Assembly (NCBI GenBank): GCA_027031265.1
Contig: JALVRO010000141.1
Span: 1-39,106, forward strand
From: Bacteroidales bacterium
GTDB lineage: Bacteria > Bacteroidota > Bacteroidia > Bacteroidales > S143-33
Direction: 5' to 3'
DNA: 39,106 nt
Shown here: in pieces, positions 1-39,106 of the stretch
How positions within the stretch are numbered: position 1 is the first letter of the stretch
Layout of the letters: the number at the start of each line of letters is the position of its first letter
Position numbers and translations under genes: made by a program
Notes under the pieces: model-generated
What the model was told of the DNA's origin: nothing
Databases searched by the model: none
Seen by the model: the letters and a program-made list of their open reading frames with translations, nothing else

Positions 1-9202: not shown

Positions 9203-11140
9203 ATGGCAGAAAAAAATTTAACACCAGAAGAAGAAAACTTGCGCGAGATCTCCGAGGAGAAAATCCAGGAAGAGCTTCGCGAGCGCCAGGAAATGGCAAA
9301 AATCAGGGGCGAGGAAGAAGTAGAGAGCGATGCTGAGGATGCCTCTGAGATAAAGAAAGAACTTTTGAAAGAGGAAGAAGCGCAGGTTATGAATGCTTCA
9401 ACTCTGGATTTTGACTGGGATTCAGTGTCAAAGAGGAGCACAGTTTATAAGGGTGAAAAGCTCAAGGAACTTGAGGAAAAGTACAAGACATCACTTCGCA
9501 CTTTCCAGGAAGGTGATATTGTAACAGGTAAGATTGTAAATATTACTGACCGTGAGGTAGTTGTAAATATTGGTTATAAATCAGAAGGAGTTGTTCCGTT
9601 GAATGAGCTTCGGTATAATCCAGACATAAAGGTTGGAGATGAAATTGATGTTTATATAGAGAAGCTGGAGGATGCAGATGGTCAGTTGAAACTTTCGCAC
9701 AAGAAGGCCCGCTTGCTCAAGGCGTGGGATAAGATTAATGAGGTATACAAGACAGGAGAAGTTGTTAAAGGATATATTAAGTGCCGCACAAAGGGTGGTA
9801 TGATTGTCGACTTGTGGGGAATCGAATGTTTCTTGCCAGGTTCACAGATTGATGTTAAGCCTATTCGTGACTATGATGCTTTTGTAGGTCAGTGGATGGA
9901 CTTCAAAGTAGTACGTGTTAATCCTGAGTTTAAGAACGTAGTTGTTTCACACAAGGCAATCATAGAGGAAGAGCTCGAAGAACGTAAGAAGGAAATTATC
10001 AGCCAGCTAGAGCGTGGTCAAGTTCTTGAGGGTACTGTTAAGAATATCACATCTTACGGTGTGTTTATGGATCTTGGTGGTGTTGACGGTTTGATTCACA
10101 TTACAGACCTGAGCTGGGGCCGCATCAATCATCCAAGTGAGCTTGTACAGCTTGACCAGAAATTGCAGGTAGTAGTTCTGGACTTTGATGAGGAGAAGAA
10201 ACGTATTGCATTAGGACTCAAGCAGCTTCAGCCACATCCATGGGAGAGCCTTGATCCAAATCTGAAAGAAGGTGATGTAGTAGAGGGTAAAGTTGTAGCA
10301 GTTACAGACTTTGGTGCATTTGTAGAGATTCAGCCAGGTGTAGAAGGTCTGGTACACGTAAGTGAGATGACCTGGTCTACCCATCCACGCAATCCTCATG
10401 AGCTAGTTAAGGTAGGTGATGTTGTTAAGGCAAAGATTATTAGCCTTGACCGTGAGGAGCGTCGTATGTCATTGAGCTTCAAGCAGCTTAAACCAGATCC
10501 ATGGGAGAAGATCGAGGAGAAATATCCTATAGGTTCAAAACATGTTGGTAAGGTACGTGCTTTTACAAGTTTTGGTGTTTTTGTAGAGCTAGAGGAAGGT
10601 GTTGATGGTCTGATTCATATATCAGATTTGAGCTGGACAAAGAAGATTAATCACCCAGCTGAGTTCACACAGATTGGCAATGATATAGAAGTTGTTGTTA
10701 TAAACATTGACAAGGAGCATCGCCGTCTTGGTTTGAGTCACAAGGCAGTAGAGGAGAATCCGTGGGATGTTTATGAAACAATTTTCAAGAAGAATGATAT
10801 TTTCCAGGGAATTATTACCAAGATAGATGACAAGACAGCTACAGTAATGTTGCTTCCTTATGGTGTGGAGGCAGTAGCAGATATTAGCCACTTGCAGAAA
10901 GAAGATGGTACAACAGCAAAGGTGGATGAGAAACTTCCATTTAAGGTAATAGAGTTTTCAAAGGCTGCAAAGCGTATTGTTGTTTCACACCGCAAGGTAT
11001 GGGAAGATGCCAAGAAAGTAGAAGAAGGTATCGATGTTGATGAGCTCAAGAAGAAGATAGAGACAACGCTCGGAGATCTGGAAGCTTTGCAGGAGCTCAA
11101 GAAGCAGATGGAGAATGGAGAAGATAAGCAGGCAGAATAA
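9203..11140 (+). CDS. rpsA: 30S ribosomal protein S1
   Basis: Six S1 repeats (e.g. ITSYGVFMDLGGVDGLIHITDLSWGRINHP), Bacteroidota-type C-terminus TTLGDLEALQELK, acidic N-terminal extension. Confidence 0.98.
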   Translation: MAEKNLTPEEENLREISEEKIQEELRERQEMAKIRGEEEVESDAEDASEIKKELLKEEEAQVMNASTLDFDWDSVSKRSTVYKGEKLKELEEKYKTSLRTFQEGDIVTGKIVNITDREVVVNIGYKSEGVVPLNELRYNPDIKVGDEIDVYIEKLEDADGQLKLSHKKARLLKAWDKINEVYKTGEVVKGYIKCRTKGGMIVDLWGIECFLPGSQIDVKPIRDYDAFVGQWMDFKVVRVNPEFKNVVVSHKAIIEEELEERKKEIISQLERGQVLEGTVKNITSYGVFMDLGGVDGLIHITDLSWGRINHPSELVQLDQKLQVVVLDFDEEKKRIALGLKQLQPHPWESLDPNLKEGDVVEGKVVAVTDFGAFVEIQPGVEGLVHVSEMTWSTHPRNPHELVKVGDVVKAKIISLDREERRMSLSFKQLKPDPWEKIEEKYPIGSKHVGKVRAFTSFGVFVELEEGVDGLIHISDLSWTKKINHPAEFTQIGNDIEVVVINIDKEHRRLGLSHKAVEENPWDVYETIFKKNDIFQGIITKIDDKTATVMLLPYGVEAVADISHLQKEDGTTAKVDEKLPFKVIEFSKAAKRIVVSHRKVWEDAKKVEEGIDVDELKKKIETTLGDLEALQELKKQMENGEDKQAE

Positions 11141-11160
11141 ATTTTAAAATAAAACGTTTT

Positions 11161-11193
11161 AAAAGCGGATGGCCACGGGGCATCCGCTTTTTT
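11161..11193 (+). terminator. Intrinsic terminator of rpsA
   Basis: AAAAGCGGATG...CATCCGCTTTTTT. Confidence 0.88.
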
Positions 11194-11210
11194 ATTAGTG
11201 GTAAGTTTTG

Positions 11211-11218
11211 TATTTTTG
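11211..11218 (+). promoter_or_regulatory. -7 promoter element (TATTTTTG) for the 669-aa gene and aroE
   Basis: TAnnTTTG 25 nt before the ATG at 11244, just after the rpsA terminator. Confidence 0.5.
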
Positions 11219-11243
11219 GTAAAAAAGTAAAAACAAGACAATT

Positions 11244-13253
11244 ATGAAGCGTTTGTTATTGTTAAGCATAATATTATTGTCGTGGAGGTGTCTATTTTCA
11301 CAGGAGTATGTCAAGGCAGTGAAATTAGGTACTATACGCACAGATTTTGAGTTCACCCCAGAGTGGCAATATATATCATCGGATCTGTATTTGTTTAATA
11401 CGGATAAGTTTGCAGATATTCTCAATCAGGTATTGACGGGTAAGAAGAAGAGTTTGTTTAGGCGCAATCGTCTGGAGCTGAAGAATATTTTGATAACCAT
11501 GAATCTGCAGGGACTAAAGGGATATGAAAAGATAACTTTTCCTTTATACAATTTTGTGGTGAGTAAGGATGAAGAAGGCAATGTTAAGGTCAATACAGAG
11601 ACTAATGAGGTTATAAGGATAATAGATAATTATCCAGCACCATCTGTTAATGATTTTATTACGGCCAAGGTGGATGTGAAGGTTATTACCAAGGATGATG
11701 AGGTAAAAGTGTATAAGCTAGCGGCCAGCCAGCTTGAGACAATAGCTAATGTGGTGACCAATCCATCGACAGCTGTTATTAAGCTCGTAGGCGAGTTTGG
11801 AAAGATGATACAGGCAGCTGCTGATGAGAAAGAGTATCACTTTACTTCTACGATAAGGATTTATGAGAATGATAATTTTAACCAGCGTTTACATTCAATA
11901 GTAGTGTTTGTGTTTTTGCCCAGTCAGCTAAAGGATGAGAAAGTAAAGGTTGATTTGTCGGAGCTGGATAGTGCACTGAAGGATACAAGTATGGTGATAA
12001 ACCGTAAGTTTTTGCACAAGTATGTGAAGGTCAAGAAGTATCCTTATGTTGTGATTGTTAATTATAAGTCCAAATACATACCTGATGTGCCAGAAGAGAT
12101 TGATTTTGATGTATTAAAGGCTAGAGAGTCAAAACTTAGTCTTGATTTATCCAAAGGTGTGATTAACAAGGAGATATATGAGTTAGAGAAAGAACTTCTG
12201 GAGTATTTGAAGCTTTATGCACAATTTCAGATGGATTTGAATAATTATTTATTGAATCTGGAGAATAAGACCACAGAGGACTTTTCGAAATTTTATTATT
12301 ATCTGGTACGTGATTACTGGAGGATGAAGAATTATTACAAGATAGTCAGCCAGGCCAGGAAGGATAACAAGATTTACCAGGATGAGTTTAAGTCTTTGTA
12401 TGACAAGTTTATGATGAGGGTAAACATGCATCTGGATCAGAACAGCAATCTCCAGAAGATACGTACGCTTGTTGAGACTTTATATTATCTGGAGAACACG
12501 CCAGAGCACAGAATACCGATGGATAGTAATAGTATAGAGGGTTATTTAACCAAGCTTTATGGGGTGCCGTTGCCAGAGAGTGAGAATAACACACCTGTCA
12601 TGCAGGTTTTGAATAAGTGGGTTAATAAGCTGGAGTCTTATCAATATGATCACGTGTATGCAAGACGTTTTGCCAGTTTGCGGCTCTTGCCAGTCAATTC
12701 AGAGTCATACAAAAAGATCATAAAGGCCCAAAGGGAGTATAGTCTGACACAATGCCATAGGTGTAAAGACAGTCTCAATGCTATAGTTTCTGGTTTTCAG
12801 GTTAAATATGAAAAATATCAGCTAGCCAAGGCAAAGAGCGAATTTGACAAGGTAAAAGCAGATGCAAAGGTTGCGATGATAGGTATAACAAAGCGTCTTA
12901 GCTGTATACGTCAGAAACTGAGAGAATATCCAGGAGCTAAGCCAGAGTATCTTCAGCTTATCGAACAGGATGCTGTGAAACTGGATGACCAGAGGCAGGC
13001 TTTGTTGGCCTCTTTGAATAAGAATTATGTTTTCACATCTGTGGATGAGATCAGGGAGGTCACCTCAGATATACATAGTAGTCTGGAGAATTTGCAGACA
13101 GATATAGAAAGCTTGTGTAAGCAAGAGCCGCAGGTATGTGACTGCACCAGACCATGGGAGGGCATAAACAGACAAGTGGATACACTGCAGCATAAGCCTC
13201 AGGTAGATAGTACACAGACCACAGGCAAGGGTGCTAAGCCGGAAAAATTGTAA
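11244..13253 (+). CDS. Hypothetical exported protein (669 aa)
   Basis: Long ORF with Sec signal peptide (MKRLLLLSIILLSWRCLFS|Q), mixed alpha/beta N-half, helical/coiled-coil C-half and 6 Cys in the C-terminal quarter; no family recognised. Confidence 0.85.
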   Translation: MKRLLLLSIILLSWRCLFSQEYVKAVKLGTIRTDFEFTPEWQYISSDLYLFNTDKFADILNQVLTGKKKSLFRRNRLELKNILITMNLQGLKGYEKITFPLYNFVVSKDEEGNVKVNTETNEVIRIIDNYPAPSVNDFITAKVDVKVITKDDEVKVYKLAASQLETIANVVTNPSTAVIKLVGEFGKMIQAAADEKEYHFTSTIRIYENDNFNQRLHSIVVFVFLPSQLKDEKVKVDLSELDSALKDTSMVINRKFLHKYVKVKKYPYVVIVNYKSKYIPDVPEEIDFDVLKARESKLSLDLSKGVINKEIYELEKELLEYLKLYAQFQMDLNNYLLNLENKTTEDFSKFYYYLVRDYWRMKNYYKIVSQARKDNKIYQDEFKSLYDKFMMRVNMHLDQNSNLQKIRTLVETLYYLENTPEHRIPMDSNSIEGYLTKLYGVPLPESENNTPVMQVLNKWVNKLESYQYDHVYARRFASLRLLPVNSESYKKIIKAQREYSLTQCHRCKDSLNAIVSGFQVKYEKYQLAKAKSEFDKVKADAKVAMIGITKRLSCIRQKLREYPGAKPEYLQLIEQDAVKLDDQRQALLASLNKNYVFTSVDEIREVTSDIHSSLENLQTDIESLCKQEPQVCDCTRPWEGINRQVDTLQHKPQVDSTQTTGKGAKPEKL

Positions 13254-13263
13254 TATTTTATAA

Positions 13264-14037
13264 ATGAAGGTCACAACAAAACTTATTGGACTGATTGGTT
13301 TTCCTCTGGAGCATTCTTTTTCGGAGCGGTATTTCAATGAGCGTTTTGCACGTCTGGGGTATGATTTTATAGAATACAGGAATTTTCCCCTGGAGGATAT
13401 AGAGGAATTGCCAGAGCTCCTGGAGTTGATACCAGAGATTTGTGGGCTCAATGTGACGAGTCCACACAAGCGAAGTGTGCTAAAATTTTTGAATGAGGTA
13501 GAGTCTGAGGCAGAGCAGGTTGGTTCTGTTAATACGATAACAATCAGGCGAGGAGACGATGGATTGTGGCTAAAGGGTTATAACACAGACATTGTTGGTT
13601 TTGAAAAGAGTTTCGTACCACTGTTGGAGCCGCACCACACCGCTGCACTAATATTAGGAACGGGTGGTGCGGCTCGTGCAGTGGCTTTTGTCCTCAGGAA
13701 GTTGGGTATTGAATATCGTTTTGTGTCCAGGCATTTTAAGCCGGAGGATGCTTTGTTGTACTCGGATCTTGATATGGAGGTAATTAAGCAATTTAGTATA
13801 ATTATAAATGCTACGCCACTGGGTATGTATCCCAAGGTTGGGCTTTACCCTCCTATTCCTTATAAATATATCACTCAGAAACATTTGCTTTTTGACCTGG
13901 TATATAACCCAGAGCTAACGAAGTTTCTGGAATTTGGTAAAGAAAGAGGGGCTAAGATAAGCAATGGATTGCAAATGCTGTATGAACAGGCAGATGCAGC
14001 ATGGGAGATTTTTAGTCGTTGTGGTTGTGTGGATTAA
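13264..14037 (+). CDS. aroE: Shikimate dehydrogenase
   Basis: LIGFPLEHSFS, GLNVTSPHK, GSVNTI, GYNTDIVGF, LGTGGAARAV, INATPLGM, DLVYNP, NGLQMLYEQA. Confidence 0.96.
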   Translation: MKVTTKLIGLIGFPLEHSFSERYFNERFARLGYDFIEYRNFPLEDIEELPELLELIPEICGLNVTSPHKRSVLKFLNEVESEAEQVGSVNTITIRRGDDGLWLKGYNTDIVGFEKSFVPLLEPHHTAALILGTGGAARAVAFVLRKLGIEYRFVSRHFKPEDALLYSDLDMEVIKQFSIIINATPLGMYPKVGLYPPIPYKYITQKHLLFDLVYNPELTKFLEFGKERGAKISNGLQMLYEQADAAWEIFSRCGCVD

Positions 14038-16787
14038 GGACTGATGAGCATGTAAATTTTAATGTTTTTCTTGTTTTCGTCCTGCAGGAAGAAATGGATT
14101 GTTAGCTTGATAGCATTGCCATCTTTTCTGAGGAACTGGTATGAGTCACTGATTTCTTTGTGTTCGAGGGCAAGCTTGAAGTTGTTGTAAAATTTGGCTT
14201 TTTCGGTCTGAAGAATATAGTTTTCGAAAGGTTTGTTTAGCATTTCTTCGGGTGTGTAGTTTAGTATTTCTGCTATCCATGTGTTAACTTCTATTATTTT
14301 CTTGCTACGGTTAAGTACTATACGGCCAGTGGTTTTGTCATACAGGTTTAGCAGGAATTCAAACTGTTTCTTTTGTTTTTCGAATTCTTCTTTTTCTTTT
14401 CGTAGTTTTCTTTCCTCACGGCGCAATATACGAGTTTCTTTACTAATTTCTTTTACCTGGATACGTAGCTGGCGTTCGAGCATCCTGGCTTCAGTGATAT
14501 CAATAGCAATGAATAGTACTTTTATAATGTTGTTGGATGTATCTCGGATAGCTACTAGGTATTGCTGCATCCAGATGGTTTGTTCCTCTTTCAGGGTTAT
14601 TGATTCTTCTGTGCTTATGATTTTACCTGAGAGCATCTGCTCCCATTTTTCTTTGTATTTGGGGTTTAGGATGTCAAAGCCAGTGAATTCGCTTATATAT
14701 TTACCTACGAAAAAACTGTTAGCTTTTTCATAAAGAGAGGCTAGTTTGTCATTGACAGATAGGATTTTCCCATTTTCATCCAGCTCTACCCGATAAGCGA
14801 ATTGGTCTATCAGATTGAGTGTGGTATTGTATTCTTTTTCGAGGTTTTTGTATTGTGTGTTCAGAGTGGATAGCTGTTGTATTTTTTCCTGGAGTTCTTT
14901 TTGTTGTTGTTTGAATTGTTCTGTTTGTTGTTCATATCGTTTGAGCAAGTGCTCTGTTTCTTGCGCTACTTTCCAGGATGAGAGGTTAGCGCTAATATGT
15001 CCGGCTATTTCTTTGAGGAATTCGAGCTGGTATTGTTCGAGTTTTTTAAAGGAGTCTATTTCCATAGCTCCAATGAGGAGGTTGTTGTAAATGAGAGGAA
15101 CCAGCACAATGGCATTGGGCTTGACCTGTCCCAGAGCAGATGTGATTATTTGATAATTTTCTTCAATATTTTCAATATATAAGATTTCGGGTGTTTTGTA
15201 TAGTTTGGCAAAGAGTCCTGCAGAGGCTGGTACTTTTCTGTCTATTATTTTTTCTTCATTGAAGGCATAGCAGGCTATGAGTGTGAAGTAAGGTTGCTGG
15301 TCCTGCTCATCTTGTTCGAGGATAAACAGTCCACCCTGGAATGCATCAAGGTATTCCACGCCAGCTTTGATGATCTGGAAACTCCATTTGGATAGTTCTT
15401 CTTCCCTGTGGCTAAGTATGTTAATGAATTTTTCTATTCCAGCGTTACGCCATGCGCGGATTCGTTCCTCTTGCTCGCGTTTTTCTATGTCTTTATGAAC
15501 GTTCTGCAGATGCTCACGAATTTTCAAGAGGTTGTATCCGAGTATATCGCTGTTAGAGATAGGTGTGAATTGGTATTGGTAGTTGCCTTTGGATAGCTCA
15601 GCAGCAAAGGCAGTGTATTTCTTAAAATTGTCAATAAGATGATTATAGACTTTTTCCAGGGCAATATAATTATCGCCTTTGATATCGATTTTTTCGCCGA
15701 TAGTACCGAGTGAAAGCTGTTCCAGTCGCTTACGTACATTATTTATTTTCTGAAGGATAAGATTTTCTATGATAAGGATGAAGATAAGCGAGATAATTAA
15801 AGAAAGGAAGACTGCGATGATGTAATAGGTCTTGAATTTTTGTGTATAATTGTAAAAGTCATCTTTATAAAGGGAAATGGCCAGGAAATAGCCATATTGT
15901 GGCATGTATTTAACGTAGAGGATTTTTTGTTGGCCAGAGGCAGTTTCAGGCCATCGGTATTCTATCTTGAGTATGTTTTTGGTATTTTTAGCAGAAAAGA
16001 TTCGATAAAAAATATTTGTGTTTTTGATGTTTTCGCCTTCGAGCAAAGGATGCAATAGAAGGTTGCCTTGTTCGTCGATAAGCACAGGGTAACCTTTATT
16101 GAGGTAAACTTGTGATTCGAAGAAAGTTTTAAATTTTTCGGAAAACCACTGGTCATTGAGCAAGAGGATAGCGCCTTTTATGTTTTTTCCCAGGAAGATT
16201 GGCACAATACCCAATTTATAGATATTGTCTTTGATCTTGATTTTTTCGACAAATGTTTGTTTGTTTTCTATGTAGAGTGCTACTTCTGAGTTGTTTGGGA
16301 AATAGTATTTACTACCATGACGTTTGAGGTCATCGATATCTGAGAAGGTGACCACATATCCATCCTCGAATTTTTGCACAATAGCTATAGGAGTGTTACT
16401 GAGGAATTTGATGTATTTAACGAAATTCTCATCTATTGGTCTGCCCTGGATAAGTATAGGTGAAAGGATAGCAATATTTTCTTCCTGTGTGTTGATATTA
16501 ATAACAGGGATCTGAGTGCGGATATGTTGCTCAGAGATTGTCTGGCTATTGATGTAGTTGTTAATGATTTTAATCCTATAGAGGAATTGCTTATTGGCCT
16601 GCTCCTCCTGGTCAATGATGAGGTTTTCGAGGGTACTGAGGTCTTTCTTGACAGTGGTTTCTATAAAGTCGATAACAATGTCGTTTGTTTTGTTGTATAA
16701 AAAACTCGCTATCAGTGCAAAAAAGATGATAAGAACGATAATGGATACCAGTAATATTCTATTAATAAAACGTCCGATCATGAACAA
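14034..16787 (-). CDS. Membrane sensor-like protein: TM-Cache-TM-HAMP-GAF-coiled coil-PAS-coiled coil-PAS, no output domain
   Basis: Two TM helices flank a Cache-like region (GYPVLIDEQGNLLLHPLLEGENI...IEYRWP); GAF (YLDAFQGGLFI...IVLVPLIYNNLLIGAMEIDSFKK); PAS motifs (LDENGKILSVND, IAIDITE, LNYTPEEMLNKP, RKDG). Confidence 0.82.
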   Translation of the reverse strand: MFMIGRFINRILLVSIIVLIIFFALIASFLYNKTNDIVIDFIETTVKKDLSTLENLIIDQEEQANKQFLYRIKIINNYINSQTISEQHIRTQIPVININTQEENIAILSPILIQGRPIDENFVKYIKFLSNTPIAIVQKFEDGYVVTFSDIDDLKRHGSKYYFPNNSEVALYIENKQTFVEKIKIKDNIYKLGIVPIFLGKNIKGAILLLNDQWFSEKFKTFFESQVYLNKGYPVLIDEQGNLLLHPLLEGENIKNTNIFYRIFSAKNTKNILKIEYRWPETASGQQKILYVKYMPQYGYFLAISLYKDDFYNYTQKFKTYYIIAVFLSLIISLIFILIIENLILQKINNVRKRLEQLSLGTIGEKIDIKGDNYIALEKVYNHLIDNFKKYTAFAAELSKGNYQYQFTPISNSDILGYNLLKIREHLQNVHKDIEKREQEERIRAWRNAGIEKFINILSHREEELSKWSFQIIKAGVEYLDAFQGGLFILEQDEQDQQPYFTLIACYAFNEEKIIDRKVPASAGLFAKLYKTPEILYIENIEENYQIITSALGQVKPNAIVLVPLIYNNLLIGAMEIDSFKKLEQYQLEFLKEIAGHISANLSSWKVAQETEHLLKRYEQQTEQFKQQQKELQEKIQQLSTLNTQYKNLEKEYNTTLNLIDQFAYRVELDENGKILSVNDKLASLYEKANSFFVGKYISEFTGFDILNPKYKEKWEQMLSGKIISTEESITLKEEQTIWMQQYLVAIRDTSNNIIKVLFIAIDITEARMLERQLRIQVKEISKETRILRREERKLRKEKEEFEKQKKQFEFLLNLYDKTTGRIVLNRSKKIIEVNTWIAEILNYTPEEMLNKPFENYILQTEKAKFYNNFKLALEHKEISDSYQFLRKDGNAIKLTIHFFLQDENKKNIKIYMLISP

Positions 16788-16884
16788 AAAAATTTTTCTT
16801 AGTTCTTATCCCGTATAGGCAAGCGTAAGTTCGTAGTTTTTTTGATAAAATTAAAAAGAAAAATGGATTTTTCAATAAAAATTT

Positions 16885-16892
16885 TATTTTTG
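16885..16892 (+). promoter_or_regulatory. -7 promoter element (TATTTTTG) for the parA operon
   Basis: TATTTTTGC 33 nt upstream of the parA ATG. Confidence 0.6.
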
Positions 16893-16925
16893 CCTATAAA
16901 AGGAAAAGAGTAAACAAATTTAATC

Positions 16926-17711
16926 ATGGGCAAAGTAATTGCTATCGCCAACCAGAAAGGCGGTGTTGGTAAGACTACCACAGCTATTAACCTTGGTGCC
17001 AGTCTGGCAGTCCTGGAGAAAAAAGTTTTGATTATAGATGCTGATCCCCAGGCAAATGCGACATCGGGGTTGGGATATGATCCTAAGACTATAGAAAAAA
17101 GTATTTATGAATGCATTATCGAAGATTCTGATCCAAATGATTTTATTATTCATGTGGAGGAGCTGGAAGGACTGGACCTGCTGCCTTCTCATATAGATCT
17201 GGTTGGAGCAGAGATCGAAATGCTAAATTTCCCTGAGAGGGAAAAAGTCTTTAAGCGAATCATTGAAAAAATAACCACACCTTATGATTACATTTTCATT
17301 GACTGTTCGCCATCGCTGGGGCTTTTGACATTGAATGCTTTGACAGCAGCAGATTCTGTTATTATACCTGTTCAGTGCGAATATTTTGCTCTTGAGGGAT
17401 TGGGTAAACTTCTTAACACCATTAAGTTGGTGCAGAACACTCTAAATCCAGATCTGCAGATTGAGGGCTTTTTGATGACAATGTATGATCCTCGTTTGAA
17501 GCTAGCAAACCAGGTAGTAGAAGAGGTGAGGCGTCATTTCCAGGATATGGTCTTTGATACTATTATTCAGCGTAATATTCGTATTACAGAGGCTCCAAGT
17601 CATGGTCGTCCAGTGATTCTTTATGATGCAAAGTCTAAGGGTGCGTTGAATTATTTGAATCTGGCAGAAGAGCTTATAAAGAGAAACGAGCAAGTAGCAG
17701 TTGAAGGTTAA
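16926..17711 (+). CDS. parA: Chromosome partitioning ATPase ParA/Soj
   Basis: Deviant Walker A NQKGGVGKTTT, IDADPQANAT, YIFIDCSPSLGLLT, IPVQCEYFALEG, EAPSHG. Confidence 0.97.
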   Translation: MGKVIAIANQKGGVGKTTTAINLGASLAVLEKKVLIIDADPQANATSGLGYDPKTIEKSIYECIIEDSDPNDFIIHVEELEGLDLLPSHIDLVGAEIEMLNFPEREKVFKRIIEKITTPYDYIFIDCSPSLGLLTLNALTAADSVIIPVQCEYFALEGLGKLLNTIKLVQNTLNPDLQIEGFLMTMYDPRLKLANQVVEEVRRHFQDMVFDTIIQRNIRITEAPSHGRPVILYDAKSKGALNYLNLAEELIKRNEQVAVEG

Positions 17712-17730
17712 ATAAAATCTCAATATAATC

Positions 17731-18624
17731 ATGGCAACAAAAAGAGGACTTGGGAAAGGTCTTGGTGCATTAATACCAGATGAGCCTTTACATAATCCTA
17801 AACCTGTAGAAGAGGCTATTTCCACACCTTCGGTGGCAGAGATAGAATTAGACAAGATAGAGACAAATCCTTACCAGCCACGTGCTGTCTTTGATGAGTC
17901 AGCTTTGCAGGAATTGGCAGAGTCAATCAAGCAACTAGGTGTTATACAGCCTATTACAGTCCGAAAAGTAGCTAAAGACCGCTATCAGCTAATTTCAGGA
18001 GAGCGTCGTCTGCGTGCTGCCAGGCTTGCAGGCTTGAAGACCATCCCTGCTTTTGTCCGTAGCACAGATGACAACAATATGCTCCTGGAAGCCCTGGTGG
18101 AGAATATTCAGCGCGAGGATCTTAACCCAATAGAAATTGCCATTTCATTTAAGCGCTTGATAGAGGAGCTGAATCTGACTCAGGAGCAGTTGAGTAAGAC
18201 TACAGGTAAGGGGCGCTCGACAATTGCTAATTATCTACGTTTGCTCAACCTACCGCCAGAGATACAGGCTGGTCTGAGAGCAGAGAAGATAACAATGGCA
18301 CATGCAAAGGTGCTGGCCTCTATACCAGATAAGTTCACACAGATTAAGGTTTTTTACAAGATTCTGGCAGGTGGTCTTAGTGTCAAGAAGACAGAGCAGC
18401 TTGTCCAGGACCTGATGAGCGAAGAGAACAAGGAGAAAAAGCAAACCAAATCCAGCTTGCCAGAGGAATATGTCCAGTGGAGAGAAAGCCTTAAAAAGGG
18501 TCTTAATACAAAAGTAGATCTGAAAGTCAGCAAAGAAGGTAAAGGGAAACTGGTTATTAATTTTGACAATGAGGAGCAATTGAAGCAGATAATGAACAAA
18601 CTAAAATTGGCTTCAGAAGAATAA
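17731..18624 (+). CDS. parB: Chromosome partitioning protein ParB/Spo0J
   Basis: GLGKGLGALI N-terminus, NPYQPR, GERRLRA CTP-binding patch, ENIQREDLNPIE, HTH RSTIANYLRLL. Confidence 0.97.
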   Translation: MATKRGLGKGLGALIPDEPLHNPKPVEEAISTPSVAEIELDKIETNPYQPRAVFDESALQELAESIKQLGVIQPITVRKVAKDRYQLISGERRLRAARLAGLKTIPAFVRSTDDNNMLLEALVENIQREDLNPIEIAISFKRLIEELNLTQEQLSKTTGKGRSTIANYLRLLNLPPEIQAGLRAEKITMAHAKVLASIPDKFTQIKVFYKILAGGLSVKKTEQLVQDLMSEENKEKKQTKSSLPEEYVQWRESLKKGLNTKVDLKVSKEGKGKLVINFDNEEQLKQIMNKLKLASEE

Positions 18625-18631
18625 TGCTACA

Positions 18632-19153
18632 ATGAGACGCATTTTTGTAATAATGGGCCTGGTATTTTTGTTTAATTGGAATTTGTCAGCACAGAAAGAC
18701 ACTGTTGTAACCAAGAGTCACAAAGATTTAGTCCCTGTATATTTGTCAGCTGTCCTGCCTGGTGCAGGACAGATTTATAATGGTAAGTGGTGGAAAGTGC
18801 CATTTATATATGCTGGTTTGGGGGGAACTTTTTATTTGTACCAAAATCTAGATTACCAGTATCATGTGCTTTTGCAGGATCTGGTAACTATGCAGAATGG
18901 ATATTCTTTTACTATTTCTGGTATCAAGGATATAAATACTCTCAAAAGTACAAAAGACCAGTTCAGGAATTGGCGTGACCTGACAGCAATAGGTTTTTCA
19001 CTGGTATGGCTTTTGAATGTGGTGGATGCTTATGTGGATGCAGAGTTTAAGGATTTTGATGTTTCACCGGATTTGTCCATAAATTATACGCCTATATATG
19101 ATTTTTCATCTCATCAGGCAATACCAGCTGTGTCGGTGAAGGTGAGGTTTTAG
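18632..19153 (+). CDS. DUF5683 domain protein
   Basis: SAVLPGAGQIYNGKWWKVPFIYAG and NVVDAYVDA motifs; usual position after parB in Bacteroidota. Confidence 0.85.
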   Translation: MRRIFVIMGLVFLFNWNLSAQKDTVVTKSHKDLVPVYLSAVLPGAGQIYNGKWWKVPFIYAGLGGTFYLYQNLDYQYHVLLQDLVTMQNGYSFTISGIKDINTLKSTKDQFRNWRDLTAIGFSLVWLLNVVDAYVDAEFKDFDVSPDLSINYTPIYDFSSHQAIPAVSVKVRF

Positions 19154-19194
19154 GTATTATGTTTGTTAGTAATTTCTTTGAAAAACAATGAATT

Positions 19195-20718
19195 ATGAGG
19201 AAGATTTTTACAGTATTTTTAGGATTAATGTTTTTTTTGTCTGCATGGACACAGGATGATTCATTGATAACGAGTCAAGTTGTTGAGAATCTTGATGAGT
19301 TGATGGGTTTGTGGTATGTGCGCAACCCACATGATACTTTTGTAAGCAGTACAGGGTTGGATCATAAGCTTGAGACGCCTGATTCTGTTATTGTACAACG
19401 TCTGCATTATATTCCCACAAGTATTCCATTGACATTTAATTATCGTGTTAGACGCTGGATAGATTTTTACCTGAAACAAGAGCAAGCTTTACCTACCTTT
19501 CTGGGGCTGGGAAGAGTGTATTTCCCTATCTTTGAGCAGATTCTGGATAAATATGGTTTGCCATTAGAGCTTAAATATTTACCTGTGATAGAGTCGGCTT
19601 TTAATATCAGGGCACGCTCGCGTGCAGGAGCTGTGGGACTATGGCAGATTATGTATGGCACAGGAAAATTATATGGTCTTGAGATAAATAGCCTGGTGGA
19701 TGAACGTATGGATCCCTACAAAGCCACAGATGCCGCTGCTAGAATTTTGAAAGATCTGTATGATAAGTACCATAATTGGTATTTGGCCCTGGCTGCATAT
19801 AATGCAGGGCCAGGAAATGTGAATAAGGCTATCAGGCGTTCGGGAGGTAAGACTGATTTCTGGCAGATTTATCCATACCTGCCAAGAGAAACAAGGGGAT
19901 ATGTGCCAGGATTTATTGCTGTTGTTTATTTGATGAATTACGCCACAGAACATAATTATTACCCACGCAATCCAGGTTTTGCCCTTGCGGCGGACACAGT
20001 AATGGTTAATGATACTCTCCACCTGAAGCAGGTAGCACAGGTCCTTAACATACCTTTGCAACAGTTGCGTGATCTTAATCCACAGTATAAACTCGATATC
20101 ATACCAGGCCATATTAAGCCTTATCCATTGCGTTTGCCAGTTAATAAGGTGTTGAATTTTATAACATTAGAAGATTCTATTTATCATTACAAGGATTCTG
20201 TATTTTTCCCCAAAAATGTGATTGTCAGTGTTAATACTCGTTCGTATTATGCTAGAGGGTATTCCAGACCCACACCATGTTATACCAATACCAGGGGTAA
20301 GGTGAAACTTTATTACAGAGTCAAACCTGGCGACACTTTTGGTTTTATAGCAGATTGGTATGACGTTACTATTCGTGAGCTCAAGTGCTGGAATAATCGC
20401 TGGTCTAACCGTCTGCGTGTTGGTGAAAGACTCGTGGTCTATGTGCCTGCCAGCAAGGTAAGCCTGTATAAAAAGATTAATAGCCTTAGCTTTGAGCAAA
20501 AACAGAGGCTCACAGGTACACCAATAGTTAATACCAGTAAGCCCAAAGATCCGAATTATGTATATTATCAGATACGCAGGGGTGAGAGTCTTTATACCAT
20601 AGCACGCCGTTTTCCTGATATTTCCTACAGTGACCTGGTCAAGATAAACGGTTTCACAGATTACGAGGTAAGGCACTTAAAGCCAGGCCAGTGGATAAAA
20701 ATAAAAAAGAAAGATTAA
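19195..20718 (+). CDS. mltD: Membrane-bound lytic murein transglycosylase D-like (SLT + LysM domains)
   Basis: LPVIESAF catalytic Glu, AGAVGLWQIM, LAAYNAGPGNV, LPRETRGYVP; LysM repeats YRVKPGDT and YQIRRGESLYTIA. Confidence 0.92.
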   Translation: MRKIFTVFLGLMFFLSAWTQDDSLITSQVVENLDELMGLWYVRNPHDTFVSSTGLDHKLETPDSVIVQRLHYIPTSIPLTFNYRVRRWIDFYLKQEQALPTFLGLGRVYFPIFEQILDKYGLPLELKYLPVIESAFNIRARSRAGAVGLWQIMYGTGKLYGLEINSLVDERMDPYKATDAAARILKDLYDKYHNWYLALAAYNAGPGNVNKAIRRSGGKTDFWQIYPYLPRETRGYVPGFIAVVYLMNYATEHNYYPRNPGFALAADTVMVNDTLHLKQVAQVLNIPLQQLRDLNPQYKLDIIPGHIKPYPLRLPVNKVLNFITLEDSIYHYKDSVFFPKNVIVSVNTRSYYARGYSRPTPCYTNTRGKVKLYYRVKPGDTFGFIADWYDVTIRELKCWNNRWSNRLRVGERLVVYVPASKVSLYKKINSLSFEQKQRLTGTPIVNTSKPKDPNYVYYQIRRGESLYTIARRFPDISYSDLVKINGFTDYEVRHLKPGQWIKIKKKD

Positions 20719-22349
20719 TGCAGGACAGATCTGAAATATTTCATAATGCTGTCAGAGAGGTTATTCCGTCCTGGCAGGGCGAAAGTGATAACCGTTATGA
20801 CCAGATACGATTCCTCAATTTTTCTTATTACATGATTGATGCTTTGCCAGAGGAGGTAGCCAGATGCTATAATCTGGAAGAGATAGAGCTTATTAACACA
20901 TATATTTACCACTGGAGTGAAACATTTGAGATACTCCGCAAGCTACCAGGACTTAGCAGGATAAAGATAACGATTCCTTCGGCTTATGTGTTACCAGATG
21001 ATTTTCTGGACAGGATTGTGTGGCTGGAGATAAAACCATATCAAAGCGAGGCATTTTTCCCTAAGGTCCAGAAAGGAGTAGAGATAATGGATCTGCGGGA
21101 TAAGTTTCTTAGCATTGACACATTTTTTAAGTTTAATGAGAAAATTTTTAATCTGCCAAATCTGGAATATCTGAGCCTTGGATCATTAAATCTAGAGACC
21201 CTACCAGAACAAATAGGCAATCTAAAGGCATTGCGCAAACTGGATCTGACTTATTGTTCATTGCGCAGTCTTCCCTCCAAAATAGGACAGCTCACAAATC
21301 TGGAAGAGCTATATTTACAGTTTAATGATCTGGAAGAAGTGCCTTTAGAATTAAGCATGCTTGAGAATCTAAAAGTGCTTGACCTGACGTCTAATTATTT
21401 GCAATATTTACCAGACCTGAGTAATCTGGTACATTTGAGGGAATTGTATCTATCAGAGAATCAGTTTAATGTGTTTCCTGAGTTTTTGTTGAACATCACA
21501 GGTCTGGAAATACTCAATCTATCGGGTAATTATATCAAAGCATTACCAGAAAATATTAATAAACTTCAGAGCCTTCGAATACTTGATGTCTCGGGTAACA
21601 AGTTGTCTACCCTACCTGGGAACTTTGTTTTTCCAAAACTCGAAGAATTATATTTATCGCGTAATAAAATTACACATTTGCCTGGAGGTTTCGTTGCAAA
21701 TAATACCATGACAATCCTAGAGATAGCTGGTAATATGCTTGAGGCATTGCCTGATGATTTCGGTAAATTATACCGTCTGGCCAGGCTAGACCTTAGCGAA
21801 AATAGAATTATTTCGTTGCCAGAGTCATTTGTTTTCTTGCAGCACCTGGGAGAGCTTAATCTCTCTGGTAATGGGCTAACAGATTTGCCAGAGCAGTTTG
21901 TATCCCTCAGATCATTGAAAGTTTTGTATCTAGCTTATAATCAGCTGTATGGCTTGCCAGATCTTCCTTTCTCCCTGTTGAAGTTGGTTTTGTCATTCAA
22001 CCGTTTTGAGCAAATGCCAGAGACAATAGGTAAGTTGCTGTATCTGACAGAGCTTTACCTGGATCATAACCAGCTGATGAGTGTATCGGGACAGATTGGT
22101 AAATTGCGTTCTCTTATTGTCCTGAACCTGAGTGATAATAATATAAAACAGCTGCCGCCACAGATAGGATTCCTGGACAATCTAGATGAGCTAAATATTA
22201 GTAATAACCCTGTGGAAAATATTCCTGAAGAGATAAACCAGCTTCCTTCGAATTTATACTTTTATGCTGTACGTACTCACCTGTCTGACCAGCAGAAAGA
22301 TCAGCTAAAGCAGCTAGCTAAGAAAAAGAATTGGGTGTTGTTGATCTAA
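20718..22349 (+). CDS. Leucine-rich repeat protein (543 aa from the ATG at 20718)
   Basis: About 16 tandem 22-23-aa LxxLxLxxNxLxxLPxxIG repeats. The TAATG stop/start overlap with mltD favours 20718 over the GTG at 20691. Confidence 0.92.
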   Translation: MQDRSEIFHNAVREVIPSWQGESDNRYDQIRFLNFSYYMIDALPEEVARCYNLEEIELINTYIYHWSETFEILRKLPGLSRIKITIPSAYVLPDDFLDRIVWLEIKPYQSEAFFPKVQKGVEIMDLRDKFLSIDTFFKFNEKIFNLPNLEYLSLGSLNLETLPEQIGNLKALRKLDLTYCSLRSLPSKIGQLTNLEELYLQFNDLEEVPLELSMLENLKVLDLTSNYLQYLPDLSNLVHLRELYLSENQFNVFPEFLLNITGLEILNLSGNYIKALPENINKLQSLRILDVSGNKLSTLPGNFVFPKLEELYLSRNKITHLPGGFVANNTMTILEIAGNMLEALPDDFGKLYRLARLDLSENRIISLPESFVFLQHLGELNLSGNGLTDLPEQFVSLRSLKVLYLAYNQLYGLPDLPFSLLKLVLSFNRFEQMPETIGKLLYLTELYLDHNQLMSVSGQIGKLRSLIVLNLSDNNIKQLPPQIGFLDNLDELNISNNPVENIPEEINQLPSNLYFYAVRTHLSDQQKDQLKQLAKKKNWVLLI

Positions 22350-22359
22350 ATATAGTGAT

Positions 22360-23022
22360 ATGAGGAAGCTGTTGATTATATTCATGGTCCTGTTGGTGTT
22401 TCCGGCATGTTCGCCATATTACCATGGTACTGGTGCCCGAAAGTATATTTTTTCGCAGCCAGATACAATGGTCTATACATGGGTATCCCGGAATGATTCA
22501 TTAATTGATACTTCTACTGTGATGATTTACAGACATGGGGATACGGTTTTTTCAATAACCTATGCCTTTGATTCAACGCTGGCTATTTACAGGAATTATT
22601 TGATAAAGCCCGAAGGTCTGGAATTATTCCAGTATTTTCACCTGACTAATAATTTAATAATGTTTTATCAGATTAAGCAAGGAATGGAATTTAGCTTTGA
22701 CTCCAGACATGTGGGTAAGAAAAGGGAAAAATCAGTATTTAATTGGCCAGAACGTAAATTATATCTAGCAGAGATGACTAAGAGTATTGGAAGCCAGCTG
22801 GATACAATTACACTGGGCGATAGTATTCTACCAGTGCTTCGTGTGGATTTAAAATATCATTTTGTTAATAAAGACAGGAATAGCAGGGAGTCTAATGCTG
22901 ATCTGCCGGGTAAGATGAGTTATTACATTTATCCAGGACTAGGGGTTATATATATGACCGAGAGTCCTGGTTATGTTGAGGAAGTTATAAAAATCCAGAA
23001 ATATCAAAACCAGGAGCCATGA
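22360..23022 (+). CDS. Hypothetical lipoprotein
   Basis: MRKLLIIFMVLLVFPA|C lipobox-like signal, beta-rich body, ATGA overlap with yicC. Confidence 0.75.
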   Translation: MRKLLIIFMVLLVFPACSPYYHGTGARKYIFSQPDTMVYTWVSRNDSLIDTSTVMIYRHGDTVFSITYAFDSTLAIYRNYLIKPEGLELFQYFHLTNNLIMFYQIKQGMEFSFDSRHVGKKREKSVFNWPERKLYLAEMTKSIGSQLDTITLGDSILPVLRVDLKYHFVNKDRNSRESNADLPGKMSYYIYPGLGVIYMTESPGYVEEVIKIQKYQNQEP

Positions 23023-23891
23023 TCTATTCAATGACAGGATTCGGTCGTAGTGAATACCAGGACGAGAAGATCTATGTCAGGGTTGATATAAAATCGGTTA
23101 ATAGCAAAGCATTTGATCTGAAACTAAAATTACCTGTGGATTATTACCACAAAGATCCAGTATTGAGGAGCTATTTACAACAAAAACTTGTTCGCGGGAA
23201 AATAGAGTGTTTCATAACACTAGAAAGACAGGATATCGTTCCTTATGAAATAAATCAAAGCATTGGAGAACAGTATTTCCAGGCTATACAATCCCTGGCT
23301 AAAAAATTGGGGTATAACCCCAAAAGAATAAACATGATAGAGACCATTATGCGCTTGCCAGATATACTCAGGCCAGGCCGCGCAGAAGGCGATGAGCAGA
23401 CATGGGAAAAAGTGGTGGAAACAATAGATCAGGCAATAGTACAGTTGATTTCTTTCCGACGGCAGGAAGGTCTGGCTCTGGAAAAGGATCTGCTCAAGCG
23501 TGTGGAACTAATCGAGACTTACCTTTCACAGGTACCACAGTATGAAAAAGAAAGAATAGAAAAGGTCAAAGAACGCCTGCTGACAGCGTTAAGCGAGCTG
23601 AAAGTGGACCACGACAGGGAACGTTTTGAGCAGGAAATGATTTATTATCTCGAGAAATATGACATTACAGAAGAAAAGGTGCGCCTGCAGAATCATATAG
23701 ATTATTTTCGTCAGACAATCAGCGAAAATACTGCCACAGCAGGTAAGTCCCTGACATTTATCTCACAGGAGATGGGCAGGGAAATTAACACAATGGGTTC
23801 CAAGGCTAATCATTTTGCAATACAGCAGCTCGTGGTAAAGATGAAAGATGAACTGGAAAAGATAAAAGAACAACTGGCTAACGTTTTATAA
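23019..23891 (+). CDS. yicC: YicC/YloC family endoribonuclease
   Basis: MIYSMTGFGR, KSVN, RGKIE, DITEEKVRLQNH, QEMGREINTMGSKAN, KDELEKIKEQLANVL. Confidence 0.95.
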   Translation: MIYSMTGFGRSEYQDEKIYVRVDIKSVNSKAFDLKLKLPVDYYHKDPVLRSYLQQKLVRGKIECFITLERQDIVPYEINQSIGEQYFQAIQSLAKKLGYNPKRINMIETIMRLPDILRPGRAEGDEQTWEKVVETIDQAIVQLISFRRQEGLALEKDLLKRVELIETYLSQVPQYEKERIEKVKERLLTALSELKVDHDRERFEQEMIYYLEKYDITEEKVRLQNHIDYFRQTISENTATAGKSLTFISQEMGREINTMGSKANHFAIQQLVVKMKDELEKIKEQLANVL

Positions 23892-23901
23892 TCACCTGTA
23901 T

Positions 23902-24981
23902 ATGGAACGCTACCTTTCCCTGGGCATAATGTCCGGCACATCTTTAGACGGTCTGGATCTGGCTTTGTGCGAGTTTCGGTATGAGAGAAGCATGAAGCAC
24001 ACAAGCGATGATAAAACTGAGGGATCATGGTCTTTTCAGATTCTCGAGGCCAGGACAGTGCCTTATCCCAGGGAATTAGCTTTGGAGCTACGGAAAGCGC
24101 AGAAGGGAAGTGCTTTGAATCTTATTGCTTTGCATAAACGCTATGGCAAGTTTATAGCGGAGAAAGTAAATGAATTTCTGGTGGGCAAGAGCAGACCAAT
24201 GCTCATAGCCTCGCATGGACACACGGTTTTTCACTACCCAGATGCAGGGATAAATTTTCAGATTGGTGATGGTGCTATTATTGTCTCGCTGACAGGCCTG
24301 CCTGTGGTGTGCGATTTCCGTTCGCAGGATATTGCCCTGGGTGGCCAGGGAGCACCTCTGGTGCCAGCCGGGGATTATTTTTTATTCCCCGGCTACAATA
24401 TCCTGCTTAACCTGGGCGGATTTTCCAATGTGACGATTCGTAATCGGATGATAGCCTTTGATATTTCGCCAGTTAATTATGCCTTGAATTATTTTGCCCG
24501 TCAGTTTGGATTGGAATTTGACCGAGATGGACAGCTAGGACGAAAAGGCAAGGTATACCCCCCTTTGCTTGACCAGCTTAACAATCTGGATTATTACTCC
24601 ATGGAGCCACCTAAATCTTTGTCAGACCACTGGTTTTATAACGAATTTTTGCAAGTTCTGGAAGCACATAAAATAGACATTATGGACAAGTTCGCCACTG
24701 TGTACCATCACATTGCGTGGCAGATTGCCAGTGTGGTTAACCAGGAAAAAGGACGTGTGCTGGTCACAGGTGGTGGCGCAAAGAATAAGTATTTGATAGA
24801 GTTGATCAGGTCACAGGTTAAAAATGAAGTCATTATTCCAGACCCACTTCTGGTAGATTTTAAGGAGGCTATGGTCTTTGCATTCCTTGGACTATTGCGC
24901 TGGCTGGGGAAGGAGAATGTTTTTTCCTCTTTTACAGGTGCTGGGCGTAATAGCATCAGTGGTGCTGTTTATTTGCCATAA
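23902..24981 (+). CDS. anmK: Anhydro-N-acetylmuramic acid kinase
   Basis: GIMSGTSLDGLD, ASHGHTVFH, DFRSQDIALGGQGAPLVP, LNLGGFSN, TGGGAKN, KEAMVFAFLG. Confidence 0.95.
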   Translation: MERYLSLGIMSGTSLDGLDLALCEFRYERSMKHTSDDKTEGSWSFQILEARTVPYPRELALELRKAQKGSALNLIALHKRYGKFIAEKVNEFLVGKSRPMLIASHGHTVFHYPDAGINFQIGDGAIIVSLTGLPVVCDFRSQDIALGGQGAPLVPAGDYFLFPGYNILLNLGGFSNVTIRNRMIAFDISPVNYALNYFARQFGLEFDRDGQLGRKGKVYPPLLDQLNNLDYYSMEPPKSLSDHWFYNEFLQVLEAHKIDIMDKFATVYHHIAWQIASVVNQEKGRVLVTGGGAKNKYLIELIRSQVKNEVIIPDPLLVDFKEAMVFAFLGLLRWLGKENVFSSFTGAGRNSISGAVYLP

Positions 24982-25344
24982 GACTATACCTTTGGACTGA
25001 TGATAAAAAATTTTTATTCTTTTCTCTGTGCTAAAATCTCTGTTCATTTTTGTATCCTATAGTTAAATCCTATGGGATATTATACCAAACACCAGATAAA
25101 TCGGGACAGGATATGCCGATGCTACAGACAAATTGTCCAATTAGCTTAAAGCTGTTTGCATTATGTGTTTGTTAAATAATGCATTATACAAAAAGTTAAT
25201 CCGTATTATTGGACTATATTGTGTGTCAAATCGGTATTATTTTGCTAAACCTTTGAAGAAATATTATAAAACATTCTTTTTACTGCTTTACATCAGAGAA
25301 GATTTGTTTAAAAAGTTTAATATTTAATATAAAAAGCTGTGAAA

Positions 25345-25818
25345 ATGAGAGGGTTACTTAAACTAACAGGTTTACTGTTCGCAACAATATTGATACTAGT
25401 ATTTACAAGTTGCGAAAAATTTGAAATATCCGGAGAAGAAACACTGGTAGTAAAAAAAATAACATATTCCGGTTGTAAAAGTTCTAACAAAAAATCATTA
25501 AAAACAGAGACCATAACACTGAAAGCAATCAATGATAATGAACTAAAAATAACTCATAGTAATGTTGTTTTCCCCTGTTGTCCTAATGGTGAATTAAAAG
25601 CAGAGGCTTACCGGTCCAATGATACAATTTTTTTGAATGAATATTATACTGATATCTCTTGTGATTGTCTTTGTCCTTATGATCTGGAATATACAATAGG
25701 AAAACTTGATTATGGCAAATATACTGTGGTTCTGAAAATTTATAATCACGAGCATTTTACCTTTAAATTTAATTTTAATCCAAACACTGATAAAACAATA
25801 ACTATCAGAAATAATTAA
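25345..25818 (+). CDS. Hypothetical Cys-rich lipoprotein (start ATG 25345 or GTG 25339)
   Basis: FTS|C lipobox; motifs SGCK, PCCP, SCDCLCPYDLEYTI; AT-rich composition. Confidence 0.8.
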   Translation: MRGLLKLTGLLFATILILVFTSCEKFEISGEETLVVKKITYSGCKSSNKKSLKTETITLKAINDNELKITHSNVVFPCCPNGELKAEAYRSNDTIFLNEYYTDISCDCLCPYDLEYTIGKLDYGKYTVVLKIYNHEHFTFKFNFNPNTDKTITIRNN

Positions 25819-25819
25819 G

Positions 25820-26149
25820 ATGGGGAGATTAATTAGAGTAACAGATGCAGCATTGTTTTTTATAATAACTGTTTTGCTATTTAGCTTCATCTCCTGTAAT
25901 AATAAAATGAGTGAAATAAAAAAGGATGAAGCTGTTATAATTTACGACGGAGACCCTGCGGTTGATGGTTATGGATGGTTTTTGTCTATAAATGAGATGA
26001 AATATAAACCTATAGAATTAGACACGGAATTTTGCAAGGACGGATTAATTGTAAATGTTAAATATCAATTATTGGATACTAAATGGTCTTGTAATTGGCA
26101 AAGGAAAGAATATCCTCTAATAAAAATTATTGATATTGCTAAAGAATAA
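25820..26149 (+). CDS. Hypothetical small lipoprotein
   Basis: Hydrophobic N-terminus with FIS|C lipobox; starts 1 nt after the previous stop. Confidence 0.75.
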   Translation: MGRLIRVTDAALFFIITVLLFSFISCNNKMSEIKKDEAVIIYDGDPAVDGYGWFLSINEMKYKPIELDTEFCKDGLIVNVKYQLLDTKWSCNWQRKEYPLIKIIDIAKE

Positions 26150-26155
26150 GGAATT

Positions 26156-26420
26156 ATGAAGTACATTAGATTACGGTATTCCTTATGAAGTTGTTGTTGA
26201 AGTTGGTGGATTTATAATACCAGCTAATGATACTTTAAAAATTGAATATCCCCGGTTAGGCGGAATACTTTGGAGTGAAAAATATTCTTTTTTAGCAAAC
26301 GAAAATACAAATCCTCCATTGCCTAAAGGCTATTATTACACAGCATTCTTGCAATCATTCAAAATCGGAGATATTCAAACAGAAGAAAAACATTTTAGAA
26401 TAAATTTCACTGTCAAATAA
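26156..26420 (+). pseudogene. Probable gene remnant (start and C-terminus in different frames)
   Basis: The ATG at 26156 gives only MKYIRLRYSL*. The +1 frame 26160-26420 is open for 86 codons and reads like protein (STLDYGIPYEVVVEVGGFIIPANDTLKIEYP...PPLPKGYYYTAF...HFRINFTVK*) but has no ATG. Confidence 0.6.
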
Positions 26421-26780
26421 CAACTCTGACCACCTACAGACTCATAGCACAGTTATAATCAAAAAATATTTTACAACAGTTTTTTGTTTAACATATCTGA
26501 GTTTGCTAACAAAAATTTAATAATATTCTTTCCTTTCTATATCGTTTTTTATAAACCTTTGGACAGGCACTTGACCGGAACCCTGGAGGAGATTTATAAT
26601 TTTTTAAAACTCAAATTAATAAAATACAAGCAAGTCTGTCTATGTGTATCTAGACACGCATCGATATTTTATCTGCTGGTTTTCAGTGGAGAAGGGTAGT
26701 ATTGCTCATTGTTTTCTGTACTTTGTATAAAAAAAATATTTTTTTGTTATTGCGGAATTGCTGTTTACCAGGCATTTGAT

Positions 26781-26810
26781 TTTGATTTGTTACAAAAAAA
26801 ATTATCTTTG
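26781..26810 (+). promoter_or_regulatory. Bacteroidota primary-sigma promoter of ileS (TTTG-N18-TATCTTTG)
   Basis: TATCTTTGCA starting at 26803 and TTTG at 26781-26784; 44 nt before the ATG. Confidence 0.7.
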
Positions 26811-26854
26811 CAACATTTGAAAAGTAGTATTAAAATGTTTAAATCATTGATACG

Positions 26855-29800
26855 ATGAAATTTGCTGAGTATAAGCAGCTGAATTTACCAGAGATTAATA
26901 AAGAGGTATTGAAGTACTGGAAGGAGAATAATACCTTCCGCAAGAGTTTGAACTTGAGAGAGAACAATGAGCCTTTTGTTTTTTACGAAGGGCCACCATC
27001 AGCAAATGGACGTCCGGGAATTCATCATGTGCTCTCCCGTACTATAAAAGACCTGTTTTGCCGTTACAAGACAATGCAGGGATATTATGTAGAGCGTAAG
27101 GCAGGATGGGATACACATGGTTTGCCGGTCGAGCTTCAGGTGGAGAAAAAACTTGGCATTAACAAATACGAAATTGGCGAAAAAATATCTGTCGAAGAAT
27201 ATAATCGTCACTGCAAGCATGATGTAATGCAATATACTGATGTATGGGAAGAGCTGACCGAGCTCATGGGCTACTGGGTAGACCTAGATGACCCATACAT
27301 TACTTATGAGCCTAAATATATCGAGTCACTCTGGTGGGCCCTGAAGGAATTATACAAGCGTGGATTGCTTTACAAAGGTTACACAATACAGCCTTTCTCA
27401 CCAGCTGCTGGCACAGCTTTAAGCTCTCACGAGCTTAACCTGCCAGGCTGCTACCGTGACATCAAAGATGTCACGGGTGTGGCAATGTTTAAGGTAAAGC
27501 GCGACGATAGGAGCGAATTTTTGTTCCGTGATGTTGACACTGACCTTTATATCCTAGCATGGACAACCACACCCTGGACACTTTTGTCCAATACAGCCCT
27601 GGCAGTCGGTGAGAAAATTGTTTACCAGAAAATACGAACCTTTAATCCATACACAGGTGAGCCTGTAACAGTTATCCTGGCCACAGATCTGGTTCCTGAT
27701 TATTTCAAGCCCGAAGGTGCTGAGGCTGAGATGAAATACAATCCAGGGGACAAAGTCTTACCATGGCGTGTGCTTGGTGAATATACAGGTAAGGAACTGT
27801 CAGGTGTTCGCTATGAACAGCTATTCCCATATAAGCAACCCGACGAAGGTGATGCTTTCCGTGTAGTTATAGGTGACTTTGTTTCTACTGATGAAGGTAC
27901 TGGCATTGTACATATAGCACCAAGCTTTGGTGCAGATGACATGCGAGTAGCAAAGCAGAATGGTATTGGAGCTCTGACGCTGGTTAGCGAGCGTGGTAAG
28001 TTTGTTGATGGAGTGGGTGAGTTTAGTGGCCGTTTTGTCCGTCCAGAATATGAGCAGGGCTATGACCGTGAGACGAAGGAGATAGAGGAGAAATATGCCA
28101 GGGGTGAGATTAACCAGCGCCAGTATGAGAAGGAGAAAGACAAGATTGCAGATAAATATAATGTGAACATTGACATTGTTGTTAAGCTCAAGAAAGAAGG
28201 CAAGCTATTCAAAAGCGAGAAATATACACACTCATATCCTCACTGCTGGCGTACAGACAAGCCAATTCTTTATTACCCAATTGAGGCTTGGTTCATTCGT
28301 ACTACTGACAGGAAGGAGCGCATGATTGCGCTAAACCAGACCATTAACTGGCAGCCACCATCCACTGGCCAGGGCCGTTTTGGCGAATGGCTCAAGAATA
28401 TGGTGGACTGGAACCTGTCCCGTACCCGTTATTGGGGTACACCTCTGCCAGTGTGGGTTACTGACGACGGCAAGGAAGTCAAAGTAATTGGTTCGTACCA
28501 AGAGCTGATCCGTGAGATTGAGAAAGCAGTAGAGGCAGGTGTGATGAAGGAGAATCCATTCAAGGATTTTGTACCTGGTGATATGAGCAAGGAGAACTAT
28601 GAGAAGATTGATGTACACCGTCCTTATGTGGACCGTATTGTGCTGGTATCGGATAGCGGCAAGCCGATGAAGAGGGAGGAATTCCTTATTGATGTGTGGT
28701 TTGATTCTGGTGCTATGCCATTTGCCCAGCAGCATTATCCGTTTGAGAACCAGGAGAAATTCAAGCGTTATTTCCCTGCTGACTTTATAGCAGAGGGTGT
28801 GGACCAGACACGAGGTTGGTTCTATACATTACATGCTCTGGCAACAATGCTTTTCGATAGTGTGGCATACAAGAATGTTGTGTCTAATGGTCTGGTGCTT
28901 GATGCAAATGGTGAGAAGATGTCCAAGCGCAAGGGTAATGTTGTAGACCCATTCGAGGCTATGGACAAATATGGTGCAGATGCTATTCGCTGGTATATGA
29001 TGACTGTTTCGCCTCCATGGGAAAACCTCAAGTTTGACCTAAAGGGTGTGGAAGAAGTAATCCGCAAATTCTTTGGCACACTGTATAATACTTACAATTT
29101 CTTTGCTCTCTACGCTAATATTGATGGTTTCAAATACGCAGAAAAAGATATACCATACCAGCAGCGCCCAGAATTTGACCGCTGGATTCTGTCATTGCTC
29201 AATAGCTTGATAAAAGAAGTACATGACAGCCTTGACAGATATGATCCGACACATGCTGGCCGTGCAATTCAGAAGTTTGTAATCGATGACCTGAGCAACT
29301 GGTATGTGCGCCTTAACCGTAAGCGTTTCTGGGGCGGAGAATATGACAATGATAAAATTTCTGCTTATCAGACTTTATACACAGCACTGGAGACAGTAGC
29401 AATGTTGATGGCTCCATTGGCTCCGTTCTATGCAGAGCGTATTTATCAAGATCTGAATAAGGTGACAGGACGCCGCAGCGGAGAATCTGTGCATTTGCTT
29501 GATTTCCCACATGCAGATGAGAGTATGATTGACAAGGACCTGGAAGGGAAAATGGAGGTTGCTCAGCGTATTTCTTCCATGGTTTTGTCTCTGCGTCGCC
29601 AGGCAAAAATCAAGGTACGCCAGCCATTGGCCAAGATTCTTATACCAGTGATTGATAGTAAGATAGAGGAACAGGTTAATGCTGTTAAGGATATTATCCT
29701 GAGCGAGGTTAATGTCAAGGAAGTAGAGTTTATCAAGGACACAACAGGTGTGGTAGTTAAAAAAATAAAACCTGATTACAAAAAGCTGGGCCGTAAGCTT

Positions 29801-30289
29801 GGTAAGTTAATGAAGAATGTAGCCCAGGCTCTTGCCCAGATGTCACAGGAAGATATTAACAAGTTTGAAGCAGAGGGTAAATGGACTTTTGATATTGATG
29901 GACAGACAGTTGAGCTCTCATTAGACGAAGTAGAAATAATCACAGAAGACATGCCAGGCTGGATGGTCAAGACTGAAGGAAAATATACTGTGGCTTTGGA
30001 CGTTACTATAACAGACGAGCTCAGAAACGAAGGTATTGCACGCGAACTTGTTAACCGTATCCAGAATTTCCGCAAGGAGCTTGACTTGAATCTAACGGAC
30101 CGTATACTGGTATTTGTAGAGAATAAACCATTGGTTCGGGGTGCAATAGAATCTCATGCTGACTATATTAAAAATCAAACTTTGGCAAGGTCTTTGGAAC
30201 TGGTTGACAGTCCAATAGACGGTTATCCGAAAAAAGATGTTGAAGTTTATGACGAAACACTGTATATTCAGATACAAAAATTAAACTAG
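26855..30289 (+). CDS. ileS: Isoleucine--tRNA ligase, type 2
   Basis: EGPPSANGRPGIHH, GWDTHGLPVE, WTTTPWTL, GTGIVHIAP, HSYPHCWR, SRTRYWGTPLP, WFDSG, EGVDQTRGWF, KMSKR; long IleRS2-type C-terminus without a zinc finger. Confidence 0.98.
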   Translation: MKFAEYKQLNLPEINKEVLKYWKENNTFRKSLNLRENNEPFVFYEGPPSANGRPGIHHVLSRTIKDLFCRYKTMQGYYVERKAGWDTHGLPVELQVEKKLGINKYEIGEKISVEEYNRHCKHDVMQYTDVWEELTELMGYWVDLDDPYITYEPKYIESLWWALKELYKRGLLYKGYTIQPFSPAAGTALSSHELNLPGCYRDIKDVTGVAMFKVKRDDRSEFLFRDVDTDLYILAWTTTPWTLLSNTALAVGEKIVYQKIRTFNPYTGEPVTVILATDLVPDYFKPEGAEAEMKYNPGDKVLPWRVLGEYTGKELSGVRYEQLFPYKQPDEGDAFRVVIGDFVSTDEGTGIVHIAPSFGADDMRVAKQNGIGALTLVSERGKFVDGVGEFSGRFVRPEYEQGYDRETKEIEEKYARGEINQRQYEKEKDKIADKYNVNIDIVVKLKKEGKLFKSEKYTHSYPHCWRTDKPILYYPIEAWFIRTTDRKERMIALNQTINWQPPSTGQGRFGEWLKNMVDWNLSRTRYWGTPLPVWVTDDGKEVKVIGSYQELIREIEKAVEAGVMKENPFKDFVPGDMSKENYEKIDVHRPYVDRIVLVSDSGKPMKREEFLIDVWFDSGAMPFAQQHYPFENQEKFKRYFPADFIAEGVDQTRGWFYTLHALATMLFDSVAYKNVVSNGLVLDANGEKMSKRKGNVVDPFEAMDKYGADAIRWYMMTVSPPWENLKFDLKGVEEVIRKFFGTLYNTYNFFALYANIDGFKYAEKDIPYQQRPEFDRWILSLLNSLIKEVHDSLDRYDPTHAGRAIQKFVIDDLSNWYVRLNRKRFWGGEYDNDKISAYQTLYTALETVAMLMAPLAPFYAERIYQDLNKVTGRRSGESVHLLDFPHADESMIDKDLEGKMEVAQRISSMVLSLRRQAKIKVRQPLAKILIPVIDSKIEEQVNAVKDIILSEVNVKEVEFIKDTTGVVVKKIKPDYKKLGRKLGKLMKNVAQALAQMSQEDINKFEAEGKWTFDIDGQTVELSLDEVEIITEDMPGWMVKTEGKYTVALDVTITDELRNEGIARELVNRIQNFRKELDLNLTDRILVFVENKPLVRGAIESHADYIKNQTLARSLELVDSPIDGYPKKDVEVYDETLYIQIQKLN

Positions 30290-30310
30290 TAATTAACTAA
30301 ATCTTTTATT

Positions 30311-30700
30311 ATGGCCGAAAAGACAAGATACTCAGACGAAGAACTTGAAGAATTTCGTCAAATTATTCTCGAACGCCTCAAGACAGCTCGCGAAAACTAT
30401 GAGATGTATCTAAAAATTCTCAATCGCGAGCAAGAGAATATTACTGAAAACGACGCCTTTGTTTTCAAAGGTGTGGATGAGGACTATGTTGGGATTAGTC
30501 AGATGGAAGCTGCTATATTAGCCCAGCGCCAGATGGAGTATATCAAAAAACTAGAGGCTGCTCTGGTGAGAATCGAAAACAAAACTTATGGTATCTGCCG
30601 CAAAACAGGCAAGTTGATCTCCAAGGAAAGACTCAGGGCAGTACCACACGCTACTCTTAGCATTGAGGCTAAGATGAACAGGGACGTTCTGGGTGACTGA
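30311..30700 (+). CDS. dksA: TraR/DksA family transcriptional regulator (Bacteroidota type)
   Basis: MAEKTRYSDEELEEFR...ALVRIENKTYGICRKTGKLISKERLRAVPHATLSIEAK; usual position after ileS. Confidence 0.9.
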   Translation: MAEKTRYSDEELEEFRQIILERLKTARENYEMYLKILNREQENITENDAFVFKGVDEDYVGISQMEAAILAQRQMEYIKKLEAALVRIENKTYGICRKTGKLISKERLRAVPHATLSIEAKMNRDVLGD

Positions 30701-30721
30701 GTATCTTTTGGTTTGTCTCTG

Positions 30722-30766
30722 ATAGTCCAAAGCCAAAAATTTTATAGGCTTTGGACTATTTTTTTT
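30722..30766 (+). terminator. Intrinsic terminator between dksA and lspA
   Basis: Perfect 13-bp stem ATAGTCCAAAGCC/GGCTTTGGACTAT plus a T run. Confidence 0.82.
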
Positions 30767-30808
30767 ATTTTAGCATCAACAAGAAGTTCTGGCGTAAAAG
30801 GACCGATT

Positions 30809-31471
30809 ATGAGTATTCAGAAGAAGCGTTTGATTATTTCGTTGTTAGTAATAGTGTTTATTTTGTTTCTGGATCAGGCTCTGAAAATATGGGTCAAGAC
30901 CCACATGTTGCTCGGAGAAGATAGTTATTTGCATTGGGCCAGTTGGAATATTTCATGGATGAGACTGCATTTTGTGGAGAACCCGGGCATGGCTTTTGGC
31001 TTTAGTTTTCCTGGACTTTGGGGTAAGCTGTTGCTATCATTGTTTCGTGTGATACTTGTGGTGATTTTGATTATTATCCTGGTAATGAATTCTGATAAAT
31101 ATAGACTGGGATTTACAATTTTTCTGTCTGTGATAATAGCTGGAGCTCTTGGTAATCTGATAGATAGCGCATTTTATGGTTTGATATTTTCTGAGAGTCC
31201 TTATTTTCAGCCTGGAGCTGTGCCAGCGCATTTTGTTCCTTTGGGCCATGGCTATGCTCCTTTTTTGATGGGAAAGGTTGTGGATATGTTGTATTTCCCT
31301 TTGTGTAATTGTCATTTACCTGACTGGATCCCTATATGGGGAGGCAGGGATTTTTTGTTTTTTAGACCTATCTTTAATATAGCAGATAGTGCTATCTTTA
31401 TAGGTGTGTTAGGTTTATTTATTTTTAAAAATAAATTAGAATACAATGGGAAAGTTTCAGATAATAGCTGA
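30809..31471 (+). CDS. lspA: Lipoprotein signal peptidase II (start at ATG 30809)
   Basis: DQALKIWV, ENPGMAFG, GALGNLID, GKVVDM, FNIADSAI; the upstream TTG extension runs through the terminator hairpin. Confidence 0.95.
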   Translation: MSIQKKRLIISLLVIVFILFLDQALKIWVKTHMLLGEDSYLHWASWNISWMRLHFVENPGMAFGFSFPGLWGKLLLSLFRVILVVILIIILVMNSDKYRLGFTIFLSVIIAGALGNLIDSAFYGLIFSESPYFQPGAVPAHFVPLGHGYAPFLMGKVVDMLYFPLCNCHLPDWIPIWGGRDFLFFRPIFNIADSAIFIGVLGLFIFKNKLEYNGKVSDNS

Positions 31472-32003
31472 ACCTTTACCTGGGCTAAAGTTGTTGCAGC
31501 CCAGAGTCTTTGAGGATCATAGAGGCTATTTTGTTGAGTCATATAATAAGAAAGATTTTCTGGAGATTGGTATAGATACAGAGTTTGTTCAGGATAATCA
31601 AGCTAAATCAGTCTATGGTGTAATACGTGGACTTCATTACCAGTTACCTCCTTTTGCCCAGGCCAAGCTGGTACGTGTCATTCAGGGTAGGATTATTGAT
31701 GTGGCTCTGGATATGCGTAAAAATTCTCCTGCTTATGGGCAATACTTTATGATAGAGCTTTCGGAATCAAATCATTTACAGCTGTTTATTCCAAAAGGCT
31801 TTGCACATGGTTATGCCGTTCTTTCTGATGAAACTGTGGTCTTTTACAAAACAGATGAATATTACAGTCCAGAGTCAGAGGCAGGTGTTTACTTCGCTGA
31901 TCCTGAGCTTGGTATAAACTGGGAGATTCCCGAAAAAGACAGGATTATTTCTGATAAGGATAAAAAATTGCCACCATTCAAACAGGCAAAAATTTTTCAA
32001 TAA
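31446..32003 (+). CDS. rfbC: dTDP-4-dehydrorhamnose 3,5-epimerase
   Basis: FEDHRGYFVESY, FVQDN, GVIRGLHYQ, QAKLVRV, DVALDMR, IPKGFAHGY, ISDKD. Confidence 0.96.
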   Translation: MGKFQIIAEPLPGLKLLQPRVFEDHRGYFVESYNKKDFLEIGIDTEFVQDNQAKSVYGVIRGLHYQLPPFAQAKLVRVIQGRIIDVALDMRKNSPAYGQYFMIELSESNHLQLFIPKGFAHGYAVLSDETVVFYKTDEYYSPESEAGVYFADPELGINWEIPEKDRIISDKDKKLPPFKQAKIFQ

Positions 32004-32872
32004 TGAAAGTTCTGGTTACAGGTAGTACAGGCCAGCTGGGCGGTGAGCTGCAAAAGATTGCACACAATTACCATTGCGATTTTGTTTTTACTACCACGCA
32101 GGATCTGGATCTGAAAGACATGCCACATGTTAGTGATTTTATCCGGTACGAAGGTTTTGATTGGATAATTAATACAGCCGCATATACTGCTGTGGACAAG
32201 GCAGAGGAAGAGAAAGACGAAGCATTCTTGATTAATAGCATGGCAGTGTTCAATATGATTCAGGCTGCTGAGTGGATTGGTGCTAAGTTTATACATATTT
32301 CCACAGATTATGTTTTTGATGGACGGAAATCTACTCCTTATACAGAGCAAGACGAAATAAACCCCCAGAGTGTTTATGCCCAGAGCAAAGCCGAGGGTGA
32401 GAAATATGTGCTAAAATACAATTTTGGCATAGTGATACGTTCATCATGGCTTTATTCAGAATTTGGGCACAACTTTGTCAAGACAATGCTGCGCCTGGCC
32501 AGTCAGAGAGACGAGATAAGTGTGGTTTTTGATCAGGTGGGAACTCCTACTTATGCCCGGGACCTGGCAGAGATGATAATGACTATTATTCAGCGTCACG
32601 AGAAAGGTGGGCAGTTAATAGAACCAGGTCTTTATCATTTTTCCAATGAGGGTGTGGCTTCGTGGTATGATTTTGCACAGACAATATTTGAGTATTCGGG
32701 CAAAAATGTGAGACTCTTGCCTATCAGAACGCATCAACTCCTCCGTCCTGCTCCACGCCCAGCATATAGCGTGCTGGATAAGTCAAAGATCAAAAATCTA
32801 TACAATATTACCATCCCACATTGGAGACAGAGTCTCAGGAAAGCTATCAAAAGAATCGAAAAGAGTCTTTAA
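32003..32872 (+). CDS. rfbD: dTDP-4-dehydrorhamnose reductase
   Basis: VTGSTGQLG, AAYTAVDKAE, HISTDYVFDG, YAQSK (YxxxK), DQVGTPT, RPAYSVLD. Confidence 0.96.
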   Translation: MKVLVTGSTGQLGGELQKIAHNYHCDFVFTTTQDLDLKDMPHVSDFIRYEGFDWIINTAAYTAVDKAEEEKDEAFLINSMAVFNMIQAAEWIGAKFIHISTDYVFDGRKSTPYTEQDEINPQSVYAQSKAEGEKYVLKYNFGIVIRSSWLYSEFGHNFVKTMLRLASQRDEISVVFDQVGTPTYARDLAEMIMTIIQRHEKGGQLIEPGLYHFSNEGVASWYDFAQTIFEYSGKNVRLLPIRTHQLLRPAPRPAYSVLDKSKIKNLYNITIPHWRQSLRKAIKRIEKSL

Positions 32873-32888
32873 CAAACCAAAGACTATA

Positions 32889-35492
32889 ATGAGTAGACAG
32901 ATTAAATATTTGATAATCAATGTAATATTATTTTTCCCATTACTAGCCTTCCCACAGCAAGTAGATAGCCTGAGGCTTGATTCACTGCGCAGGGATTCTT
33001 TACTTATTGACACCATAACACACGGTGATAGCCTACAGATAACGGTTGCGAATACAGCAGATACAAATAAACCAAAACCCCTGGATAGACTGATAGAATA
33101 TGAGGCCAGGGATTCCTTGCATCTTTATATGGATAGTATGATTACTTACTTGTATCGTAAGGTCGACCTCAAAAGCGAGGATATGGAGCTTAAAGCTGGT
33201 AAGGTCAGGGTTGATATCCGGCACAACCAGCTTGAGGCTTTTGTAACTTATGATAGCATTGGACGTATTGATGAAAAGCCTGAATTTTCGAATAAAGACG
33301 ACAATTTTACTGCATATTACATGAAATATAACTTCAAGACACGAAAAGGATATGCTACAAATGTAAAGACCGAACAACCAGAAGGTTACCTGCATGGGGC
33401 ACAGGTAAAAATATTCCCATCCGGTATTACAAACATTCTGCATGGCAAGTTTACCACATGTAATCTGGACCGTCCACATTATTATATAAAACTCTCCCGT
33501 GCTAAATATATTCCTAACAAAAGTATTGTTACAGGACCTTTTTACTTTGTTATTGAGGATATTCCATTTCCCATTGGTTTGCCGTTTGGATATTTTCCAC
33601 AGCGAAAATATAATAGCTCTGGTATAGTACAGCCACAGCTCTTTCAGGAGCAAGAACGTGGTATAGGTCTTATTAATGGTGGTTATTACTTTGTGATTAA
33701 TGACAATATGGACTTTGAGGTGCTGGCAGATGTATTCTCCAAGGGTAGCTGGGGTCTGCATACCCGGCTTAGAGTTAATGACCGGTATAGGTATCAGTCC
33801 ACATTCTCGTTCAATTATACACATAGAGCCTCTGGTGAAAAAATATTATTAGATAGTCGCAGGAGCAATATGTTTAATGTGCAGTTTAGATTTAACCAGA
33901 AACAAAAAGCCAATCCAACTTTGCATTTCTCGGCAAATGTGAATTATTCCAAGGGAAATTATGATCAGTATAATGCGGTTAATATCCTGCAATTTGTGAA
34001 AAGCACTTCACAATCTTCTATCAACCTGACCAAAGATTTTCGTGGCACACCTTTCCGGCTTTCTGTGAATGGGTCTGTAACACAGACTTTCAAAGATAGT
34101 ACAACGATATTGAATATTAATGCACCTCGCCTGACTCTTAACATGAATCGTATCCAGCCATTCAAAAAGTTATTCAAGCCAGGGTCTAAGTCATGGTTTA
34201 AGGATTTTTCTGTAGGTTTTAAGGCCCAGTATAGCAGCAGTTTACCAAGTATTGTCGATACTGTGCTTTATTATCATCTAGATACACTCAAATATCTGGT
34301 ACAGAATGGGTTTAGCTATAACGTGCCAATAAGTTTTAAACCTGTCCGTGTTCTCCATTACATCAATATTTCTCCTGCTATATGGTACCAGGGCTGGATA
34401 TACACATCTTATATACACAAATACATGGTCAATGACACCACAGTAGAAGTTGATACAATCTATCGTTTACGTCATGCTTATAATTATAACCTGAGTCTGA
34501 GTGCTTCGACAAATCTTTATGGCCTTTTCAGGATTAATGCTCTGGGAATAAAGGCTATACGTCATAAGATGACCCCAGGTATTGGTTTTTCTTACAAGCC
34601 AGATTTCGGTGATCCTAAATATGGTTTTTACCAGCCTGAGCCTGATGATACCACAGGAACCAAATTTTACAATGTATTTTACATGCGTCCACTGGGTTCC
34701 CCAACACCAGGACTTCAGAAAAATCTTAATTTCGGTATTAATAATACATTCGAGATGAAAATCAGGCAAAAACAGGGCGATACTATTATTGACAAAAAGG
34801 TCAAGTTGCTGGATAGGTTTAATATATCTGGAAGCTATAACTTTGCAGCAGATTCGCTCAGATTCAGTCTTATACGAATCAATGCTAGCACTCATATCAA
34901 GCAAACTAATTTTTCTCTCATAGCTACATTTGATCCATATACAATAGACCACAGTGGCCGTAGAATCAATGTTTATGAGTATACAGTATCAGGCAAACCT
35001 TTGAGACTGACTAGCGTTCGGTTCAATACAAACCTGTCGCTCAAATCAGAGGATTTTAACAAACAAAAACAAACACCTGCTAAAAAAGGCAAGGGTCAAA
35101 AGCAACAAACAGAAAAGGAGCAATATATACCTTACAAATACTTTGAGCCTAATTGGAACTTTAACCTCAGGTATAGTTTCACGCTCAGGAATGTTTTTGA
35201 CCGCAAGACAGGTACATCAGTGATAAATATTTCCCAGGTTTTGAACTTTACATTTGTTATAAATCCCACGCCTTACTGGAAGGTCAGTATATTCTCTGGT
35301 TATGATTTTAATAAAAAACAAATAGTACCTCCTACATTTTATATATATCGTGATCTGCATTGCTGGGAGATGGCTCTGCAGGTCATACCATCTGGTAAGA
35401 TGAAAAGCTATTTGTTTACAGTCAGGATAAAATCGCCAATGTTTAGCTTCTTCGAATTCAAACGTCAGCGTAGTTGGCACGATAATTTCTAG
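32889..35492 (+). CDS. lptD: Putative LPS-assembly protein LptD (Bacteroidota type)
   Basis: Signal peptide, YEARDS, YNFKTRKG, GKFTTCNLDRPHY, NGGYYFVIND, beta-strand-rich body, C-terminal RDLHCWEM motif. Confidence 0.88.
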   Translation: MSRQIKYLIINVILFFPLLAFPQQVDSLRLDSLRRDSLLIDTITHGDSLQITVANTADTNKPKPLDRLIEYEARDSLHLYMDSMITYLYRKVDLKSEDMELKAGKVRVDIRHNQLEAFVTYDSIGRIDEKPEFSNKDDNFTAYYMKYNFKTRKGYATNVKTEQPEGYLHGAQVKIFPSGITNILHGKFTTCNLDRPHYYIKLSRAKYIPNKSIVTGPFYFVIEDIPFPIGLPFGYFPQRKYNSSGIVQPQLFQEQERGIGLINGGYYFVINDNMDFEVLADVFSKGSWGLHTRLRVNDRYRYQSTFSFNYTHRASGEKILLDSRRSNMFNVQFRFNQKQKANPTLHFSANVNYSKGNYDQYNAVNILQFVKSTSQSSINLTKDFRGTPFRLSVNGSVTQTFKDSTTILNINAPRLTLNMNRIQPFKKLFKPGSKSWFKDFSVGFKAQYSSSLPSIVDTVLYYHLDTLKYLVQNGFSYNVPISFKPVRVLHYINISPAIWYQGWIYTSYIHKYMVNDTTVEVDTIYRLRHAYNYNLSLSASTNLYGLFRINALGIKAIRHKMTPGIGFSYKPDFGDPKYGFYQPEPDDTTGTKFYNVFYMRPLGSPTPGLQKNLNFGINNTFEMKIRQKQGDTIIDKKVKLLDRFNISGSYNFAADSLRFSLIRINASTHIKQTNFSLIATFDPYTIDHSGRRINVYEYTVSGKPLRLTSVRFNTNLSLKSEDFNKQKQTPAKKGKGQKQQTEKEQYIPYKYFEPNWNFNLRYSFTLRNVFDRKTGTSVINISQVLNFTFVINPTPYWKVSIFSGYDFNKKQIVPPTFYIYRDLHCWEMALQVIPSGKMKSYLFTVRIKSPMFSFFEFKRQRSWHDNF

Positions 35493-35523
35493 TAAATTTA
35501 TAGCAAACTAAAAATCATTTGTT

Positions 35524-35907
35524 ATGAAAAAGATAATTGCAACTGATAATGCACCCAGGGCTATTGGCCCTTATAGCCAGGCTGTAGAGGTCAATGGTAT
35601 GCTCTTTATCTCTGGTCAAATACCTATTGATCCCAGCACAGGCCATATAGTCAAAGGCGGAATAAAAGAACAGACTGGCCAGGTGCTGAAAAATATTGGA
35701 GCCATACTGGAGGCCGCAGGATATAGTTTCTCAGACGTGGTTAAATCAACTGTCTTCCTTAAAGACATGAATGATTTTGCAGGTATGAATGAAGTTTATG
35801 CCCGCTATTATGCTGATAATCCGCCTGCCCGCGCTGCTTTTCAGGTAGCACGCCTACCTCTGGATGTATTGGTGGAGATAGAAACAATAGCAATTAAATC
35901 TAAATAA
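35524..35907 (+). CDS. ridA: RidA (YjgF/YER057c/UK114) enamine/imine deaminase
   Basis: [42 protein letters not shown]. Confidence 0.96.
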
Positions 35908-35908
35908 A

Positions 35909-36670
35909 ATGAATAACAAGCTGAAATATACTGTTTTCCTGCTGATAATCCTTAGTCTTTTTGCCTGCCATAGGGACAAAAAAAACAATGAGCAGGGAAA
36001 GAAAAGTAAGCAATTTGTTGAACAAGATTATTTCTTTCCTCCTGAGTTGTATTATTACCAGGCTCGAAGCGATTATATGATAGACAAACTCTTCCCTATT
36101 GGCTGGTCTGAGGATGGTAATTTTGCTTTTATTGTCGAACCAGCTGTTGAAGGGCTGGATGTATATGTCTTTGAGATGTATGTCATTAACCTTATTAGTG
36201 GGGATACGCTCTGGCACTGGACCACACCTCCAGACCAGGACCTGGTTAGAGAAGAAGTGTGGAAGAATAATTACAATCAGTTCAAGACTATCTTGAATAA
36301 GTACCATGTTATTCAGGATAAAAAGCCACAATTGCTTGCTCCGTATTTTACTTATCAGGGGGATGATTTTAGCATAGAGATGCAGACAGACTTTCGCAAG
36401 GAGCCAGGTTATGGTTTTGAACCTGTCGGTCATACACGTATTATTATCCGTTCTCCACAAAGAGGTGTGAAGGTGGCTTATGATAAAGATTTGCCAAAGA
36501 ATTCTATTATCATTTCGCAGACAATAGCTGGTGTGCTGATCAGCCCTCTCAATGACAAGATAGCTATTATCTTACAGCAGGAAAGACCAGGCTATGAAGG
36601 GCCTCCAAATGTTATTACTTTCCAGATCATTGGTACCAGCCTGGGAGCTGGATGGAGCTATGAAAATTAA
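35909..36670 (+). CDS. Hypothetical lipoprotein
   Basis: LFA|C lipobox; PIGWSEDGNFAF motif; starts 1 nt after the ridA stop. Confidence 0.8.
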   Translation: MNNKLKYTVFLLIILSLFACHRDKKNNEQGKKSKQFVEQDYFFPPELYYYQARSDYMIDKLFPIGWSEDGNFAFIVEPAVEGLDVYVFEMYVINLISGDTLWHWTTPPDQDLVREEVWKNNYNQFKTILNKYHVIQDKKPQLLAPYFTYQGDDFSIEMQTDFRKEPGYGFEPVGHTRIIIRSPQRGVKVAYDKDLPKNSIIISQTIAGVLISPLNDKIAIILQQERPGYEGPPNVITFQIIGTSLGAGWSYEN

Positions 36671-36672
36671 TT

Positions 36673-36707
36673 AAAAGGCTGCCTATTTTACACAGGCAGC
36701 CTTTTTT
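36673..36707 (+). terminator. Intrinsic terminator closing the lspA-to-lipoprotein run
   Basis: AAAAGGCTGCCT...AGGCAGCCTTTTTT. Confidence 0.88.
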
Positions 36708-36776
36708 GTCAATTTAGTGTTTTGCTTTTTTGAAAAAAATATTATTTTTAACAAAAAAATAATAATCTTTTTTATT

Positions 36777-37592
36777 ATGGAAATCAAAGATCACATTCTT
36801 TACGGTAAGAATGTCAAAAAAATGATTCCTTCCCCAAATCATGGAGGCGAGTTTAAAGAAGGAGACCTTGACACAATCGTTATTCATTATACTGGAGGGC
36901 CTTATAAGCAGTCTATTAATACCCTGACAAATCCCCGTGTGCGTGCTTCGGCCCATGTCGTTGTCGACCGTGATGGTAGTGTTACTCAGCTGGTACCATT
37001 CAATCTAATAGCTTGGCACGCTGGTAAGAGTTATTACCGTGGACGTACTGGGTTTAATAATTTTTCTATAGGCATTGAGATTGTCAATTCCGGGCCATTA
37101 ACAAAGAGTGGTAATGTCTTCCGTTCATGGTATGGTGAGGCTTTTAGTCCTACAGAAGTAATTGAGGCTGTTCATCGTAATGAGACGCGCCCTCGTTATT
37201 GGCATATATATACTCCAGAACAGATTGAGACAGTTACAGAGCTATCCCAGCTACTTATTGAAACTTATGGACTTAAGTATATATTGGGGCATGAGGAGAT
37301 TGCTCCGGGACGTAAGCTAGATCCAGGACCAGCATTTCCTTTAGACAAACTCCGTGACCGTCTGCTTGGCACACATCGTGATGAAACTGGAGCGCCAGAA
37401 CCACCACAGGCAGGTCGTATAATTGCCAAGAGCCTTAACATTCGTCTTAAGCCTAGTACCACAGCTCCTCTGGTAGCACGTCCTCTGACAAAGGGAACGA
37501 AGGTTATTATCAAGGATGAGCATAACGGCTGGTACAAAGTAGCGGTCACTGTCGAAGGTTGGGTCTTTGGTAAATATGTTGAACCAGAATAA
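36777..37592 (+). CDS. N-acetylmuramoyl-L-alanine amidase (Amidase_2/AmpD-like) with C-terminal SH3b-like domain, no signal peptide
   Basis: IVIHYT, SAHVVV, AWHAGKS, SIGIEIVN, GHEEIAPGRKLDPGP; C-terminal LNIRLKPST...KGTKVIIKDEHNGWYKV...EGWVFGKYV. ATG 36777 is preferred to the low-complexity GTG extension from 36717. Confidence 0.92.
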   Translation: MEIKDHILYGKNVKKMIPSPNHGGEFKEGDLDTIVIHYTGGPYKQSINTLTNPRVRASAHVVVDRDGSVTQLVPFNLIAWHAGKSYYRGRTGFNNFSIGIEIVNSGPLTKSGNVFRSWYGEAFSPTEVIEAVHRNETRPRYWHIYTPEQIETVTELSQLLIETYGLKYILGHEEIAPGRKLDPGPAFPLDKLRDRLLGTHRDETGAPEPPQAGRIIAKSLNIRLKPSTTAPLVARPLTKGTKVIIKDEHNGWYKVAVTVEGWVFGKYVEPE

Positions 37593-37606
37593 AAAAGTAC
37601 CTGGCC

Positions 37607-38038
37607 ATGAAAAAAATATATTTCATATTGGGCCTACTGGCTTTGCTGCTAATAGTTGGTTATTTATATAATAAAGGTGTGATAAAGACAGACTGGCAAT
37701 GGCTAACCATAATTCTAGCTGCACTGGCTGGTCCTTATAAACTTATTGAAGATTCTCTTAAAGAAAAAGGTAAACGACATGGCAGGGGCAAAGGTAAGGC
37801 CCAGCAGATCTTGATGCGACAGCTGCAGATAGAAAAAGAAGAAGCAGTGCTGCGCCAGCAGTATGAAGCATTGCTCAAACAGAAAGAGTTAGAGATAGAG
37901 GAGCTCAGAGCTAAACTGCAAAAACTACAGGATCAGCTCGAGCAATTGCAACTAGAACGTAAGCAGATAGAATCCGAGGTACAGTCAATGACTCTGGAAG
38001 AAAAATCCCAGGAGTTTTCTGATTATTTTGGCACATAA
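37607..38038 (+). CDS. Hypothetical membrane protein: N-terminal hydrophobic hairpin plus long coiled coil (i-spanin-like topology)
   Basis: TM at about residues 4-21, second hydrophobic stretch WQWLTIILAALAGPY, basic linker, then about 60 aa of Q/E/L/K heptads. Confidence 0.8.
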   Translation: MKKIYFILGLLALLLIVGYLYNKGVIKTDWQWLTIILAALAGPYKLIEDSLKEKGKRHGRGKGKAQQILMRQLQIEKEEAVLRQQYEALLKQKELEIEELRAKLQKLQDQLEQLQLERKQIESEVQSMTLEEKSQEFSDYFGT

Positions 38039-38049
38039 AGAATCTATTT

Positions 38050-38484
38050 ATGAAACGAGCAGTTTTTATAGTATTTGTGCTAATTTTGTCTGCTGCCTTA
38101 TGGGCACAGCATTATCCAATATCTGTGGTACCAGGTCAGAAATATACAATTGCACCCAAAGAAGACACACTGTGGGTAATAACAGATAACCAACTGGAGA
38201 GGGCCTTGATAGCTGCTAAACAGCTAGAGAATGCAGATAAACAAATTGTTAATTATCAGAAGCAAATAGAAAATCTCAATGAGCAGTTGCAGCAGACAGA
38301 TACTTTGCTCCTTGAGACCCAGAAGAATATGGAATATTATCGTCGGCAGTGGAAAGATTGTAGTGATAACATAAAGGTTCTGGTCAAAGAGAATGACCGG
38401 GTGAATGCAAAATTTAAAATGGCAAAGATAATCGGAGTAATTTCTACTGTTGCTGCATTTGCACTTGGTGCATATCTTTTTTAG
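38050..38484 (+). CDS. Hypothetical protein: signal peptide, coiled coil and C-terminal TM anchor
   Basis: MKRAVFIVFVLILSAALWA|Q; heptad region; C-terminal IIGVISTVAAFALGAYLF. Confidence 0.82.
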   Translation: MKRAVFIVFVLILSAALWAQHYPISVVPGQKYTIAPKEDTLWVITDNQLERALIAAKQLENADKQIVNYQKQIENLNEQLQQTDTLLLETQKNMEYYRRQWKDCSDNIKVLVKENDRVNAKFKMAKIIGVISTVAAFALGAYLF

Positions 38485-38529
38485 TCACATTTGAATAAAA
38501 AACAAACGAAACTAAAAATATAACATAAT

Positions 38530-39030
38530 ATGACAACATTACTTCAAATCTTCCCTGATACAGTGCAGTATTATGTAGGACATCCCAAAGAGTTCTTCTG
38601 GTTGGTTTATTTCCCAATCATGGCTTGGATGATTTTGGTACTCGTATTTTTGATTGCACTGTTCATCCGTTACACTTTTGGTAATTGGAGTGTGGAGAAT
38701 CCTAATCCTTATGAAAAAGAAACATTCGGTATGCCACGTGGTACTTTCCGTGGTATATTGACCCTCACATTGTTGTGGGTTGTGGTTGTCCTGGAGCTTG
38801 TTAATGTGCGAGTGGAAGGCTTCGAAGCTCAAATGCATGAACTCATGGTAGCTTTCCAGATGATGATAGGATTTTATTTCGGTGCGAAAGTTATGCATCA
38901 TATCACTGCAGTTGAGAAGACAAAGGCTTTGTATGAATATGGTCCTAGCTATCCAGGAACAGAAAGCTCTGGGTTAACTCCTGCTTCACCTGAGGCCGAG
39001 CAGGAAGAAGAACAGGGAGCCGTTGGTTAA
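38530..39030 (+). CDS. Hypothetical 3-TM membrane protein, holin-like
   Basis: Three hydrophobic segments, GMPRGTFRGIL and MIGFYFGAK motifs, charged/acidic C-tail. The ORF is secure; the holin function is inference. Confidence 0.75.
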   Translation: MTTLLQIFPDTVQYYVGHPKEFFWLVYFPIMAWMILVLVFLIALFIRYTFGNWSVENPNPYEKETFGMPRGTFRGILTLTLLWVVVVLELVNVRVEGFEAQMHELMVAFQMMIGFYFGAKVMHHITAVEKTKALYEYGPSYPGTESSGLTPASPEAEQEEEQGAVG

Positions 39031-39056
39031 ACTTGTGTTTTTTAGTTTGACTAAGG

Positions 39057-39093
39057 GAAGGGAGCACCACAGTGGTGCTCCCTTTCGTGTTTT
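39057..39093 (+). terminator. Terminator hairpin closing the amidase cassette
   Basis: AAGGGAGCACCAC-a-GTGGTGCTCCCTT perfect inverted repeat followed by TCGTGTTTTG. Confidence 0.82.
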
Positions 39094-39106
39094 GTAGGTT
39101 GTACGA

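Follow-up and report, generated by a model that had tools for sequence, protein, structure and literature searches.

The S protein of phage lambda is a class I holin with three transmembrane helices (TMs), and phage holins are usually poorly conserved. Cellular use of a holin and an endolysin, as in type 10 secretion systems (T10SS), has to our knowledge been found so far mainly in Proteobacteria and Firmicutes and traced to prophages. Examples are ChiW and ChiX of Serratia, which act with the spanins ChiY and ChiZ, and systems of Salmonella and Yersinia. PMC9527704 presents the known T10SS as derivatives of prophages with links to cargo genes, for instance those for chitinases and toxins. Section 10 of that paper covers TpeE-holin::endolysin fusions in six C. 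sporogenes genomes, Gram-positive cases that involve a single-TM-type holin family. A model in which the C-terminus flips across the membrane has been proposed for natural clostridial holin-endolysin fusions (PMC9527704). In this context, we analyzed a four-gene unit on a contig of a Bacteroidales bacterium. The results point to a holin-like release of hydrolases that is not carried by phages and was previously undescribed.

The window, that is the whole 39,106-nt stretch of DNA analyzed, is an entire contig that ends 13 nt past the unit, and therefore no DNA to its right can be read here; elsewhere it contains only housekeeping genes. Four co-oriented ORFs on the + strand, spaced by gaps of 14, 11 and 45 nt, encode an amidase, two coiled-coil proteins (cc1 and cc2) and a small membrane protein (tm3), and are enclosed by two strong hairpins. 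The first, at 36673-36705, is terminator-like on both strands (14 pairs including 6 GC, 5-nt loop), has T runs on either side and separates the unit from the upstream gene hyp253. The second, at 39056-39086 on the + strand, is an intrinsic-terminator-like hairpin (14 pairs, 8 GC, loop of 3) with the T-rich tail GTGTTTTGTA and closes the unit. A hairpin scan of the region yielded 6 terminator-like sites compared with 3.1 +/- 2.1 in shuffles. The composition of the unit is host-like: its GC content is 0.405 against 0.389 +/- 0.026 in 2.4-kb windows, and its tetranucleotide distance is equaled or exceeded by 33 of the 58 other windows. ORFs, hairpin scan and composition thus bear out the original prediction of a compact four-gene unit with these gaps, flanking hairpins and host-like DNA.

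A second copy of the unit with 88% nucleotide identity lies on contig C245 of the same genome, where a TonB-dependent receptor gene comes next and no phage genes are present. Similarly, in genomes of the same genus the unit sits between RidA/hyp253 and a TonB receptor gene together with the S12/S7/EF-G operon, and within the family it keeps its position beside LptD and RidA. From family to family the flanking genes vary. The order amidase-cc1-cc2-tm3 is preserved at 66 of 80 related loci from Bacteroidales and Calditrichia MAGs, and most of the others either contain ORFs with the architecture one would expect or run into a contig end. None of the 181 flanking ORFs scanned (58 and 123 in two locus sets) encodes a phage hallmark. 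The genes consequently stay together outside prophages, as the original prediction had proposed to check, and phage genes immediately downstream, which it had named as a result that would speak against it, are not seen, the C245 copy being followed by the receptor gene.

The conserved upstream neighbor hyp253 (35909-36670, + strand) forms its own transcription unit and encodes a lipoprotein of unassigned family; all 25 orthologues aligned retain its lipobox Cys. Of the 62 loci with sufficient upstream DNA, 47 carry the gene ahead of the unit in the same orientation, and it was not found at the Calditrichia loci. Because of this conserved neighborhood, hyp253 is a possible accessory part of the unit. 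The protein has no match in Pfam, NCBIfam, PHROG or PADLOC, and a relationship to DUF4230 was rejected (hhalign 17%). A search of the Atlas points to DUF2259 with a score of 0.90, which we treat as a lead only.

The amidase (36777-37592, + strand) comprises 271 amino acids when counted from the ATG common to all orthologues. Pfam assigns an Amidase_2 domain (4.7e-30; PF01510 with 105 bits at a cut-off of 26) and a C-terminal SH3_3 domain (1.1e-9), and the residues H37, E101, H172, K180 and D182 do not vary among 37 orthologues. A signal peptide is missing, and an N-terminal hydrophobic stretch is absent in all 72 orthologues inspected. Judged by these features the protein is an intact Zn N-acetylmuramoyl-L-alanine amidase with a wall-binding-type domain and without export signal, as originally predicted. 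The nearest solved structures are AmpDh2 (4bj4, 1.4e-21), AmiD (2bh7) and AmpD (1j3g), of which AmpDh2 and AmiD are periplasmic enzymes. With these three the amidase has the catalytic fold as well as the Zn-binding and catalytic residues in common; unlike them, it carries the extra SH3_3 domain and an insertion at residues ~106-134, and it is partnered in an operon with membrane proteins. Its full-length relatives are phage endolysins with 33-38% identity. The neighbors of such homologues in the phages DSS3P8 and vB_PeaS-P1 show no cc1-, cc2- or tm3-like architecture. The idea that the unit replaces an AmiC-type enzyme, judged by Amidase_3 complementarity, was rejected, with Amidase_3 present in the source genome and in 37 of 41 genomes.

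Both coiled-coil proteins have the membrane architectures that were originally described for them; the spanin label attached to them is not supported. In cc1 (37607-38038, + strand; 143 aa) a first TM at 5-22 is followed by a second hydrophobic segment at 31-46 with an AALAGPY motif, in which P43 is invariant (alignment A2), and then by the coiled coil. The mean K+R count falls from 1.72 at the N-terminal end to 0.69 between the two TMs and rises to 3.59 beyond TM2, and we predict a hairpin with N-in/C-in topology and a cytoplasmic coiled coil. An i-spanin is defined by a single N-terminal TM and a periplasmic coiled coil; cc1 has the second hydrophobic segment and a K/R pattern that suggests both ends to lie inside. 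In cc2 (38050-38484, + strand; 144 aa) the signal peptide leads into a small N-terminal domain, followed by a coiled coil that contains a single conserved Cys and finally by a C-terminal TM; the hydrophobic ends recur among related loci. The type-I signal peptide ends in an invariant A-Q (Q20 in alignment A3), and the body of the protein is predicted to be periplasmic. No lipobox Cys, the mark of o- and u-spanins, occurs in the signal region of 32 cc2 orthologues. The sole spanin match is to a PHROG Rz-like family at E=0.002, and the phage matches of cc1 and cc2 are weak and at the level of coiled coils. Homology to the corresponding Ignavibacteria proteins is found for cc1 (hhalign 97.9%, E 4e-13) and for cc2 (96.2%, E 2.5e-9). 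A kinship of cc2 to DUF4230 was rejected (hhalign 0.4%).

The last gene, tm3 (38530-39030, + strand), encodes a 166-aa membrane module of three helices with a GFYFG motif and 32 invariant columns (alignment A1). The AF2 model (pLDDT 73.8) places the helices at 19-49, 70-94 and 98-137. The cytoplasmic loop is conserved as well, TM2 contains an acidic residue, and the acidic tail closes with a conserved G-A-x-G. Counts of K+R in short forms average 0.45 at the N-terminal end and 1.17 in loop 2, compared with averages of 2.72 for loop 1 and 3.86 for the tail; in long forms loop 2 has 1.09 versus 9.9 and 5.2, and most of these forms carry a signal-peptide-like segment or an additional TM ahead of TM1. 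An N-out/C-in topology is predicted from these distributions. It resembles that of class I holins, as does the charged tail, and the holin-like three-TM protein of the original prediction is in this sense supported, with a linkage to wall hydrolases that reaches far beyond the locus.

Database searches identified no relative of tm3 among the annotated families of Pfam, NCBIfam, PHROG or PADLOC. A PF06681 (DUF1182) label on a few homologues could not be reproduced for the tm3 of the window and was treated as spurious. A tblastn search of 50,697 phage records gave no match, and no relative was confirmed when IMG/VR was scanned with patterns. A Foldseek search with the model, whose pLDDT is only 73.8, gave no match at E<=0.001 in BFVD and PDB, and the best hits of VIA-align wide (Z 7.3) were generic helical hairpins, which says nothing on the newness of the fold. 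The best score in the Atlas was 0.87, to unnamed clusters, again a lead only. A domesticated phage origin of the unit, as first suggested, is therefore unsupported: only the amidase has phage relatives. Retrieval with the A1 profile returned 209 proteins, long hydrolase fusions among them. By record title, carriers of the module belong to Bacteroidota, Ignavibacteria, Calditrichia, Fibrobacteres, Gemmatimonadetes and KSB1. On this sequence evidence, tm3 defines an unannotated membrane module of several phyla.

The wider family offers a view on how the module is combined with enzymes. Its loci were searched with alignment A5 as query, the single sequence P0184 having given no match. Among 80 wider loci, 49 have a hydrolase fused to the predicted cytoplasmic C-terminal end of tm3 and 19 have a separate Amidase_2-SH3 gene upstream; none has both. 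The domains fused to the C-terminus of the tm3 module are Muramidase, Amidase_3, Peptidase_M15_3, DUF5675 and a chitosanase/lysozyme-type fold, and CHAP is also among the catalytic types in homologous systems. Counting fusions to the tm3 module and to the cc1 protein, there are at least five catalytic kinds. We know of no cytoplasmic substrate for muramidase, Amidase_3, CHAP or chitosanase-fold domains. The Ignavibacteria operon has the order cc1-cc2-tm3::hydrolase with cc1 and cc2 homologous to those of the window, and the Cytophagales counterpart of cc1 has two clear TMs and DUF5675 at its C-terminal end. Partners in the wider family are cc1 plus either cc2 or DUF4230 proteins.

Evidence for purifying selection on all four genes is strong, with dN/dS values of 0.016-0.022 for the amidase, 0.029 for cc1, 0.086 for cc2 and 0.055 for tm3. 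Among 41 relatives at the order level the system was detected in 12, and of 300 genomes sampled across the phylum only one further genome matched, weakly. This distribution is patchy and leaves the selective value of a self-lysis device unexplained, which counts against the gate described below. Literature searches, with supplementary files outside their scope, returned no paper that describes the four-gene set; among the matches listed, the papers on DUF5675 and DUF4230 appear unrelated from their titles and the opening of their abstracts.

We propose that the unit is a cellular, holin-like gate in the inner membrane that would carry signal-less cytoplasmic wall hydrolases to the wall, an account whose chances we judge to be evenly balanced. 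The topologies predicted by sequence rules, N-out/C-in for tm3 and N-in/C-in for cc1, imply that fused or co-encoded hydrolases start on the cytoplasmic side. A peptidoglycan hydrolase would thus be held in the cytoplasm and reach the wall through a dedicated passage. Upon a trigger, tm3, possibly with cc1, may open, or its C-terminal end may flip across the membrane with the bound or fused enzyme. Held by its C-terminal TM, cc2 could form the outer portion of the device, with its coiled coil reaching into the periplasm. The outcome might be lysis, either of the entire cell or within a subpopulation, or else the wall might be opened locally without lysis. No gene for a trigger or regulator is visible at the locus, and the lack of detectable homology to known holin or spanin families speaks against the gate.

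The conservation of tm3, which far exceeds that usual for phage holins, with its invariant polar loop and the acid in TM2, also counts against the gate; it could indicate a specific transporter, sensor or regulator instead of a hole-former. It is possible, though we consider it doubtful, that tm3 and cc1 form a new Sec/Tat-independent translocator unrelated to phage holins. Such a device would bring bound or fused folded hydrolases into the periplasm of living cells with cc2 or DUF4230 proteins as the periplasmic part, and would serve a regulated, non-lytic pathway of remodeling or release, not suicide. The hydrolases might also be periplasmic, membrane-anchored wall enzymes, with tm3 and cc1 as anchors or regulators of growth, division or envelope remodeling in an FtsEX-EnvC-like role. 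The very high conservation of the amidase (93-94% identity within the genus versus 59-68% for LptD, together with its low dN/dS), the stable LptD/RidA synteny, the periplasmic character of cc2 and the periplasmic location of AmpDh2 and AmiD would suit this role. It would require a reversed topology or a TM3 that does not span the membrane, whereas positive-inside counts and the starts of the long forms put the C-terminal end inside the cell, and signal peptides and TMs are absent from all amidase orthologues. Free swaps between amidase, muramidase, M15, DUF5675, CHAP and chitosanase-fold domains are a misfit for bond-specific morphogenesis; Amidase_3 is in any case encoded in the source genome and nearly all relatives, and the system was not found in most sampled families. 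We regard such anchored enzymes as unlikely.

The patchy occurrence across families, the swappable hydrolase modules and the self-directed enzymes without export signals would also be expected of a device for abortive infection or programmed death, in which the same gate and hydrolase are kept to kill the cell early upon phage attack or stress. This is quite unlikely given the housekeeping neighbors, the stable synteny within the family and the absence of defence islands and of a sensor domain at the loci; PADLOC-DB 2.0 gives matches at the level of coiled coils only (E 2e-4 to 7e-3). A role in recycling, with the enzyme as a cytoplasmic AmpD-type amidase of imported anhydro-muropeptides docked by the membrane proteins at a site of uptake or sensing, would explain the missing signal peptide. 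AmpD is indeed the best NCBIfam match, and the amidase and its C245 copy are the sole Amidase_2 proteins of a genome that encodes AnmK, an enzyme also found in 9 of 12 tm3-positive genomes. The AmpD equivalog NF008758, however, is matched in two stretches with 104.8 bits, below the cut-off of 143; an SH3_3 domain is present, the full-length relatives are phage endolysins, and homologous systems employ muramidase, Amidase_3, CHAP or chitosanase-fold domains. Moreover, 9 genomes have AnmK and no Amidase_2, and 3 tm3-positive genomes (91-100% complete) are without AnmK, which together make recycling improbable. Finally, the similarity of the amidase to endolysins over its full length and the nearby contig end would fit a relict lysis cassette belonging to a prophage, or to some phage-like particle (for example a tailocin or an injection system), that lies beyond that end. 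We give this little credence in view of the TonB receptor gene after the second copy, the same placement in genomes of the genus, the flanks free of phage hallmarks and the absence of tm3 from the phage collections searched. The contractile sheath PF04984 was not found in any of the 6 genomes from the bacterium's own family; the full set of 41 includes 5 genomes with it, and no association with the unit is seen.

What the survey adds is an unannotated, multi-phylum tm3 module that is coupled by fusion or operon to signal-less hydrolases of many types. If the gate model is true, these bacteria would possess a home-grown hydrolase route for autolysis, for the release of contents or vesicles, or for local opening of the wall. 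Roles would then follow for tm3, cc1, cc2 and the neighboring DUF4230 proteins, as well as for phrog_30036, which would be a chitosanase-fold hydrolase, and the natural fusions would provide a direct test bed for C-terminal flipping in holin transport. The wider family has harmless carriers in culture (Cyclobacterium, Persicobacter, Marinoscillum and Agaribacillus), which make the system testable.

Among known systems, the proposed gate resembles phage class I holin-endolysin pairs: tm3 is a small three-TM protein with predicted N-out/C-in topology and a charged tail beside a signal-less hydrolase, a layout of TMs, charged tail and adjacent signal-less endolysin that corresponds to the functional holin class, with the adjacency seen in 66 of 80 loci. 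The module tm3 differs from phage holins in that neither sequence nor fold searches linked it to a holin family, no phage copy was found in the collections searched, and its cytoplasmic loop and TM residues show strong conservation; in contrast to the phage pairs, the unit is chromosomal, under purifying selection and vertically stable in the family. With T10SS it shares the combination of a non-phage holin-like protein, a wall hydrolase and other envelope proteins in a Gram-negative cell. The type 10 secretion after the manner of chiWXYZ that was originally suggested is not supported, since the genes around the unit are housekeeping genes that change from one family to another, with no linked cargo gene among them; its membrane genes are also without phage relatives, and its accessory proteins appear to depart from the spanin definitions. 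Like the TpeE fusions, members of the wider family carry the hydrolase on the C-terminus of the membrane protein, which implies that each membrane protein would move a single enzyme as cargo, joined to that end. Unlike them, they build on an unrelated three-TM module, occur in diderms of several phyla, and combine at least five catalytic types with extra partners.

The four genes lie at the right end of the contig, which with its 39,106 bp makes up the entire window and belongs to a MAG of 2.93 Mb that is 96.5% complete. All on the forward strand, they encode an amidase (36777-37592), the coiled-coil membrane proteins cc1 (37607-38038) and cc2 (38050-38484), and the 3-TM protein tm3 (38530-39030). 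The ORFs are separated by gaps of 14, 11 and 45 nt and flanked by terminator-like hairpins of 14 pairs each (36673-36705 and 39056-39086). In GC content and tetranucleotide usage the unit does not stand out from the contig, and the 25 other large window ORFs scanned are housekeeping genes, including IleRS, ParAB, S1, LspA, RmlCD, LptD-like and RidA, with no phage or mobile genes among them. The original prediction of a phage-free, lysis cassette-like operon was thus accurate in every descriptive detail checked (ORFs, gaps, hairpins, composition, surroundings). The same housekeeping set also holds AnmK (anhydro-MurNAc kinase, 23902-24981), an SLT-LysM lytic transglycosylase (19195-20718) and an M23 peptidase (2484-3440); therefore, genes for wall turnover and recycling are found nearby, outside the unit. 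The gene hyp253 (35909-36670), encoding a lipoprotein of unknown family, is a conserved 5' neighbour in 47 of the 62 loci with enough DNA. One large genome carries an IS1595-family transposase between the hyp253-like gene and the amidase gene (L019:6351-7247, minus strand), so the former is separable without losing the four-gene unit.

The amidase matches the Pfam families Amidase_2 (4.7e-30) and SH3_3 (1.1e-9). Its Zn-ligand and catalytic residues H37, E101, H172, K180 and D182 do not vary across an alignment of 37 orthologues, selected out of 72 extracted, and all 72 lack a hydrophobic segment at the N-terminus. The nearest solved structures are AmpDh2, AmiD and AmpD, and the protein scores under the cut-off of the AmpD equivalog. 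Alphaproteobacterial phages encode endolysins related to it over the full length, at 33-38% identity; 54 phage records match, 29 of them with at least 80% query coverage. cc1 starts with an N-terminal TM, followed by a second hydrophobic stretch that is conserved and holds an invariant Pro, and then by a coiled coil with a conserved F/Y-G at its end. In cc2, a signal peptide with an invariant A-Q at its end and no Cys in this region is followed by a short N-domain, which is conserved, by a coiled coil in which one Cys is conserved, and finally by a TM that closes the C-terminus. tm3 is modelled as three long helices (AF2, pLDDT 73.8) and is unusually strongly conserved, with 32 invariant columns across 29 sequences taken from 150 matches. 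Conserved features are the polar TM1-TM2 loop, an acidic residue and an Asn in TM2, the FYFG-containing TM3 with two His behind it, and an acidic tail ending G-A-x-G. Searches of Pfam, NCBIfam, PHROG and PADLOC yielded no family match above noise for cc1, cc2 or tm3. Strong purifying selection acts on all four genes; relative to a second copy in the same MAG, dN/dS is 0.016 (amidase), 0.029 (cc1), 0.086 (cc2) and 0.055 (tm3), compared with 0.046-0.065 for RidA against same-genus genomes.

This second copy, on contig C245, has 88% nucleotide identity to the unit. All four genes are present (L002 1-2287 versus window 36737-39026) with protein identities of 90-98%, and the copy may come from a sister strain or species binned into the MAG (contamination 4.1%) or be a true paralogue. 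Two same-genus genomes share the order LptD-like, RidA, hyp253, amidase, cc1, cc2, tm3, and in the one with scanned flanks a TonB receptor and the S12/S7/EF-G ribosomal operon come after tm3. The caveat of a prophage further right is answered by this genome and the C245 copy, which run into a TonB-dependent receptor gene and no phage genes. A pattern scan with one genome per species confirmed 96 loci, and the 80 kept derive from Bacteroidales and Calditrichia/Caldithrix MAGs. By tblastn, 66 of the 80 retain the order amidase-cc1-cc2-tm3; among the other 14, four are truncated by contig ends, and the majority of those remaining show ORFs whose size and TM pattern are as expected. The upstream amidase is absent in three loci (L085, L086, L093). 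In the Calditrichia locus L086, the product of the divergent upstream gene (3344-5362, minus strand) combines a SpoIID domain with a T9SS sorting domain at the C-terminus and is possibly another wall enzyme tied to the system. Between cc1 and cc2, four Calditrichia-type loci (L080, L092, L097, L099) carry an additional gene whose product of 112-125 aa has a single TM at the N-terminus; the Bacteroidales loci lack this gene. Flanks vary by family and include Mfd, L19, MBOAT, enoyl-CoA hydratase, SRP54, PheS, ClpP and trigger factor. Pfam scans of 58 flank ORFs (8 loci and the C245 copy) and 123 more (25 of the 80 loci) revealed no capsid, portal, terminase, tail or integrase gene among these 181, and they included the IS1595 transposase and one HNH/NUMOD4 gene (L024). 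The expectation that the four genes stay together in non-prophage settings is hence borne out. A search of 50,697 phage genomes gave no match to tm3, and a pattern scan of IMG/VR confirmed no relatives. The unit is not a piece of a prophage.

The tm3 module extends beyond the window type. Its profile found 209 matches (E<=1e-3) in 1.84 billion representative proteins, and alongside the forms of ~160 aa there are many longer proteins (250-740 aa) that match over the core, namely the end of loop 1, TM2 and TM3. C-terminal wall-hydrolase domains were detected in five of the 25 long forms scanned against Pfam (Muramidase PF11860 four times, DUF5675 twice, Amidase_3 and Peptidase_M15_3 once each). 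Most of the remaining ones carry an unannotated C-domain matching phrog_30036 (unknown function; 3e-29), with an exemplar at L110:7730-8473 and relatives in alignment A9. The model of this domain (pLDDT 89) has a GH46-chitosanase-like, lysozyme-superfamily fold, and Foldseek returned GH46-chitosanase-type structures (probability 1.00, E 4e-4, TM ~0.5) and, more weakly, a V. cholerae T6SS effector-immunity complex, pesticin and P1 Lyz. The confidently modelled fold makes a GH46-chitosanase/lysozyme-type assignment of phrog_30036 likely.

Scanning with 23 aligned long forms yielded 250 confirmed loci, while no relative was confirmed in IMG/VR. By record titles, the 80 kept belong to Ignavibacteria, Cytophagales (with cultured Cyclobacterium, Lunatimonas, Lunatibacter, Persicobacter, Marinoscillum and Agaribacillus), Fibrobacteres, Gemmatimonadetes, Calditrichia and KSB1. 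Ignavibacteria have the order cc1-like, cc2-like, tm3::hydrolase, an in-frame fusion, and by hhalign their cc1 (97.9%, E 4e-13) and cc2 (96.2%, E 2.5e-9) are homologous to those of the window. In Cytophagales and others, an optional Amidase_2-SH3 gene is followed by cc1-like, tm3, a DUF4230 lipoprotein and a large DUF4230 membrane protein; here cc1-like often ends in DUF5675, and tm3 in Muramidase, Amidase_3 or DUF5675. Window cc1 is weakly linked to this form, through the TM hairpin alone (60.8%). The DUF4230 pair, a lipoprotein of ~200 aa and a protein of 426-807 aa with an N-terminal TM, always lies 3' of Cytophagales-type tm3 (L146, L153, L168, L177, L187 and many of L122-L187), which for the first time connects DUF4230 with wall-hydrolase systems by genomic context.

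Among these 80 wider loci, hydrolase domains are fused in frame to tm3 in 49, a separate upstream Amidase_2-SH3 gene without fusion occurs in 19, and no locus has both. A PG_binding_1+CHAP gene lies downstream in two and a separate muramidase upstream in one. The nine with none of these arrangements include contig edges (L133, L139, L183), frame breaks in the hydrolase part (L117, L132), cc1::DUF5675 alone (L148), and L120, L121 and L138; on a looser count, 75 of 80 have at least one hydrolase-like match. The hydrolase part 3' of tm3 contains in-frame stops in L117 (7658-8365) and lies in another frame in L132 (7755-8708); these may be decaying copies or assembly errors.

Mean K+R counts in 29 short tm3 forms are low at the N-end (0.45) and in loop 2 (1.17), and higher in loop 1 (2.72) and over the initial 25 residues of the tail (3.86). 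In 23 long forms, loop 2 averages 1.09, against 9.9 for loop 1 and 5.2 for the part after TM3. Most of these forms open with a segment resembling a signal peptide (in several cases with A-Q at its end) or with an additional TM, placing the start of TM1 outside. Based on these counts and starts, tm3 is predicted to be N-out and C-in. cc1, with two clear TMs in the Cytophagales and Ignavibacteria forms and mean counts of 1.72 at the N-end, 0.69 between TMs and 3.59 after TM2, is predicted to be N-in and C-in. With both C-ends inside, fused hydrolases and the signal-less amidase would start in the cytoplasm, where they lack a wall substrate. cc2 alone among the unit's parts has a clear periplasmic body.

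The reading with the best support is a cellular, holin-like gate, in which tm3, and probably cc1 too, would hold or bind the hydrolase at the cytoplasmic C-end and, upon some trigger, let it through the inner membrane, while cc2, or DUF4230 proteins in other lineages, would act on the periplasmic side. Since separate gene and fusion are mutually exclusive, the conserved C-terminal motifs of window-type tm3 and cc1 may dock the amidase, possibly via its SH3 domain. That catalytic types are freely exchanged, and that one system can combine two or three enzymes, is easier to reconcile with bulk wall damage than with bond-specific morphogenesis. A bolder interpretation, in which the device truly translocates folded wall hydrolases without lysis, is rather unlikely.

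Two observations speak against a gate: phage holins are usually far less conserved than tm3, and an acidic residue of tm3 lies within the membrane. The protein may instead serve as a specific transporter or regulator. Membrane-anchored wall enzymes of the periplasm would require the opposite of the predicted topology and are quite improbable. The patchy distribution would suit an abortive-infection device, as tm3 occurs in 12 of 41 order-level genomes (own family 5/5, other families 6/35) and gave one match, a weak one, in 300 sampled phylum genomes (at least 90% complete); lacking support from PADLOC or gene neighbourhood, this explanation is very doubtful. In favour of AmpD-type recycling, the unit amidase is the genome's sole Amidase_2, and AnmK is encoded there as well. 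Yet the occurrence of AnmK does not follow that of the system (nine genomes have AnmK without Amidase_2, three tm3-positive ones have no AnmK match), and the hydrolase types of homologous systems have no known cytoplasmic substrate, leaving such a role highly improbable. A prophage remnant, contradicted by all context data, is scarcely credible. Amidase_3 is present regardless of the unit, and no link to contractile particles was seen.

The comparison with known systems qualifies the names first given to the parts. The coiled-coil proteins, likened to spanins, belong to no described spanin family, and no described holin family matches the 3-TM protein. A type 10 secretion system (T10SS) has linked cargo, whereas the unit has no linked cargo gene, which weakens the proposed T10SS-like role. 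In the main texts of the literature, we found no description of this four-gene set. Its logic is similar to that of holin/endolysin pairs and T10SS, and we read it as a home-grown, hydrolase-coupled membrane gate spread over several phyla. The fusion logic of tm3::hydrolase has a published precedent in a review, which reports TpeE-family holins fused to their own endolysin in six C. sporogenes genomes and argues that cargo bound at the holin C-terminus flips across the membrane, one enzyme per holin (PMC9527704).
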